Positions 1 through 64,000 of a stretch of DNA of 64,000 nt are shown here, piece by piece. Below the pieces are notes generated by a model. That model did no database searches. It was given only the letters and a program-made list of their open reading frames with translations, and was not told where the DNA came from. Positions within the stretch are counted from its first letter, which is position 1, and each line of letters begins with the position of its first letter. Source of the stretch: Chloroflexota bacterium (GTDB lineage Bacteria; Chloroflexota; Dehalococcoidia; Lucifugimonadales; GCA-002723415); the NCBI GenBank assembly GCA_002723415.1, contig PBOA01000033.1:4752-68751 (forward strand), written 5' to 3'. A program made the translations under genes and the position numbers.

Positions 1-824
1 CTCCAATTAGAACAAGACAAATGAATTTGATAATAAACACTAGGAGTATCTAGGCCTCTATGAGAATCTCCTGCAACCAATGGAAGGCCTGAAACAGTTT
101 TATCCCCACTCACCACCCATGCATTACTTCCTGCATCTAATTCATTGATATTATTTAATTCTCTCCATGCATAAGCTAATTCTTCATAGGGGATATAATT
201 TTCTTCTTTGTGCTTAATACCAGGAGGAGTAGTTACTAAGTGGTTGTATGGATAACCTCGAAATAGCTCTGCAGCACGTTTTGGACCTATAGACTTAACT
301 AATCTAGCTCGCCATAGCTTCATGTCAAAAGTACCCATTAACATATTTCTACACTTATAAACTAAAAAAGAGTGCCATGGCTCCCATTTTTCAGGTTTTT
401 CACCTAATAATTTATATTCTACAGGTAGAGTTTTTGTATTATTAATAAATGCATTGATACCTTCAGTTAAAGAATCTACCATAAGTTTAGTATCTGGTCT
501 AGAAACTTCATAATCTGCTTTAGCTGCTCTTTCTAAACTCAATTTCCTCATAAGAATATCTTGAATTAAATCAGATTCATTAATATTTCCTGTCCATTCA
601 CTCCATCTACCTAAACCTCTATGTCGATCATAATCCATATGCCATAATCTATCTTGAGCTGTAACAAACCCTTGCGCAAAAAATAGATCTTTCTCCGAAT
701 GAGCTTTTATATGCGGTATACCCCATTTATCTCTAAATATTTCTACATTTTCTGAAAGATAATTAAAATTTTTTGTAGAAACAACATCTGGTAGAGATTT
801 AATCAAATCGTCTTCTGTTATCAT
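1..824 (-). CDS. Penicillin acylase family (Ntn hydrolase); 3' part runs off the window
   Basis: Hand translation: MITEDDLIKSLPD...EIFRDKWGIPHIKA...FFAQGFVTAQDRLWHMD...GSNAWVVSG...GDSHR. ATG at 824 with GAGGTG RBS. Not in the ORF track because it is truncated. Confidence 0.9.
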   Translation of the reverse strand, partial: MITEDDLIKSLPDVVSTKNFNYLSENVEIFRDKWGIPHIKAHSEKDLFFAQGFVTAQDRLWHMDYDRHRGLGRWSEWTGNINESDLIQDILMRKLSLERAAKADYEVSRPDTKLMVDSLTEGINAFINNTKTLPVEYKLLGEKPEKWEPWHSFLVYKCRNMLMGTFDMKLWRARLVKSIGPKRAAELFRGYPYNHLVTTPPGIKHKEENYIPYEELAYAWRELNNINELDAGSNAWVVSGDKTVSGLPLVAGDSHRGLDTPSVYYQIHLSCSNW

Positions 825-867
825 TATCACCTCTTAAATTAATTTCAATATTACAATTTCCCATTGT

Positions 868-1215
868 TCATTGAATTATTGATTCAAAACTAACTTCAAT
901 AATAGCATTTGCAATCAACACTCCGTCTTTCTTGTCTTCATTAAGTAATTCTAAACCACCCTTAATGACCTCTATAGATTTAGAACCATAAGGTAAAACT
1001 TCCAATACCTCCTCTCCATTCACATCACCTGGTTTAGGAACTCCTATAGTTACTTTTAACTTCATTTCATTTCCAGATTTACCAATTAAATCTTGAAAAT
1101 TCAAACTACTATGATGTATTGCGTCATATACTGCCCGTTTAGAAGCACTTGTATAATCAAGTCCTCGTATATCTACCCCCATACCCATTTCAGTTACGCA
1201 TCTAACATAAGCCAT
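868..1215 (-). CDS. Lin0512 family protein
   Basis: EMGMGVD..G.DYT.A..RAV.DAI.HSS and V.IGVP.P...LP.G...V..GGL motifs. Confidence 0.8.
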   Translation of the reverse strand: MAYVRCVTEMGMGVDIRGLDYTSASKRAVYDAIHHSSLNFQDLIGKSGNEMKLKVTIGVPKPGDVNGEEVLEVLPYGSKSIEVIKGGLELLNEDKKDGVLIANAIIEVSFESIIQ

Positions 1216-1261
1216 AATATTCCTCTCATTAATTCTTAATTGAACTATAATTTAAAAGTTC

Positions 1262-1291
1262 ACCTTACAAAATTCATTAAAGTATTGTCAA
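1262..1291 (-). promoter_or_regulatory. Putative sigma70 promoter for the Lin0512/acylase genes
   Basis: Minus strand TTGACA, 18 nt spacer, TAAGGT. Confidence 0.4.
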
Positions 1292-1321
1292 TAAACTAAT
1301 AATTAGCTTTTCTAATTTAAT

Positions 1322-2110
1322 ATGTTATATATTATAATAACTATTATGACTTATTTAGAAAACATTATAAATATACTTGGAGATTATCCAAAAAACCCTC
1401 AAAGACAAAATATCCAAGGTAAAAGATATTATGTACTTCCTGGATATTCAGAAAAACCGTTAATATCTGTTACAACTGTAGTGAAAGATGTAATTGATAA
1501 ACCTGCCTTAGTAAATTGGGCAAAAAATATTGGAATAAACTCAAGTCAAGAAACTTTAAAATCTTATCTTGGACAAACAGTTACTTTAGATCTAATTAAA
1601 GATTTCCAAATAAAATCTAAAAATGCCGTTGAAAAAACATCCACTAGTGCAGCTGATTTCGGTACTTATGCACATCATTTGATTGAATCTATTATTAAAG
1701 GTGAAAACCCTCAAATACCTAAAGAATATACAGAAACGATTAATTCATTTTTCAAATGGCGAAATCAATTCAATATAGATATACTATTTTCCGAAATTTG
1801 TGTTTATTCAAAAAAATATTCAGTAGCTGGAACATTAGACGCTATTGGAATTAAAGATAACAAAATAATCTTAGTTGATTGGAAAACGTCCAAAGCATTA
1901 TACCCAGAATATGCTCTTCAAGCTGGCGGTTATATTTGCTGTTTAGAAGATATGACAAATAATGAAATAAATGAAGGCTGGATCGTAAGGCTTGGGAAAT
2001 CTTCTCCTGAATTTGAAGTAAAAGCTATAAACATTGAGAATAGTAAAAAAGGATTTATTCAAGCTATAGAATTTTGGAAAACCTTTTATTCTAAAAAATT
2101 ATATAATTAA
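1322..2110 (+). CDS. PD-(D/E)XK nuclease, phage-exonuclease/MGME1-like (likely start ATG 1346)
   Basis: SVTTV, L..W, GT..H..IE, E..V, AGTLD, DWKTS and Q...Y motifs; no Cas4 Cys ligands. Confidence 0.8.
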   Translation: MLYIIITIMTYLENIINILGDYPKNPQRQNIQGKRYYVLPGYSEKPLISVTTVVKDVIDKPALVNWAKNIGINSSQETLKSYLGQTVTLDLIKDFQIKSKNAVEKTSTSAADFGTYAHHLIESIIKGENPQIPKEYTETINSFFKWRNQFNIDILFSEICVYSKKYSVAGTLDAIGIKDNKIILVDWKTSKALYPEYALQAGGYICCLEDMTNNEINEGWIVRLGKSSPEFEVKAINIENSKKGFIQAIEFWKTFYSKKLYN

Positions 2111-2112
2111 GT

Positions 2113-2670
2113 ATGCAATTTAATATTAAAAAAATTCTATCCTCTTCAATTGTTGGAATTTTACTTCTTGTAAACATAAATTCTTTAAATAATGATGAAA
2201 ATTTACTAGCTAATGGAAGAGTAAAAAGTTATATAACAAAAAATACTGAATTATATGAAATATCCTTAGGAATATCCCCAGATCCGTTACAAAAAGGTAT
2301 TGGACATCTCGTAATTATAATTAAAGATAAAAATACTGATCAATTTATTAATGATGCAACAGTAAAAATACAATTAAACCATAGGGCAACTACTCAAATA
2401 ATTGGCCCATTAAACTTAACGAACCTATCTAGTATAGAACCCTTAAGTCTTAATGAATATGATATTGATTTAGTTTTAACTGAAACAGGAATATGGGATT
2501 TATATATACAAATACAAAAAGGAAATTCTTACAATGAGCTTATCCATGAAATCAAAGTAGTTAAACCTAACCCTATCGCTGCTTTATCTGGTGTTTTTGT
2601 ACTAACTATATTATTATTAATTTTAATATATTCAATATATTCTCAAATAAAAATGAAAAAACAAAGCTAG
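2113..2670 (+). CDS. Exported YtkA/FixH-like Ig-fold protein with C-terminal TM anchor
   Basis: N-terminal hydrophobic signal; SPDP..KG, DATVKI and G.W.L.I.I pattern; C-terminal TM followed by a basic tail. Confidence 0.55.
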   Translation: MQFNIKKILSSSIVGILLLVNINSLNNDENLLANGRVKSYITKNTELYEISLGISPDPLQKGIGHLVIIIKDKNTDQFINDATVKIQLNHRATTQIIGPLNLTNLSSIEPLSLNEYDIDLVLTETGIWDLYIQIQKGNSYNELIHEIKVVKPNPIAALSGVFVLTILLLILIYSIYSQIKMKKQS

Positions 2671-2675
2671 ATAAA

Positions 2676-3467
2676 ATGTACATAAACTATATATTATCCT
2701 CCATTATTTTAGTAATTATTATTTTTACTATAAGCTGTAACAGCAGTTATGTGCCTAAAGAAGTTTATTTTGATATAACTGTTAATAATAATGATTTAAC
2801 TAATGAACCAAAAACATTAAAAGTAAAACATAATGACTACATAAAATTAAATATCCAATCAGATGAGATTACCAGTATTCACATTCACGGATATGACATA
2901 GAAAAAGAAATTACCCCTGATAAAGTTGAATTAATCGAATTTAAAGCTAGTGCTACAGGAAGATTTGATATTACAATACATAAGGACACGAATCACAACA
3001 ATTCACATTCACATTCACATTCACACAATGAACAAGAAGACGCTAAATGCGAACATGAATTCCCTATGAATAATACTGATTCGCCGTCAATAAATATTGA
3101 TATTTTTACAGGTGAAAATCCTGATACTTATATTATAGATCCGAATATTCTTAATTTTACATTAGTATCTGATAAAGAAAAAACATTATATGATTCAAAC
3201 AATAATAATATAGGACATTGGCACCTTTATATAAATGGCAAATTAAAAAGTATGTATTATGAAAAAAGTGCAATATTAAATAAAAAAGAATTTAATTCAG
3301 GCGAAAACGTCATTAAAGTAATTTTATCTAGTTTAAATCATTGTGAATACAATATTAGTGATACTACTACTCTAGAAATTAAATCAAAAGATCATCATGA
3401 TGACCATTCTCACCATGATGATAGTGATGAAATACAATTAGCAATTCTAGAAGTAACACCAAACTAA
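2676..3467 (+). CDS. His-rich lipoprotein with cupredoxin-like domain
   Basis: Lipobox-like TISC; SDE...IHIHGYD...F.A...G.F...H; two poly-His tracts; GHWHLYING. Confidence 0.65.
   Translation: MYINYILSSIILVIIIFTISCNSSYVPKEVYFDITVNNNDLTNEPKTLKVKHNDYIKLNIQSDEITSIHIHGYDIEKEITPDKVELIEFKASATGRFDITIHKDTNHNNSHSHSHSHNEQEDAKCEHEFPMNNTDSPSINIDIFTGENPDTYIIDPNILNFTLVSDKEKTLYDSNNNNIGHWHLYINGKLKSMYYEKSAILNKKEFNSGENVIKVILSSLNHCEYNISDTTTLEIKSKDHHDDHSHHDDSDEIQLAILEVTPN
3001..3024 (+). repeat. (ATTCAC)x4 in-frame hexamer repeat encoding SHSHSHSH
   Basis: attcac attcac attcac attcac read directly from the sequence. Confidence 0.9.
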
Positions 3468-3474
3468 AATATAT

Positions 3475-5016
3475 ATGAATAAAATATTTTCATCATTAAT
3501 ATTTTCACTAACAATTTTATTTATACCTTACAGAGTCTCAGCACATGGCTTTGGAGAAAGATATGACTTACCTATTCCATTAAATTATTTTTTAATTGGA
3601 AGTTCAATTACAATAATTGTTTCTTTTATATTAATTGGTATATTTGTCAAACAAAAAAACATATCGGATAAACTATATAAAGAATTTAACTACACTAAAA
3701 AACAAAACTACTTATTGAGAACATTTACATTTAATAAATTCTCAAAAATTATACAAAGCTTATTAAAAATCATTTCAGTTACATTATTTTTAATTACTAT
3801 ATTGTCTGGGGCTATTGGAATTCAAGAACCCTATAAAAATTTTTCAGTTACATTTGTATGGATTATTTGGTGGGTAGGAATGGGATATATAAATTCAATA
3901 ATTGGAGATATATGGAATATTATAAATCCATGGAAAGTAATTTTTGAATTTACTACAAGTACCTTTCGATTAAACAGTTACCCCCCTATATTTAAATATC
4001 CCAAAAAATTAGATGCTTGGCCATCTGTAATTTTATTTTTATTATTTGCATGGACTGAAAACATATATGATGCTTCTACACCTTATATTTTGAGCAGGTT
4101 AATTATTGGATATTCAATTCTTACTTGGACAGGAATGTTTCTTTTTGGAAAACATCAATGGATAGAATATGCTGACCCATTTTCGAAATTCTTCAAAATA
4201 ATGTCAAAATTTTCTATTTCAGAAATTAAACTCTTAGACCTTAATAATTGTAAATCATGTGAATTTAGTTGCCTGGAAAATAATGAATGTATAGACTGTT
4301 ATTCATGCCAAGAAGCTTCCTCAGATAATAACAAAATACTTAAACTACGATTACCCGGCTTTGGTTTAACAAAATCTCTAAACATAAGTATATCAACATC
4401 TATATTTATACTTTGTCAGCTTTCAACAGTATCCTTTGACGGAATAGTTGAAACTCCATTTTGGGTAAAAGTTCAAAACTATATTTTTGACCCCATATCA
4501 TTGCTTGGACCAAATATAGTTTCCAATATTAACACTTTAGGTTTGATTCTATTTCCTATATTTTTTATTATGATATATTACTTTTTCACATCATATATAT
4601 ACATTTTTTCTAACAAATCAATAAATGCAACTTATATATTTAAAATCTTTACTTTATCACTTATACCAATTGCTTTAGCTTATCATTTTGCTCATTATTT
4701 AAGTTATATCCTAATACAAGGGCAATTAATCATCCCTTTATTATCAGACCCATTTGGAAAAGGATTAAACTTATTTGGAAGTTCAAATTATTCAATTAAT
4801 ATATCTGTAATTAATGCAAAAACAGCTTGGTTTATTTCTCTTATATCTATTATCTCTGGGCACATCATATCTATACTTGTAGGACATATAATTGCATTGA
4901 AAATTTTTAAAACTCAAAAGATTGCAATACGTAGTCAATATCCGATGCTATTTCTAATGGTTTTTTATACTGCTTTAAGCCTTTGGATTATAGCTCAACC
5001 TATAGTTGAAAACTAA
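3475..5016 (+). CDS. Polytopic membrane protein ('fenitrothion hydrolase'-annotated family, degenerate polyferredoxin-like) with Cys cluster
   Basis: AHGFGERYDLPIP N-terminus; many TM helices; PIALAYHFAHY; LSDPFG.G..LFG; GH; SQYPM; Cx2Cx3Cx5Cx2Cx2C loop. Confidence 0.6.
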   Translation: MNKIFSSLIFSLTILFIPYRVSAHGFGERYDLPIPLNYFLIGSSITIIVSFILIGIFVKQKNISDKLYKEFNYTKKQNYLLRTFTFNKFSKIIQSLLKIISVTLFLITILSGAIGIQEPYKNFSVTFVWIIWWVGMGYINSIIGDIWNIINPWKVIFEFTTSTFRLNSYPPIFKYPKKLDAWPSVILFLLFAWTENIYDASTPYILSRLIIGYSILTWTGMFLFGKHQWIEYADPFSKFFKIMSKFSISEIKLLDLNNCKSCEFSCLENNECIDCYSCQEASSDNNKILKLRLPGFGLTKSLNISISTSIFILCQLSTVSFDGIVETPFWVKVQNYIFDPISLLGPNIVSNINTLGLILFPIFFIMIYYFFTSYIYIFSNKSINATYIFKIFTLSLIPIALAYHFAHYLSYILIQGQLIIPLLSDPFGKGLNLFGSSNYSINISVINAKTAWFISLISIISGHIISILVGHIIALKIFKTQKIAIRSQYPMLFLMVFYTALSLWIIAQPIVEN

Positions 5017-6008
5017 GCACATGCTGGATGTTCTGTAGACCATCTATTATAAGTTTGTTCTTCCGCTATACTTAAATCATGTCTAGCTTTTAGCCAGCTT
5101 TCAGCCCAAACAATAGGGTCATGCAATTCACTATTCGGATTTTTCTTACTTCTTGCAATAAAACCTGGAAAAGTATTTCTTCCCGTTGGTTCCCCAATAG
5201 GATTATATCTTAAATCAAGACTCCAACGAATTCGATTACTTTTATTTGGTAATGACCCATGGCAAGTCATTTTATTTAATAATAAAACACTTCCTCTTTT
5301 CATAGGAAGAGGAATAGCGTCATTTTTTCGAAAAAGTTTATCTGGTATATGTAAACCAAAACCACCTCTTGCATCTTTACGATCACTTTGCGGACAATGG
5401 GTTTTTAGACCTTCTATATGACTTGATGGAACAACATGTAAACAACCGTCTTCTACACTAGCATCCCAAATAGGTATCCACACAGTCAACATATTTGTCA
5501 TATCTGCATCTTCATTAGCAACTCCATTATCTTGATGCCAGGGGGTAGCCCCTAATTGAACTGTTTTAGTACCAGCATAAACAGGCGTTCGAGATTCAGG
5601 GGGTTTTAAACGAACATGTTGTATAGGGTTTGAATAAATTTCAGATCCAATTATATCTTCAACAATATCTAATATATATTTATTAGACAAAACTCGAAAT
5701 ACAGCTGGGCCGTGCCACATGGGCGTATCTTTTTTAATACCATTCTGAGGTAAAGAAAAATCAAAATACTGAGCATGAATTTTACCTGACTCTTCACAAA
5801 TCCTTGTCAGCCTTTCACTAAAATCATAATCACTATATTTAGATTTAATTAACTTTTTAACATATAGTTCATTAGCTAGAGAATCTAACACCCCTTTATA
5901 CTCTTCTATCAATGGGTCTAAAACAACTTTAGGGTCAAATGCATTTTCAACTACTAAATAGCCTTCAGAATTAAACCTATTAATTTGAGATTGATCTAGA
6001 AAGCTCAA
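5013..6008 (-). CDS. Phytanoyl-CoA dioxygenase (PhyH) family Fe(II)/2OG dioxygenase
   Basis: F..EGYLVV, PWHQD, TVWIP, GCL.V.P.SH, HGS, RWS.DLRY. Confidence 0.9.
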   Translation of the reverse strand: MSFLDQSQINRFNSEGYLVVENAFDPKVVLDPLIEEYKGVLDSLANELYVKKLIKSKYSDYDFSERLTRICEESGKIHAQYFDFSLPQNGIKKDTPMWHGPAVFRVLSNKYILDIVEDIIGSEIYSNPIQHVRLKPPESRTPVYAGTKTVQLGATPWHQDNGVANEDADMTNMLTVWIPIWDASVEDGCLHVVPSSHIEGLKTHCPQSDRKDARGGFGLHIPDKLFRKNDAIPLPMKRGSVLLLNKMTCHGSLPNKSNRIRWSLDLRYNPIGEPTGRNTFPGFIARSKKNPNSELHDPIVWAESWLKARHDLSIAEEQTYNRWSTEHPACA

Positions 6009-6076
6009 TTATTCATCTCCTCATGGTCTAAAAGTATTGCAGATATATTACTATGAACTTATTATTATTTCAATTA

Positions 6077-6105
6077 TTGACCTACAACTAAATAAATCGT
6101 ATTTT
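6077..6105 (+). promoter_or_regulatory. Putative sigma70 promoter of hydantoinase A/B
   Basis: TTGACC, 17 nt spacer, TATTTT, about 47 nt upstream of the ATG. Confidence 0.45.
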
Positions 6106-6152
6106 ATTATTGTAAAACAATTATATAATTATAATATTAATAAAGGTGTCAG

Positions 6153-8243
6153 ATGGAATCTTATAGAATAGGTGTAGATATTGGAGGAACATTCACTGAT
6201 ATAGTTTTCTTAGGTAACAAAGGAAATCTTTTAATAAAAAAAGTAGCTAGTACTCCCGAAGATTATAGTAAATCTGTGATAAAAGGAATTTCTGAAGGAA
6301 TTAATGAGCTCAACATAAATTCTTCTAATATTAGTGAAATAAACCATGGGTTTACTGTCGCTACTAATGCAATATTAGAAGGCAAAGGTGAAAAAACGGC
6401 TCTAATAACAACAAAAGGTTTTAGAGATATATTAGAAATTGCAAGAATTCGCACTCCTAGATTATATGACCTTTATTATCAAAAACCCACCCCAATAATA
6501 GAGAGAAAATTACGATTCGAAATAGATGAACGAATCAACTTTAGAGGAGAAATACTAAAAGAATTAGACTATAAATCTTTAAAATTAATTACGCAAAAAA
6601 TTCAATCTGAAAAAATTCAATCCATAGCAATTTGCCTTTTACATTCTTATGCAAACTCAAAACATGAATTAGAAATTGCTAATTATTTAAGTTCCCAAAT
6701 TAAAAACATTAATCTTTCCATTTCCAGTCAAATCCTTCCAGAAATGCGTGAGTATGAACGTACTAGTACGACTGCTATAAATGCTTATATAAGACCAGTA
6801 GTAAAAGATTATTTAGAAAATCTTAATAATCAACTTTCAAAGCTTGGATTTAAAGTACCTCTTACTATTATGCAATCAAATGGAGGGTTATCCCCAGTAA
6901 CCCTCACAATTGATAAACCAATTTTCTCTATCGAATCAGGCCCTGCTGCTGGAGTAGTAGGAGCTTTCCATCTAGGTAATCATATCGGATCAGAAAACCT
7001 AATGACTTTTGATATGGGAGGTACAACTGCCAAAGCATCTATCATAGAAAATGGTGAAATGTTATTGGCACCTGAATATGAAGTTGGTGGTGGCATGAGC
7101 GTAGGCCATAGATTATTAAAAGGTTCAGGTTATATTCTTCGAGTGCCCTCAATTGATATAGCTGAAGTAAGTTCTGGAGGAGGCAGTATAGCATGGATAG
7201 ATAAAGCTGAAGCATTACAAATTGGACCACAAAGTTCGGGAGCAAACCCAGGGCCAGCATGTTATGACAAAGGAGGAAACAATCCCACAGTTACCGACGC
7301 TAATGTATTGTTAGGTTATTTAAATCCTGAAAATTTGCTAGGAGGCAAATTTCCTATAAATTCCTCCAAAGCAAAAAAAATAATATCCGATAATATAAGC
7401 AAACCATTAGGGATACCTGATATAGAATCGGCTTGGGGAATCCACATTTTAGTTAATTCAAATATGGCTAGAGCTTTAAGGGCAGTATCTAGTGAAAGAG
7501 GTAGAGATCCACGTAAATTTACACTCGTTGCATTTGGAGGAGGAGGCCCTATTCATGCTACTGGGATTGCTGAAAGCTTAGGTATATCAAAAATATTGAT
7601 TCCTCCTTCTCCAGGAGTTTTCAGTGCTTTTGGGTTGTTATTCGCAAATGTAGAATTCCACTTAGTAAAAACTTATTTTAACCCTCTAGATAATTTAAAT
7701 CGAAGCCAAGCAAATAGAGTCTTAGATCAATTAATTTCTCAAGGAAAAAAACTACTCATTTCTGAAGGATTTAAATCTAATCAACAAGAAATAGTAATTC
7801 AATTAGATATGAAATATGTTGGACAAACCTCAGAACTAACAATTACAATGCCAAACAAATCATTTACTAATGAATCTATAGAACAAATTAAAGAAATATA
7901 CATGATTGAACATGACAAAACTTTTGGTTACAAAGTAAACGAACCAATGCAATTAGTTAATATTCGCATAATTGCTAGAGGTATATCAACTAAATCCAGA
8001 GTTCCTGATAAAATTGATTCTCCTAATAAAATAAATAATAGAAATATAAATAAAAGAAATGTTTATTTTGGGAAGAAAATTGGCTGGGAAAATACTTCTA
8101 TTGTTGACAGAGCCTTTTTAAAACAAAAAAGTAAAAAAGGTCCTTTAATTATAGAAGAATATGATTCAACAAGTATTGTGCCTCCAAATTGGCAAGCTTC
8201 TTTAGACTTTATGAATAATATAATATTAAAAAAAACTAATTAA
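6153..8243 (+). CDS. hyuA: Hydantoinase/oxoprolinase subunit A (ATP-dependent amidohydrolase)
   Basis: GVDIGGTFTD, EYERTSTT..NAY, SGPAAG, DMGGTT, GGGSIA, FGGGGP.H. Confidence 0.92.
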   Translation: MESYRIGVDIGGTFTDIVFLGNKGNLLIKKVASTPEDYSKSVIKGISEGINELNINSSNISEINHGFTVATNAILEGKGEKTALITTKGFRDILEIARIRTPRLYDLYYQKPTPIIERKLRFEIDERINFRGEILKELDYKSLKLITQKIQSEKIQSIAICLLHSYANSKHELEIANYLSSQIKNINLSISSQILPEMREYERTSTTAINAYIRPVVKDYLENLNNQLSKLGFKVPLTIMQSNGGLSPVTLTIDKPIFSIESGPAAGVVGAFHLGNHIGSENLMTFDMGGTTAKASIIENGEMLLAPEYEVGGGMSVGHRLLKGSGYILRVPSIDIAEVSSGGGSIAWIDKAEALQIGPQSSGANPGPACYDKGGNNPTVTDANVLLGYLNPENLLGGKFPINSSKAKKIISDNISKPLGIPDIESAWGIHILVNSNMARALRAVSSERGRDPRKFTLVAFGGGGPIHATGIAESLGISKILIPPSPGVFSAFGLLFANVEFHLVKTYFNPLDNLNRSQANRVLDQLISQGKKLLISEGFKSNQQEIVIQLDMKYVGQTSELTITMPNKSFTNESIEQIKEIYMIEHDKTFGYKVNEPMQLVNIRIIARGISTKSRVPDKIDSPNKINNRNINKRNVYFGKKIGWENTSIVDRAFLKQKSKKGPLIIEEYDSTSIVPPNWQASLDFMNNIILKKTN

Positions 8244-8267
8244 ACTAAATTTAATGAGAGGTTCTTA

Positions 8268-10064
8268 ATGAATAAACCTGAAGCTTTTGATTCAGTAACA
8301 CGAGAAATAATAAAAAATTATCTATCTAGTGCAGCTGACACAATGGCAGTTACTGTAGTAAGAACAGCTAGATCTGCTGTTGTAAAAGATGGAATGGATT
8401 TCTCTACTGCAATTTTTACAGCTGAAGGCAACCAAGTTGCTCAAGGTTTAACATTACCTTTTCATATGGGGGCGATGCAACCAGCCTTAAAAGCTGTAAT
8501 TGATTATTTCGATGGAGATGTTAGAGATGGAGATATATTTGCAAATAACGATCCTTACGAAGGAGCTAGTCATTTACCAGATATTTTCTTATTTAAACCT
8601 ATATTTTATAACGATACTTTAGTTGCTTGGACATGTGTTATTGCCCACCATACTGATATTGGAGGAAGAGTTGCTGGAGGAAACGCATGTGATAATACTG
8701 AAATTTACCAAGAAGGATTAAGAATACCTCCAATCAAATTAATGGAACAAGGAAATATAAATAATGCTGTATGGAGAATACTCCAAAAAAATGTCCGAGT
8801 ACCCGATATGGTAATAGGTGATGTTCTAGCACAAATATCCGCCTTGAAACAAGGAGAGAAAGACGTAATTCAGTTAATTGATGAATACGGAATTGAAAAT
8901 ATGAAAGTCTATATGACAGATATAATTGATTACACTGAAAGATTAACTAGAGCAGAAATAAAATCTCTCCCAAATGGTAGTTGGGATTTTACAGATTATA
9001 TTGATGACGATGGAATATCATCAGAGCCTATAGCTATTAAAGCAAAAGTTACTATAAATGACGACGAATTACATGTAGATTTTACAGGAACATCCCCTCA
9101 AGCAAAAGGATCTATAAACCCTACACTTCCTTTTACTAAGGCCGCTGTATATACAGTTTTTAAAAACTTAACAAATCCTGACATAACTGCTAATACAGGA
9201 TTCTTTAGACCTATAAAAGTAACTGCTCCTCCAGGATGTTATGTAAATGCTCAACACCCTGCTCCTGTTGCTGCTAGAGGTCTAGGCGGTTTCAGAGTAG
9301 CACATACAGTCTTTGGAGCAATGGCAAAAGCTTTACCAAGTAAAGTTCCAGGAGCTTGGGGAGGAGGCGAAGTAGCTGTAAGTTTTGGAGGATATTATCC
9401 AGATGGAAAAGCTTTTGTATTTGTAGAATTTAACAATGATGGCCCAAGAGGTGGAGGACCTGATGTAGATGGAGCTGATGGAGCTGCAGCACCTGTTACT
9501 AATCAAGCCAACACACCTATAGAAAGTATTGAAGCTAATTACCCTCTTCAAATAAACAAATATGGATTTGTACAAAATACTGAAGGTGCAGGCGAATATA
9601 GAGGAGGAATGGGAATTGTTAGAGAATTCAAATTATTACATGAAGAAGCAACACTCCAAATAAGATCAGATCGTAGTAAATTTTTACCCTGGGGAAACCA
9701 AGGAGGTGAACCAGGAACAAGAAATTTCAATATACTTAACCCTGATTCAGAAAATACAATTTTACCTTCAAAATTTCTTAAAACATTAAAAAAAGATGAA
9801 GTATATAGATTAATTCAATCTGGAGGGGGTGGTTACGGAAATCCCATTAATAGAAATCCGAAGTCTGTATTAAAAGATGTTTTAGAAGAAAAAATAACAT
9901 CTAAACGTGCTAAAGATATATATGGTGTAATAATAAATAAAAATAAAATCAATTATGAAGATACTAAACTTCTAAGAGAAAAATTGCATCAACATCAAGA
10001 AAACAAACCCCTATACCCTAAAGCAACTCCTGTAAAGGGCAACCCTAAACCTCCTAAATTTTAA
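8268..10064 (+). CDS. hyuB: Hydantoinase B/oxoprolinase subunit
   Basis: DFSTA, NDPY.G.SHLPD, HHTDIGG, YQEG, DFTGT.PQ, GAG.YRGG.G, GGGGYG.P. Confidence 0.92.
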   Translation: MNKPEAFDSVTREIIKNYLSSAADTMAVTVVRTARSAVVKDGMDFSTAIFTAEGNQVAQGLTLPFHMGAMQPALKAVIDYFDGDVRDGDIFANNDPYEGASHLPDIFLFKPIFYNDTLVAWTCVIAHHTDIGGRVAGGNACDNTEIYQEGLRIPPIKLMEQGNINNAVWRILQKNVRVPDMVIGDVLAQISALKQGEKDVIQLIDEYGIENMKVYMTDIIDYTERLTRAEIKSLPNGSWDFTDYIDDDGISSEPIAIKAKVTINDDELHVDFTGTSPQAKGSINPTLPFTKAAVYTVFKNLTNPDITANTGFFRPIKVTAPPGCYVNAQHPAPVAARGLGGFRVAHTVFGAMAKALPSKVPGAWGGGEVAVSFGGYYPDGKAFVFVEFNNDGPRGGGPDVDGADGAAAPVTNQANTPIESIEANYPLQINKYGFVQNTEGAGEYRGGMGIVREFKLLHEEATLQIRSDRSKFLPWGNQGGEPGTRNFNILNPDSENTILPSKFLKTLKKDEVYRLIQSGGGGYGNPINRNPKSVLKDVLEEKITSKRAKDIYGVIINKNKINYEDTKLLREKLHQHQENKPLYPKATPVKGNPKPPKF

Positions 10065-10099
10065 TAGGTTTAAATTTATATTAATAAGAGGGATTCTTG

Positions 10100-10108
10100 T
10101 GATATAAT
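10100..10108 (+). promoter_or_regulatory. Extended -10 promoter of prs-secA
   Basis: TG-a-TATAAT about 60 nt upstream of the prs GTG. Confidence 0.45.
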
Positions 10109-10168
10109 ATTGCTTACTAAAAACCTCTATTTTTAAATAAACAAACATTAAGTATAATAGGAGTTAAT

Positions 10169-11128
10169 GTGGCTATTTTCCAAGATTTAACAATTGTAAC
10201 CGGAAATTCACATCGCTTATTAGCTAATGAAATTTGTCAATATTTAAATATATCTATAGGCCAATGTGAAGTTTTTAAATTTAGTAACGACAATATTTTT
10301 GTTAAATATAATGAAAATATTAGAGAAAAAGATGTTTTTATAATTCAATCTATTTCAACCCCAGTTAATGATCATATAATGGAATTATTAATCATGATAG
10401 ATGCTGCTAAAAGAGCATCAGCAGGTAGGATTACTGCTGTAATACCATATTTTGCATATGGTAGAAGTGATAAAAAAGACCAACCTAGAGTCCCTATAAC
10501 AGCAAGATTAATTGCAAATTTAATTACTGTAGCTGGAGCTGATAGAATACTCACAATGGACCTTCACGCCGGACAAATTCAAGGGTTCTTTAATATTCCA
10601 GTTGATGAACTTAGCGCTGTACCTATACTTGCAGATGATTTTAATAAAAACGGTCCAACAAACTCTGTAGTAGCAGCTACTGACGTAGGCGATGCAAAAA
10701 GAGCAAGAAATACTGCAGACATATTAAATATGCCAATTGCTATAGTAGAAAAACAAAGATTAGGCAATGAAGAAAAAATTGGTTCTGGAACATTAATAGG
10801 TAAAGTTAAAGGATTAAACGCTATTATAATTGATGATGAAATAGGTACTGGCGGTACAGTAATATCAGCAGCCAATATATTAAAAGAAAATGGAGCTAAA
10901 GATATTTATTGTTACGTAACTCACCCAGTTTTATCAGGAGAATCATCAAAATCAATATCAGATAGTGTAATAAAAGAATTAGTCATAACAAACACTTTGC
11001 CAATTTCAGAAAAACAAAATATCGAAAAATTAAGAACTGTATCAATAGCAAATTTATTTGGAGAAGCAATACATAGAATTCATAATGGATTGTCAGTTGG
11101 CGCCATGTTTAATAAAACAACGATTTAA
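10169..11128 (+). CDS. prs: Ribose-phosphate pyrophosphokinase
   Basis: YGRSDKK, DLHAGQIQGFF, DDEIGTGGT. Confidence 0.97.
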   Translation: MAIFQDLTIVTGNSHRLLANEICQYLNISIGQCEVFKFSNDNIFVKYNENIREKDVFIIQSISTPVNDHIMELLIMIDAAKRASAGRITAVIPYFAYGRSDKKDQPRVPITARLIANLITVAGADRILTMDLHAGQIQGFFNIPVDELSAVPILADDFNKNGPTNSVVAATDVGDAKRARNTADILNMPIAIVEKQRLGNEEKIGSGTLIGKVKGLNAIIIDDEIGTGGTVISAANILKENGAKDIYCYVTHPVLSGESSKSISDSVIKELVITNTLPISEKQNIEKLRTVSIANLFGEAIHRIHNGLSVGAMFNKTTI

Positions 11129-11156
11129 GTATAAATAAATTTAGGAGCATTGCTAA

Positions 11157-13733
11157 TTGAAATGGTTTACTAATCTATTTGGTGATTCAAATGCAAAATT
11201 AATAGACAAGATGCTCTTTACTGTTCACGAAATAAACAGTAAAGAGCAAACTTTTTCTAATTTATCTGAAATAGATTTAAAAAACTATACTTCTAAATTA
11301 AAAAATTCTATAAAAACAAAATCTCTTACACTAGAAGATGTTTTAATAGAAGCTTTTTCCTTAGTAAGAGAAGCATCTAAAAGATCACTAAATCAAAGGC
11401 ATTTTGATGTTCAATTGTTAGGTGGGATTACCTTGCATCAAGGTAAAATTGCAGAAATGAAAACTGGAGAAGGTAAAACTTTAGTATCAACATTAGCTAC
11501 ATACCTAAATGCTTTAGAAGGAAAAGGGGTCCATGTAATTACTGTTAATGATTATTTAGCTAAAAGAGATGCAGAGTGGATGGGCGAGATCTTTGACATG
11601 CTAGGATTGTCAGTTGGAGTATTACAACATGAAGCATCATTTATTTATGACTCTGAAGATAATGACGAAAAATTAAAACCCATAGAAAGAAAAGAGGCAT
11701 ATAATGCTGATATAACTTATGGAACAAATAATGAATTTGGTTTTGATTACCTTAGAGACAATATGACAAATCAATCATCTCTTAAAGTTCAAAGACCATT
11801 AAATTTTGCAATAGTGGATGAAGTAGATAACATATTAATTGATGAAGCAAGAACTCCTTTAATAATAAGTGGTCCCTCAAGTCAATCACCAAATGAATAT
11901 TATAAATTTGCAAAAATAGTTCCTCGATTATCAATTGAAAAAGATTACACTATTGATGAAAAACATAAAAATGTATCCCTCACAATTGAAGGAACAGATC
12001 AAATAGAAAAAATTTTAAATATAGAAAATTTATATGCCCCTGACAATTTTAATTTGGTTCATTTTGTAGAAAATGCTCTTAAAGCTAATACTCTATTTCA
12101 AAAAGATAGAGAATATGTAATAAATGATGGACTAATTGTATTAGTAGATGAATTTACTGGACGACTAATGCATGGAAGAAGGTATTCAGACGGACTACAT
12201 CAAGCTTTAGAAGCTAAAGAAAATTTAAAAGTACAAAGAGAAACTATAACTTATGCAACAATAACTCTTCAAAACTACTTTAGAATGTATCCAAAATTAT
12301 CTGGTATGACTGGAACTGCATCAACTGAAGCTGAAGAGTTTTGGAAAATTTATAAATTAGAAGTTGTAGAAATACCTACAAATAAAACTATGCTAAGAAA
12401 AGACTCATCCGATTTAATTTTCAAAGATCAAAAATCAAAAATGCAAGCAATCCTTAAGGAAATAAAAATTCGTCATGAAAAATTGCAACCTATACTTATT
12501 GGCACTACAGATATAGAAAAATCTGAAGTAATAAGTAAAAATTTAAAAAATATAGGTATTAAGCATTCAGTTTTAAATGCTAAACACCATGAAAAAGAAG
12601 CATCCATAGTTGAAAATGCAGGGCAACCTGGGGCTGTTACAGTAGCTACGAATATGGCAGGAAGAGGAACAGATATAGTATTAGGAGGAAAAAATTCCGA
12701 TTCTAAATCAGAATGGGAAAAATTACATAAACAAGTATTAGAATTAGGTGGGCTACATATTATTGGAACCGAACGGCATGAATCTAGAAGAATAGATAAC
12801 CAGTTAAGAGGACGTGCAGGTAGGCAAGGTGATCCTGGTAGTTCATCTTTCTATGTTGCTATGGATGATGAATTAATGAGAAGGTTTGGTGGAGAACGAA
12901 TAAAAACTGTAATGGATTGGGCGGGGATGGACACTTCTACACCTGTTGAAAACAAGATGATAAATAGGTCTATAGAAAGTGCTCAAACAAAAGTGGAATC
13001 TCAAAATTTTGATATAAGAAAACAATTAGTAGAATATGATGATGTAATTAATGCACAAAGGGAGATTATATATAAGGAAAGAAATAAAGTATTAGACGAA
13101 GAAGCTGATCTCAAATTAAATATTAATCAAATAATATTTGAAAAAGTTGAAGAATTAATATCAGAGTTTATTCCTGAAAACCACTCCCCAAGCTGGGATC
13201 CAAATAATTTAATAAATGAATTGAATTTGATATTCAATTCATTTATTAAATTTGAAGATAAATCTTTATTTATTTCAAAACAACCTAACCAAATAGAATC
13301 TTACCTGAAAGCCCAAATTGAAAACGCATATACAGAATTAGAGAATAGGTTGTCTCCAGAGATTTTAAGACAATTAGAAAAGTCTATAATGCTTCAATCA
13401 ATAGATAGTAATTGGGTTCAACACTTAACAAATATAGATAATCTAAGGCAAGGTATTGGATTGCATGCTGCCGGACAAAGAGATCCCCTAATTATGTACA
13501 AAAAAGAAGCCTATGAAATGTTTCAAAACCTTGAATATAAAATCAGACAAGATGTAGCATATGCCATATTTAATGTTAAATTAACATCTAAACCAAGTAA
13601 CCAAACAATAAATAAAAATTTAAATATAAATAACAAAACTAATAATCCTTTATCAAAAGGATTCAAACTAGGTAGAAATTCCCCATGTCATTGTGGCAGT
13701 GGTATTAAGTATAAGAGATGTCATGGTTCATGA
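11157..13733 (+). CDS. secA: Preprotein translocase ATPase SecA
   Basis: MKTGEGKT, DEVD.ILIDEARTP, ATNMAGRGTDI, QLRGRAGRQGD, C-terminal SEC-C motif (CHCGSG.KYKRCH); TTG start. Confidence 0.98.
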   Translation: MKWFTNLFGDSNAKLIDKMLFTVHEINSKEQTFSNLSEIDLKNYTSKLKNSIKTKSLTLEDVLIEAFSLVREASKRSLNQRHFDVQLLGGITLHQGKIAEMKTGEGKTLVSTLATYLNALEGKGVHVITVNDYLAKRDAEWMGEIFDMLGLSVGVLQHEASFIYDSEDNDEKLKPIERKEAYNADITYGTNNEFGFDYLRDNMTNQSSLKVQRPLNFAIVDEVDNILIDEARTPLIISGPSSQSPNEYYKFAKIVPRLSIEKDYTIDEKHKNVSLTIEGTDQIEKILNIENLYAPDNFNLVHFVENALKANTLFQKDREYVINDGLIVLVDEFTGRLMHGRRYSDGLHQALEAKENLKVQRETITYATITLQNYFRMYPKLSGMTGTASTEAEEFWKIYKLEVVEIPTNKTMLRKDSSDLIFKDQKSKMQAILKEIKIRHEKLQPILIGTTDIEKSEVISKNLKNIGIKHSVLNAKHHEKEASIVENAGQPGAVTVATNMAGRGTDIVLGGKNSDSKSEWEKLHKQVLELGGLHIIGTERHESRRIDNQLRGRAGRQGDPGSSSFYVAMDDELMRRFGGERIKTVMDWAGMDTSTPVENKMINRSIESAQTKVESQNFDIRKQLVEYDDVINAQREIIYKERNKVLDEEADLKLNINQIIFEKVEELISEFIPENHSPSWDPNNLINELNLIFNSFIKFEDKSLFISKQPNQIESYLKAQIENAYTELENRLSPEILRQLEKSIMLQSIDSNWVQHLTNIDNLRQGIGLHAAGQRDPLIMYKKEAYEMFQNLEYKIRQDVAYAIFNVKLTSKPSNQTINKNLNINNKTNNPLSKGFKLGRNSPCHCGSGIKYKRCHGS

Positions 13734-13754
13734 TATTTTGTAAAAAATCTTATT

Positions 13755-14474
13755 ATGACAGAATCAATAAATCACTTGAACAACTCTATTAAAAACGGAA
13801 AAAGCTGGTTTATATCTATATTAGAATCAATTTCAATTTGGACAAAACCTGAAGAGAAATACAATAATAATAACTATATATATTTTTTAGATGGAGAAGC
13901 ATTTGACTGGTTAGTTTTAGCTGAAAGGTTATGCTATGAAATTAATAGTTTTAATTTATACAAAAAAGAAATAGAAAAATTCATCACCTATGGAGAGCTA
14001 CCCGAAGCAATACCACTCTCTATTTTTAAAAATTCAATTGGTCTTAGTAAGTATAGAGGTTATTTAAATTATTTTTATGGAATTACAATAGAAGAATCAC
14101 TATTAATATCAGTTGAAAATGAAATACAAAAACGCAATTTGAGTAATGGTAAACAGTTCAATCAAGATTATACAGAACTAGCATTTGAAAGTATTTATTT
14201 ATCAAGCCAAACAGCATTATTAGGTTGTTTTTTTGAAGAACAAAAAATAAAACCTAAAAAACATCTATCTATAACTGAAAGTAAATTATTCACATATTGG
14301 TTATTCAAATATAGACATAAATCTTCAGATAAGTCTAGATCTGCAAGTTATACAAAAAAAGGAATAACCCAATTTTATAAAATTCAAAACTCCTCTAAAA
14401 TAAATAATACTTCTGCAAAATTATTAAACAAAAAATCTGCGTTAGATACTTTTAATTTCTATGATAATAATTAG
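13755..14474 (+). CDS. Hypothetical protein
   Basis: 239 aa ORF just downstream of secA; aromatic-rich blocks GEAFDWL.LAERL, YLNYFYG, FTYWLFKYR. Confidence 0.7.
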   Translation: MTESINHLNNSIKNGKSWFISILESISIWTKPEEKYNNNNYIYFLDGEAFDWLVLAERLCYEINSFNLYKKEIEKFITYGELPEAIPLSIFKNSIGLSKYRGYLNYFYGITIEESLLISVENEIQKRNLSNGKQFNQDYTELAFESIYLSSQTALLGCFFEEQKIKPKKHLSITESKLFTYWLFKYRHKSSDKSRSASYTKKGITQFYKIQNSSKINNTSAKLLNKKSALDTFNFYDNN

Positions 14475-17173
14475 CTATTAATTGTTTTACTAAGTAAATC
14501 CTCAATCCTGTTTTTACGCTCAATAATGGAATTTAATCTTTCCATCTCTTTATCAATTATATCTTGAGGTGCATTAGATAAAAACCTATTATCATTAAGT
14601 CTTTTTGACAAACCATCTTCTCTAGAAATTAGTTCTTGTTTTTCAAATTCTAATCTTTTAATTTCGATATTTATATCTACCTCGTTAGGTAATACAATAT
14701 TTAAAACACAATTAGATAAAACTACAGAAACAGTTTTTTCTTTAGAAACACTAGCAAATTCTTCATAATTCATAAATGACCTGATTTTGCTCATATGAAT
14801 TATTGTTTCTTTTTCTTTAATAATATTTTCATTGAATTTATCTGATTTAAAATAAACATCTAAATTATTAATATTTTGAATACGAAAATCGACTTTTATG
14901 TTTCTTATAGCTCTAATTATTTCAATTACTATCATAATGTTTTTTACAGAATCATTATCTATTAATTTATTATCTGTTTCTGAAAAAATGGGATATGAAC
15001 TGGTTATTAAAGCTTGATGTTTTTGTGAATCAATTGATTTCATCAGTAATTGCCATATTTTTTCTGTTATAAAAGGCATAAAAGGATGCAATAATCGTAG
15101 AACACCATGCAGAATATATACTAAAGAGAGGACAGCATCTTTTTCTCCTGGGTTTCTAAGTCGAATTTTAATCATCTCAAGGTACCAATCACAAAATTCA
15201 GTCCAGAAAAAATCATAAATTGACTTCTGAGCTTCACTAAACTGGTAACTGGAGAAAAATCTATCAACTTCTTTAATAGTCTCTAAATATCTAGTTATTA
15301 TCCATCTATCATGCGTATTAGAAGGGTTAATAGAGTGAAAATCATAATTCAAATCATATTTATTTACATTGCTTATGACAAATCTGGAGGCATTCCAGAG
15401 TTTATTTGCAAAATTACGAGCAGATTCCATTTTTTGCTCATTTAGCCTCATATCATTCCCAGGCGAAGTACCAGTAGTTAATGCAAAACGTAAAGCATCA
15501 GCACCATAAGTATCTATTAAATCTAAGGGATCCATAACATTCCCTTTAGATTTACTCATTTTAATTCCATCAGGATCTCGGACTAATCCATGTAGATATA
15601 TATCCTGAAAAGGAATTTCTCCTGTATTTTCAATACCTAGCATTATCATTCTAGCAACCCAAAAGAATAAAATATCATGGCCTGTTTCCATTACTGAAGA
15701 AGGATAAAAATAATCTAAATCCTCAGTATTTTCTGGCCAGCCCAAAGTCGAGTGTGTCCACAACCCAGAACTAAACCATGTATCTAAAACATCTGGATCT
15801 TGATATAAATTATTTGAATAACATTTATTACAATTTTCTATATCTTCTATTTGAACAATAGTTGAATTACAATCATTACAATTCCATACAGGGATTCTAT
15901 GCCCCCACCATAGCTGTCTACTAATACACCAATCTCTAATATTATCCATCCAATTAAAATATATCTTTGAAAACCTATCCGGAATTATTTTTATTGAACC
16001 ATTAGTTATTACTTCTCTAGCTTTTTTTGCTAAAGGCTCAACTTTAACATACCATTGTTTACTAATAATAGGTTCTACAACTTCATCACATCTATCACAA
16101 TGCCCAACAGAATGATTAATATCTTCAATCTTTAGCAAGTTTCCTAATTTTTCTAATTCTTTTACAATTTCATTTCTTGAATCTTTTATTGATAAACCAG
16201 CAAAATCGCCTGCATTATCATTAAGTTTTCCATTTGCATCAAACAAATTTATAAATTCAAGTTTATGTTTTTCTCCAAGAATAAAATCATTTGGATCATG
16301 CCCTGGAGTAACTTTTAATGCTCCTGTCCCATATTCAATATCGACTATAGAATCTTTAATAATGTTCAACCTTCTACCCACTATAGGTAAAATCACACTT
16401 TTACCAATATATTTTTTATATCTTTCGTCTTTAGAATTAACTGCGACTGCAGTATCTCCTAGCATAGTTTCAGGGCGAGTTGTTGCAATAACTATATGTG
16501 AATCAGAATTCTCAATATCATATTTAATATAATATAAATTGCCTTTTTCATCTTTATATTTAACTTCCAGATCAGATAAGGCAGTAAGACAACGAGGACA
16601 CCAGTTGGTAATTGAATCTTTTCTATAAATCAGACCTTTATTATATAGATTTACAAAAGTATTTCGAACTGCTTTAGAGGGTACGGAATCTAATGTAAAA
16701 CTTTTCCTACTCCAGTCACATGAAGCACCTAAACGTTTAAATTGATCATAAATTCTATCTCCATAAAGTTCAACCCATTCCCACACTTTATTTATAAAAA
16801 GTTCTCTACCTAGATCATGCCTAGTGATACCTTGAGATGCTAATGATTTTTCCACTACAACTTGAGTAGCTATACCAGCATGGTCAGATCCTGGCAAAAA
16901 CAATGTAGGATCCCCTTTCATCCTATGCCATCTTACCATTAAATCTTCAAGCGCTACAGTTAATGCATGACCAATATGTAGCTCACCTGTTACATTCGGA
17001 GGTGGCATAATAATTACAAAAGGTTTTCTAGTTTTATCAATTTCAGGAGTAAAATATCCTGAATTCATCCAATATTCATAAATATTTAATTCAACTAATT
17101 TTGAATCGTAAACCTTATCCATAATAAACTCAGGATTTAATTCGTTACTTGTCATATATTTATCTAACCTCAC
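14471..17173 (-). CDS. valS: Valine--tRNA ligase (start may be 17155)
   Basis: PPPNVTG.LHIGH, DWCISRQLWWGH, KMSKS, C-terminal coiled coil. Confidence 0.98.
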   Translation of the reverse strand: MRLDKYMTSNELNPEFIMDKVYDSKLVELNIYEYWMNSGYFTPEIDKTRKPFVIIMPPPNVTGELHIGHALTVALEDLMVRWHRMKGDPTLFLPGSDHAGIATQVVVEKSLASQGITRHDLGRELFINKVWEWVELYGDRIYDQFKRLGASCDWSRKSFTLDSVPSKAVRNTFVNLYNKGLIYRKDSITNWCPRCLTALSDLEVKYKDEKGNLYYIKYDIENSDSHIVIATTRPETMLGDTAVAVNSKDERYKKYIGKSVILPIVGRRLNIIKDSIVDIEYGTGALKVTPGHDPNDFILGEKHKLEFINLFDANGKLNDNAGDFAGLSIKDSRNEIVKELEKLGNLLKIEDINHSVGHCDRCDEVVEPIISKQWYVKVEPLAKKAREVITNGSIKIIPDRFSKIYFNWMDNIRDWCISRQLWWGHRIPVWNCNDCNSTIVQIEDIENCNKCYSNNLYQDPDVLDTWFSSGLWTHSTLGWPENTEDLDYFYPSSVMETGHDILFFWVARMIMLGIENTGEIPFQDIYLHGLVRDPDGIKMSKSKGNVMDPLDLIDTYGADALRFALTTGTSPGNDMRLNEQKMESARNFANKLWNASRFVISNVNKYDLNYDFHSINPSNTHDRWIITRYLETIKEVDRFFSSYQFSEAQKSIYDFFWTEFCDWYLEMIKIRLRNPGEKDAVLSLVYILHGVLRLLHPFMPFITEKIWQLLMKSIDSQKHQALITSSYPIFSETDNKLIDNDSVKNIMIVIEIIRAIRNIKVDFRIQNINNLDVYFKSDKFNENIIKEKETIIHMSKIRSFMNYEEFASVSKEKTVSVVLSNCVLNIVLPNEVDINIEIKRLEFEKQELISREDGLSKRLNDNRFLSNAPQDIIDKEMERLNSIIERKNRIEDLLSKTINS

Positions 17174-17317
17174 TAATTTATATACTATCAGAAAGATAAC
17201 AAATAATTGAATATAATACTTACCTTATTATTAATACATATCTTTAATAAATCTCATTATACAAGTATAATTTACTCAACAAATACTTAATAACATAATC
17301 ATATAGAAGGTTTCCTT

Positions 17318-19504
17318 ATGGATCTAATTAATATAGCCAACATAAAAGTATCGCCCAATCTTTACAAATTAATTAATGAAAAAATAATCCCTGGTACTAA
17401 TGTGACAAAAGAAAAGTTTTGGAATGAATTTAGTTCAATTATTGAAGATTTAAGTGAAAAAAACGCAACATTATTAGAAGAAAGAAATATCATACAAAAA
17501 TCTATAGATAAATGGCATGAAAATAACAAAAATAAAAAATTTGATGTACTCAAATATAAAAATTTTTTAGAAGAAATTGAATATATTAACAAACCTTCTC
17601 CTGATTTCAAAATAGGCACAAAACAAATTGACAAAGAAATATCTATGATTGCTGGCCCCCAACTAGTGGTCCCAGTAGATAATGCAAGATTTGCAATTAA
17701 TGCAGCTAATGCAAGATGGTGGAGTTTATACGACTCTCTTTACGGCACTAATGCTATATCTGAGGAATTTGGAGCTGAAAAAACTCCAAAATATAATACA
17801 CATAGAGGTGCTAAAGTAGTTTCTTATTCAAATATATTTTTAGATAAAATCTTTACCTTGGAAAATTCAAGCTATTCAAACATTAGCAGTTTTCAGGTAA
17901 TTGAAAATGAAAAAACACATACATTAATCGCTGTATTAACTGATAATTCTAAAACACAATTAATTGACCAATCAAAATTTGTAGGTTATTTAAAAAACCC
18001 AGACCAAGAATTAACTTCAATTCTACTTAAAAATAATGAATTGCATGTTGAAATTCAATTAGACAGAGAACATTCTATAGGCAAATTACATTCTGCAGGA
18101 ATTAAAGATGTTTTAATTGAATCTGCGGTTACTACAATACAAGACTTTGAAGATGCAGTATCTGCAGTAGATGAAGAAGATAAAATTAGAACTTACCTAA
18201 ATTGGACTGAATTAATGAAAGGAACAATAAAAGCAAGTTTAACAAAAGATGGTTCTGAATTAATCAGAACATTAAATAACGACAAAATTTTTATATCTCC
18301 AGAAGGTAAAAATAATCAATACATACTTCCAGGTAGAAGTCTTATGCTGGCTAGGAACGTGGGAATGCACATGTATACTGATATTATTTTAACTAAGGAT
18401 AACAAAAACATTCCTGAAGGGTTCTTAGATATCATGGTTACTGCTTTAGCAGCAATCCATGATATAAATGGCAACTCAAAATATTGTAATAGCCCTAAAA
18501 AAAGTATCTATATAGTTAAACCAAAAATGCATGGACCAAAAGAAGTTGCTGCAACAATTGAATTATTTGAAAGAGTCGAAAAAGCATTAAACTTAAAAGA
18601 AAACACAATTAAAATAGGCATAATGGATGAAGAAAGACGTACTTCAGTAAACCTACAACAATGCATATATGAAGCAAGAAATAGAATAATATTTATAAAC
18701 ACAGGTTTCTTAGATAGAACTGGCGACGAAATCCATACAAGTATGCAAGCCGGTCCAATTTTACCAAAATCCGAAATCAAGAACGAACCTTGGATACAAG
18801 CTTATGAAGACCAAAATGTAAATATAGCAATAAAAAGTGGCTTTATTAATAAAGCTCAAATCGGTAAGGGAATGTGGGCTATGCCAGATGATATGAACGA
18901 TATGCTTAATACGAAAATAGGCCATCCTAAATCTGGAGCTAATACTGCTTGGGTACCTTCACCTACTGCAGCAGCATTACATGCACTTCATTACCACACG
19001 ATAAATGTAAAAACTATTCAAGATCAATTATTAAATAGAGAACCAATAAATATATTAACTTTATTAACACCTCCTTTAATACAAGAAAAAAAATTAACAG
19101 AATCTCAAATTCAAAAAGAATTAGAAAATAATGCTCAAAGTATTCTAGGATATGTAGTTAGGTGGATAGGCCAAGGTATAGGTTGCTCCAAAGTATTAGA
19201 TATTAACAATATTGCATTAATGGAAGATAGAGCTACTTTAAGAATTTCAAGTCAACATATGGCTAACTGGATTCATCATAAAATTACTAATAGAGAAGAT
19301 GTAATATCAATATTCAAAAGAATGGCAAAAGTTGTAGATAAACAAAACAAAAATGATAACAATTATACACCTATGTCCGATAATTATGAAGAAAGTATTG
19401 AGTTCAAAGCAGCCATTGAATTAGTATTTAATGGAGTTGACACACCTAACGGGTACACAGAAGACATTTTGCATAATTACAGAAGAAAAATTAAGAATTT
19501 TTAG
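17318..19504 (+). CDS. glcB: Malate synthase G
   Basis: GPQLVVP, NAANARW.SLYD, RNVG, KPKMHGP, NTGFLDRTGDEIH, AWVPSPTAA, MEDRATLRISSQ. Confidence 0.97.
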   Translation: MDLINIANIKVSPNLYKLINEKIIPGTNVTKEKFWNEFSSIIEDLSEKNATLLEERNIIQKSIDKWHENNKNKKFDVLKYKNFLEEIEYINKPSPDFKIGTKQIDKEISMIAGPQLVVPVDNARFAINAANARWWSLYDSLYGTNAISEEFGAEKTPKYNTHRGAKVVSYSNIFLDKIFTLENSSYSNISSFQVIENEKTHTLIAVLTDNSKTQLIDQSKFVGYLKNPDQELTSILLKNNELHVEIQLDREHSIGKLHSAGIKDVLIESAVTTIQDFEDAVSAVDEEDKIRTYLNWTELMKGTIKASLTKDGSELIRTLNNDKIFISPEGKNNQYILPGRSLMLARNVGMHMYTDIILTKDNKNIPEGFLDIMVTALAAIHDINGNSKYCNSPKKSIYIVKPKMHGPKEVAATIELFERVEKALNLKENTIKIGIMDEERRTSVNLQQCIYEARNRIIFINTGFLDRTGDEIHTSMQAGPILPKSEIKNEPWIQAYEDQNVNIAIKSGFINKAQIGKGMWAMPDDMNDMLNTKIGHPKSGANTAWVPSPTAAALHALHYHTINVKTIQDQLLNREPINILTLLTPPLIQEKKLTESQIQKELENNAQSILGYVVRWIGQGIGCSKVLDINNIALMEDRATLRISSQHMANWIHHKITNREDVISIFKRMAKVVDKQNKNDNNYTPMSDNYEESIEFKAAIELVFNGVDTPNGYTEDILHNYRRKIKNF

Positions 19505-19865
19505 ATTCATATAAACTGACTGCAACATAAGAAATTTCACTTCCCTCAATAGGGGGGTTCATTTTTCTCACTTCAACAAATATTGATTTAATTTTAGGAA
19601 TTAATAATAATTCTGAAATAATTTTATCTGCTATTGTTTCTAACAAATTATAACTGTAACTTAGAACTATATCTTTAACTATATTATAAATATGCTCATA
19701 ATCAATTGTATCTTTAATTAGGTCAGATTCAAATACTTTATCTAAAACACATTCCATTTCTAAATTTATAGAAAAATACTGCCCCTCAATTTTTTCGTTT
19801 TCATAAACTCCATGATGAGCAAAAAATCTAATATCTTTCAACATGATTTTTACTAGTTTACTCAA
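19491..19865 (-). CDS. folB: Dihydroneopterin aldolase
   Basis: HHGV...E...GQ.F, DTIDY, LLETIA, V.K..PP. Confidence 0.93.
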   Translation of the reverse strand: MSKLVKIMLKDIRFFAHHGVYENEKIEGQYFSINLEMECVLDKVFESDLIKDTIDYEHIYNIVKDIVLSYSYNLLETIADKIISELLLIPKIKSIFVEVRKMNPPIEGSEISYVAVSLYESKNS

Positions 19866-19867
19866 GA

Positions 19868-20734
19868 TTATTTCCCTTCAAATATTTTTAAATTTTCCAA
19901 AACCTTTTTTGCTCTTTCAACTACAGGAATATCAATCATTTGACCTTTAAATGACGTAGACCCATGACCATTTTTTTCAGCATCTTTAAAAGTTTCAATA
20001 ACATGTTTTGCATTTTCAATTTCTTCTTCAGATGGGTAAAATTCTTTGTCTATTATTTCAACTTGAGATGGATGAATAGCAAATTTACCTGAATAACCTA
20101 ATCGTTTAACAATATGTATATCTTTCCTTAAACCTTCAGAATCCTTGAAATTTGTATAAGGTGTATCAAGTGCTTCTATTCCAGCAGCTTTGGCAGCAAT
20201 AACTATTAATTTACGAGGATAATCAATTTCGAACCCATCAATAGATCTCTTTACTCCAATGTCATTAGTAAAATCTTCAGCTCCAAATGCAACAGCTTTT
20301 ATTCGCAAAGAACTCCTACATATTTCAAAGGCATTAAAAACTCCTAAAGCAGTTTCAATCCAGGGTATAATTTTTATACTAGATTGCTTGATTTTCTTCA
20401 AGGCTTCATATTTATCTAATATATTTGAAACATTTTTAATATCTTCAACAGTATTAATTTTCCCAACAGATATACCATATATTTTGTGATTTAATACAGC
20501 TCTAACATCTTCTTCAAAAAAACCCGAATTTAATGAGTTCACTCTAGGTATAACTATGTTATTTTTAATAGTCATATTTGGCAAAAATCCTTCTATAATA
20601 TTTCTAGCCTCATCTTTTCTATTAATAGGAACAGAATCTTCCATATCTGGAATATAAACATCTGGCGAAATAGTTAATGATTTTTCTAACATGTTGATTC
20701 TATTACCTGGAATAAACATTAAACTTCTAAACAT
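19868..20734 (-). CDS. CitE/HpcH-family CoA ester lyase
   Basis: RSLMFIPG, DMEDSV, RVN, IETA.G, FGAEDF, GK.AIHPSQ, G.MID.P. Confidence 0.9.
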   Translation of the reverse strand: MFRSLMFIPGNRINMLEKSLTISPDVYIPDMEDSVPINRKDEARNIIEGFLPNMTIKNNIVIPRVNSLNSGFFEEDVRAVLNHKIYGISVGKINTVEDIKNVSNILDKYEALKKIKQSSIKIIPWIETALGVFNAFEICRSSLRIKAVAFGAEDFTNDIGVKRSIDGFEIDYPRKLIVIAAKAAGIEALDTPYTNFKDSEGLRKDIHIVKRLGYSGKFAIHPSQVEIIDKEFYPSEEEIENAKHVIETFKDAEKNGHGSTSFKGQMIDIPVVERAKKVLENLKIFEGK

Positions 20735-20822
20735 ATATCTCCTTTGTCCTAAAATGGTATAGTAAGATCATATAACTTTAATTTAAACCAATTATAAGTT
20801 TAAATCAAACTACAAATAAATT

Positions 20823-21617
20823 ATGCATAAAAAAATTAATAATCAATCAAACAAAATACCTTACCTAGAAATTATAGGTATTACAGGTATCCCTGAAATA
20901 AAATTTAATGATAATTTAGCAGAAATCATCATATCCAAATCACAAAAACAAGGAACCCCTATAATAGCAAAAGACATTATTATAATAACTCAAAAAATTG
21001 TTTCTAAATCAGAAGGTCAAATAATAAATTTAAACAGTATTAAACCTTCTAAATATTCAATAAATCTAGCATCTAAAATAAATAAAGACCCAAGACTTGT
21101 TGAATTAATAATATCTGAAAGTAAATCAATTATTCGTATTGACACAAAGAGAAGTATACTAATAACAGAAACTAAACAAGGCTTCATATGTGCTAATGCT
21201 GGTATAGATAATTCAAATATTCCAGGAAATAATAATGTATCATTGTTGCCCAAAAACCCAGATGAATCCGCAAAAAACATATGTTCAAATATTGCTAATT
21301 TATTAAATCATATACCTATATCTGTAATCATTACTGATACTTTTGGAAGGGCTTGGAGAAAAGGACAAGTAAATTTTGCAATCGGAACATCAAATATAGA
21401 ACCTCTATTCGATTATACTAATCAACAAGATTCTCAAGGTAAAGTACTTAAAAATACTAATATTTGTACAGTTGATGAATTAGCATCCGCTGCAGAATTA
21501 GTTAATTTTAAATTAGATAAAATACCAGTTTCTATAATTAGAAATTATCCTTATTCAGTATCTCGCTTAGGCGCCCAAGAAATAATCAGACCAAAAAATG
21601 AAGACTTGTTTAGGTAA
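20823..21617 (+). CDS. cofE: Coenzyme F420-0:L-glutamate ligase
   Basis: QKIVSKSEG, ANAGID.SN, LP..PD.SA, DTFGR.WR.G, DELA.AA.L, R....DLFR. Confidence 0.93.
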   Translation: MHKKINNQSNKIPYLEIIGITGIPEIKFNDNLAEIIISKSQKQGTPIIAKDIIIITQKIVSKSEGQIINLNSIKPSKYSINLASKINKDPRLVELIISESKSIIRIDTKRSILITETKQGFICANAGIDNSNIPGNNNVSLLPKNPDESAKNICSNIANLLNHIPISVIITDTFGRAWRKGQVNFAIGTSNIEPLFDYTNQQDSQGKVLKNTNICTVDELASAAELVNFKLDKIPVSIIRNYPYSVSRLGAQEIIRPKNEDLFR

Positions 21618-21642
21618 AATTCTTTTCAATATAACTAATTAG

Positions 21643-22746
21643 TTATTGAATTAAAAAATCGCTAATCAAATCCCCCATTTTCGTAGTTGATATAGGTTTT
21701 TCTCCTTTTAAAACTATATCTTTAGTCCTATAACCTAAAGACAGTATAGTCTCTATAGTTTTATAAATTTCTTGAGATTCTTTTTGTAATCCAAAAGAAT
21801 AATTTAACATTAATGCAACACTTAAAATCATCCCTATAGGGTTAGCAATACCCTTACCTGCTATATCAGGAGCAGTGCCATGAATCGGCTCATATAATGA
21901 AGTTTTTATTTTTTTTGATTTATTATCAGTATTTAAAAATGATAAACTAGCAGATGGTATCATACCCATAGAGCCAGACAAGACTGAAGCTTCGTCAGTC
22001 AATATATCTCCAAAAGTATTTTCAGAAACAATAACATCAAATTTAGAAGGGTTTTGAATTAACTGCATAGACGCATTATCTACAAGAATATGCTCTAATT
22101 CTACACCGGGATAATCTTTAGATATTTCTGAAGCAATTTGCCTCCATAATCGACCTGTTTCTAAAACATTTGCTTTATCTATAGATGCTAGCTTTTTATC
22201 TCTTGTTAATGCAAGTTCAAATCCAATTTTCAAAATTCTTTTTATTTCATATTCTGAATAAATTAATGTATCTACTGCATTACGCTCTTCAGATGTAATC
22301 CAACGTTTTTTTGGTGATCCAAAATAAAGACCTCCAGTCAATTCTCTAACAACTATTATATCAACTCCATTTAATAATTCTGATTTAATAGGACTTGTAT
22401 CTATTAAAGATTTAAAAACTTTAATCGGTCTTAAATTTGCAAATAAATCTAATGATTTACGTAAAAATAAAATCCCATCTTCAGGTCTTGATTTTGCTTC
22501 GGGATCATCCCATTTTGGACCTCCAACAGCACCAAAAAGAATAGCATCAGAATTATCTATTGTTGTAAGTGTTTCTTCAGGTATAGGATTTGAGTATTTG
22601 TCAATTGCGCCCCCTCCTATATCACCATAAATTAAATGAAAAGAATGTCCAAATTTTTTTCCAATTACTTTTAAGACTTTTACTGCTTCAGAAATTACTT
22701 CTGGACCAATTCCATCCCCCGGCAATATTGCAATCTTAAAATCCAT
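21643..22746 (-). CDS. leuB: 3-isopropylmalate dehydrogenase
   Basis: GDGIGPEV, GGPKWD...RPE, RELTGGLYFG, DKANVL, FGDILTD, EP.HG.APDI. Confidence 0.95.
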   Translation of the reverse strand: MDFKIAILPGDGIGPEVISEAVKVLKVIGKKFGHSFHLIYGDIGGGAIDKYSNPIPEETLTTIDNSDAILFGAVGGPKWDDPEAKSRPEDGILFLRKSLDLFANLRPIKVFKSLIDTSPIKSELLNGVDIIVVRELTGGLYFGSPKKRWITSEERNAVDTLIYSEYEIKRILKIGFELALTRDKKLASIDKANVLETGRLWRQIASEISKDYPGVELEHILVDNASMQLIQNPSKFDVIVSENTFGDILTDEASVLSGSMGMIPSASLSFLNTDNKSKKIKTSLYEPIHGTAPDIAGKGIANPIGMILSVALMLNYSFGLQKESQEIYKTIETILSLGYRTKDIVLKGEKPISTTKMGDLISDFLIQ

Positions 22747-22769
22747 TTAAACCCTCCATTTAAACCATA

Positions 22770-25241
22770 TTATTTAACAACACAATTAATTAATTTATCT
22801 TTTATATATATAATTTTTATTATATCTTTATCTAACATATAGTATTTAATTCTTTCACTTTCTAATGCCATTTTTTTTATTTCTTCTTCATTTAAATCTG
22901 ATGGTACTTCTATTTTGCCCCTAAACTTTCCATTTACTTGAATAACAATAGTTTTAGCATCTAATTCTAAATACTTTATATTCCATTCTGGCCATTTTTG
23001 ATCATGCACACTGTAATTATACCCTTGTAAACTCCATAATTCCTCTGACATATGTGGCGCAAATGGAGCAATCATAAGAATAAAATTCATCTTAATTTCA
23101 TTCCAAATACCCGCATTAAAAGATTTTGTATTTATTTTTTCATTTATCCAATTTGTAAATTCCATTAAAGAAGCTAACGATGTATTAAATTTAAACTTTT
23201 CTAAATCTTCTGTAACTTTTCTAATAGTCTTATTAATTATATATCTAGATTCTTTGTCTAATTTATCATCTTTATTGTTAGAAATAAAAACACTTATGTC
23301 TTTATTAAAGATTTCCCATATTCTATTAATCCATCTAGACATTCCTCTAAGTCCACTATCAGACCATTCACCTCCTTGATCCCAAGGCCCTATGAACATT
23401 AAGTAACACCTAACTACATCAGATCCTACTTGGTTAACATATTCATCTGGAGAAACAACATTCCCTCTTGATTTACTCATTTTTTGACTTCCAGAGATTA
23501 TATGACCTTGGTTAAATAATTTTTTAAATGGTTCATCAAATTCAATCAACCCTAAATCTCTTAAAGCTTTAACAAAAAACCTAGCATATAAAAGATGCAT
23601 AACTGCATGCTCAGCACCTCCTGTATATTGATCAACTGGACCCCATTCTAAAATTTTATCTTTATCAAAAATACCCTGCGAATAATTAGGACTTAAATAC
23701 CTAAAGAAGTACCATGAAGAATCTACAAAAGTATCCATAGTATCTGTTTCTCTTTTTGCCTTTGAATCACATTTAGGGCATATAGTATTTACAAAGTCTA
23801 TACTAGTAGACAATGGAGATTCTCCTGTAGGTAAAAATTCAGCATTTTCTGGTAATACTACAGGCAAATCTTCTTCAGGAACAGGCACAATCCCACAACT
23901 ATCACAATAAATAATTGGTATAGGAGTTCCCCAATAACGTTGTCTAGATATCAACCAGTCCCTCATCTTATAATTTATTGCCCTTTTACCATAGGTTTTA
24001 TTTTCAATATAATCTGCAATTTGTTTTTTTGCTTCAATATTTGACAAACCATCAAATTCACCAGAGTTAACCATAATACCATCAGCAAGATACGCTTCAT
24101 CTAAATTCTCACCTTCTATTAAAGAATTTTTAACCACCAATTTAATATCTAAATCATATTTTTTTGCAAAATCATAATCTCTTTGATCATGTGCAGGAAC
24201 ACCCATTACAACCCCAGTCCCATAACTTAAAAGAACGTAATCAGCAACAAAAATTGGTATATTTTCTCCATTTAATCTGTTAATACAATAAGAACCGGTA
24301 AAGACACCTGTTTTTTCTTTATCCGTAGACAATCTTTCAATTTCTGAAGATTTACTTGCTTCGTAAATATAAGATTGAACAACATCTATATTGTCTGAAG
24401 TAGTCAATTTATTTACTAAAGGATGTTCTGGTGCTATAACTATAAAAGTAACTCCAAATATTGTATCTATCCTAGTCGTAAATGTGTTTATAAATTCTTG
24501 ATCTAAAAGATGATGTCTAATATCAAAACTTATCTCAACTCCTTCACTTTTACCAATCCAATTATTTTGCATTAATTTAACTTTTTCTGGCCAATCGTTT
24601 TTTGATTGATCTAATAGCTCTTCAGCATATTTAGTAATTTGCAAAAACCATTGATTCAAATCACGTTTTACTACTTCAGTATCACATCTTTCACACAAAC
24701 CGTTATCTAAAACTTGTTCATTAGCTAAAACAGTATTACATGAATTACACCAATTAGCTGGAGCAAAAGTCCTATAGGCTAAACCTTTTTCATACATTTT
24801 TAAAAAAATCCATTGATTCCATTTATAATACTCAGGATTACATGTAACAATCTCTCTATCCCAATCATATATTGTCCCCATAGATTTCAATTGACGACGC
24901 ATATTTTCAATATTTTTCATTGTCCATTGATATGGATGTATACCATGTTTTATGGCAGCATTTTCTGCTGGCAATCCAAACGCATCAAAACCCATAGGAT
25001 GTAGAACATTATATCCTTGCATCCTACGAAATCTTGCTCTAGTATCAGAAGGTGTCATAGCATACCAATGGCCAATATGCATATCTCCAGATGGATACGG
25101 ATACATTGTTAATTCATACCATTTTGGTTTATTAACTTTATCATTTACCCTATATAATTTATCTCTAAACCATTTATCTTGCCATTTTTTTTCTATTTTT
25201 TGATAAGGATAACGATCTGCAAGCAAATCAGATGATTCCAT
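22770..25241 (-). CDS. leuS: Leucine--tRNA ligase
   Basis: PYPSG..HIGH, DAFGLPAENAA, SRQRYWG.PIP, KMSKS. Confidence 0.98.
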   Translation of the reverse strand: MESSDLLADRYPYQKIEKKWQDKWFRDKLYRVNDKVNKPKWYELTMYPYPSGDMHIGHWYAMTPSDTRARFRRMQGYNVLHPMGFDAFGLPAENAAIKHGIHPYQWTMKNIENMRRQLKSMGTIYDWDREIVTCNPEYYKWNQWIFLKMYEKGLAYRTFAPANWCNSCNTVLANEQVLDNGLCERCDTEVVKRDLNQWFLQITKYAEELLDQSKNDWPEKVKLMQNNWIGKSEGVEISFDIRHHLLDQEFINTFTTRIDTIFGVTFIVIAPEHPLVNKLTTSDNIDVVQSYIYEASKSSEIERLSTDKEKTGVFTGSYCINRLNGENIPIFVADYVLLSYGTGVVMGVPAHDQRDYDFAKKYDLDIKLVVKNSLIEGENLDEAYLADGIMVNSGEFDGLSNIEAKKQIADYIENKTYGKRAINYKMRDWLISRQRYWGTPIPIIYCDSCGIVPVPEEDLPVVLPENAEFLPTGESPLSTSIDFVNTICPKCDSKAKRETDTMDTFVDSSWYFFRYLSPNYSQGIFDKDKILEWGPVDQYTGGAEHAVMHLLYARFFVKALRDLGLIEFDEPFKKLFNQGHIISGSQKMSKSRGNVVSPDEYVNQVGSDVVRCYLMFIGPWDQGGEWSDSGLRGMSRWINRIWEIFNKDISVFISNNKDDKLDKESRYIINKTIRKVTEDLEKFKFNTSLASLMEFTNWINEKINTKSFNAGIWNEIKMNFILMIAPFAPHMSEELWSLQGYNYSVHDQKWPEWNIKYLELDAKTIVIQVNGKFRGKIEVPSDLNEEEIKKMALESERIKYYMLDKDIIKIIYIKDKLINCVVK

Positions 25242-25275
25242 TTTCTATTTCTCCAACATTTTAAAATATTTAAAA

Positions 25276-26349
25276 TTAATATAAATCTTTAATATATTCA
25301 ACTACTGAGTTTCCAACCTCAGATGTAGATGATGTACCTCCTAAATCTTTAGTTAAACTATTCCCCTCACTAATTAACTGTTCTACTGCTTTTTGCATAA
25401 TTAAAGATAGTTTTTTTTCTCCTAAATGAGATAACATCATAGCTCCAGAAAAAATCGCAGCCATAGGATTCGCTATTCCTTCATTTACAATATCAGGGGC
25501 ACTACCATGAACAGGTTCAAACATAGAAGGATATTTATATGAAGGGTCAATATTTCCACTCGGAGCTAATCCCATACTCCCAGTAATAATTGCACCAATA
25601 TCAGTTAAAATGTCTCCAAATAAATTACTCGCAACTACCACATCAAATGTTTCTGGTTTACGGATAAAATCCATACATGCAGCATCAACTAATAAAGATT
25701 CAGTTTTTATATCTGGATAATTTTTAGAAATATTTTTAAACGCTCTATCCCATACAACCATTCCAAAACCCTGTGCATTAGATTTTGTCACCGAAGTTAC
25801 TAATTTTTTATTCCCTCTTTTACGTGCCAGTTCAAAAGCATAAGTTATTGCTCTTTCACACCCTCTTCTAGTAAAGATACCAGTTTGAATACCAATTTCA
25901 TTAGAATCTCCAAAATATTGAAACCCCCCAATATTAGCATATTCTCCTTCAGTATTTTCTCTTATAACTATAAAGTCTATTTGACCAGCTTGATATCCTT
26001 TAAGAGGGGAGTCTATCCCTTCATATAATATTGATGGACGCTCACATATATATTGGTCAAATTGCCTCCTTATTGGTAATAACAACCCGTTTAAAGTAAT
26101 ATGATCTTGTAATTCAGGATGTCCAACTGCACCTAAATATATTGAATCAAAATTAGCCAATTTTTCAAGTGCATCATCAGGCATCATAAATCCATTTTTA
26201 AAATAATAATCTGAACCCCAATTAAATTCAGTAAAAGAAAAATTTAAATTGCTTTTTTTTGAAATATAATTTAAAACTTTCAATCCTTCTTCAATTACTT
26301 CAGGCCCTATACCATCACCTCTTATAACTGCAATATTATATTTAGACAT
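25276..26349 (-). CDS. Tartrate/D-malate dehydrogenase (decarboxylating) family
   Basis: RRQFDQY, RENTEGEY, TKSNA, SNLFGDILTD, PSMFEPVHGSAPDI, characteristic of the TtuC/DmlA branch. Confidence 0.8.
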   Translation of the reverse strand: MSKYNIAVIRGDGIGPEVIEEGLKVLNYISKKSNLNFSFTEFNWGSDYYFKNGFMMPDDALEKLANFDSIYLGAVGHPELQDHITLNGLLLPIRRQFDQYICERPSILYEGIDSPLKGYQAGQIDFIVIRENTEGEYANIGGFQYFGDSNEIGIQTGIFTRRGCERAITYAFELARKRGNKKLVTSVTKSNAQGFGMVVWDRAFKNISKNYPDIKTESLLVDAACMDFIRKPETFDVVVASNLFGDILTDIGAIITGSMGLAPSGNIDPSYKYPSMFEPVHGSAPDIVNEGIANPMAAIFSGAMMLSHLGEKKLSLIMQKAVEQLISEGNSLTKDLGGTSSTSEVGNSVVEYIKDLY

Positions 26350-26360
26350 ATATTCTCCAT

Positions 26361-26840
26361 TTACTTTTTTCTCGCATATTCAAAAGATTTAATTGCAAGA
26401 AAACTTACATCTTTAGGTATTAATTCAAGTGAGCCGCTTGGGGTCATTAATGGCATTTCCTTCAATATATCTACTTTATCTACCCAAATCCAGCCAGGTT
26501 TTAATGTATTCTGTCTTTCAATTAATTTACAAAAATATATCATATCTATATGATTATGATCCCCCATAATTTTATCGGAAATTTTTTCTACCATAATAGT
26601 AAACGGAGGTTCAATTTGCACAGGATCATTAAAATCTAATTTTTCCCTAGTACTCAATATTTCTACTTTCAGACCAGTTTCTTCAAAAATTTCTCTTAGC
26701 ACAGCTTCAACTGGGTCCTCATTAACTTCTATATGACCTCCAGGAGGTAACCATGCCGAAACCTTAGGATGCCAATGAAGTAAAACAGCATTAGAATCCA
26801 CAACAAATCCAGTCGCAGTAAAATGTCGTATATTGCTCAT
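26361..26840 (-). CDS. NUDIX hydrolase
   Basis: RHFTAT, LL..H.K...WLPPGGH.E..EDP..A..RE..EETG Nudix box; ATG at 26840 with GAGG RBS. Confidence 0.9.
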   Translation of the reverse strand: MSNIRHFTATGFVVDSNAVLLHWHPKVSAWLPPGGHIEVNEDPVEAVLREIFEETGLKVEILSTREKLDFNDPVQIEPPFTIMVEKISDKIMGDHNHIDMIYFCKLIERQNTLKPGWIWVDKVDILKEMPLMTPSGSLELIPKDVSFLAIKSFEYARKK

Positions 26841-26866
26841 AAACAGATCCTCAACCAAGAGTAGTA

Positions 26867-26939
26867 TGGCCCCAACGGAATTCGAATCCGTGTTTGCGCC
26901 TTGAAAGGGCGCTGTCCTAGGCCTCTAGACGATGGGGCC
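26867..26939 (-). tRNA. tRNA-Glu (TTC), CCA not encoded
   Basis: GGCCCCATCGTCTAGAGGCCTAGGACAGCGCCCTTTCAAGGCGCAAACACGGATTCGAATTCCGTTGGGGCCA: acceptor stem GGCCCCA/TGGGGCC, anticodon loop CTTTCAA, T-loop TTCGAAT. Confidence 0.97.
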
Positions 26940-26970
26940 AAAAAATAAGAATATATAAATTATAATTGTT

Positions 26971-28005
26971 TTATGGGTATATAGCCAACTGTTTTAAGCC
27001 CTCATCTTCATTAAATCCACACATTATATTCATATTTTGCACTGCTTGGCCTGCAGCACCTTTAACCAAGTTGTCTATAGCACTAATAACAATTATCTTT
27101 CTTGATTCATTATCTAAATATGGATATATAATACAATTATTTGAACCTAAAGTTTGTTTAGTCATAGGAGAAAAATCACTAATTTGAACGAATGGATGTG
27201 TTGAGTAAAAATCTTTATATAATTCCAAAAGTTCTACTTGCCCATTATCTCCTTCCTTTAAAGTACTGTCTATAACAGAGGTATAACAAGTAGCTAATAT
27301 ACCTCTAACCATAGGAGCTAAATGAGGCACAAAAGTTATTTTATTATTTATATTAGGATTAATAAAATCTAACTCTTGTTTAATCTCAGGCATATGACGA
27401 TGATTATTAGTTGAATATGCTAGCATATTCTCTGTCATTTCAGAAAAATGAGTTTTTAGTGATAATGACCTACCTGCACCAGAAACTCCAGATTTTGCAT
27501 CAATAATAATGTCCTCGTTAATAATATTGTTTTTAACTAAAGGAGCTAAAGCTAATATAGACGCAGTAGGATAACATCCAGGATTAGCTACAATATTTGC
27601 AGATAAAATTTCTTCTCTATATATTTCTGGTAAACCATAAACTGATTCATTTAACATATTTGGATATACATGATCATAATCATACCAAATCTTATAAAGC
27701 TCTTTATTTTTTAATCTAAAATCTGCACTTATATCAACAATTTTGATATTTTTATCAAAATATTTATTTAAACTTTCAGCACTCGCTAAATGTGGTAAAG
27801 CAGAAAATACAAATTCAACATTAGAATCTAATTCTTCAGTTATTGTTAAATTAATCTTAGAAAGATGGGGGAATACATCTCCAATTTTTTTACCCACCGA
27901 ACTTCTTCCAGTTATAGAAACTATATCTATTTCATTATGTTGATTTAAAATACGAGCTAATTCAGATCCAGCATAACCCGTAGCATTTATTATCCCTACT
28001 TTCAT
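26971..28005 (-). CDS. argC: N-acetyl-gamma-glutamyl-phosphate reductase
   Basis: ATGYAG.EL, ANPGCYPTA, SGVSGAGR, HRH.PE, DNLVKGAAGQAVQN. Confidence 0.97.
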   Translation of the reverse strand: MKVGIINATGYAGSELARILNQHNEIDIVSITGRSSVGKKIGDVFPHLSKINLTITEELDSNVEFVFSALPHLASAESLNKYFDKNIKIVDISADFRLKNKELYKIWYDYDHVYPNMLNESVYGLPEIYREEILSANIVANPGCYPTASILALAPLVKNNIINEDIIIDAKSGVSGAGRSLSLKTHFSEMTENMLAYSTNNHRHMPEIKQELDFINPNINNKITFVPHLAPMVRGILATCYTSVIDSTLKEGDNGQVELLELYKDFYSTHPFVQISDFSPMTKQTLGSNNCIIYPYLDNESRKIIVISAIDNLVKGAAGQAVQNMNIMCGFNEDEGLKQLAIYP

Positions 28006-28072
28006 TTAATCTCCACAAAATAAAAACTATATATAGAAATAGAATACTATTATACATTAAAAAATCAAATTA

Positions 28073-28753
28073 TTATTGTTTCGACGGGCAAATTGTATTT
28101 AAAACACATTCCCCACATTTAGGATTTCTTGCATTGCAAATTTGTCTTCCATGATTAATAAGATTCATATGAAAAGAAAATATTTTTTTTGGCATTATCA
28201 TTTCTTCTAAAATTTCATGCGCATCGTCTGCATTTACTTTATTATCAATAAAATCTAATCTCTTTGAAAGTCGGAAAATATGTGTGTCTACTGGCATTAC
28301 AGGCATCCCAAAAGAAAAACATAAAACTATCGCAGCAGTTTTAGGACCAATTCCAGGTAAGGATTTAAGCCATGATTTAGCAGCAATTATATCCATTTCT
28401 GATAAAAAAGAAATATCAAAAGAACCAATGTCTAGATAAATAATTTTAAGCACTTCTTTTATTCTTGAGGCCTTTATTTTAGCGAGACCTCCTGTATAAA
28501 TCTGAGCCTCTATATCTTCAATTGGTGCATCTTTTATTAATTCAAATGATTTAAATTTTTTTATTAAATTATTAAATGCTCTTATAGAATTAATATCAGA
28601 AGTATGCTGAGATAATATTGTATATATCAATTCGGACATAGGATCTCTTCTGAGTTCCCATTCAATCTCACCATATTTTTCTTCCAAAAGCTGTATAGCC
28701 ATATTTATTTTCTTAATTCTTGACTTAATTTTTTTTGAAGTATTAATAGACAA
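28073..28753 (-). CDS. nth: Endonuclease III (HhH-GPD, 4Fe-4S)
   Basis: LSQ.T.D, LPGIGPKTA, PVDTH, Cx6Cx2Cx5CP. Confidence 0.92.
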   Translation of the reverse strand: MSINTSKKIKSRIKKINMAIQLLEEKYGEIEWELRRDPMSELIYTILSQHTSDINSIRAFNNLIKKFKSFELIKDAPIEDIEAQIYTGGLAKIKASRIKEVLKIIYLDIGSFDISFLSEMDIIAAKSWLKSLPGIGPKTAAIVLCFSFGMPVMPVDTHIFRLSKRLDFIDNKVNADDAHEILEEMIMPKKIFSFHMNLINHGRQICNARNPKCGECVLNTICPSKQ

Positions 28754-28800
28754 TTATGACCTCATTTTGCATTTATAATTTACAAACATTTATAATTTAA

Positions 28801-29784
28801 TTGATATATAATAATAAATTAATTATATATCAATATCTATTAAGGTTATTTAACTTGGATGTAATAAATTTAATAAACAATATATCTAATGATAATATCC
28901 CTTACAAACATTCGGATTTAATTCATATTTCTAATATTGATAGTAACCAATTAAAAATATTTCTGAAAGCATGGAAAGATATTCCTAAAACACGTAAATT
29001 AGACTTACTAAGAAAATTCATCTTCTTATCTGAGGAAAATATTGAATTAGACTTTTCACAAATATTTATAAATCTTTTAAATGATAAGAATTCTGAAGTC
29101 ATTAAACTATCTCTCGAAGGTTTGTGGGAATATGAAGGCAGGGAAATCATTGATCCTATTATTAATTTAACTCATAAAAATCATACTAACGAGGTCAGAA
29201 TATCGGCTATAGCACTTTTAGGAACATTCATTGTTCACGCATTAGACAAAAAAATCATTCAAAGAGACGCAAACAAAATTGCTAATCAACTAAAGTCAAT
29301 ATTTAAAAATGAAAAAGATTTAAATATTCAAGCTCAAGCCCTAGAAGCTATGTCTCCATATAAAGATAATGAAACAAACTTACTAATAAATCAAGCTTAT
29401 AAATCTGATTATAATACATTAAAAAAAAGTGCGATTTTTTCTATGGGTCAATCCAACGACGAAACATGGCTATCCAATATATTATCTGAATTGAAATCAA
29501 ATAACCTTAGTTTTAGATTTGAAGCTATAAATGCATATGCTAAGCTTTGCAATTCTAATAACATTTCCCCCATATCAAATCTCTTAACAGATGATGAACA
29601 AGAAATTCGACTAGCATCATTAAATGCTATAGGTATAATTGGTGGAGAAAACGCAAAAAAATTATTGAGAAAAGCCTCAAAAAGCACCGATTCTATTTTA
29701 TCTAAAACAGCAACCGAAATTTTAAAAAATATATCTTTCGAAGAAAATTCTTCAATATTTTCCCAAGCAGAAATAAATTTATAA
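28801..29784 (+). CDS. HEAT repeat protein (true start probably further downstream)
   Basis: Repeated L.D....VR..A..ALG units. Confidence 0.8.
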   Translation: MIYNNKLIIYQYLLRLFNLDVINLINNISNDNIPYKHSDLIHISNIDSNQLKIFLKAWKDIPKTRKLDLLRKFIFLSEENIELDFSQIFINLLNDKNSEVIKLSLEGLWEYEGREIIDPIINLTHKNHTNEVRISAIALLGTFIVHALDKKIIQRDANKIANQLKSIFKNEKDLNIQAQALEAMSPYKDNETNLLINQAYKSDYNTLKKSAIFSMGQSNDETWLSNILSELKSNNLSFRFEAINAYAKLCNSNNISPISNLLTDDEQEIRLASLNAIGIIGGENAKKLLRKASKSTDSILSKTATEILKNISFEENSSIFSQAEINL

Positions 29785-29803
29785 TTAAATAAGCAAAATA
29801 TTA

Positions 29804-30745
29804 ATGCCACTAATTAACAAATCAAATGATCATATATGTGTAATAGGTACTGGAATAATAGGTACTGGAATAGCTTTAGATTTTGCTTTGTCAGATTATA
29901 AAGTAAAACTAATTAGTAGAACAAAAGAAGGAATTATAAAAGCAAAAAATTTAATCAATAATGATTTAAAATTCCTATTGAAAATTAACAAAATCAACAA
30001 TTCAGATTTAGAAACAATAAAAAGAAAAATAAAATATTTTTCTTCAATGAAAAATTCAATTAAAGATTGTCCTTTAATAATAGAATCTATATATGAAAAT
30101 TTAAATGATAAAATATCAATATTTTCACAAATTGATAAAATAAGTGATCCTGAAGCAATAATCACGAGTAGCACTTCCAGTTTTTTACCAGAAGAATTTC
30201 AATTAAGTTCTACGCGACGAAAAAAAATACTTTTAACTCATTATATAAATCCTCCCTATATTATTCCATTAGTTGAAATTGTTCCCGGGAATGATACAGC
30301 AGATAAAACTATATATGAAGTATATGATTTGCTAAAATCAATTAACAAAAAACCAGTTATTTTAAATCAACCTATCCCAGGTTTTATTTCAGTAAGATTA
30401 CAAGTTGCTCTACTTAGAGAAGCACTTTATTTAATTGACAATAATCTTGCAAATGCTAAACAAATAGATGATGTAATAAAATTTAGTATTGGTCGCAGAT
30501 GGGCAATTTCAGGTTTGTTAAAAACTCTAGATTTAGGAGGATGGGATATTCAGTCTAGTATATATGATACCCTTGCCTCAAAATTATCCAATTCAATAAA
30601 CACTCCAAATATACTTAATACTAAGATAAAAGAAAAAAAATTAGGAGTGAAATCACAAGAAGGTTTTTATAAATGGACTAAAGAAGAAATAAACGAAATT
30701 AAAACTAATATTGCTAAAATATCTTATTACATAGATAACCTTTAA
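29804..30745 (+). CDS. 3-hydroxyacyl-CoA dehydrogenase family protein
   Basis: GTGIIG.GIA, ES..E....K, SSTS, HY.NPP..IPLVE, PGF...RLQ. Confidence 0.88.
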   Translation: MPLINKSNDHICVIGTGIIGTGIALDFALSDYKVKLISRTKEGIIKAKNLINNDLKFLLKINKINNSDLETIKRKIKYFSSMKNSIKDCPLIIESIYENLNDKISIFSQIDKISDPEAIITSSTSSFLPEEFQLSSTRRKKILLTHYINPPYIIPLVEIVPGNDTADKTIYEVYDLLKSINKKPVILNQPIPGFISVRLQVALLREALYLIDNNLANAKQIDDVIKFSIGRRWAISGLLKTLDLGGWDIQSSIYDTLASKLSNSINTPNILNTKIKEKKLGVKSQEGFYKWTKEEINEIKTNIAKISYYIDNL

Positions 30746-30756
30746 TATAATAAAAT

Positions 30757-31167
30757 TTATAAAATACCCACAGCTTTTATTTCAACTAAGTATTCATCAC
30801 TAACTAAAGATTCTACAACAATCAATGTGTTCGCTGGATAATCCCCTTCTGGAAAATAATTAGCAAAAACTTCTTTTCTAGCATCTAGAAAAGGTTTAAT
30901 TGAGTCTCTCCCAACTAAATAAGTTGTAAATTCTAATAAATCCCCCATATCTGCCCCTTGGCTGTTTAATATAAGTTGAATGTTTCTAAATGTCTGTACT
31001 GTTTGTTCAAACACATTTCTTTCTCCAACTAATATTCCATTTATATCTACCCCTACTTGACCAGATATAAAAATCAAATCATTATTATTGGATTTCACTG
31101 CTTGAGAATATAAACCTAAAGCCTTTGGTGCATTTTTTGTTTTTATAATTGACTTTGTTCTAACCAT
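30757..31167 (-). CDS. RidA/YjgF family imine/enamine deaminase
   Basis: AP.A.G.YSQAV, FISGQ, Q..Q...NI, LVEI.A. Confidence 0.9.
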   Translation of the reverse strand: MVRTKSIIKTKNAPKALGLYSQAVKSNNNDLIFISGQVGVDINGILVGERNVFEQTVQTFRNIQLILNSQGADMGDLLEFTTYLVGRDSIKPFLDARKEVFANYFPEGDYPANTLIVVESLVSDEYLVEIKAVGIL

Positions 31168-31292
31168 TTTTATTCTTTCTCCTTAACAATATATAATTTT
31201 TTTAATCACTATTATTAAACGACTTAATCTGTTCTATAAATTTTTCTATACTAGCCCAAATTTTATTTAAAATTGTTAAATCAATTAACTTT

Positions 31293-32081
31293 TTATAAAG
31301 ATTTAATACAATCATTATCTAGTGGATTTAATGGAGAAAAATCTCTGTTATTTTGATACCAAGGCCTAGTATCTTTTGTACATGCATTGCTCACAGCATT
31401 ATAATTCATATAAATTATTGATCTAGTCCATGGAGAAACATTATTTGCAGATCCATGTAAAACATTACAATGTACAAAAGCAACAGATCCAGACAACCCA
31501 ATTAATGGCTCTATCCCGTATTTATTAGCTAATCCCTCTAATATATCATTAGTTATATGATGCAATTCATATCCCTTGCCTTTAGCATCTTTATGTAAAG
31601 ATGAAGTTAATAATCCTTCTTTATGTGAACCCGGTAAAACAAGCAAAGGCGATTTTACTGTAATACAATCATCAATAAAAATACTAGCCATAATACATTT
31701 TGGTTTTAGCATACCATCAATTTTATGAAATGGAGGGAAATCTTGATGCCAATCCCACGAAGCACCTGACCCAAAGCCTTGCTTTGGGTTTAATCTACTT
31801 TGATGTAAATATACATCTTCATTTAACAACTGTTTAACAGGATTTAATATTTTTGGATGAAGAGATAACCTATGAAAAGATTCTGAGTATTTATGAACAC
31901 CAAAAGCTAATCTGGTAGCTGAATCATCATTTTTTTCTCTAATTATTTCTGGACCTTTTCGTTTATATATATCAGTTAAAGAAGATTTAAGTTTATTAAT
32001 TTCTTCTATATCAAGTAAAGAAGGGAAAAATAAATAACCTTTTGTATTATATTCTTCAATTTGAGATTCAGTTAAAATCAT
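31293..32081 (-). CDS. PhyH family dioxygenase, ectoine/proline hydroxylase-like
   Basis: VY.HQ...N.K, WDWHQDF..FH..DGM (variant of the EctD signature), PGSH, HGS..N..P..R. Confidence 0.85.
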   Translation of the reverse strand: MILTESQIEEYNTKGYLFFPSLLDIEEINKLKSSLTDIYKRKGPEIIREKNDDSATRLAFGVHKYSESFHRLSLHPKILNPVKQLLNEDVYLHQSRLNPKQGFGSGASWDWHQDFPPFHKIDGMLKPKCIMASIFIDDCITVKSPLLVLPGSHKEGLLTSSLHKDAKGKGYELHHITNDILEGLANKYGIEPLIGLSGSVAFVHCNVLHGSANNVSPWTRSIIYMNYNAVSNACTKDTRPWYQNNRDFSPLNPLDNDCIKSL

Positions 32082-32108
32082 AATTATTTATTTACATAAT
32101 TCTTAAAA

Positions 32109-33203
32109 TTACTGAGTGCAACCTCTACCTGGAATATCCCATACTTCTTCAACTATTCCATTTCTAACACATATATATTGGTCCCATCTGTTTACAAGCA
32201 TATCCTGGTAATCCGGTTCAAGTAATAATTTATCTCCAATAGATAAAGAATTAGCTTTGTCTGTTGAAAAAACTACATGGTTTTCAAAAAATTTGTCGAT
32301 TTTAACATCAGTCCTCGAATATACAGTAGGGGCAATACCTGCCCAAGAATGTGCAGAAGTGCCGACATCACCAATAAATTTACAATCTGATGGATTACTT
32401 ATTACAGTAGTAAGAATTTTATTCGCAATTTTATATCCCATATAATCATACCTATGCCCCATCAACGCATAAGTACCTCCTTCAACCTCTGTAACTCCAG
32501 GTATTTGTGTAGCAACATCAATCGTAAACGTTTCTCCACTTGAAACAATCTCTACTGGTATACCTTCTAGTTCTATAGCATTTTTAACATCTAAACAAAT
32601 TTGTATAGTGTCTCTTCCAATTTTCCATCTATCTTCATGATCGATAAATTCAGGCAAGGATTGGTGGCTCATAACTCCCTTAAATTTAACCCCAGGAAGC
32701 TCTTGGGTCATTTTAGCAATTGCAACCCCTTCTTCGTTACTACGCACTCCAGCCCTGCCCATTTGAGTATCTACTTCTATTAAAATACCTATTTCAACTG
32801 AATGATTTGATGCAATTGATGAAATAATTTTAACATTTTCAATATTATCCACGCAAACTTTAATATCAGCTTGTTTAGCTAAAGCACACATACGTGAAAT
32901 TTTATCTGGATGTACTACTTGATTAGGGATTAATACATCATTTACTCCTCCTTCAACCATTACTTCAGCTTCAGATAATTTTGCTGTACAAACACCACCA
33001 ACAGTTCCACCCATATTTATTTGCCTTAAAGCTAATCTTGGACTTTTAATATTCTTTGTATGTTGCCTCATTTTACATACTGTATCTTTATAAAGATCAG
33101 TAACTGACTGTAAATTATGGTCTAAAGCATTAAGGTCAACAATTAAAGAAGGTGTATCTAAATCTTCTAATAATGTCCCTGGCAAAGGTCTATAATTATC
33201 CAT
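32109..33203 (-). CDS. Fold-type III PLP enzyme (D-threonine aldolase/D-serine dehydratase family), catalytic Lys present
   Basis: LDTP...VD, RQHTKNIK, AKLSEAE, EVD...GRAG, SGET, TEV..G.Y. Confidence 0.88.
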   Translation of the reverse strand: MDNYRPLPGTLLEDLDTPSLIVDLNALDHNLQSVTDLYKDTVCKMRQHTKNIKSPRLALRQINMGGTVGGVCTAKLSEAEVMVEGGVNDVLIPNQVVHPDKISRMCALAKQADIKVCVDNIENVKIISSIASNHSVEIGILIEVDTQMGRAGVRSNEEGVAIAKMTQELPGVKFKGVMSHQSLPEFIDHEDRWKIGRDTIQICLDVKNAIELEGIPVEIVSSGETFTIDVATQIPGVTEVEGGTYALMGHRYDYMGYKIANKILTTVISNPSDCKFIGDVGTSAHSWAGIAPTVYSRTDVKIDKFFENHVVFSTDKANSLSIGDKLLLEPDYQDMLVNRWDQYICVRNGIVEEVWDIPGRGCTQ

Positions 33204-33224
33204 CCATTCTCTCCTTGAAATTAT

Positions 33225-34361
33225 TTAACGGTAATGGCCTCGAGCTGGCAAATTCCAAATAGATTCTAAAGTTCCACCTCTAATACCAAACATATAATCA
33301 TGTAAATTCACACATGCAGTTATATCATAAGGAATGCACCAAATCCTATCTCCCAATTTTAAATTTTCGTTTTCCCATTCAAATTCTATATTCCCATGCT
33401 CAGCACTAAGCCCTGTCACAATTGCACCTTTTATACTTGCTTCAGGAGAACCTAAATCCCCTCCGATAGCCTTTCTCCCTCCGTCAGTAATTATGGTTTT
33501 TGAAGTAGGTAAGCTTGTCACACAAGTCATAACTCTTGCTGCATTTTTAAATTCAGTCCTTAAAGCTTTATATTTAGCATCCATTAATGCATATGATCCA
33601 GCAACAATATCAGTTATACCAGAAAGAGAAGCAACATCTAGATAGTCATAAGTACTCCCATAAACTACAGAATTAACATCAATACCATTAATTTGAATTT
33701 GTTCTCGAAAATTTAAAATTTTCTGAGCAAATTCAACAGACTCTTTATTTTTCTTATTAAATTCTGACACGTTATAACTATTATCTTCTGGTCCACTTTC
33801 TGACACATAATTATTTATATATTTACCAAATAAACCTTGAAAATTTACCCCAGGCAAATTAACTAGATTATTACAAATTTCTTGAGCTTCAGTTCCTGGC
33901 AATACGCCTAAACTATCCTCATAACAACGAATAACAAGAAGTATATTAATTTCTACTCCAGAAAATTTAGCAGCGTCTGATAAATCTTGTGCATTAGATA
34001 AATTATCTACCAACAAAGTTATATTAACGTTCTTGGCTAAAGAACATAAACGCTTAATTTTACTTTTATTATAAATAATATTTGAAATAAAAATATCATT
34101 TAATCCATTTTGCGCAAAAACTTCTGCTTGACCTAATGTAGAAACAGTAATCCCTGAAGTAGAAGAATATTCAACTTGCTTATGAGCTATTGCTGGAGAA
34201 CCGTGAGCACCAACATAAGGTTTTACATTTAACCCTTTAGATTCTATGAAAGTATTCATATAATTTAAATTATACTCTAAGAAATCTAAGTCTATCATTA
34301 AGCCCGGTGTATCTAATTCTATTTCTTGTGTACCTATATCTTTAAATATTGGTCTTTCCAT
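33225..34361 (-). CDS. Fold-type III PLP enzyme paralog lacking the Schiff-base Lys
   Basis: LDTP..ID, KPYVGAHGS in place of RPHxKTHK, AGSYALMD, DGGRKA, SAEHG, VNLHD. Confidence 0.85.
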   Translation of the reverse strand: MERPIFKDIGTQEIELDTPGLMIDLDFLEYNLNYMNTFIESKGLNVKPYVGAHGSPAIAHKQVEYSSTSGITVSTLGQAEVFAQNGLNDIFISNIIYNKSKIKRLCSLAKNVNITLLVDNLSNAQDLSDAAKFSGVEINILLVIRCYEDSLGVLPGTEAQEICNNLVNLPGVNFQGLFGKYINNYVSESGPEDNSYNVSEFNKKNKESVEFAQKILNFREQIQINGIDVNSVVYGSTYDYLDVASLSGITDIVAGSYALMDAKYKALRTEFKNAARVMTCVTSLPTSKTIITDGGRKAIGGDLGSPEASIKGAIVTGLSAEHGNIEFEWENENLKLGDRIWCIPYDITACVNLHDYMFGIRGGTLESIWNLPARGHYR

Positions 34362-34507
34362 TTACATTTTTCCTTATTTAATTTATATAAATAACAAATA
34401 GGAGATTATCATAAATAACTTCATAAATAAATGCCTCTTGACGAAAAATAATTAATATTTAAAAATAATCACATAGTTAATTAAACTGAAAGTACTTTTT
34501 ATATATA

Positions 34508-35047
34508 ATGCTAGATTTTGAACTGATTAATAATGAAAATATTGTTAATAATATATTTATATCTAATAAAGATAATTTTTCTGACAACTTAATATTAACT
34601 AATAAGCGTTTAGTTAATATTAAAAAAGAAAAAAACAAAACCCATTTAAAGGTTATTTCTATTGAAGAAGTAAGTGAAATAGAATGCAATTCAATATTAC
34701 CAAATAATCAATCTATAATTTGGAGTATAACTGCATTTGCTACTGGGATATTACTATATTTAGCTTTCAAAGAAACAATCTTAGGAACTCTTTTTTTTCT
34801 TTTCCTACTTTCACTTGGAGTTTATTTAACTATTGATTATTTAACTTCAAAAAAATATCAAAAGTTAATATTTAAAACAAAATCTAACAATAGCAATATT
34901 GAATATACTATAAATAAAGATAAAGCAGAATTCGATACTCAATATTTCATCAAATTATTTTTTAAATTACGATGGAAATTATTACATGAAAACAAACTAA
35001 ATATAACTAGCCCTAGACACAAACAAATTTTCCCAAGATATAAATAA
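34508..35047 (+). CDS. Hypothetical membrane protein (2 TM, PH-like 'LILTNKRL' segment)
   Basis: 179 aa ORF with two hydrophobic helices. Confidence 0.6.
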   Translation: MLDFELINNENIVNNIFISNKDNFSDNLILTNKRLVNIKKEKNKTHLKVISIEEVSEIECNSILPNNQSIIWSITAFATGILLYLAFKETILGTLFFLFLLSLGVYLTIDYLTSKKYQKLIFKTKSNNSNIEYTINKDKAEFDTQYFIKLFFKLRWKLLHENKLNITSPRHKQIFPRYK

Positions 35048-35075
35048 AATAATCAAATTTACCACCTCAATTATT

Positions 35076-36107
35076 TTATTTACTAGCATCAATTCTTAAA
35101 CTTGGATACACATCTAAATCCCATTGGTAAGCCAAATTATTTTTCAACCTAAAATATGCTGCTGAGGCAATCATAGCTCCATTGTCAGTACATAAAGATG
35201 GTCTAGGAATAAATAGGTCTATGGGAGATTCTTTTGCAAATACATCCCTTAATAATTTATTCGCGGCAACCCCTCCTCCAATAATTAAGCCCTTAGCTTT
35301 GTATTTTTTTACAGCCCCAATAGTATTTCTTACTATAGTATCCACTATAGCATCTTGAAAGGATTTAGCAATGTCAGCTATTTTCTGATCTATATTATCA
35401 ATAGAATTATTAGGGTAAACTCCCATTAATTCAGCTCTTCTTACAACTGAAGTTTTCAAACCACTAAAACTAAAATCCATCGAATTTTTGACCTTTGGCC
35501 TAGGAAATTCAGGTTTTAACAAACTGCCTTTCACAGAAACCTTTTGAATTTCTGGCCCTCCTGGGAAACCCAAACCTAAAACTCTCGCAACTTTATCAAA
35601 AACTTCTCCAGCAGCATCATCTCTAGATCGAGCTATAATCTGAAAATCTCCATGCCCTTTCATCAAAATCAAATCAGTATGCCCTCCAGATACAACTAAA
35701 GATATAAGAGGAAACCCCGGGTTTTCTCTTATATCTACATCTTCCAAGCATGTTGCATATATATGCCCTTCAATATGATTCACTCCTATGAAAGGCAATC
35801 CTGCCGCTATTGCCATAGATTTAGCAGTATTTACTCCAATCAATAATGATCCAGCCAAACCAGGCCCACAAGTAACAGATAAAGCATCTATATCTTTCAA
35901 ATCCATTTTTGCTTCAGTTAATGCTTTATTTATTGCAGGTACAATCTTTACTATGTGCTCTCGAGAAGCTACTTCAGGGATAATACCACCAAATTCTGAA
36001 TGCATATCAGCTTGAGAAAAAACAATGTTTGTAATTATATTTCTACCATCCTCAACAATCCCTACAGCAGTATCATCACATGAAGTTTCTATACCTAATA
36101 TTTTCAT
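35076..36107 (-). CDS. tsaD: tRNA N6-adenosine threonylcarbamoyltransferase
   Basis: LGIETSCDDT, PEVASR.H, GPGL.GSL, H.EGH, SGGHT, DDAAGE.FDK, GGVAAN, CTDNGAMI. Confidence 0.97.
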   Translation of the reverse strand: MKILGIETSCDDTAVGIVEDGRNIITNIVFSQADMHSEFGGIIPEVASREHIVKIVPAINKALTEAKMDLKDIDALSVTCGPGLAGSLLIGVNTAKSMAIAAGLPFIGVNHIEGHIYATCLEDVDIRENPGFPLISLVVSGGHTDLILMKGHGDFQIIARSRDDAAGEVFDKVARVLGLGFPGGPEIQKVSVKGSLLKPEFPRPKVKNSMDFSFSGLKTSVVRRAELMGVYPNNSIDNIDQKIADIAKSFQDAIVDTIVRNTIGAVKKYKAKGLIIGGGVAANKLLRDVFAKESPIDLFIPRPSLCTDNGAMIASAAYFRLKNNLAYQWDLDVYPSLRIDASK

Positions 36108-37237
36108 AATTGATTACCTTTATAATATTTATCAGAAAAAACTTCATTAGGTAAAAAAGATTTTCGACTAGACCCATATTTATAATCTATACCTTTAGTT
36201 GTAACAACACTTATAGAAGTATAAAAATCACTCTCTCCACTAACTCCACTACCATTTCCTCCGCCATGCCCTCTTAACCATTGAGGGTCAATTAATTGAA
36301 TCCCTTTCCAATTTCCATTTGTAGCTAACAAGTGTCCAAATCTAGCTAAATCAGAAGCACTTATCACGATCCAACCTGGGCCACTTCTCACAGGTATATT
36401 ATTTATAACATAAGGAGGGTCTAAATAGGTATATGAATCTGGAATATCAGGATAAAAATATTTTTGAGATTTGACGAATTCACCAGTATACCAATCCCAG
36501 TTATTAGATTTGATTCCAATTTTTGAAAATAGTCGCTCATCAACGACATCCTTTAAGTCTCTATTCCAAAGAGAAGTCAATGCTTGACCTAGCCTCCAAA
36601 AACCTGCACTACTATATACTCCTTGAGTACCTGGTTCTATATGAGAATACAAATCATATGAAGGATCGCCAGTCCATGTGCTCCAATTTGGTATTCCATA
36701 GACACTTTTATCGTCTTCTAATCCAGTTCGTTTTTCTTGCCACCTTATTCCCATTTCCATTGGAAATCCTCCAAAATGTAAATCCCCATATTTATATCCA
36801 ATAATATGCCTCCAAGTTAAGGTTTTATGATAACCTTGATCTAAATATTTGTGAGAATGTGATAGCTCAGCTTCACCAGTCCAGGTTTTATATATGAGAT
36901 CATCAGGATTTATAAGCCCATCCTCTATTGCACAGCCTATTAAAACCCAACATAAAGCTTTACCTACAGATGCTGTGTGGAATCTGTAATTTCTATCACC
37001 CCATTCATGTATTATATAGCCACCTCTAGTAATGACAGTACCAAATTTATTATCACAATGATCTTCTCCTCCAAAATTTGCACCTTTAACATTAAGGGTA
37101 CTGATCCAAGTATTAAATATACTAGAATTGATGCCTAATTTATCTAAATTTTTTAAATCCCAATCTTCATCAGGAAATGTAACCCAATCAGGTATTTTCT
37201 TGAGTTTCACATATAATCCTTTAATAAAAAGTACCAC
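36104..37237 (-). CDS. Serine hydrolase, beta-lactamase class C-like (likely GTG start at 37210)
   Basis: SVGK (SxxK), PG....YSS, ISA.DLARFG.L....G.W.G.QLI...W. Confidence 0.8.
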   Translation of the reverse strand: MVLFIKGLYVKLKKIPDWVTFPDEDWDLKNLDKLGINSSIFNTWISTLNVKGANFGGEDHCDNKFGTVITRGGYIIHEWGDRNYRFHTASVGKALCWVLIGCAIEDGLINPDDLIYKTWTGEAELSHSHKYLDQGYHKTLTWRHIIGYKYGDLHFGGFPMEMGIRWQEKRTGLEDDKSVYGIPNWSTWTGDPSYDLYSHIEPGTQGVYSSAGFWRLGQALTSLWNRDLKDVVDERLFSKIGIKSNNWDWYTGEFVKSQKYFYPDIPDSYTYLDPPYVINNIPVRSGPGWIVISASDLARFGHLLATNGNWKGIQLIDPQWLRGHGGGNGSGVSGESDFYTSISVVTTKGIDYKYGSSRKSFLPNEVFSDKYYKGNQL

Positions 37238-37246
37238 TCAATATAA

Positions 37247-37915
37247 TTAATAATTCAGAACAGCTTTGATATTCATAATATTGTCTTTAATCGGAAAATC
37301 ATTTCCCAAAATTGCAGATCCAGCAACTAATAAATTGGCTCCAGACTTTGAGACCATTGGGGCAGTTTCTAAATTAATTCCCCCATCTACACCTATATCA
37401 ATATCAAGACCTAATTCATCTATTTCTAATCTAAGTTTGTTTATTTTTTCCAGACTAGACGGTATAAATTTTTGCCCCCCAAAGCCCGGATTAACTGACA
37501 TGATTAATATTTCATCTACATCCGAAAGAATTGGTTTGATTAAATCTATTGAAGTTGTAGGGTTTATAGCTATACCAACTTCAACCCCCAATTCTTTAAT
37601 TTGAAATATTGATTTATGAATATCAATACAAGATTCTAAATGAATAATAATTCTATCAGATCCAGCATTTACAAAATCAGATATAAATTTATCTGGACTA
37701 TTCACCATCATATGAACATGAAATGGTAAGTTTGTAAAAGGTCGAATAGATTCTACTACTACAGAACCAATAGTAATATTTGGAACAAAATGACCATCCA
37801 TCACATCAATATGTATGTTGTCTATATCATATTTATTCAATTCAGTAATTTGATATCCTAAAGAACTAAAATCAGCAGATAAAATTGATGGTGCTAATTT
37901 AATACCTTTAGACAT
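37247..37915 (-). CDS. rpe: Ribulose-phosphate 3-epimerase
   Basis: APSILSADF, HIDVMDGHFVPN, MSVNPGFGGQ, VDGG, VAGSA; ATG 37915 overlaps the argH stop. Confidence 0.96.
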   Translation of the reverse strand: MSKGIKLAPSILSADFSSLGYQITELNKYDIDNIHIDVMDGHFVPNITIGSVVVESIRPFTNLPFHVHMMVNSPDKFISDFVNAGSDRIIIHLESCIDIHKSIFQIKELGVEVGIAINPTTSIDLIKPILSDVDEILIMSVNPGFGGQKFIPSSLEKINKLRLEIDELGLDIDIGVDGGINLETAPMVSKSGANLLVAGSAILGNDFPIKDNIMNIKAVLNY

Positions 37916-39248
37916 ATTCTTCATCCTCAAGTAGTTTTTTTGCATTCAAAATTGATTCTTCAACTTGATTGTATGAAGTACCACCTGGAATATCTCTGGA
38001 TGAAATAGATTTTTCTAAATTAATTTCTAAAACATCACTATCAAACAAATCACTCAACTCTTTATAACTTGATAATGGAAGTTCAGTAAATCTTTTACCT
38101 TTACTACTTGCTATAGAACTTAATTCAGACACTATAGAATGAGCCTTTCTAAATGGCATACCTTTATTAACTAAATAATCAGCAATATCAGTAGCTAAAA
38201 TATTACCTTGATCTGTGGCTGAAATCATATTTTTTGAATTAATTTTTATATTAACAATTAAGTCAGCCAACACATATAAAGTAGACAAAAGAGTATCTGA
38301 AGTATCAAAAAAAGCTATTTTATCTTCTTGCATATCACGATTATACGTTAAAGGAAGAGATTTCATTATAGTTAATAAAGAAATTAGCCCTCCATAAACA
38401 CGCCCAGTCTTACCTCTTGCTAATTCTAAAAAGTCTGGATTACGTTTCTGGGGCATTATGCTACTACCAGTAATATAATCTTCACTTATTTCTATAAATT
38501 TAAATTCTTCAGAATTCCATATAATCAATTCTTCAGACAATCTAGAAATGTGCATCATACATATAGAAGCAGCTGACTGAAAATCTAGTAGAAAGTCTCT
38601 ATCCGACACTGCATCCATACTATTTACTGTTAAAGAACTAAACCCTAACTCTTTTGCAACTGATTGTCTGTCAATGGGATAAGGGACTCCAGCTAAAGCA
38701 CCACTACCAAGAGGTAAAACGTCTACTCTCTTATATGCCTGAAGAAATCTTTGATAATCCCTGTTAAACATTTGGAAATATGCCATCATGTGATGTGAAA
38801 AAAGTACCGGCTGAGCTCTTTGTAAATGAGTGTATCCAGGCAAAATAATTTTAGAATTTAATTCTGATATTTTTATAAATGAATTTCGTAATAATTTTAA
38901 AGCTGAAAATACATCTTTAATAACATCTTTAACATACATACGTAAATCTAAAGCAATTTGATCATTTCTTGACCTTGCTGTATGCAACTTACCGGCTACA
39001 TCTCCAATCTTTATAAAAAGCCTATTCTCTATATTCATATGAATATCTTCAAGTTCGGCTTTCCATGGAAAATCTCCTGATTCAATTTCAATTTTAATCT
39101 CCATTAAACCATTAACAATTTGAGAAGCTTCTTTTTCATTGATTATGGATTGCTTAGATAACATATTTACATGAGCTATTGAACCTTGTATGTCTTGCTT
39201 ATATAAACGCTTATCAAATTTTATAGAAGATGTATAATCAGATTTCAT
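37908..39248 (-). CDS. argH: Argininosuccinate lyase
   Basis: HTARSRNDQ, GYTHLQRAQP, GSSIMPQKRNPD. Confidence 0.97.
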   Translation of the reverse strand: MKSDYTSSIKFDKRLYKQDIQGSIAHVNMLSKQSIINEKEASQIVNGLMEIKIEIESGDFPWKAELEDIHMNIENRLFIKIGDVAGKLHTARSRNDQIALDLRMYVKDVIKDVFSALKLLRNSFIKISELNSKIILPGYTHLQRAQPVLFSHHMMAYFQMFNRDYQRFLQAYKRVDVLPLGSGALAGVPYPIDRQSVAKELGFSSLTVNSMDAVSDRDFLLDFQSAASICMMHISRLSEELIIWNSEEFKFIEISEDYITGSSIMPQKRNPDFLELARGKTGRVYGGLISLLTIMKSLPLTYNRDMQEDKIAFFDTSDTLLSTLYVLADLIVNIKINSKNMISATDQGNILATDIADYLVNKGMPFRKAHSIVSELSSIASSKGKRFTELPLSSYKELSDLFDSDVLEINLEKSISSRDIPGGTSYNQVEESILNAKKLLEDEEYV

Positions 39249-39302
39249 TTCAACTCTTTTTTAAATAAAAATATATATAAATTATATAATAAATTTTCCA
39301 AC

Positions 39303-39776
39303 CTATTCTACATGTTTTTTTGGAACAAGAAACCGTCTTCGTAGTGATATAACTTTATCTTTGCTTTGATTTTCACCTATAGTTTCTAAATAAACTATTC
39401 CTCTATCAGTTTTAGTCTTACTCAAAACAACGTCTAAAATAGTACTTATAGCGTAAAGTGTATCCCCTTGAAATACGGGCTTGTAATGTACTATATTCTC
39501 ATATTCTAGATTTGCAATAGCTTTACCTGAGATATCTTTAACACTCATTCCCACTATTAAGCTGAAAACTAATGTACCAACAACAAGAATCTTTTTATGT
39601 TGATGATTAGTCATATAATGTTCATCAATATGTAATGGATTATGGTTCATTGTTAATAAAGAAAAAAGATGATTATCCATTTCTGTAATAGTCTTACCTG
39701 GCCAATGTTTAAAAACATCTCCAATTACAAAATCTTCAAAATATCCTCCAAAATTATTTTTTGACTCATGAATCAT
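39303..39776 (-). CDS. MaoC family (R)-specific enoyl-CoA hydratase/dehydratase
   Basis: YFEDF..G, KTITE.DN..F..LT.N..PLH.D, PVF.GDTL. Confidence 0.9.
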   Translation of the reverse strand: MIHESKNNFGGYFEDFVIGDVFKHWPGKTITEMDNHLFSLLTMNHNPLHIDEHYMTNHQHKKILVVGTLVFSLIVGMSVKDISGKAIANLEYENIVHYKPVFQGDTLYAISTILDVVLSKTKTDRGIVYLETIGENQSKDKVISLRRRFLVPKKHVE

Positions 39777-39806
39777 TATTTACTCTCTAAAAATAATAAA
39801 CTAACT

Positions 39807-41066
39807 TTATTTATTGATAAATGGTCCTTGCTTTAACCCAAAATTTTTAGCAGAAACTCCTAGAACTTTTACAAAACCTTCCGCATCAACATGATCATAA
39901 TTACCAACCCCTTCCATTGATGAGTCATCAGTATACAGCGAATATGGAATTGAAGATTCAGCTTTATCAATATATTCAAAGTAAATATTCCCTTTATATA
40001 CCCTGATATAAATAGTCCCAGTAGCAAAATAATTAATTTTATTTAACATGTCTAAAGCTGTATTTGTAGCAAGGTCAAACCAATAACCTTGATATACTTG
40101 CCTACTAATCACATTGGATAAATTTTCAAATAATTCTCTAGATCTTCTATCTAATATAAATTGAAGCAAATATTCATAAGATTTACCTAAAATCTCCATA
40201 CCTGGAGATTCATAAATACCCCTAGACTTAATTCCAACAAACCTATTTTCTATTACATGTGTCCCAATCCCAATCCCATGTTTGCCACCAATATTATTAG
40301 CAGTATCAAATATATTAACAAGGTCTAATTTCTCATCATTTATAGATATAGGGACTCCTTTTTCCCATTGTATAGATACAATTTCATGTTTATCTTCAGA
40401 TTCCCATGGCCAGACTCCCATGCCAGTATTTACAAAAAATGGAGACAAAGTGACATCTTCAAGGTCTCCTGCTTCATGAGTAAGGCCTAAAAAATTAGCA
40501 TCAGTTGAGTACTTTGATTCAGATTTTGGTTTAATTGGAAGAGAATTAGATATACAATAATCAAGCATTTCATTACGGCCTGGGAATTCGCTTAAAAATT
40601 CTGGATCCCTCCAGGGAGCATAAACTTCAAAATTCGGATATAGCATATTTGAACCTAATTGAAATCTAATCTGGTCATTTCCTCTGCCAGTCGCACCATG
40701 GAATAATGTTTCAATACCTTTATCATTCATAGAATCCAATATCAACTTTGTAGTTACAGGCCTGGCTATACCAGTAGTGTTCCAATATTCTCCTTCATAT
40801 TTAGCTTGAGATTGTATAATTTTTAAACCTGCATCAGCTAATTCTTTTTTCCCATCAATAATATTCGCTGATTTAGCGCCACAAGATAACATTCTAGATA
40901 TTACGACATCTAAATTTTCCTCATCAGGCTGCCCTAAATCAACTGTATATGTATGAATTTCAAAACCTTTTTCAGATAACCAATGAGTAACAGTACAACT
41001 ATCCAATCCTCCTGAAACTGCTCCAGCAATTTTTAAAGACTTAGATTTTAATTCTTTCCAATTCAA
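39807..41066 (-). CDS. argG: Argininosuccinate synthase
   Basis: SGGLDS, ARP, HGATGRGNDQ.RF, PWR, YSTD.N, ENR.VG.KSRG.YE; TTG start. Confidence 0.96.
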   Translation of the reverse strand: MNWKELKSKSLKIAGAVSGGLDSCTVTHWLSEKGFEIHTYTVDLGQPDEENLDVVISRMLSCGAKSANIIDGKKELADAGLKIIQSQAKYEGEYWNTTGIARPVTTKLILDSMNDKGIETLFHGATGRGNDQIRFQLGSNMLYPNFEVYAPWRDPEFLSEFPGRNEMLDYCISNSLPIKPKSESKYSTDANFLGLTHEAGDLEDVTLSPFFVNTGMGVWPWESEDKHEIVSIQWEKGVPISINDEKLDLVNIFDTANNIGGKHGIGIGTHVIENRFVGIKSRGIYESPGMEILGKSYEYLLQFILDRRSRELFENLSNVISRQVYQGYWFDLATNTALDMLNKINYFATGTIYIRVYKGNIYFEYIDKAESSIPYSLYTDDSSMEGVGNYDHVDAEGFVKVLGVSAKNFGLKQGPFINK

Positions 41067-41090
41067 ATCAACCTCTCTAATTATAATTTA

Positions 41091-42281
41091 TCAACTTGAA
41101 AGTTTATCAAGCGATTTTTTTAATATATTAAAAGCTTTAGAAGCTTCATCAATACTTACCGTTAGTGGAGGCATTAAACGTATAGCATCTGGGCGTAATG
41201 GATTCGTCAAAAGACCATTATCATTACAAATTGAAACTAAATCTGCAGAGATTTCCGAATTAAATTGAATAGCCCATAATAACCCAATCCCTCTAATATC
41301 TTGAATTATTTCAAATTCATTCTTAATTTTATTCAACTCATTTCTAAAATAATTTTCCATTTTAGAAACTTTATCAACTATTTTTTCATTTATAATATAT
41401 TCCGTAGATGCAAATGCTGCAGAACAAGTTAACGCATTACCCCCAAATGTAGACCCATGATCCCCAGGATCAAAAGCACATGCTTGGTCTTTAGCTAAAA
41501 ATGCTCCTATAGGAACACCTCCACCCAAACCTTTAGCTAAAGTCATAATATCAGGCTCAACATCAAAAACCTGATAACCAAATAACTTCCCTAACCTACC
41601 TAAACCTGTTTGTACTTCATCGAATATAAGTAATATACCATTTTCATCACACCATTTGCGCACATTTTTTAAATAATTTTTATCTGGAATATTTACGCCT
41701 CCTTCTCCTTGAACAGGCTCAAGCATCACTGCAACAGTTTTATCATCGGTAGCTTTTTTTATTTCTTCCAAATCATTATAATTGACATGTTTAAAGCCAG
41801 TAGGGATAGGTTGAAATATATCTTGATATTTGGGCTGGCCTGTTGCAGCTACCGACATCATTGTCCTGCCATGGAAAGAATTAAATGCAGTAATTATCTC
41901 AAATGCATTATTTAAATTTTTCTTGCCAAATTTACGTGCCAATTTTATAGCACCTTCATTAGCTTCAGTACCACTATTGCAAATAAATATTTTATCTAAA
42001 CAGCTATTTTCTACTAATATTTCAGCTAATTTTAATTGAGGTACAGTATAAAATTGATTAGATGTTTGTAACAAAGTATTTGCTTGTTCTGAAATTGCTT
42101 TAGAAACATACTTATTAGAATGCCCCACATTATTAACTGCCCAGCCTGAAGTAAAATCTATGTACTCTTTACCATTATCATCCCAGACATAAGTTCCTTC
42201 ACCTTTAACTATCACTATAGGTTGTCGTTTCACAACAAACATATAATAATTACTCTCAATTTCTTTCCAATCCTTACTCAT
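41091..42281 (-). CDS. argD: Acetylornithine aminotransferase
   Basis: NSGTEANE.AIK, SFHGRT, EPVQGEGG, DEVQTG.GR, TLAKGLGGG, HGSTFGGN; ATG 42281 after GGAGGTG. Confidence 0.95.
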   Translation of the reverse strand: MSKDWKEIESNYYMFVVKRQPIVIVKGEGTYVWDDNGKEYIDFTSGWAVNNVGHSNKYVSKAISEQANTLLQTSNQFYTVPQLKLAEILVENSCLDKIFICNSGTEANEGAIKLARKFGKKNLNNAFEIITAFNSFHGRTMMSVAATGQPKYQDIFQPIPTGFKHVNYNDLEEIKKATDDKTVAVMLEPVQGEGGVNIPDKNYLKNVRKWCDENGILLIFDEVQTGLGRLGKLFGYQVFDVEPDIMTLAKGLGGGVPIGAFLAKDQACAFDPGDHGSTFGGNALTCSAAFASTEYIINEKIVDKVSKMENYFRNELNKIKNEFEIIQDIRGIGLLWAIQFNSEISADLVSICNDNGLLTNPLRPDAIRLMPPLTVSIDEASKAFNILKKSLDKLSS

Positions 42282-42292
42282 ATTCACCTCCT

Positions 42293-45082
42293 TTAATCAA
42301 CATCACTTTTAAGCATTTCAAACTTCTTTTCTAATTCAATTATGATATCTTTCAAATTATTTATTATTTCAGTCATTTCTACAACATCAGTTTCTGTTAT
42401 ATCCATATTTACTTTATTTGAAATTTCCAACCTGTCATTTTGAGATTCATTAATATTTTTTAAATCAGTTATCCCTAATAAAGACTGCATAGCCAATGTT
42501 AAAGAATCTTCCATTACTACTTTTTCTCCGCTAGCTAAAATTACTTTTTTAAGCTCAGGAAAATCTACTCCTTCAGCCTGTATATATATAGGTTCAGCAT
42601 ATAATATAGATCCTCCTAATGGAACAACTAACAAATTACCTCTTATACATGAAGAACCTTCAACACACCTAAGTGAAAACCAAGCAGAAATATCTTGATC
42701 ATTATCTATTCTCGCTTCAACTTGCTCAGTCCCATCTATTTGTCTATCTTTAGGGAAACTAAATGATAGTAATTTACCAAAATTCTCCCCATCACTCCTT
42801 GCAGCTAACCAACCAATAAGATTTTTTCTCTGATTTGGTGTGTATGGAATCAATTGGACAAATTCTGAATCATCTTCCCCGGGAAGTTTCATTATAACGT
42901 AATAAGGAGCAACTTCTTTTAACTCATCTTTATTCCCAAATTTTTCTTTTGAAAATTCCCATAAATCTTCATCATTATAAAAATTCTCAGTATTCTCCAT
43001 ATGATACTTCGAATAAACTTTAGCTTGTAAAGTAAAAAGATCTTGAGGGTATCTAGTATGATTTTTAAGATGATCGGATATATTATATTTACTAGTAAAT
43101 AAATCAGGAAATACTTTCTGGTAAGTAAGAGCGATTGGATCTTTATCATCCCATAAATAAAAATCCACATCTCCTTCAAATGCATTAAGAGTTACCTTAA
43201 CACTATTCCTAATATAATTAATAGACTGATTGTCAAAATATGTTTCAAATTGTGCATAAGGATATTTGTCTGTACTTGTGTAGGCATCTTGTATCCAAAT
43301 AAGATTTTCTTTATCCGCAACAATATATGGATCCGCATCCAAGGTTAAAAATGGAGCAATTTTATTAATACGTTCCGTCAGTGACCTTCTATATTGTATT
43401 AAACTTTCATTTGTTATTTCCCCACTTATAAGTATATTTAAATCCCTAAATTCTATTGCGTACAATAATCTTTTAAAAGTAGAATCTAAAACAACTCCTC
43501 CTGATCCCCAATAGTTTATTCTAAAAAGATCTCCTTCATCAGTTTGATAATCTAATTCCTTTGTTTTTGTATTTACAATTGCATATGGATAATCATTTTC
43601 ACCATAATAAATCCTGGGATTTGATACTAGAAATTCTTCTTCTGAATCTTTAATTGAGTAATCTTTTACAGGTATTATTCCATTGTTTGGAATATCTTTT
43701 GCAAAAAATTCCGGACGGCCTTCCAATGTAAAATCCGTAACAGGACTCATAGCAAATCCTATCCCATGAGTATAAACTAATTTTTGATTTACCCAAGTAC
43801 GAGCATCTTCAGTGAGCTTTTCAGGAGCCACTTCACGAGGGGATAATAAAACCTGGCTAGATTTGGAATTAATCTCATACCTGTCAACATCAGCATCTAT
43901 AAAATCATAATAAGGCCTTATCAATTGAATCTGCTTGTATACACTTAATAAAGGTTTGTGATCCCATAATCTAATATTATTTATAGTCTCAGAATTTTCG
44001 GAAATTACTTTTGATGTAACCCCAGTATCAGTTATTGGCAAAAAAACATTTTCAATATTATTTAAACCAAAAGCCATCTTAGTAAATTCTATGTTTCTAG
44101 ATATATATTTTGATTCTTTTACAAATTCAGCAGGCTTAACTATAAACCGTTGCATTGATATTGGCAAAAGTATAGTAATTATAGCTAAAGAAACAAACCA
44201 AATTATTATACCTCCTAGCACAATTTTATTACTCTTAATATAAATGTTTGCCAAGAAAAGTAAAGTTATAATTATTCCTATCAAAGACAAAACTAACAAG
44301 CCTATTTTTTTTATATGTATATCTGTATATAGAGCTCCGTCAACTAATCCTCCTTCTGACAATACAATATCCCATCTATTCAAAAAACTCCCTATAGCCA
44401 GCATAAACATAATAAAAGCCAAAATTAAAGATAATTGAATCCAATTACTATCTTTCATTTCAAATTTAACACCCCTTATTAATGAGTTGATGAAATAAAT
44501 TGCACCAGTAATAATTAATGTCAAAATTGAAACAGTTAACAGCCAGCCTTGAATTGTATAAAGAACCGGTAATTGAAAAACATAAAAAGATATATCTTTT
44601 CCAAAAACAGGATCTGATTGATTAAATTGAGAAAAGTTAAAAAACATTAAAATTTCTAGCCAAGAGCTAGATAATACAAAGCCAGAAAACAATCCAAAAA
44701 GCAAAATTATAACCAAATAAATCCAAAAAGTAATTTTTTTATACAACTTAAGGATTGACCCGTCTGAATCAAATTGGACAGGCCCTTTAGAAATTTTATT
44801 TGCATAATAGATATTAATCCCTAAAATTGAAGAAGCTATAAAACCTCCCAAAAATATTAATGTGATTTTTGCAAATACTGTCTTTAACAAAACACTTTGA
44901 AAACCTAATTGTTCATACCAAAGGTAATCAGTATATACAGCTCTAATATAATTTAAAATTAAAATTAAAATTACTAATGATATTATTAACGTTCCTATTT
45001 TAATAAAACGACTTAATTGACTTGAAAGACTATTAAAATCTAAGTCTTCAAAAAACAATTTCTGGTTTGAATCGGTTGCCAA
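42293..45082 (-). CDS. UPF0182 family membrane protein
   Basis: DPVF.KD.SFY.F.LP, NIRLWD, YTHG.G, PRIYYGE, NYIRNSVK, RYP.DLF, RGNLLV.P. Confidence 0.93.
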   Translation of the reverse strand: MATDSNQKLFFEDLDFNSLSSQLSRFIKIGTLIISLVILILILNYIRAVYTDYLWYEQLGFQSVLLKTVFAKITLIFLGGFIASSILGINIYYANKISKGPVQFDSDGSILKLYKKITFWIYLVIILLFGLFSGFVLSSSWLEILMFFNFSQFNQSDPVFGKDISFYVFQLPVLYTIQGWLLTVSILTLIITGAIYFINSLIRGVKFEMKDSNWIQLSLILAFIMFMLAIGSFLNRWDIVLSEGGLVDGALYTDIHIKKIGLLVLSLIGIIITLLFLANIYIKSNKIVLGGIIIWFVSLAIITILLPISMQRFIVKPAEFVKESKYISRNIEFTKMAFGLNNIENVFLPITDTGVTSKVISENSETINNIRLWDHKPLLSVYKQIQLIRPYYDFIDADVDRYEINSKSSQVLLSPREVAPEKLTEDARTWVNQKLVYTHGIGFAMSPVTDFTLEGRPEFFAKDIPNNGIIPVKDYSIKDSEEEFLVSNPRIYYGENDYPYAIVNTKTKELDYQTDEGDLFRINYWGSGGVVLDSTFKRLLYAIEFRDLNILISGEITNESLIQYRRSLTERINKIAPFLTLDADPYIVADKENLIWIQDAYTSTDKYPYAQFETYFDNQSINYIRNSVKVTLNAFEGDVDFYLWDDKDPIALTYQKVFPDLFTSKYNISDHLKNHTRYPQDLFTLQAKVYSKYHMENTENFYNDEDLWEFSKEKFGNKDELKEVAPYYVIMKLPGEDDSEFVQLIPYTPNQRKNLIGWLAARSDGENFGKLLSFSFPKDRQIDGTEQVEARIDNDQDISAWFSLRCVEGSSCIRGNLLVVPLGGSILYAEPIYIQAEGVDFPELKKVILASGEKVVMEDSLTLAMQSLLGITDLKNINESQNDRLEISNKVNMDITETDVVEMTEIINNLKDIIIELEKKFEMLKSDVD

Positions 45083-45098
45083 TTTATCCTCCTAAAGT

Positions 45099-45875
45099 TT
45101 AAATAATTGTTGTTCCAAAACCTTTGTTATAATAAGCGTCTATTAAAATATGTTGTTTACGCCCATCTATTATATTCGTATTAACATTATTTTGAGAAGC
45201 AGTTAAACAAGCTTCGAGTTTTGGGATCATTCCTCCATCCACTACTCTTGATTTAATCAAATCAGCAACTTGCCTTTTAGTTAATTTAGGTATCAATCGC
45301 TTGTTTGAATCAAGGACTCCAGGTACATCAGTTAAAAAATAAAGATTACTTGCATTTAATGTCGATGCTATATGCCCAGCGGCAATATCAGCATTTAAAT
45401 TTAACAAAGAATATTTATTTTGCTCAGAATTGATTTGCTCATAACCTACTGACGCAATTACAGGTATATATCCTGACTTAAGAGACGACTCAATAATATC
45501 AGTATTAGTCTTTTTAACATCTCCAACAAATCCTAAAATATCGTTTCGTTTCTCAGATATCAACATACCACCATCAACACCGCTAATCCCTAATGCCTTG
45601 CCACCTATAGAAATCAAACTAGCAACTAAATTTTTATTAATTAACCCTGTCAGTACAGCTACTACAATTTCAAGACTTACGCTGTCAGTAACACGAAGAC
45701 CTTTACTAAATTTAGGCCTCAGCCCTTGCCTTGCCATCCATTTAGTAACTAGATTGCCTCCCCCATGAATAACAACAACACTTACTCCATTTTTTTGAAG
45801 ATGTACTATATCTTCTAATGCAGTATCATGTTCTCCAAGAGTACTTCCTCCAATTTTAACAACTACCGTCCCAAT
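45099..45875 (-). CDS. argB: Acetylglutamate kinase; extends upstream of the listed ORF, apparent ATT start
   Basis: Same frame upstream reads IGTVVVKIGGSTL...VVVIHGGG, then GLRVTD, N.NAD.AA, LTDV.G, GGMIPK. Confidence 0.93.
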   Translation of the reverse strand: MGTVVVKIGGSTLGEHDTALEDIVHLQKNGVSVVVIHGGGNLVTKWMARQGLRPKFSKGLRVTDSVSLEIVVAVLTGLINKNLVASLISIGGKALGISGVDGGMLISEKRNDILGFVGDVKKTNTDIIESSLKSGYIPVIASVGYEQINSEQNKYSLLNLNADIAAGHIASTLNASNLYFLTDVPGVLDSNKRLIPKLTKRQVADLIKSRVVDGGMIPKLEACLTASQNNVNTNIIDGRKQHILIDAYYNKGFGTTII

Positions 45876-45950
45876 ATAATCAACTCCTAACTAATCATTA
45901 TAATAATACAGCAAATACGTAATAAAACTTAAATATTCATTATCAATTAC

Positions 45951-47156
45951 TTAAGTAGTATAAGCAGAATTAAAAATCACATATTCTTCTGTCAAATCAC
46001 ATCCCCAAGCAGTAGCTTTAGATTCTCCTACATTAAGGGATATTTTAAAAATAACTTTTTCAGACTTCATAGCTCCTAGAACTGCTTCATTAAAATAAGG
46101 TATAGCTTTCCCTTCATGAACTATATGAATATCATTGATAAAAATATCTATCTTATCTTCAACCATTTCAGATCCAGTTTTACCTAAAGCCATCATTATT
46201 CTTCCCCAATTAGGGTCTTTACCATGCACCATAGCTTTCACTAGATTAGAAGAAGCAATACCTCTAGATGCTTTTGCAGCATCTTCAAAAGACTTTGCTC
46301 CCTGAACTTCTACTTCAATTAAAGTCTGTGCCCCTTCTCCATCAATCACTAAACTTTTAGCAAGTTCAATACAAACATAATTTAAAGCTTCTTGAAACTG
46401 TTCAGCATAAATAGAATCCTTAGAAATATTCACATTGCCTGAAACTCCATTGGCAAACCCAAGCACAGTATCATTAGTACTTTGATCTCCATCTACATCA
46501 ATCATATTAAAAGAAATATCTACAGCTTTTTTTAATGATTCTTGGAAGAATCTTCCTTCAACATTGGCATCAGTTGTTATAAACCCTAGCATAGTTGCCA
46601 TATCAGGATGAATCATTCCCGACCCTTTAGCAGCTCCACCTATTGTAACTTTAACTTCATCTATTTCAATCGTAACCGCAAATTGTTTATTATAAGTATC
46701 TGTAGTCATAATAGCTTTTGAAAAATCTTCCCCGCCTTCTTCATTTAAAACAATATTATTAATATTCTGCCTTATCAAAGCCATAGGCAATTCAACTCCA
46801 ATTTTACCAGTACTACAAATAAGCATTTTTTCTGGATTGATATTAAAGATATTTGCAGCCAAAGAAGTCATTTCTTGAGCATCAGTAAACCCATGAGAAC
46901 CCACAGAACAATTAGCACAACCACTATTTACAACTACTCCATGTGCTTTGAGATCAGTAGATCTTTTTCTACTTAATGTTACTGACGGAGATTCAATTTT
47001 ATTAGTAGTAAAAACTGAAGCCAAATCAGCTTCTTTTTCAGAATATAAAATTGCTAGGTCTAAGGCCCCAATTTCTGATTTCAAACCTGCTGATATAGCT
47101 CCAGCAATATATCCTTTTGGAGTCGTAACACCTCCATTCTGAATCAACTCTAACAT
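45951..47156 (-). CDS. argJ: Bifunctional ornithine acetyltransferase/N-acetylglutamate synthase
   Basis: NSG.AN, STG.IG, IMTTDT, KGSGMIHP.MATML, DGD.STND, DGEGA, DPNWGR, GCDL. Confidence 0.97.
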   Translation of the reverse strand: MLELIQNGGVTTPKGYIAGAISAGLKSEIGALDLAILYSEKEADLASVFTTNKIESPSVTLSRKRSTDLKAHGVVVNSGCANCSVGSHGFTDAQEMTSLAANIFNINPEKMLICSTGKIGVELPMALIRQNINNIVLNEEGGEDFSKAIMTTDTYNKQFAVTIEIDEVKVTIGGAAKGSGMIHPDMATMLGFITTDANVEGRFFQESLKKAVDISFNMIDVDGDQSTNDTVLGFANGVSGNVNISKDSIYAEQFQEALNYVCIELAKSLVIDGEGAQTLIEVEVQGAKSFEDAAKASRGIASSNLVKAMVHGKDPNWGRIMMALGKTGSEMVEDKIDIFINDIHIVHEGKAIPYFNEAVLGAMKSEKVIFKISLNVGESKATAWGCDLTEEYVIFNSAYTT

Positions 47157-47310
47157 AATACAATATCCTTATGAATTCATATTAGAAAAAAACTTTCTAG
47201 CCGAGTATAACACAGCATAGTAATTCAATAAAGTAAGTGAAATATTTGTTGCTTTTTAAGCTATGATTATGTTTAATAATAATGTTGACTAAATTAAAAC
47301 ATTTTATATT

Positions 47311-49563
47311 TTGAAAGGTAGCACCATGGTTATAGATAACTCCAATGTAAAATATTCATCAATAGGCAAGCGTCCTATAAGGCATGACGGATATGATAAA
47401 GTTACAGGTAAAGCTCAGTTTGGAGCTGATATACACCCAAGTAATTTACTTTATGCTAAAGTTCTTAGAAGTCCTCATGCACACGCTAAAATTCTATCAA
47501 TTAATACTGAAAAAGCTTTGAAACACCCTGGAGTTAAAGCAATAATAACATCTAAAGATTTTCCTAATCATAGTAAAAACCCAGAAGTCTTAGGATCCGG
47601 ACCTCCAATCAATATATATAACCTTGGAACAAATATATTAGCTAGAAATAAAGTACTATATAAGGGTCATGCTATAGCAGCAGTTGCAGCTAATAACGTT
47701 CATACTGCTGAAGAAGCTTTATCCCTAATTGAAATTGACTATGAAGTCTTACCTTCGGTTACTAATGCTGAAGATGCAATGCAAAAAAATGCTCCTTCAA
47801 TCCATCCAGAATACCCTGACAATATAGCAAGTAGAGATAAATTAGAAATAGGAGATATTAACAAAGGTTTTGATAAATCTGATATTTTAATTGAAAGAGA
47901 ATTTAGAACAAGCACAGTACATCAAGGGTATATAGAATTACATTCTGCTACAGCCTTATGGGAGCCAAACAATCATGTAATCCTTTGGACAAGTTCACAG
48001 GGACACTTTCAAATACGCGACCGTACAGCAGCTATATTAGGAATTGCCCCCTCTAGTATAAAAAGTATTCCCATGGAAATTGGAGGAGGATTTGGAGGTA
48101 AAACAACTATATATTTAGAACCTATTTCAGCTATGTTGTCTAAATTAACACGACAACCAGTAAAAACGACGATGAATAGAGCAGAAGTATTAGAAGCAAG
48201 TGGGCCGACATCCGGTTCTTACATGAAAATCAAAATGGGTGCTACTAACGATGGTAAATTAATTGCTGCAGAAGCAAAATTAGTATTTGAAGCAGGAGCT
48301 TTCCCTGGATCACCTATTGGTGGGGCATCACAATGTATTTTTTCCCCTTATGATATTGAAAATGTCTTAGTTGATGGATACGATGTAATTGATAACAAAC
48401 CTAAAACAACTGCATATAGAGCTCCTGGAGCTCCAATAGGCGCATTCGGAGTTGAAACAGTTGTTGATGAAATTTGTACGAATTTAAATATATCTCCATT
48501 AGAATTTAGACTATTAAATGCAGCCAAGGAAGGAACTAGGCGTGCTAATGGCATACTAAACCCTCCTATAGGAATGATTGAAACAGTAGATGCAATTAAG
48601 TCTCATAAACATAATTTGAATGCTCTTAAAGGTAAGAATAGAGGTAGAGGAGTTGCCTCTGGGTTCTGGATGAATGGAACTGGACCTGCATGTGCAATAG
48701 CTAATGTCAATTTTGACGGTAGTGTAAGTCTAACAATCGGTTCAATGGACATAGGTGGAACTAGACCAGGAGCAGCTCAACAGTTTGCCGAAGTATTAGG
48801 AATTCCAGTTGAATCTGTTAACCCGCAAGTTGGAGACACTGACTCAATAGGATATACTTCTATGACTGGAGGAAGTGGCGCAGCATTTAAAACAGGCTGG
48901 GCTAGCTTTGAAGCAGCTGAAGATGTAAGAAGGCAAATGATTGAACGAGCCGCGTTAATTTGGGAAAAACCCATAGAAGAAATTGATTTAAAAAATGGTT
49001 TGTTTTGTCATCAATCTGATACTAAATTACAAGTAAGCTTTAAAGAACTAGCTTCTAAATTAGGTGAAACAGGCGGTCCTGTAGTAGGTAAAGCAAATTT
49101 AGACCCTGCAGGAGCAGGGGGGGCATTTGCAACACATATAGTTGATGTAGAAGTAGATATAGAGACCGGCAAAGTGGAAATACTACAATATACTGCAGCT
49201 CAAGACGTAGGTAAAGCTATTCATCCCAGTTATGTCGAAGGTCAAATACAAGGAGGAGTAGTACAAGGCATTGGATGGGCATTAAACGAAGAATACTTCA
49301 TGAATAATGAAGGTGCTCTTATGAATTCTAGTTTACTTGATTATAGAATGCCTACTTCTTTAGATTTACCAAAAATAAACACAATTATTGTTGAAGTCCC
49401 CAACCCTAATCATCCCTATGGGGTTAGAGGTGTAGGAGAAGTACCTATAGTACCTCCTATGGCTGCTATAGCAAACGCAATATATGATGCTGTTGGAATA
49501 CGACTATTTCAATTGCCTATGAATCCTGCAACAGTATTAAAAGAAATCCAAAAAAACAATTAA
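47311..49563 (+). CDS. Xanthine dehydrogenase family molybdopterin-binding large subunit
   Basis: KVTG.A, RSPHAHA.I, GGGFGGK, AYRAPG, GQIQGG..QG.G, GVGE. Confidence 0.93.
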   Translation: MKGSTMVIDNSNVKYSSIGKRPIRHDGYDKVTGKAQFGADIHPSNLLYAKVLRSPHAHAKILSINTEKALKHPGVKAIITSKDFPNHSKNPEVLGSGPPINIYNLGTNILARNKVLYKGHAIAAVAANNVHTAEEALSLIEIDYEVLPSVTNAEDAMQKNAPSIHPEYPDNIASRDKLEIGDINKGFDKSDILIEREFRTSTVHQGYIELHSATALWEPNNHVILWTSSQGHFQIRDRTAAILGIAPSSIKSIPMEIGGGFGGKTTIYLEPISAMLSKLTRQPVKTTMNRAEVLEASGPTSGSYMKIKMGATNDGKLIAAEAKLVFEAGAFPGSPIGGASQCIFSPYDIENVLVDGYDVIDNKPKTTAYRAPGAPIGAFGVETVVDEICTNLNISPLEFRLLNAAKEGTRRANGILNPPIGMIETVDAIKSHKHNLNALKGKNRGRGVASGFWMNGTGPACAIANVNFDGSVSLTIGSMDIGGTRPGAAQQFAEVLGIPVESVNPQVGDTDSIGYTSMTGGSGAAFKTGWASFEAAEDVRRQMIERAALIWEKPIEEIDLKNGLFCHQSDTKLQVSFKELASKLGETGGPVVGKANLDPAGAGGAFATHIVDVEVDIETGKVEILQYTAAQDVGKAIHPSYVEGQIQGGVVQGIGWALNEEYFMNNEGALMNSSLLDYRMPTSLDLPKINTIIVEVPNPNHPYGVRGVGEVPIVPPMAAIANAIYDAVGIRLFQLPMNPATVLKEIQKNN

Positions 49564-49573
49564 ATTATTTTAT

Positions 49574-50329
49574 ATGTCTGATATACCTAATGTAAATAAA
49601 GATAAAGTAGTAATCTTAGTAAAAGCTGGAAGATTACAAAGTTGGGATTTTGTAGATTCAAAAAAACAAGAATCTTATATAAATGAGCACATAGAATTAA
49701 TTAAAGAAGTTGGCTATAAATATGGAATTCAACGATTAGAAGCCTTTAAACTTATAAACTACCAACAACCCTGGCACAGATTTTGGATAATTGAATTTCC
49801 TACTCTAGAAGGCGCAGAAGCTTGGATAGAAGCAGAAATGGCGCCCCCATATGGTAGCCATGGCTATTGGGAATACTATCTAGCTAGACCTTGGGGCCCA
49901 AATTATTTTTCCACATGGCCAAACAAAAAATATAACCCTATTAATAAACCAATAATTAATACAAACAAAAACACCATTCCTGCCTTGGAAGTTAATGAAA
50001 ACAACATTGTAGTAATTATGTTTGGTAGAACTCTTCCTGGTTCTGATATTTTAGATATAAAATCTAGAGGAGACCAAGAACATGTAGACCTAATGCAGAA
50101 AGTTGCAAAAGATCATGGATTAATTCGGCTAGAAGGTTTTAGATTGATTGCACCTCAAGATAGCTGGCATAGAGCTTGGATTATTGAATTTCCTGATTTA
50201 GAGGGAGCAGAAGCTTGGATAAAAGCTGAAGTCGAACCTACTTATGGCTCTCATAACTCAAAAATTTATCATATAGCAAGAAATTATTTTTTAACAGATA
50301 TATCTAGATTTAAGCCTGAACCCAATTAA
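49574..50329 (+). CDS. Hypothetical protein with two tandem ferredoxin-like (dimeric alpha/beta barrel) repeats
   Basis: EH..L...V....G..RLE.F.LI..Q..WHR.WIIEFP.LEGAEAWI.AE..P.YGSH occurs twice. Confidence 0.8.
   Translation: MSDIPNVNKDKVVILVKAGRLQSWDFVDSKKQESYINEHIELIKEVGYKYGIQRLEAFKLINYQQPWHRFWIIEFPTLEGAEAWIEAEMAPPYGSHGYWEYYLARPWGPNYFSTWPNKKYNPINKPIINTNKNTIPALEVNENNIVVIMFGRTLPGSDILDIKSRGDQEHVDLMQKVAKDHGLIRLEGFRLIAPQDSWHRAWIIEFPDLEGAEAWIKAEVEPTYGSHNSKIYHIARNYFLTDISRFKPEPN
49784..50226 (+). repeat. Degenerate intragenic direct repeat (49784-49833 vs 50177-50226)
   Basis: 43 of 50 nt identical by manual alignment. Confidence 0.85.
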
Positions 50330-50340
50330 TTCATAGGAAC

Positions 50341-50907
50341 TTAATCTACTGACTGAAGTATTTCACGTATTTTAATACTAGAATCTTTAGTACTTTTATT
50401 TTTTGCTGGTGGGATATAATCACTATGATTAACTTTTAAACAGATAAAAATAGGGCCTTCCTTTTGCATAATATTTGGTAATTCAATAGAAAAACTTTCT
50501 AGATCATCAAATGAATAACTCTCAACGATACCTGAACTACGTGCTATCCCTGCAAAATCAATTTTTCCTGCTCCAGGAATAGGTTGGCCTCCGGTAGTAA
50601 AATAAACCCCATCTTCAAAAACAAAATGAATCAAGTTTTTTGGTGCCTGATCAGCAATAGTTACGACTGAGCCTAAACTTGTTAACAAACCACCATCACC
50701 ATCTAAAACAATAACCTTGTTTTTTTTCCTAGCTAAAGCAATTCCTAATGCTACAGATGAAGCTTTACCCATTGCGCCATAAATTGGTAAATCTAAATCT
50801 TCAGAGTCCGATACATCTTGCCAATATCTAGTTGGAGTCATTGTACTTACAACAATAGCATCTTCACGTTCTCTTGATATTATTTTTATTGCTTCATGTG
50901 CATTCAT
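50341..50907 (-). CDS. ThDP-binding subunit, sulfopyruvate/phosphonopyruvate decarboxylase beta-like
   Basis: GAMG.ASS.ALG.ALA, V.VLDGDG.LL, Y..TGGQ. Confidence 0.85.
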   Translation of the reverse strand: MNAHEAIKIISREREDAIVVSTMTPTRYWQDVSDSEDLDLPIYGAMGKASSVALGIALARKKNKVIVLDGDGGLLTSLGSVVTIADQAPKNLIHFVFEDGVYFTTGGQPIPGAGKIDFAGIARSSGIVESYSFDDLESFSIELPNIMQKEGPIFICLKVNHSDYIPPAKNKSTKDSSIKIREILQSVD

Positions 50908-50938
50908 ATTCCCACCTACTCTTTAATAATATATTTTC

Positions 50939-51532
50939 TTATGACTTATAAACCATATATTCTGGCAACCTATCAATTAAATTTAATGCTAACAAAGTAC
51001 GTTGCACAGTAAAGTCTATAACTTCATCAATTGTTTTAAATTTCAAGTAAAACGGAGGTTCAACAGGAATTATCTTAATACCTAGTTTTGATAATTTAGT
51101 CATATTTTCTAAATGAATAGTATTCAATGGGCTCTCTCTTGGAATTATTACAAGAGGTCGATCTTCCTTTATAGAAACATCTGCAGCTCTTTTTACTAAA
51201 TCTCCTGTTATACCTTGCGATATACTAGCCACAGTATTCATACTACAAGGAACTATTGCCATCCCAAGAGTTTTAAATGAACCACTTGCTATTGGGGCAC
51301 TCATATCATTACCTGAAAAATATTTGAACCCTTCATATTCACTCCATTTTTCCAAAACTTCCCCAAAGGATTCATCCATCTCTTGCTTCCACACTAACCT
51401 AGCAGAAGATGACATAGTAACAATAACTTTATAATTATTTTCTAATAAATATTGAACTGTTTTATAACCTATAGATGATCCACTCGCTCCTGTAATTCCA
51501 ATTACAACAGGATCTTCAAATTTAAAAACCAT
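50939..51532 (-). CDS. ubiX: Flavin prenyltransferase
   Basis: GITGASG, A.IASGS, PCSM.T, RAADV..KE.R.L...PRESP. Confidence 0.95.
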   Translation of the reverse strand: MVFKFEDPVVIGITGASGSSIGYKTVQYLLENNYKVIVTMSSSARLVWKQEMDESFGEVLEKWSEYEGFKYFSGNDMSAPIASGSFKTLGMAIVPCSMNTVASISQGITGDLVKRAADVSIKEDRPLVIIPRESPLNTIHLENMTKLSKLGIKIIPVEPPFYLKFKTIDEVIDFTVQRTLLALNLIDRLPEYMVYKS

Positions 51533-51562
51533 TATAAATACTCCAAAATCTCACTATATATC

Positions 51563-52429
51563 CTATAACAAAATATCTATAACTGTACAACTAAATATTG
51601 TAATTGAAAAAAAAGAATTAAACTTAAAAAACCCTATTTTTAAATTTTTCATATCATTTATAAATATAATATAATGCTTATAAAATAATATGAAAAACCC
51701 TAATACACATCCAATAAAATAAACTAGAGATAATTCTGAGTAAATACCTAAAATAATAAATGATATTATTGAACTAATATCTAATATTCTACAAATTATT
51801 AAAGATTTATCAATTCCAAAACGTTTGGCAACAGAATACAACCCATATTTTGCGTGGAATTCAATATCTCTAACATGATAAATGATATCAAAACTAGAAG
51901 CCCAACAGAATATAGACATTGACAAAAATAATGGTTCAAGGTCTAAACTGCCAGTAACAGCAATCCAAGAAGCTGATGGAGCTATTGATAATGCTCCTCC
52001 TAACAAAAAACTTGAAATCCAAGTATATCTTTTTGAATATGAATACAAAAAGATATACAAAGCAGCAAATGGAGCTAATATTAAAGTTAATTTATTTATT
52101 TGAGAAGATATAAATAAAAAAATTAATAACGAGAATATAATTATAAAAATCATATTGTTTGAAGACAATTTACCTTGAGGCAAATGTCTATTTTGTTTAC
52201 TAGGTATTAATTTGTCAATATCTTTATCAATTAAACGATTAGATGACATACCAAAAGTTCTAGCACAAATCATTGCTAACGTAATCAAAAGAAACGTATT
52301 TAAATCAGGCAAATCTTTAACAGCTATAATCATGCCCATATAAGCAAATGGTAATGCAAATATGGATTCTTGAATTTTTATCGCCTGCAACAAATATAAT
52401 ATTTTTGTAAAGTCAAAAATTTTCAACAT
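51563..52429 (-). CDS. mqnP: UbiA-family polyprenyltransferase (MqnP-like)
   Basis: FALPFAY, ART..M..NR..D..ID, R.LP.G, YSYSKR, FDIIY...D. Confidence 0.8.
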   Translation of the reverse strand: MLKIFDFTKILYLLQAIKIQESIFALPFAYMGMIIAVKDLPDLNTFLLITLAMICARTFGMSSNRLIDKDIDKLIPSKQNRHLPQGKLSSNNMIFIIIFSLLIFLFISSQINKLTLILAPFAALYIFLYSYSKRYTWISSFLLGGALSIAPSASWIAVTGSLDLEPLFLSMSIFCWASSFDIIYHVRDIEFHAKYGLYSVAKRFGIDKSLIICRILDISSIISFIILGIYSELSLVYFIGCVLGFFILFYKHYIIFINDMKNLKIGFFKFNSFFSITIFSCTVIDILL

Positions 52430-53883
52430 TATATCTTATAATCATTCCATTTTTTTGTAACAAGATTTTTAATATCCTCTTGCATAACAATCTCATCTGG
52501 CCATTCTTTAGTCCTACCATCTTTTTTACCTTTTGTTGTTGCATCCAAGCCAATTTTACTTCCATATTTAGGAGTAGTCGTAGCATGATCTAAATCATCT
52601 GCAGGCCCTTCTACAATTACCAAATCAGTTGCAGGATTAATATTTGTAGCAACTCTCCATGCTACTTCAGACATGTCATGAATATTTGCATAGCTATCAA
52701 GAACTATTATAGTTTTAGTTAACATTAATAGTCCCAGACCCCATAATGCGTACATCACTTTTCTAGCATGTCCAGGATAAGCTTTTTTAATAGAAACAAT
52801 TAATATATTATGAAATGCTCCTTCTGCAGGCATATTTATGTCTACAATTTCAGGTAGTGTCATTTGTAAAGCAGGAAATAATACCTTTGTTGAAGCAGAT
52901 CCCATATAATAATCCTCACTAGGGGGTCTGCCAACAACAGTTGTTAAATAAATTGGATTTTTCCTATGAGTAATAGCTGTCAAATGGAATACAGGATACT
53001 GATCTTTAGGCGAATAATACCCTGTGTGATCTCCAAAAGGACCTTCATCTCTAAGTTCTCCAGGAATAACATAACCTTCTAATATATATTCAGAATAAGC
53101 AGGGACTTCTAAGTCTACAGTCTTACATTTAACCATGTTAACAGACTTCCCACGAAGTATGCCAGAAACAACTATTTCATCCATGTTTGGTGGTATAGGT
53201 AAAGATCCAGACCAAACAGTTGTCGGATCAGCCCCGATAGATATAGCTACTTCAATTTTATTTAGGTTATTTTTTTCAGCTTCACGATAATGCTGAGAAC
53301 CTACTTTATGAGTTTGCCAATGCATACCTGCAGTTGAATGATCATAAATTTGCATCCTGTATGTACCAACATTTCTACGTCCAGTTACAACATCTTTAGT
53401 AATTACTAATGGTAAAGTAATATATTTGCCAGCATCTAATGGCCAGCATTTCAGAGCTGGTAATATGTTAAAACTAGCCTCAGAACCTAAACATACTACA
53501 TCCTGACATGGGGCTTTACTTATTAAATTCGGTTTAGTTCTAGCAACACCAAATAAATTTTTCAGAAGATTTATTTTATTCATAAAACCTTCTGGAGGGC
53601 CTTCAACAAGGTTTAACAAACCTCTAATTTTATCGGAAATTTCATCTATATTATTAACCCCTAATGCCCAAGCCATTCTCTGGTGAGTTCCAAAAATATT
53701 AATTAGTATAGGCTCATCATAACCTTCTACATTTTCAAATAGCAATGCTGGTCCTTGGTCTTTAACTACTCTGTCTACAATTTCAGTTATCTCTAATTCT
53801 GGCGAGACTCTTTCTGTGATTCGACGTAAATCACCTTTATGATCAAGAAAATCAATAAACTGCCTTATATCATCAAATCTCAT
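52429..53883 (-). CDS. ubiD: UbiD-family menaquinone biosynthesis decarboxylase (MqnL-like)
   Basis: GPALLFENV, CWP.D.G, RNVG.YR.Q, MHWQ.HK, EGPFGDHTGYY, G.PP.ED. Confidence 0.92.
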   Translation of the reverse strand: MRFDDIRQFIDFLDHKGDLRRITERVSPELEITEIVDRVVKDQGPALLFENVEGYDEPILINIFGTHQRMAWALGVNNIDEISDKIRGLLNLVEGPPEGFMNKINLLKNLFGVARTKPNLISKAPCQDVVCLGSEASFNILPALKCWPLDAGKYITLPLVITKDVVTGRRNVGTYRMQIYDHSTAGMHWQTHKVGSQHYREAEKNNLNKIEVAISIGADPTTVWSGSLPIPPNMDEIVVSGILRGKSVNMVKCKTVDLEVPAYSEYILEGYVIPGELRDEGPFGDHTGYYSPKDQYPVFHLTAITHRKNPIYLTTVVGRPPSEDYYMGSASTKVLFPALQMTLPEIVDINMPAEGAFHNILIVSIKKAYPGHARKVMYALWGLGLLMLTKTIIVLDSYANIHDMSEVAWRVATNINPATDLVIVEGPADDLDHATTTPKYGSKIGLDATTKGKKDGRTKEWPDEIVMQEDIKNLVTKKWNDYKI

Positions 53884-53924
53884 TTTAATTAACCTTGCTT
53901 AATAACTTAATAAATATATATATA

Positions 53925-55058
53925 CTATTTTAAATTATTTTTTCTAATTTCTGAAGAAGCAATATCTTCACGAAATTGAGTTTCATTTATTGGGAAAAAA
54001 ATATGCTTGTAATAATTGTCAATTTTTATATCCTCTAAAGTAATAAATTGACCTTTGTGAATACGACCTGCAACATAAAATTTGCAACCATTATTATCAA
54101 TTTCCATAATTGACCTATGCATTAGATCTTCGTCATTCTGATAATATTTTTTATCAAATAATCTAATAGCGGTATCTATACCAATTACAAAATTAGTTCC
54201 TTTAAATATCTTAGATTTCATATCAAATTTACTAGAATTAGTTATTAAAACAGGATATTTATTTTTAAATTGCTTAACTCTTAAATTAAGTTCTTTTTCT
54301 AACAAATCATGTTTATCTACATTACTAAGCGATATCTCAAAAAAAACATCCGTACCAAACAAAGTTTTTGAAAATTTATAAAGCTCTATATGCCCTTTAT
54401 GCAAAGGATTAAATGCCCCTGATATAATCGCCTTAGGTTTTAAAAAATTATTAACAGTTTTATTATTTACATCTATTAATATACTTTTTATATGATTATT
54501 ATTTAAAGATTCATGGACGCTAAGATATTCTTTATTATATATATTGATATCTTTAGAATCCAAATCTTTACTATTATTATTAAAATCATTTATTGCTTGA
54601 ACAACATAATAACTAATTAGATTTTCATATTGGGCCCTAGTTAAAAATTGGTTTGGAAAATTAATGTCATATATAATTAAACCCATAGAATGACATATAG
54701 CAATATAAGCCTTTATTTCACCTTTTTTTTTGTAATAAGTAGGCAAAGCAGCAGTTACACTAACTCCCAAAATATTATTATTACTTCTATTTATTTTAAG
54801 TAATGAAGCACGCTCATATGCTTTTAAAGCCATTAATTCGGCAGTTTTTGAAGAAACATATTTTTCAGGCTTCACACCCAGATATTCATTTAATGAATTA
54901 CTAGAATAAGGAATAATTATTTCTATTACTGTCTTAGAAGCCCCAGGCACGGATAATAATTTTTCAACTGCTTTACTTCCAGACCCAGAAATAGCCAAAA
55001 CAATTTCCATATCAGCCTCATGCAGATTTTTAATAATATTTTTTATTTCTTTATGCAT
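53925..55058 (-). CDS. CinA/PncC-like domain fused to a HIGH-family (NadD-like) nucleotidyltransferase
   Basis: N-terminal PGAS......PYS, VS..TA..MA; C-terminal GAFNPLHKGH, FEIS..NVDK, FVIG.DT, DIASSEIR. Confidence 0.78.
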   Translation of the reverse strand: MHKEIKNIIKNLHEADMEIVLAISGSGSKAVEKLLSVPGASKTVIEIIIPYSSNSLNEYLGVKPEKYVSSKTAELMALKAYERASLLKINRSNNNILGVSVTAALPTYYKKKGEIKAYIAICHSMGLIIYDINFPNQFLTRAQYENLISYYVVQAINDFNNNSKDLDSKDINIYNKEYLSVHESLNNNHIKSILIDVNNKTVNNFLKPKAIISGAFNPLHKGHIELYKFSKTLFGTDVFFEISLSNVDKHDLLEKELNLRVKQFKNKYPVLITNSSKFDMKSKIFKGTNFVIGIDTAIRLFDKKYYQNDEDLMHRSIMEIDNNGCKFYVAGRIHKGQFITLEDIKIDNYYKHIFFPINETQFREDIASSEIRKNNLK

Positions 55059-55066
55059 GAATTAAT

Positions 55067-55984
55067 TTATTTTTTGAAGCTCTTTACTACTTCTAAAACC
55101 CCTTTATTTAATGAGCGTTGAGGACTCCATTTTAATATTTTATTTGCTTTTTCAATATTGAGACATACCCTTCTAGCTTCTCCTTTTCTAATATTAGCAA
55201 AATTCGGTTCTATATTAACTCCAACATGATCACGAACGCTAGAAAATATTTCAAAATCTGAAGTTTCTTTTCCAGAACCCAAATTAAATGTTTGATTATT
55301 CCCTATATCTTCCAAAACATTCAAATTTGCCTGAACTATATCTTCAATATATATATAGTCTCTAGTCTTATTCCCATCTCCAAATATGATTGGTTGAACA
55401 CCTTTCAACATTTGTCCGGTAAAAATTGATACTACTCCGGCTTCACCAAGCGGATTTTGACGAGGCCCAAACACATTGCCATATCTGAAAATCGTATGTT
55501 TAAGGTCACTAGTTTTTGAAAAATGCCTAATGTAATTCTCTGCAGTCAATTTGCTTAACCCATATATAGATTTAGGATCTACAGGGTGATCTTCATCCAT
55601 AGGTAAATAACATGGTTCAGAATATACTGCGCAAGTAGAAGCAAATATGATTTTACTTATATTATAATATAGACATAAATTTAAAATATTTAAAGTCCCT
55701 ACAACATTTATCGAAGCATCATTTAAAGGATTTTCTTCAGATATCCGTACGCTAGTTTGTGCAGCATGATGACTTATTAAATCTGGCTTTTCAATTTCAA
55801 AAATCGTCTTAAGTTGATCTAAGTCTAGTATATTTATTTTATAAAAATTAGCTAATTTATTTACATTAACCATATCTCCACTAGACAGATCATCAACAAT
55901 ACTAACTTTATGGCCACAGCTAATTAATGCATCAACTAAATGTGAAGCAATAAACCCTGCACCACCTGTAATTAATATTTTCAT
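55067..55984 (-). CDS. NAD-dependent epimerase/dehydratase (UDP-glucose 4-epimerase-like)
   Basis: TGGAGFI, H.AAQ, YGLSK, RYGNV.GPRQ, GDG..TRDY. Confidence 0.92.
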   Translation of the reverse strand: MKILITGGAGFIASHLVDALISCGHKVSIVDDLSSGDMVNVNKLANFYKINILDLDQLKTIFEIEKPDLISHHAAQTSVRISEENPLNDASINVVGTLNILNLCLYYNISKIIFASTCAVYSEPCYLPMDEDHPVDPKSIYGLSKLTAENYIRHFSKTSDLKHTIFRYGNVFGPRQNPLGEAGVVSIFTGQMLKGVQPIIFGDGNKTRDYIYIEDIVQANLNVLEDIGNNQTFNLGSGKETSDFEIFSSVRDHVGVNIEPNFANIRKGEARRVCLNIEKANKILKWSPQRSLNKGVLEVVKSFKK

Positions 55985-56001
55985 GATAACTCCATTTTCA
56001 A

Positions 56002-56541
56002 TTATACAAGGTTAATTAATTTTTTTAATAAAATAGACTTAATAGATAACATAATTAACATACTGACCAAAATAAATAAAACTGCAAACCAACTCCACTC
56101 ATCTTGTAAACATATACCTAATATAGTACCTGCAGCTGGAGGATGCTCAGTATCTGTAATTACCATAATAAAAAATGAAAGAACTACCAGAATAGATATC
56201 CATATATCTCTAAATAAAGTATTCTCTTTATATAATTCATTAAATCCTGTTAATGTAAGTAGTAATATAAAAATACCCCCCATAATTATTGCAACTAAAT
56301 GCCCTCCAACAACTCTACGTATGGATGAAGATATACTTCTTGGGATTATAAATATTGTAAAAGCAGATGAGGCAATAGCTATCACAATTGGAGCTCTCAA
56401 AACTATATCCCCTAATAACAATAATAAAATAAAAATAGGTATACAAATTCCAATCTGAAAAATGTACCTTCTAGGGTTTGTCAAGAATTTATCATCAAAA
56501 AGTTTAATATTAATTTTAAATTTATCCAAATATATACCCAT
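56002..56541 (-). CDS. HPP family membrane protein
   Basis: ASSAF..F..P, GGH, TEHPPAAG, TM helices. Confidence 0.88.
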   Translation of the reverse strand: MGIYLDKFKINIKLFDDKFLTNPRRYIFQIGICIPIFILLLLLGDIVLRAPIVIAIASSAFTIFIIPRSISSSIRRVVGGHLVAIIMGGIFILLLTLTGFNELYKENTLFRDIWISILVVLSFFIMVITDTEHPPAAGTILGICLQDEWSWFAVLFILVSMLIMLSIKSILLKKLINLV

Positions 56542-56639
56542 TATTAGAGTTCAATAATTATTATTTTGCTATATTATATATAAATAATACACATATCTAT
56601 AGTTTTCAAACCTTTTCTAAAAAAATTACTGAGTAAATA

Positions 56640-58079
56640 ATGAATGCCAATTGGGAACCAAAACCAGGTGATAAAGTAATTCGTCACCCTAGAGAAGAAC
56701 AAATCAAGCCAGTAAGCTTGAAACTATCTTCACGTAAAGTAACTTCTAGGGTATTTGCATCTCCACTTTTATTAATCTATTTATTTTCTATACTAATATT
56801 TTCAGGTACTCTATTATTAATGCTACCCATTTCTAATACACAATCAGAATTTACTTCTTTCATTGATGCATTATATACAGCAACATCAGCAGTGACAGTT
56901 ACAGGGCTAATTGTATATGATACTGGTCAATACTGGTCCATATTTGGACAAGCAATAATACTTTTTATGATTTTTACTGGTGGATTAGGGTTTATGAGTT
57001 TAGCAACCTTTTTATTAGTTCTAGTAGGTCAAAAAGTCACTCTTTCTCAAAAATTATTAGTTCGCGAAAGTATTACCTCCGACAACTCTTTACAAATAGG
57101 AGGATTGGTTCAAATTACTATTAGAATAGTGATACTCGCAGTATTTATACAATTCATTGGATTCTTATTTTTATTTTTAAAATATGCTTTTAACTATTCT
57201 ATTCAAGAAGCCACATGGCTTGCAATTTTTCATTCAGTTTCAGGTTTTAATAATGCTGGTTTTATAATATTTTCAGAAACTGACATAAATTCACATGTAA
57301 AAAATGACGCCTATTTTACTTGGGTCATTAACATTCTGAGTATATTAGGTTCTATAGGATTTTGGGTAATAGTAGATTTAATAAAAACCAGACGATTTCG
57401 TCCTCTACAGCTCACAACAAAAATAGTAATAATTTCTACATTCATTATTATATTCTTAAGTAGTGCCTTCTTTTTTACATCTGAGTTTAATAATAAAAAA
57501 ACCATTGGAAATATGAATGTTATTAATAAAATACATCACTCTCTATTTGAGTCAATTAGTGGAAGAACTGCAGGTTTTTCTACTATCGACTTTAATGAAA
57601 CGAATCCTGCTACTAAATTTTTTTTCAGTGGAGTTATGTTAATAGGTGGCGCTTCAGGTTCAACAGCTAGTGGGTTAAAAATCAATACTGTAGCCATAAT
57701 ATTCATTGCAGTCTTTTGCACCTTAAGAGGACAAAACAGAATCACCTCGTTTAAACGTGAAATTCCTATCGAGTTAGTTAAAAAGGCAATTGTTATTTGT
57801 GTGCCAAGTATACTCATTCTTTTTTCACTAATGATAACTTTAATCTTTTTTGACCCAAATTATCTGTTTATTAACACTTTTTTTGAAATCCACTCAGCTT
57901 TTGCAAATGTTGGTTTAACAACTGGAATTAGTGGAAATATATCTACATTTGGAGATATAATTATAATAATATCTATGTTTTTAGGACGTATCGTACCTTT
58001 AGCTATAGCATTTCTTATTACAACTCAAAATGAATATGAAACATTTAGATACCCTAATGAAAAAATAACAATAGGATAA
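56640..58079 (+). CDS. ktrB: Trk/Ktr K+ uptake membrane subunit
   Basis: Four pore loops TVTGL, NNAGF, RTAGF, NVGL; GG..GST; M..GR. Confidence 0.9.
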   Translation: MNANWEPKPGDKVIRHPREEQIKPVSLKLSSRKVTSRVFASPLLLIYLFSILIFSGTLLLMLPISNTQSEFTSFIDALYTATSAVTVTGLIVYDTGQYWSIFGQAIILFMIFTGGLGFMSLATFLLVLVGQKVTLSQKLLVRESITSDNSLQIGGLVQITIRIVILAVFIQFIGFLFLFLKYAFNYSIQEATWLAIFHSVSGFNNAGFIIFSETDINSHVKNDAYFTWVINILSILGSIGFWVIVDLIKTRRFRPLQLTTKIVIISTFIIIFLSSAFFFTSEFNNKKTIGNMNVINKIHHSLFESISGRTAGFSTIDFNETNPATKFFFSGVMLIGGASGSTASGLKINTVAIIFIAVFCTLRGQNRITSFKREIPIELVKKAIVICVPSILILFSLMITLIFFDPNYLFINTFFEIHSAFANVGLTTGISGNISTFGDIIIIISMFLGRIVPLAIAFLITTQNEYETFRYPNEKITIG

Positions 58080-58107
58080 CAATTAAAAAACTATTAAAGG
58101 TGACAAA

Positions 58108-58773
58108 ATGAAAAAACAAGTATTAGTAATAGGACTTGGAAGATTTGGATCTAGTGTAGTTAGATCACTTTACAATACTGGCAATGATGTATTGGCAATT
58201 GACATAGAAGGATCTAGAGTAGCTGAAATAATGAATCAAGCCACACATGCTCTTACTGCTGATGCAACAAATGAAACAGTCTTAAAAGACTTAGGAGTAC
58301 AAGATTATGATGCAGCTATAGTTGCAATTGGTTCAAATATTGTGCCGAGTATTATGGCATCAGTTTTATTAAAAACAATGGGAGTACCTTATATAGTTGC
58401 TAGAGCATCTAATGAATTACATGGTAATACTCTTGAAAGAATTGGAGTTGATAAAATAATTCATGCTGAAAATGAAATGGGAGTTAGACTGGGACATAAT
58501 TTATTTAATCCTAATGTACAAGAATATTTGGAAGTAACCCCAAGTTATGGTATTAGTAAAATGAAAATACCTAATAACTTCATAGATAAAAGCTTGAAAG
58601 AATTAGGTTTTTCAAATCCTAGAGATAAATATGGGCTTGCAGTTCTAGCTATAAGAAGAAGTGATACAGACATAACATTAAATCCTGATATTAATGACCG
58701 ATTAAGAGCTGGAGACTGGTTGATTTTTGCCGGGAAAGATGAATTAATAGACCAAATAGAAATAGCTGATTGA
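58108..58773 (+). CDS. ktrA: Ktr/Trk regulatory RCK subunit
   Basis: VIGLGRFG, D.AIVAIG, L..IG.D....E..MG.R, plus RCK_C domain. Confidence 0.92.
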   Translation: MKKQVLVIGLGRFGSSVVRSLYNTGNDVLAIDIEGSRVAEIMNQATHALTADATNETVLKDLGVQDYDAAIVAIGSNIVPSIMASVLLKTMGVPYIVARASNELHGNTLERIGVDKIIHAENEMGVRLGHNLFNPNVQEYLEVTPSYGISKMKIPNNFIDKSLKELGFSNPRDKYGLAVLAIRRSDTDITLNPDINDRLRAGDWLIFAGKDELIDQIEIAD

Positions 58774-58813
58774 TAAAATAAAATTATACAAAAATTAAGG
58801 TTATGGTGCTGAA

Positions 58814-59242
58814 ATTTCTCCTTTATTAATTTATGTTCAAGGTAATGAATTTGACAAAGAGTTATTAGAAATAGCTTTTAATATTTTGAATCCAAATGAG
58901 GATATAATTCATTTAATATATGTTATTGAAATGGATCGAAGCCTTCCCATTGATTCTGAGATACCGCCACTTACAGCTAAAGGTGAAAGTACTTTAAAAA
59001 ACCTAGAATTCCTTGCTAAAAGGTTGAAATTTAATATTGAAGGACATTTAGTCCAATCTAGAGATATTGGCTCAGCAATAGTTCAAGAATCATTCGAAAA
59101 AAATATTAATACTATACTGATTGAATTACAAGCAAATCAAATAAATCAATATTATCCTGTAAATAAAACAGCAGAATATTTGTTGAAAAATTCAAAATGC
59201 CAGGTAATACTAGTAAAACCAAAATTATTAAACAATAATTAA
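58814..59242 (+). CDS. Universal stress protein (start uncertain; open frame begins at 58799)
   Basis: Frame reads ISPLLIYVQGNEFDKELLEIA...LIYVIE..RSLP.D...QSR..G.AIV...TAEYLLKN..C.V. Confidence 0.75.
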   Translation: MSPLLIYVQGNEFDKELLEIAFNILNPNEDIIHLIYVIEMDRSLPIDSEIPPLTAKGESTLKNLEFLAKRLKFNIEGHLVQSRDIGSAIVQESFEKNINTILIELQANQINQYYPVNKTAEYLLKNSKCQVILVKPKLLNNN

Positions 59243-59261
59243 GTCTGGATTAAATTAATAT

Positions 59262-59696
59262 ATGTCTCAAATCAACATGATGGCTAAAATATCAATAATA
59301 GGATGTGGAAATTCTGGAGGGTTAATTGCTGTTAGTTTTGCAAATATTGGATATCAAATAGATATAATTGATATTAATTATAAGAAATTTAAAACCCTGC
59401 CTGAAAATTTAATTTCCGAAGGATATTTAAATCCAATTGTTGCAGATGCTACAAAAATAGAAAACCTCAAAAAAGTAATGGATCCAGAATCTAATATTTG
59501 TATAATATTATCAGGAAATGATTCTAATAATGCGTTAATTTCTCAGATCGTTAAAAATGAATTAAACATTCCAAAAGTAATATGTGAATTGAATGAAGAA
59601 ATAACCAGTGAGCTATATTTAAGTTTAGGATTTATAGTAATAAATAAAAATGATTTATTTAAAAAAAATATATTAGATTTATTTGAGAGAGATTAA
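59262..59696 (+). CDS. Stand-alone TrkA-N (RCK_N) domain protein
   Basis: IIGCG..G, DAT, D..N......K; no RCK_C domain. Confidence 0.8.
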   Translation: MSQINMMAKISIIGCGNSGGLIAVSFANIGYQIDIIDINYKKFKTLPENLISEGYLNPIVADATKIENLKKVMDPESNICIILSGNDSNNALISQIVKNELNIPKVICELNEEITSELYLSLGFIVINKNDLFKKNILDLFERD

Positions 59697-60125
59697 ATGT
59701 ATATCATTATTTTAGGTGCAGGAACAATAGGTACTTCTATTGCTGAAATTTTAATAAAAAACCAACATGAAGTTGCAGTAATTGATTCAAATGAAGAAAA
59801 GTGTAAGCTAATTGATAATAAACTAGGAAGTATTAGTGTTTTAGGAAATATATCTTTACCAAATTCATTACTTAACGCAGGTATATCTAGGGCAGACTTA
59901 TTTATTTCAACTACGAAAAATGATGCGAAAAATATGCTGTCATGTCAATTAGCTAAAGATTATTTCAAAGTACAATATACAGTTAGTATTACTCATTCAA
60001 AAGAAATTAGTCGCTTATTAGATACAATCAATGTAAACTATACAATAAATATTAATGAACATATCACAAATGAGTTGATAGCAAAAATAAAAATGCTTGG
60101 ATTTAATATAAACGTGAGTAACTAA
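59697..60125 (+). CDS. Stand-alone TrkA-N (RCK_N) domain protein
   Basis: IILGAG.IG, AGI..AD....T..D..N...CQLAK; no RCK_C domain. Confidence 0.82.
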   Translation: MYIIILGAGTIGTSIAEILIKNQHEVAVIDSNEEKCKLIDNKLGSISVLGNISLPNSLLNAGISRADLFISTTKNDAKNMLSCQLAKDYFKVQYTVSITHSKEISRLLDTINVNYTININEHITNELIAKIKMLGFNINVSN

Positions 60126-60967
60126 TGAATAAATTAGCCTTTCTAGGCCCAATAGGATCGTACACAAATGAAGCTGCTATTAATTATAATAAAAATTTAG
60201 AGCTTATAAATTGCAATTCTATACCTCAAGTTATTGAAAAAGTCAGAACGGGTTTAGCAGATGAAGGAATATTACCTATTGAAAATAGTATTGAAGGTCC
60301 TGTAACTTCAACAATTGATTTGTTAATCCAAGAACCTAAATTAAAAATCAAAACTGAAACAGTTATAGCTATCAAACATTGCCTTTTAATAAAGGAACCA
60401 ACAGAATTAGAAAACATTCAATATGTTTATTCGCATCCCCAGGCTTTATCACAATGTAGAAATTTTTTATCTTCTAATTTACCTAAAGCAAAATTAATTG
60501 CTTCTTTAAGTACCTCTAATGCAGTTGAAGAAATGAAAAAATCAAAAGTTACTTCAGCAGCTATAGCTAATCATAAATGTGCATCAATATATAATGTACA
60601 GATAATAGCCACCAAAATTAGTGATAACGAAAATAATTATACACGTTTTATTGTTTTATCAAATATAGATAATAAACAAACAGGAAAAGACAAAACATCT
60701 ATTTGCTTTGATTTCCCTCATGATTCTCCAGGTATTCTTTATATGGTCTTAGAAAAATTTGCAAAAAGACATATTAACCTAACTAAGATCGAATCAAGAC
60801 CAAGTAAAACAAATTTAGGAAATTATATATTTCTAATAGACCTTGAAGGCCATAAAGATGATGAAATTATCAATGAATGTTTTAATGAAATTAAACCACT
60901 AATTTCGATGTTTAAAATATTTGGCTCATATCCAATATTTAATATGTCAAATATTTCAAAAAATTAA
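60125..60967 (+). CDS. pheA: Prephenate dehydratase
   Basis: AFLGP.GSY, PIENS.EG, SHPQAL.QC, N.TRF, INLTKIESRP (ACT domain). Confidence 0.95.
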   Translation: MNKLAFLGPIGSYTNEAAINYNKNLELINCNSIPQVIEKVRTGLADEGILPIENSIEGPVTSTIDLLIQEPKLKIKTETVIAIKHCLLIKEPTELENIQYVYSHPQALSQCRNFLSSNLPKAKLIASLSTSNAVEEMKKSKVTSAAIANHKCASIYNVQIIATKISDNENNYTRFIVLSNIDNKQTGKDKTSICFDFPHDSPGILYMVLEKFAKRHINLTKIESRPSKTNLGNYIFLIDLEGHKDDEIINECFNEIKPLISMFKIFGSYPIFNMSNISKN

Positions 60968-61326
60968 ATTGCTTTAGTTTGATCTTTTTTTGTATCTATT
61001 CCTATATCTTCAATTTCTGAAAACAAATCAACTTGATTGTCAATTATTTCTATATCTGTGCTCTTTTGCTTATTAATTTGATTATTAAGATTTTCTACTA
61101 CTGGCTGCATTACATCTTTAAATTCTTCAACAACAGGAGTCAAACCTTCTTTCAATATAGATGCAAATTCTTCAGCTCTAGATTTCCAAATCTCACTTTG
61201 TTCAGCTAATTCAACTCTAGTTTCCGAACCTGGTTTAGGGGCAATAAGAATCCCAACAACAGTACCAACTAAGCTTCCAAACATAAATCCTAACATCGAA
61301 AACCCTCCATTACCTTTTTTAGACAT
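60964..61326 (-). CDS. YtxH domain protein
   Basis: GF..G...G...G.L.APK.G.ETR; ATG 61326 overlaps the upstream stop. Confidence 0.85.
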   Translation of the reverse strand: MSKKGNGGFSMLGFMFGSLVGTVVGILIAPKPGSETRVELAEQSEIWKSRAEEFASILKEGLTPVVEEFKDVMQPVVENLNNQINKQKSTDIEIIDNQVDLFSEIEDIGIDTKKDQTKAI

Positions 61327-61621
61327 TTTGTTCCTCTGGGTTATTTTTATTATCTTCTTTATCGTTATTTTTAACACCTGTAAAAAATGAAATAAATCTA
61401 CTTAAACCAAAACCTAGTTTTGTTCCTTCACCAACGGGATTTATAAATTTTTGTGAAAATTTTGTAGTTATACCATCAACTTGTTCAGAAATACTATCAA
61501 ATGATTGTAATAGACGCATTATTTTTTTGAAAGTAAGTAATCCAATAATTAAAATTACTATCGCAACTATAATCAAAACAAAATCACGTATGATACCTAA
61601 TGTCTGAGCAAATTCATTCAC
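61319..61621 (-). CDS. Small membrane protein (YtxG/DUF948-like)
   Basis: N-terminal TM plus coiled coil, directly upstream of YtxH; GTG start with GAGGTG nearby. Confidence 0.6.
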   Translation of the reverse strand: MNEFAQTLGIIRDFVLIIVAIVILIIGLLTFKKIMRLLQSFDSISEQVDGITTKFSQKFINPVGEGTKLGFGLSRFISFFTGVKNNDKEDNKNNPEEQNV

Positions 61622-61686
61622 TTTTCACCTCAACAATTACAATGATTTTATCATTAATAAATTTGCATAACAATCAACATTATGAA

Positions 61687-62688
61687 TTATGGCGAAATAA
61701 GCATTCTAAGAAAACCTTTTTCATCTTTTCTCTGAGTTAAAATATTATGATTTTCTTTTTCAACCCACATTAATATATCATAGGTATTTAAAACATCTGG
61801 AATAACAACTTCAATAAAAGAATGAGCTTTATTGTTTATTTCCTCAGACAATGCCGCAATAATACCCGCACACGTTTTTCCTGTGCCATCAATGACTTTC
61901 CAGTCATTTGAATCATTAACTATATTATTTTTTATATTTCCTAAATCTTCTAATACTTCAATTTCTCCAGTTTTACGTAAATTTACTTGACGTTTAAATT
62001 CAGCTACGGATTCAGAATAAACTCCATTATCTCTATTTCCTTTAGAACAAACAGCGCCTCTTACACCTACAATGTCCGGATTGACTCTAGCTAACTCATC
62101 TAAATCAGACATTTTCAGGTGTCCAGATAAAGCAGTACTCATTCCATCAGACTTACCTTCCATTACAATATTTTTAAGTTCAGATTCAGATAAAAAGTCA
62201 AACAAATTTCTACCATCTTTTGTTAAAGTATCTATAAGCCAACCATCACATTCGCCTTCTCTTGCTAATTTAGGCATCAAATGAGGATCTAATCCTCCTT
62301 CATATAAAACATTATCAGCAAAAAGAGATCCAATTAATTTTGTATCAGTACCTTCCAAAGCTTCTTTTGAAGCTTGAAGGACTTCTACTGCTTTGTTGTA
62401 TTCTGCTTGCATAAATCCAACTTTTACAGACGTAGCTTGCATTTGCCCAGCTGCCCAAACAGCCATAGCTACTGTTCCTTCTTGATTTGGGACTACTCCT
62501 AAAGTTAAAGAAGCATGTATTTCACTAGGGACGGCATTTCTTACATCTTTAAATACATTAGGTCTAGCTGAACCTACTAAAGCTTCTTGTAAATTCTTAA
62601 CGTCAACTATATCTGCTCCACCTTTCATAGCTTCATAAGCTTCTGCTAAGTTTTGAACGCTAACCATTAATATCATAACTTTTACCAC
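61687..62688 (-). CDS. MfnB/DUF556 (5-formylfuran-3-yl)methyl phosphate synthase family fused to C-terminal TusA/SirA-like domain (likely ATG 62676)
   Basis: SV....EA..A..GGADIVDVKN, VKVG, FAD, DT..KDG..LFD, ALSG.L, PDI.GVRGAVC; tail IDGTGKTC...EV......DI..W.....H. Confidence 0.85.
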   Translation of the reverse strand: MVKVMILMVSVQNLAEAYEAMKGGADIVDVKNLQEALVGSARPNVFKDVRNAVPSEIHASLTLGVVPNQEGTVAMAVWAAGQMQATSVKVGFMQAEYNKAVEVLQASKEALEGTDTKLIGSLFADNVLYEGGLDPHLMPKLAREGECDGWLIDTLTKDGRNLFDFLSESELKNIVMEGKSDGMSTALSGHLKMSDLDELARVNPDIVGVRGAVCSKGNRDNGVYSESVAEFKRQVNLRKTGEIEVLEDLGNIKNNIVNDSNDWKVIDGTGKTCAGIIAALSEEINNKAHSFIEVVIPDVLNTYDILMWVEKENHNILTQRKDEKGFLRMLISP

Positions 62689-62691
62689 CTA

Positions 62692-63690
62692 TTAATATTT
62701 TTTAAAATTTAAAAGATCTGAAACTGAAGGAAGAAAGTCTTTCAAGTCTGCTTTAAGCTCTAATTTATCTGAATCACTCATATTTAATAGTGGATTCCTA
62801 ACATGCCCACCAGCCATACCCATTAATTCTCCCCAATATTTACATAAAGAAACTGGCAAGACTCCATTCATACTACTAACTATTCTAGGCCACCATTTAT
62901 CTGATATAGATTTTATAGGTTTTATTTTCGAATCATAAAAATTCTGATCTAAATGGCCTTGTATTGCTTGATCAATAAATTGAACATAATTATTTTTTCC
63001 TGGCAGATCAAATCTCCAATCAGATGTATTTGCAAACATAACACGTTGTTGAAAACCCAATTCTTTACCTTTTTCAAATATCCATTCATCTGGAGTACTT
63101 ATTAAAACTTTATCACCTAATAATATATGTGTATCAATCGATAATTGCTTGTTGAAACTAGCTTCTTTCACTCCTACTACATTTGGGATTTCACAAATCT
63201 TCTTCAATCCTTCAGGAGACATAACAATCCCAAATTGAGGTGAATTATAAAACATTATTGCTAAAGAAGTATTTTCAGCTAATATTTTAACAAATTCTAC
63301 TACCTGTTCTTCAGTTTTAGTAACCATATACGGTGCTGCTACAATTACCAAATCAAATCCTAAAGATTCAACATGATTAGTTAAATTAAGCATCTCTTTC
63401 ACAGATGTATGTGTAACATGTGCCCCAATCATCCAGTTACCTTTAGATTCATCAGCTAAAATATCATATATTTGTATTTTTTCAGAGAAAGTTAAGCTCC
63501 AAAACTCCCCCATAGCCCAAGTACACCCTACACCACTAGTCCCTAAAGAACGAATACGCCTAATGTTTTTTCTTAGTCCTCCTTCATCGATGAGGTCATC
63601 TTCAGTAAAGGGGGTAATTAATGTAGACCATTGTCCCTTAATATTAGATCTAGCCCAGTCTTTTGATTCATTTTTTTTATATGAAGGCAA
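62692..63690 (-). CDS. DapA/NAL-family class I aldolase (not canonical DapA)
   Basis: TPF....ID, WAMGEFWSLT in place of GTTGE, FYN, PNVVGVKEAS Schiff-base Lys. Confidence 0.85.
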   Translation of the reverse strand: MPSYKKNESKDWARSNIKGQWSTLITPFTEDDLIDEGGLRKNIRRIRSLGTSGVGCTWAMGEFWSLTFSEKIQIYDILADESKGNWMIGAHVTHTSVKEMLNLTNHVESLGFDLVIVAAPYMVTKTEEQVVEFVKILAENTSLAIMFYNSPQFGIVMSPEGLKKICEIPNVVGVKEASFNKQLSIDTHILLGDKVLISTPDEWIFEKGKELGFQQRVMFANTSDWRFDLPGKNNYVQFIDQAIQGHLDQNFYDSKIKPIKSISDKWWPRIVSSMNGVLPVSLCKYWGELMGMAGGHVRNPLLNMSDSDKLELKADLKDFLPSVSDLLNFKKY

Positions 63691-63786
63691 TTATAACTCC
63701 CAAATAAATTATTATAAACAAGACACAAATAATATATACAAAAAATTGATAATTAAATTAAGCACAAAGTATTAATTAGTTCCTAA

Positions 63787-63978
63787 TTAAGTTTTACTGG
63801 ATACCTTGCTTTGATTTCTAAGACATTTAGTACATATATTGACTTGCCTGAAAGCACCTTTATCATATATCTTAGATCTTTGAATATTAGCTAATGAACG
63901 TGTTCGGGTACGCTTTTTTGAATGACTAACATTATTTCCATATTGTCCAGACTTAAGACAGATTTCACACCTAGCCAT
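63787..63978 (-). CDS. rpmB: 50S ribosomal protein L28 (Zn-binding form)
   Basis: MARCEIC.K....GNNVSHS..RT.....N.Q...ICTKCLR. Confidence 0.95.
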   Translation of the reverse strand: MARCEICLKSGQYGNNVSHSKKRTRTRSLANIQRSKIYDKGAFRQVNICTKCLRNQSKVSSKT

Positions 63979-64000
63979 AATTCTCCTTTGAATGTTAATG

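Follow-up and report, generated by a model that had tools for sequence, protein, structure and literature searches.

Tandem DSD1-family paralogues with complementary motif loss, a candidate obligate heterodimer of the marine SAR202-type lineage

Two adjacent genes of a Chloroflexota bacterium, which we call A and B, code for paralogous PLP-dependent proteins of the DSD1/D-threonine aldolase (DTA) family. Their losses and retentions are complementary: A has lost the PLP lysine and kept the loops that would reach into a partner's site, and B has kept the lysine while its own loops have degenerated. This pattern is conserved throughout the clade, and the two genes co-occur across genomes. Our reading, to which we give a probability of roughly 0.78, is that A and B form an obligate heterodimer whose one active site is composite. 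The window is the whole 64,000-nucleotide stretch of DNA that was analysed, and the pair occupies the following positions in it.

33225-34361, minus strand: gene A, 378 aa; Lys-less DSD1/DTA-family paralogue, proposed non-catalytic donor of trans loops
33204-33224, minus strand: A/B spacer, 21 nt, with AAGGAG 7 nt before the ATG of B
32109-33203, minus strand: gene B, 364 aa; Lys-bearing DSD1/DTA-family paralogue, proposed catalytic subunit

The initial annotation had described two adjoining, co-oriented genes of the D-threonine aldolase/D-serine dehydratase family with a 21-nt gap, and the ORFs, the Pfam matches and the sequence agree with it. Judged from its sequence, the AAGGAG of the spacer is a strong ribosome-binding site. 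A and B share 29% identity in a pairwise alignment, and both pass the gathering cutoffs of PF01168 (Ala_racemase_N) and PF14031 (D-ser_dehydrat). In full-length alignments, the closest PDB matches of A are 4v15, 7dib and 6qkb (E 1e-35), and B matches 6qkb (E 8e-58) and 4v15 (E 4e-51). The solved members of the DSD1/D-threonine aldolase family that were found (10 PDB sequences for A, 11 for B) are one-gene enzymes. Relatives of A and B carry the database names 'BhcC' and 'alanine racemase'. These names are unsupported for the A/B type, because A and B score 181 and 239 bits, respectively, against the NCBIfam equivalog BhcC (NF045642), far under its curated cutoff of 690.

Residue equivalences were established by aligning A and B to the solved D-threonine aldolase AxDTA (4v15), and codon coordinates were checked by translation. 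The available text of the AxDTA structure report describes a homodimer whose active site is made mainly by the barrel of one protomer, with the other protomer's beta domain adding loops 295-298 and 319-323 (PMC4401734). This is the arrangement, an active site between one barrel and the beta domain of the partner, on which the heterodimer idea had been built. The cis residues listed in the same text are Lys59, Arg157, Tyr187, Gln249, Thr233/Gly251/Ser252/Tyr260 and His347/Asp349, and Arg157 binds both O3' of PLP and the substrate carboxylate (PMC4401734). AxDTA and BhcC (6qkb) have the same two-domain fold and Pfam architecture as A and B and are their best solved-structure sequence matches. 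As fold-type III enzymes they are head-to-tail dimers that combine one barrel with the beta loops of the partner (PMC4401734, in the text available), as proposed here for A and B. However, in AxDTA and BhcC one gene provides two equivalent sites, whereas in the A/B pair one paralogue has the cis half and the other the trans half. A and B differ from them further by their sub-cutoff BhcC scores and by the absence of the His metal ligand.

The features of A that bear on this split are the following.

34329-34361, minus strand: N-terminal arm MERPIFKDIGT of A, nearly invariant across the A clade
34209-34211, minus strand: Gly51 codon of A, where AxDTA has the PLP Schiff-base lysine (Lys59), from the 4v15 alignment and translation
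33468-33485, minus strand: trans loop 1 of A, DGGRKA (AxDTA 293-298), from alignment and model
33396-33407, minus strand: trans loop 2 of A, SAEH (AxDTA 320-323), from alignment and model

KPYVGAHGSP of A stands opposite RPHAKAHKCP of 4v15, with Gly51 in place of Lys59 and Gly54 in place of Lys62, and EDSLG stands opposite GQGRCG, with Ser150 in place of Arg157. The metal positions His347 and Asp349 are occupied by Asp and Thr (PYDIT). Conversely, DGGRKA, SAEH(G) and NLHD are all kept. The 4v15 alignment thus bears out what had been noticed of the upstream copy, namely a Gly codon in place of the PLP Lys, the missing Arg of GxxRxG and the retention of the beta-domain motifs DGGRKA, SAEHG and NLHD. 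Among 137 A-type sequences, the Lys59 column is mostly Glu (37%), Ser (26%) or Ala (14%), with Lys in the copy of the basal locus L019 alone; the Arg157 column holds Gly (31%), Leu (20%) or Arg (16%), the Gln249 column Pro (72%) and the Asp349 column Gly or Ala. In the same 137 sequences, D293, G295 and K297 of the first loop are at 100%, and the second loop is conserved at 100% (S), 100% (A), 99% (E) and 100% (H). R3, P4, I5, K7, G10 and T11 of the N-terminal arm are invariant in the A-type alignment. A compensating lysine in the upstream copy was searched for, and the only conserved A-type lysines are K7 of the arm, K101, which is family-wide and not the PLP lysine, and K297 of the trans loop; none is an A-specific barrel lysine. 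Compared with a catalytically competent DSD1-family protein, A therefore has the trans loops and lacks the PLP Lys, the GxxRxG Arg and the metal ligands.

B shows the reverse picture, with a remodelled site.

33054-33056, minus strand: Lys50 of B, PLP Schiff-base lysine, from the alignment (RQHTKNIKSP)
32754-32756, minus strand: Arg150 of B (AxDTA Arg157; MGRAG), R in 100% of B-type sequences (n=135)
32481-32483, minus strand: Glu241 of B (AxDTA Gln249, which pairs with the PLP pyridine N), E in 96% of B-type sequences (n=135)
32277-32369, minus strand: degenerate counterparts of the trans loops in B, DVGTSA ... FFENH; columns variable, translation checked
32181-32210, minus strand: metal-site segment of B, YQD...NRWD (AxDTA His347, Asp349 and 353-356), remodelled

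Lys50 is a lysine in 100% of the 135 B-type sequences. In the same set, the K297 column is occupied by Arg (46%), Leu (28%) or Met (8%), and the SAEH columns are variable, with a two-residue deletion just past them. Retention of Lys (RQHTKNIK) and GRAG next to eroded beta-domain motifs, as claimed for the downstream copy, agrees with the 4v15 alignment, as does the absence of the canonical metal-ligand His from both copies (PYDIT in A, PDYQD in B). The His347 column of B-type sequences is Tyr in 76%, Gln in 11% and His in 11% (n=135), the B of the window having Tyr. The surrounding segment is strongly conserved in these 135 sequences, with Q333 at 99%, D334 (AxDTA Asp349) at 100%, R339 at 98% and W340 at 97%. 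The metal His is not universal in the family, since a canonical subfamily that combines Tyr-x-Asp with Lys59 exists among the family representatives. No named family was found for the ancestral-like 'Tyr-x-Asp + SAEH' subfamily, of which six representatives matched BhcC alone, far under cutoff. Relative to known aldolases and dehydratases, the changes in B are Gln81>Ala, Tyr187>His and Gln249>Glu, where Gln81, Tyr187 and Gln249 are the residues of AxDTA itself, together with His347>Tyr/Gln/His, Leu354>Arg and His355>Trp. B thus has the PLP Lys and the Arg expected of a competent DSD1-family enzyme and lacks the trans loops and the His ligand.

The complementary pattern was found again in every orthologous pair examined, and judged on these sequences it is far beyond chance. 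Lys59 is absent from 18 of the 19 A orthologues of related genomes, from all 120 closest A homologues (0/120 with Lys), from the 75 A-type genomic loci (0/75, with K297 and SAEH kept in 75/75) and from the 24 A-type representatives of clusters at 50% identity (0/24). Sporadic loss of the lysine, which would have spoken against a functional pair, is refuted by these counts.

In a phylogeny of 86 rows, SH-aLRT support was 99 for the A clade, 100 for the B clade and 97 for A and B together, which places A and B as sister clades that, on this tree, arose by a single duplication. The pair of the G017 lineage (locus L019) branches first in both clades, with support of 92 and 84 for the remainder, and both of its copies retain the Lys, the Arg and the trans loops. 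At the other extreme, in families f28 and f49 (loci L048, L146 and L147), even the phosphate-loop motif GSYALMD is gone from the A barrel; A still has its MERP arm, GxK, SAEH and ARGxY tail, and B is intact. One protein, P0283, carries all motifs together.

Conservation is unequally distributed over the modelled interface, with a mean column entropy of 0.69 bits for the half made of B barrel and A beta domain vs 1.29 bits for that made of A barrel and B beta domain. Over 80 matched pairs, the entropies are 0.75 bits for the B barrel, 0.87 for the A beta domain, 1.60 for the A barrel and 1.10 for the B beta domain. The model of the A-B complex reached an ipSAE of 0.94 vs 0.00 for the best of three controls, a pass that may reflect memory of the solved homodimers (4v15, 6qkb). 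Among 80 solved complexes, 58 attain the ipSAE mark, as do 2 of 110 mismatched pairs, and the A-B model was made with its own alignments and a ligand, unlike that calibration set. Runs agreed in at least 95% of contacts, with partner pLDDT of at least 94. In the model, Lys50 and residues 74-75 and 149-152 of B touch A, and residues 293-298 and 319-322 of A touch B; loop 1 of A would contact residues 75, 338 and 363 of B, and residues 1-5 of the N-terminal arm of A are predicted to lie within the interface. Correlated change between residue 296 of A and the C-terminus of B was also considered and set aside, the pattern being confounded by phylogeny.

We propose an obligate head-to-tail A/B heterodimer descended from a homodimeric PLP enzyme of the DSD1/D-threonine aldolase type. 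The TIM barrel of B would bind PLP through Lys50, with Arg150, His180, Thr225, Glu241 and Asp334 as cis residues, and the beta domain of A would close this site in trans with G295-x-K297-A298 and S319-A320-E321-H322. The pseudo-symmetric second site, formed by the A barrel and the B beta loops, would be non-catalytic without Lys and Arg, and we infer that each A-B dimer has one active site and binds one PLP. Because the second site has lost both residues, A would persist as a structural and catalytic helper and not as an independent enzyme.

It is unlikely that, within a real heterodimer, A only stabilises or regulates B, as a prozyme-like activator or an allosteric subunit. The chemistry of B would then be independent of the side chains of the A loops, and the A barrel would bind an effector or non-covalent PLP. 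His53 (AxDTA His61) is indeed conserved at 100% in the A barrel, Thr237 at 97% and the phosphate-loop motif A254-G255-S256-Y257 at 99/99/83/100% (n=137), and the dN/dS of the barrel, which exceeds that of the A beta part in 14 of 19 pairs, is ~0.1. In most lineages the A barrel is therefore not in free decay, and the 'dead' site of A may keep some role, for example in ligand binding or stability. Moreover, the only substrate contact that the available text on AxDTA states for the second protomer is the main-chain amide of Asp321 (PMC4401734). Nevertheless, the side chains of K297 and SAEH are 99-100% conserved in A and the corresponding columns are free in B, which is hard to explain if the backbone alone mattered. 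The erosion of the barrel motifs of A in f28 and f49, where the loops persist, also argues against an essential ligand site in the A barrel.

The distribution of the two genes bears on another alternative, that they code for separate proteins: B would be a self-sufficient homodimer with a redesigned site, and A a non-catalytic homodimer, such as a binding protein or sensor, held next to B by synteny. B lies directly downstream of A in 61 of the 75 A-type loci, with the PLP Lys in all 61 of these adjacent B genes, and 3 more loci run into a contig edge. Ten of the remaining 11 genomes, in which the genes are not adjacent, were searched, and B is present elsewhere in all ten (10/10). A and B are unlinked in at least 11 lineages, which counts against the heterodimer and fits separate proteins. 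So does the second, orphan B-type gene without adjacent A of some genomes (L142-L145): either B can do without an A of its own, or two B subunits share one A. In addition, the core neighbourhood ArgH-Rpe-TsaD is conserved, so adjacency might in part be inherited synteny.

Co-occurrence points the other way. In a sample of 200 genomes of the order, searched at E<=1e-62 for A and E<=1e-85 for B, A was detected in 88 and B in 107, and none of the 200 had A without B. The 19 genomes that seemed to have B only all proved to harbour an A-type gene by A-profile search, which brings A to 107 of the 107 B-carrying genomes, although kin are not independent and these counts overstate the number of independent events. 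As the co-occurrence holds in partly carrying families (f7, 1/8 genomes; f14, 2/8; f25, 4/8), A and B come and go together. Separate homodimers would also be odd assemblies, an A-A dimer placing invariant loops opposite a degenerate barrel and a B-B dimer an invariant barrel opposite degenerate loops, and almost every canonical family representative retains K297 and E322/H323. We consider separate proteins quite improbable. In this abundant marine lineage of SAR202 type, about half of the genomes in the sample (107/200) have the pair as a core feature.

A is under purifying selection, with dN/dS ~0.1. Over 19 locus pairs, values range from 0.04 to 0.22 for A, near those of B (0.03 to 0.21), which disposes of relaxed selection on the Lys-less copy. 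That A is a functionless duplicate decaying into a pseudogene is suggested by the loss of its catalytic residues and by its evolving faster than B (mean pairwise identity 0.546 vs 0.612; the value for A is the lower one in 541 of 600 genome pairs), but this highly improbable reading is refuted by selection and conservation, with these low dN/dS values, an intact reading frame in every locus examined, 43 columns that do not vary among 67 diverse A-type sequences and A kept in at least 107 of the 200 genomes. At the sequence level, the heterodimer proposed in the initial annotation is supported, as a compensating Lys, sporadic loss and relaxed selection all failed to appear.

More tentatively, the clade might be a living series of stages in the birth of a heteromer, with one A serving two Bs in places and B catalysing a reaction new to the family on marine substrates; we regard this wider picture as possible and, on balance, doubtful. 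In stage 1, a homodimer-like ancestor would have carried every motif on a single protein, as P0283 does. Stage 2, represented by the G017 lineage, would be a duplicated pair in which both sites are complete. Most lineages, that of the window among them, would be at stage 3, with one of the two sites dead, and f28 and f49 at stage 4, with the barrel of the dead subunit eroded to a scaffold. In some genomes, one A subunit might serve two different B catalytic subunits. The PLP environment of B would be unlike that of characterised DSD1 enzymes, with Glu at the pyridine N, a stacking His and no His metal ligand, and the site would also hold an invariant Arg-Trp and a C-terminal Cys. Because of this difference, the reaction of B is possibly new to the DSD1 family, with D-amino-acid-type substrates from marine dissolved organic matter as candidates.

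If this series is real, living genomes of the clade would preserve every intermediate step of reciprocal degeneration, and the pair would display stepwise the route from a one-gene enzyme to a two-gene one. Since the intermediates survive, the origin of an obligate heteromer with a pseudoenzyme from a homomer would become directly testable with natural proteins. A two-gene, one-site form would also change the annotation of genes now called 'alanine racemase', 'BhcC' or 'DSD1 family PLP-dependent enzyme' and would warn against expressing either gene alone.

Two paralogous subunits with the PLP lysine in one only are a feature that A and B share with LCB1/LCB2 and with Ser4/Ser5. LCB1 and LCB2 of serine palmitoyltransferase are paralogues, one of which alone has the PLP lysine, and the lysine-less partner contributes to the shared site. 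This two-subunit PLP enzyme (PMC3794620, in the part available) differs in being of fold-type I, eukaryotic, membrane-bound and dependent on small subunits, and it is unrelated to the DSD1 family. SerTA of Serratia sp. ATCC 39006 is made of tandem PLP paralogues, Ser4 being devoid of the catalytic lysine; according to the available text, activity needs the heterocomplex, and the inactive subunit has residues of importance to catalysis (PMC11726168). SerTA is, however, a fold-type I sugar aminotransferase that forms a heterotetramer and belongs to a secondary-metabolite cluster of one organism, whereas A and B are of fold-type III and a pair of core genes in an entire order. Antizyme inhibitor is a dead ODC paralogue of fold-type III, and unlike the proposed role of A, it does not complete the ODC active site. 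The trypanosomatid prozymes of AdoMetDC, deoxyhypusine synthase and PRMT1 are described, in the portions available, as dead paralogues that partner or regulate an active enzyme (PMC5201418, PMC3663545, 10.1101/776112); unlike A and B, they are not PLP proteins of fold-type III. Reciprocal loss in both partners, as in A and B, is absent from the prozymes and antizyme inhibitor. A search of the openly available literature found no paper on a heteromeric or lysine-less member of the DSD1/D-threonine aldolase family, and the words 'pyridoxal' and 'aldolase' are absent from the SAR202 pangenome paper PMC6946804.

In two studies, metatranscriptomic libraries gave contigs that lie on both genes. Such contigs show neither transcript, strand nor level and may derive from DNA, and the two that bridge the A/B junction (X1, 32125-33560; X5, 33080-33307) were not counted as expression; the uncovered stretches 31224-31616 and 34368-34600 are without meaning. 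A promoter and terminator scan was uninformative, with 24 promoter-like sites vs 25.4 expected. Two further genes follow the pair on the same strand.

31293-32081, minus strand: PhyH-family dioxygenase (Pfam PhyH), 27 nt downstream of B, context
30757-31167, minus strand: RidA-family protein (Pfam), context

The PhyH gene scores 145 bits against the NCBIfam ectoine hydroxylase, with a cutoff of 336. A function of the pair was sought in these neighbours and rejected, as they are restricted to the lineage of this genome and say little of the pair in general: none of 23 other loci has PhyH beside the pair, 3 of the 23 have RidA downstream on its strand, and neither gene lies within 2.5 kb of it in any of 80 loci. 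No pathway could be inferred from neighbouring genes in the 23 and 80 loci. The other neighbours of the pair vary among loci and include TrxR-like, SDR, amidohydrolase and transposase genes, among others.

The genome to which the window belongs (1.86 Mb, 37 contigs) encodes four members of the DSD1/D-threonine aldolase family: one canonical enzyme that retains Lys, Arg, His/Asp and DEH, one distant member, and the two paralogues A and B of the window, whose G+C content is ~30%.

33225-34361, minus strand: gene A, ORF of 378 aa, without the PLP lysine
32109-33203, minus strand: gene B, ORF of 364 aa, co-oriented with A, with the lysine

The two genes are 21 nt apart, with AAGGAG 7 nt ahead of the ATG of B. 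Both proteins harbour Ala_racemase_N and D-ser_dehydrat Pfam domains and are 29% identical. Their best solved-structure matches are the D-threonine aldolases 4v15 and 7dib and the 3-hydroxy-D-aspartate aldolase BhcC (6qkb), with E-values of ~1e-35 for A and 8e-58 to 1e-40 for B. Assignment to BhcC is not supported, as A and B score 181 and 239 bits, far under the curated cutoff of 690. By alignment to solved structures and translation, we found all the motifs quoted in the initial annotation where it had placed them. Relative to AxDTA, the homodimeric D-threonine aldolase (PDB 4v15) used here for numbering, Lys59, Lys62 and Arg157 are replaced in A by Gly51, Gly54 and Ser150, and DGGRKA, SAEH and NLHD are retained. 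B has Lys50 and Arg150, and its beta-domain motifs are replaced by DVGTSA and FFENH. The metal site (His347/Asp349) reads PYDIT in A and PDYQD in B. A also has an insertion of ~12 residues (YINNYVSESGPE; residues 179-193, window 33783-33827) after the Tyr187-equivalent position, common to only 3-6% of A-type sequences; its residues 183-188 fall in the modelled interface.

According to the portion of the AxDTA structure report consulted (PMC4401734), the active site is mostly formed by the barrel of one protomer. PLP is held in cis by Lys59, Tyr187, Gln249, Thr233/Gly251/Ser252/Tyr260, Gln81 and Arg157, the Mn ligands His347 and Asp349 belong to the same chain, and the substrate carboxylate is bound by Arg157 and by the partner's Asp321 through its main-chain amide. 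Two beta-domain loops of AxDTA (aligned with DGGRKA and SAEH in A), called here the trans loops, reach the active site of the partner. On this map, the aligned residues indicate that A has lost cis residues but has exactly the two trans loops, and that B is the opposite.

We collected 40 genomes of the same order (SAR202-type Chloroflexota), each from a different family. An A orthologue with an adjacent B orthologue, in the same gene order, is present in 19 of them, including that of the window, and a 20th, G027, has a very divergent pair. The pair and the lysine loss, to be checked in related genomes according to the initial annotation, are thus conserved, the lysine column being non-Lys in 18/19 A and Lys in 19/19 B. 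In a large protein collection, the 120 nearest homologues of A all have a residue other than Lys at this position (E46 S33 A19 G9 D9 P2 T1 N1).

Residues (%) at AxDTA positions in 137 A-type and 135 B-type sequences
K59: A clade E37 S26 A14; B clade K100
K62: A clade G51 R40; B clade K99
Q81: A clade S/A/T; B clade A99
R157: A clade G31 L20 R16; B clade R100
Y187: A clade Y68; B clade H100
Q249: A clade P72; B clade E96
H347: A clade D88; B clade Y76 Q11 H11
D349: A clade G44 A40; B clade D100
K297: A clade K100; B clade R46 L28 M8
N320-H323: A clade S100 A100 E99 H100; B clade variable, then a 2-residue deletion

Further features of the A clade are an N-terminal arm that hardly varies (MERPIFKPIGT) and conservation of the tail (ARG-R/H-Y-R); those of the B clade are NRWD, in which Arg-Trp is invariant, and GRGC at the C-terminus. 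In the A barrel, His53 is conserved at 100%, and Thr237 and an A-G-S-Y motif are kept in most lineages.

A pattern search using one genome per species yielded 479 relatives of A, the best 80 loci of which were analysed. Seventy-five are A-type, and the other five (L126-L130) code for canonical enzymes. All 75 A-type genes lack the lysine and keep K297 and SAEH. B directly follows A in 61 of these loci, with its lysine in every case. Among the remaining 14, three reach a contig edge and 11 show no B within flanks of 2.4 kb or more; in the 10 of these 11 genomes that were searched, B is found elsewhere, 57-67% identical and up to ~1 Mb away. We also sampled 200 genomes evenly across the order, with a completeness of 80% or more; A was detected in 88 (E<=1e-62) and B in 107 (E<=1e-85), counts that are descriptive as kin are not independent. 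No A without B was found in these 200 genomes. In each of the 19 apparent 'B only' genomes, searching with the A profile recovered an A-type gene, mostly adjoining B. Presence is patchy within families (1/8 in f7, 2/8 in f14, 4/8 in f25), A and B being gained or lost together. Typical pairs also occur on short contigs under non-Chloroflexota names, Candidatus Entotheonella palauensis (L131) and a 'Proteobacteria bacterium' MAG (L120), which could reflect mis-binning or lateral transfer. Three A-type genes are matched by the profile in two pieces (G062:C8:4872-6077, G138:C5:80413-81450 and G193:C11:31120-32166), which a frameshift, an insertion or divergence in the middle part could explain.

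Clustering at 50% identity gave 24 A-type representatives, all without the lysine. K297 and x-A-E-H are kept in 23 of them, the exception being P0252, a two-stretch match unaligned across the trans-loop part. Lys59 is present in the remaining aligned representatives, bar two N-terminally truncated rows, and nearly all non-A-type ones have K297 and E-H. A canonical subfamily combines Lys59, Tyr347-x-Asp349 and SAEH within one protein, and one representative, P0283, has the Arg-Trp of B as well; it therefore appears, from its residues, to be in an ancestral-like, all-in-one state. A tree of 86 rows was built by maximum likelihood (quick IQ-TREE search, with SH-aLRT as the only support measure); the A clade is supported at 99, the B clade at 100 and their sister relationship at 97. 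The genes of genome G017 (L019/L044, G017:C5:39024-41282) branch first in their own clades, the rest of which are supported at 92 and 84. Lys59, Arg157, K297 and x-A-E-H are present in both copies, and this pair may represent a two-site stage preceding degeneration. Just downstream of it, on the other strand, are a glycine-cleavage-T-like gene and a DAO-family FAD oxidoreductase gene.

Erosion of A has gone further elsewhere. In families f28 and f49 (G027, G087, G099, G184, G200), the A profile matches the N- and C-terminal parts only. We read three eroded A-type copies, which come from small genomes (~1.3-2.2 Mb):

L048, 2618-3643: eroded A-type gene
L146, 1002-2057: eroded A-type gene
L147, 2015-3061: eroded A-type gene

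Their frames are intact and devoid of the GSYALMD phosphate-loop motif, the Arg and the Lys; MERP..., G-x-K, SAEH, ARG-x-Y/F and His53 are retained, and no B motif is missing from their partner B genes.

A evolves faster than B, with a mean pairwise identity of 0.546 vs 0.612, lower for A in 541/600 genome pairs; identity to the nearest cluster representative is 76% for A and 91% for B. Relaxed selection on A, named in advance as an observation against a heterodimer, was not seen: A is under purifying selection, with dN/dS of 0.04-0.22 (0.03-0.21 for B), values that are rough because many dS exceed 1 (Nei-Gojobori, 19 locus pairs, each locus used once). dN/dS is higher in the A barrel than in the A beta part in 14/19 pairs, and in the B beta part than in the B barrel in 11/18.

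We modelled the A-B complex from alignments of both proteins with PLP included. The ipSAE values were 0.94, 0.94 and 0.93 vs 0.00 for the best of three controls, a mark reached by 58/80 solved complexes and 2/110 mismatched pairs, a pass that may represent memory of the interface because homodimers of the family are solved. Contact agreement between runs was at least 95%, with partner pLDDT of 94-95. The model shows A and B fitting the head-to-tail dimer of the family, a preference over self-pairing being beyond its reach. Residues Lys50, 74-75, 149-152, 334-335 and 338-341 of B touch A, residues 293-298 and 319-322 of A touch B, and both N-terminal arms and both C-termini are within the interface. 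These predicted contacts are consistent with a composite site. Mean column entropy is 0.69 bits for the modelled half-interface of B barrel and A beta domain and 1.29 bits for that of A barrel and B beta domain. By side, it is 0.75 (B barrel), 0.87 (A beta), 1.60 (A barrel) and 1.10 bits (B beta) over 80 matched pairs, in which some genomes have two rows because both of two tools retrieved them.

A-B is the sole dimer that places conserved residues opposite conserved ones; in A-A, invariant loops would face a degenerate barrel, and in B-B the reverse would hold. We therefore predict, with a probability of about 0.78, that the pair is an obligate heterodimer that arose when the two copies from a single duplication degenerated reciprocally. 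Its one working site would consist of the B barrel and the A trans loops. Other readings stay alive because of the residues kept in the A barrel (His53, Thr237 and A-G-S-Y) and because of solitary B-type genes. Second B-type genes with no A-type gene beside them were found in genus g54 (L142, L143, L144) and in G104 (L145); they are 48-54% identical to B of the window and have all B motifs. Each of these genomes also has a normal A-B pair, and a single A subunit may therefore be shared by two B subunits; alternatively, B may work without A.

As for the chemistry of the heterodimer, several substitutions relative to AxDTA are nearly invariant in the B site: Gln81>Ala, Tyr187>His, Gln249>Glu, His347>Tyr/Gln/His, Leu354>Arg and His355>Trp. 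In its Glu at the pyridine N and its stacking His, the B site is, we presume, closer to fold-type III decarboxylases than to racemases. Gene context gave no functional clue because the neighbours differ between genomes. A PLP enzyme with a lysine-less paralogue is an idea already known in fold-type I. In SPT, one paralogous subunit lacks the PLP lysine. The portions consulted of two reports describe fold-type I examples, SPT as a heteromeric PLP enzyme (PMC3794620) and SerTA Ser4/Ser5 with a lysine-less paralogue partner (PMC11726168). No such pair was found for the DSD1/DTA family or fold-type III in the literature searched, most subscription journals being outside its scope, and the SAR202 pangenome paper contains nothing on one. 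The A/B pair is unusually well documented through natural intermediates.

Other genes surround the pair in the window:

30757-31167, minus strand: RidA-family gene, 125 nt after the PhyH-family gene
31293-32081, minus strand: PhyH-family dioxygenase gene, starting 27 nt past B; ectoine-hydroxylase-like, far under the cutoff of that family
34508-35047, plus strand: 179-aa ORF with no Pfam match, between tsaD and A
35076-36107, minus strand: tsaD
36104-37237, minus strand: beta-lactamase-fold protein of 377 aa with a weak Pfam match, overlapping the tsaD start by 4 nt

The B-PhyH-RidA arrangement was seen only in the genome of the window and may therefore mark a lineage-specific pathway around the pair. 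ORFs of 172-195 aa without Pfam match occupy the same place as 34508-35047 in several relatives (L030, L037, L040 and L042); they are too diverged for a tblastn match at 1e-8. At least one relative (L031) also has the beta-lactamase-fold gene near its A-B pair.
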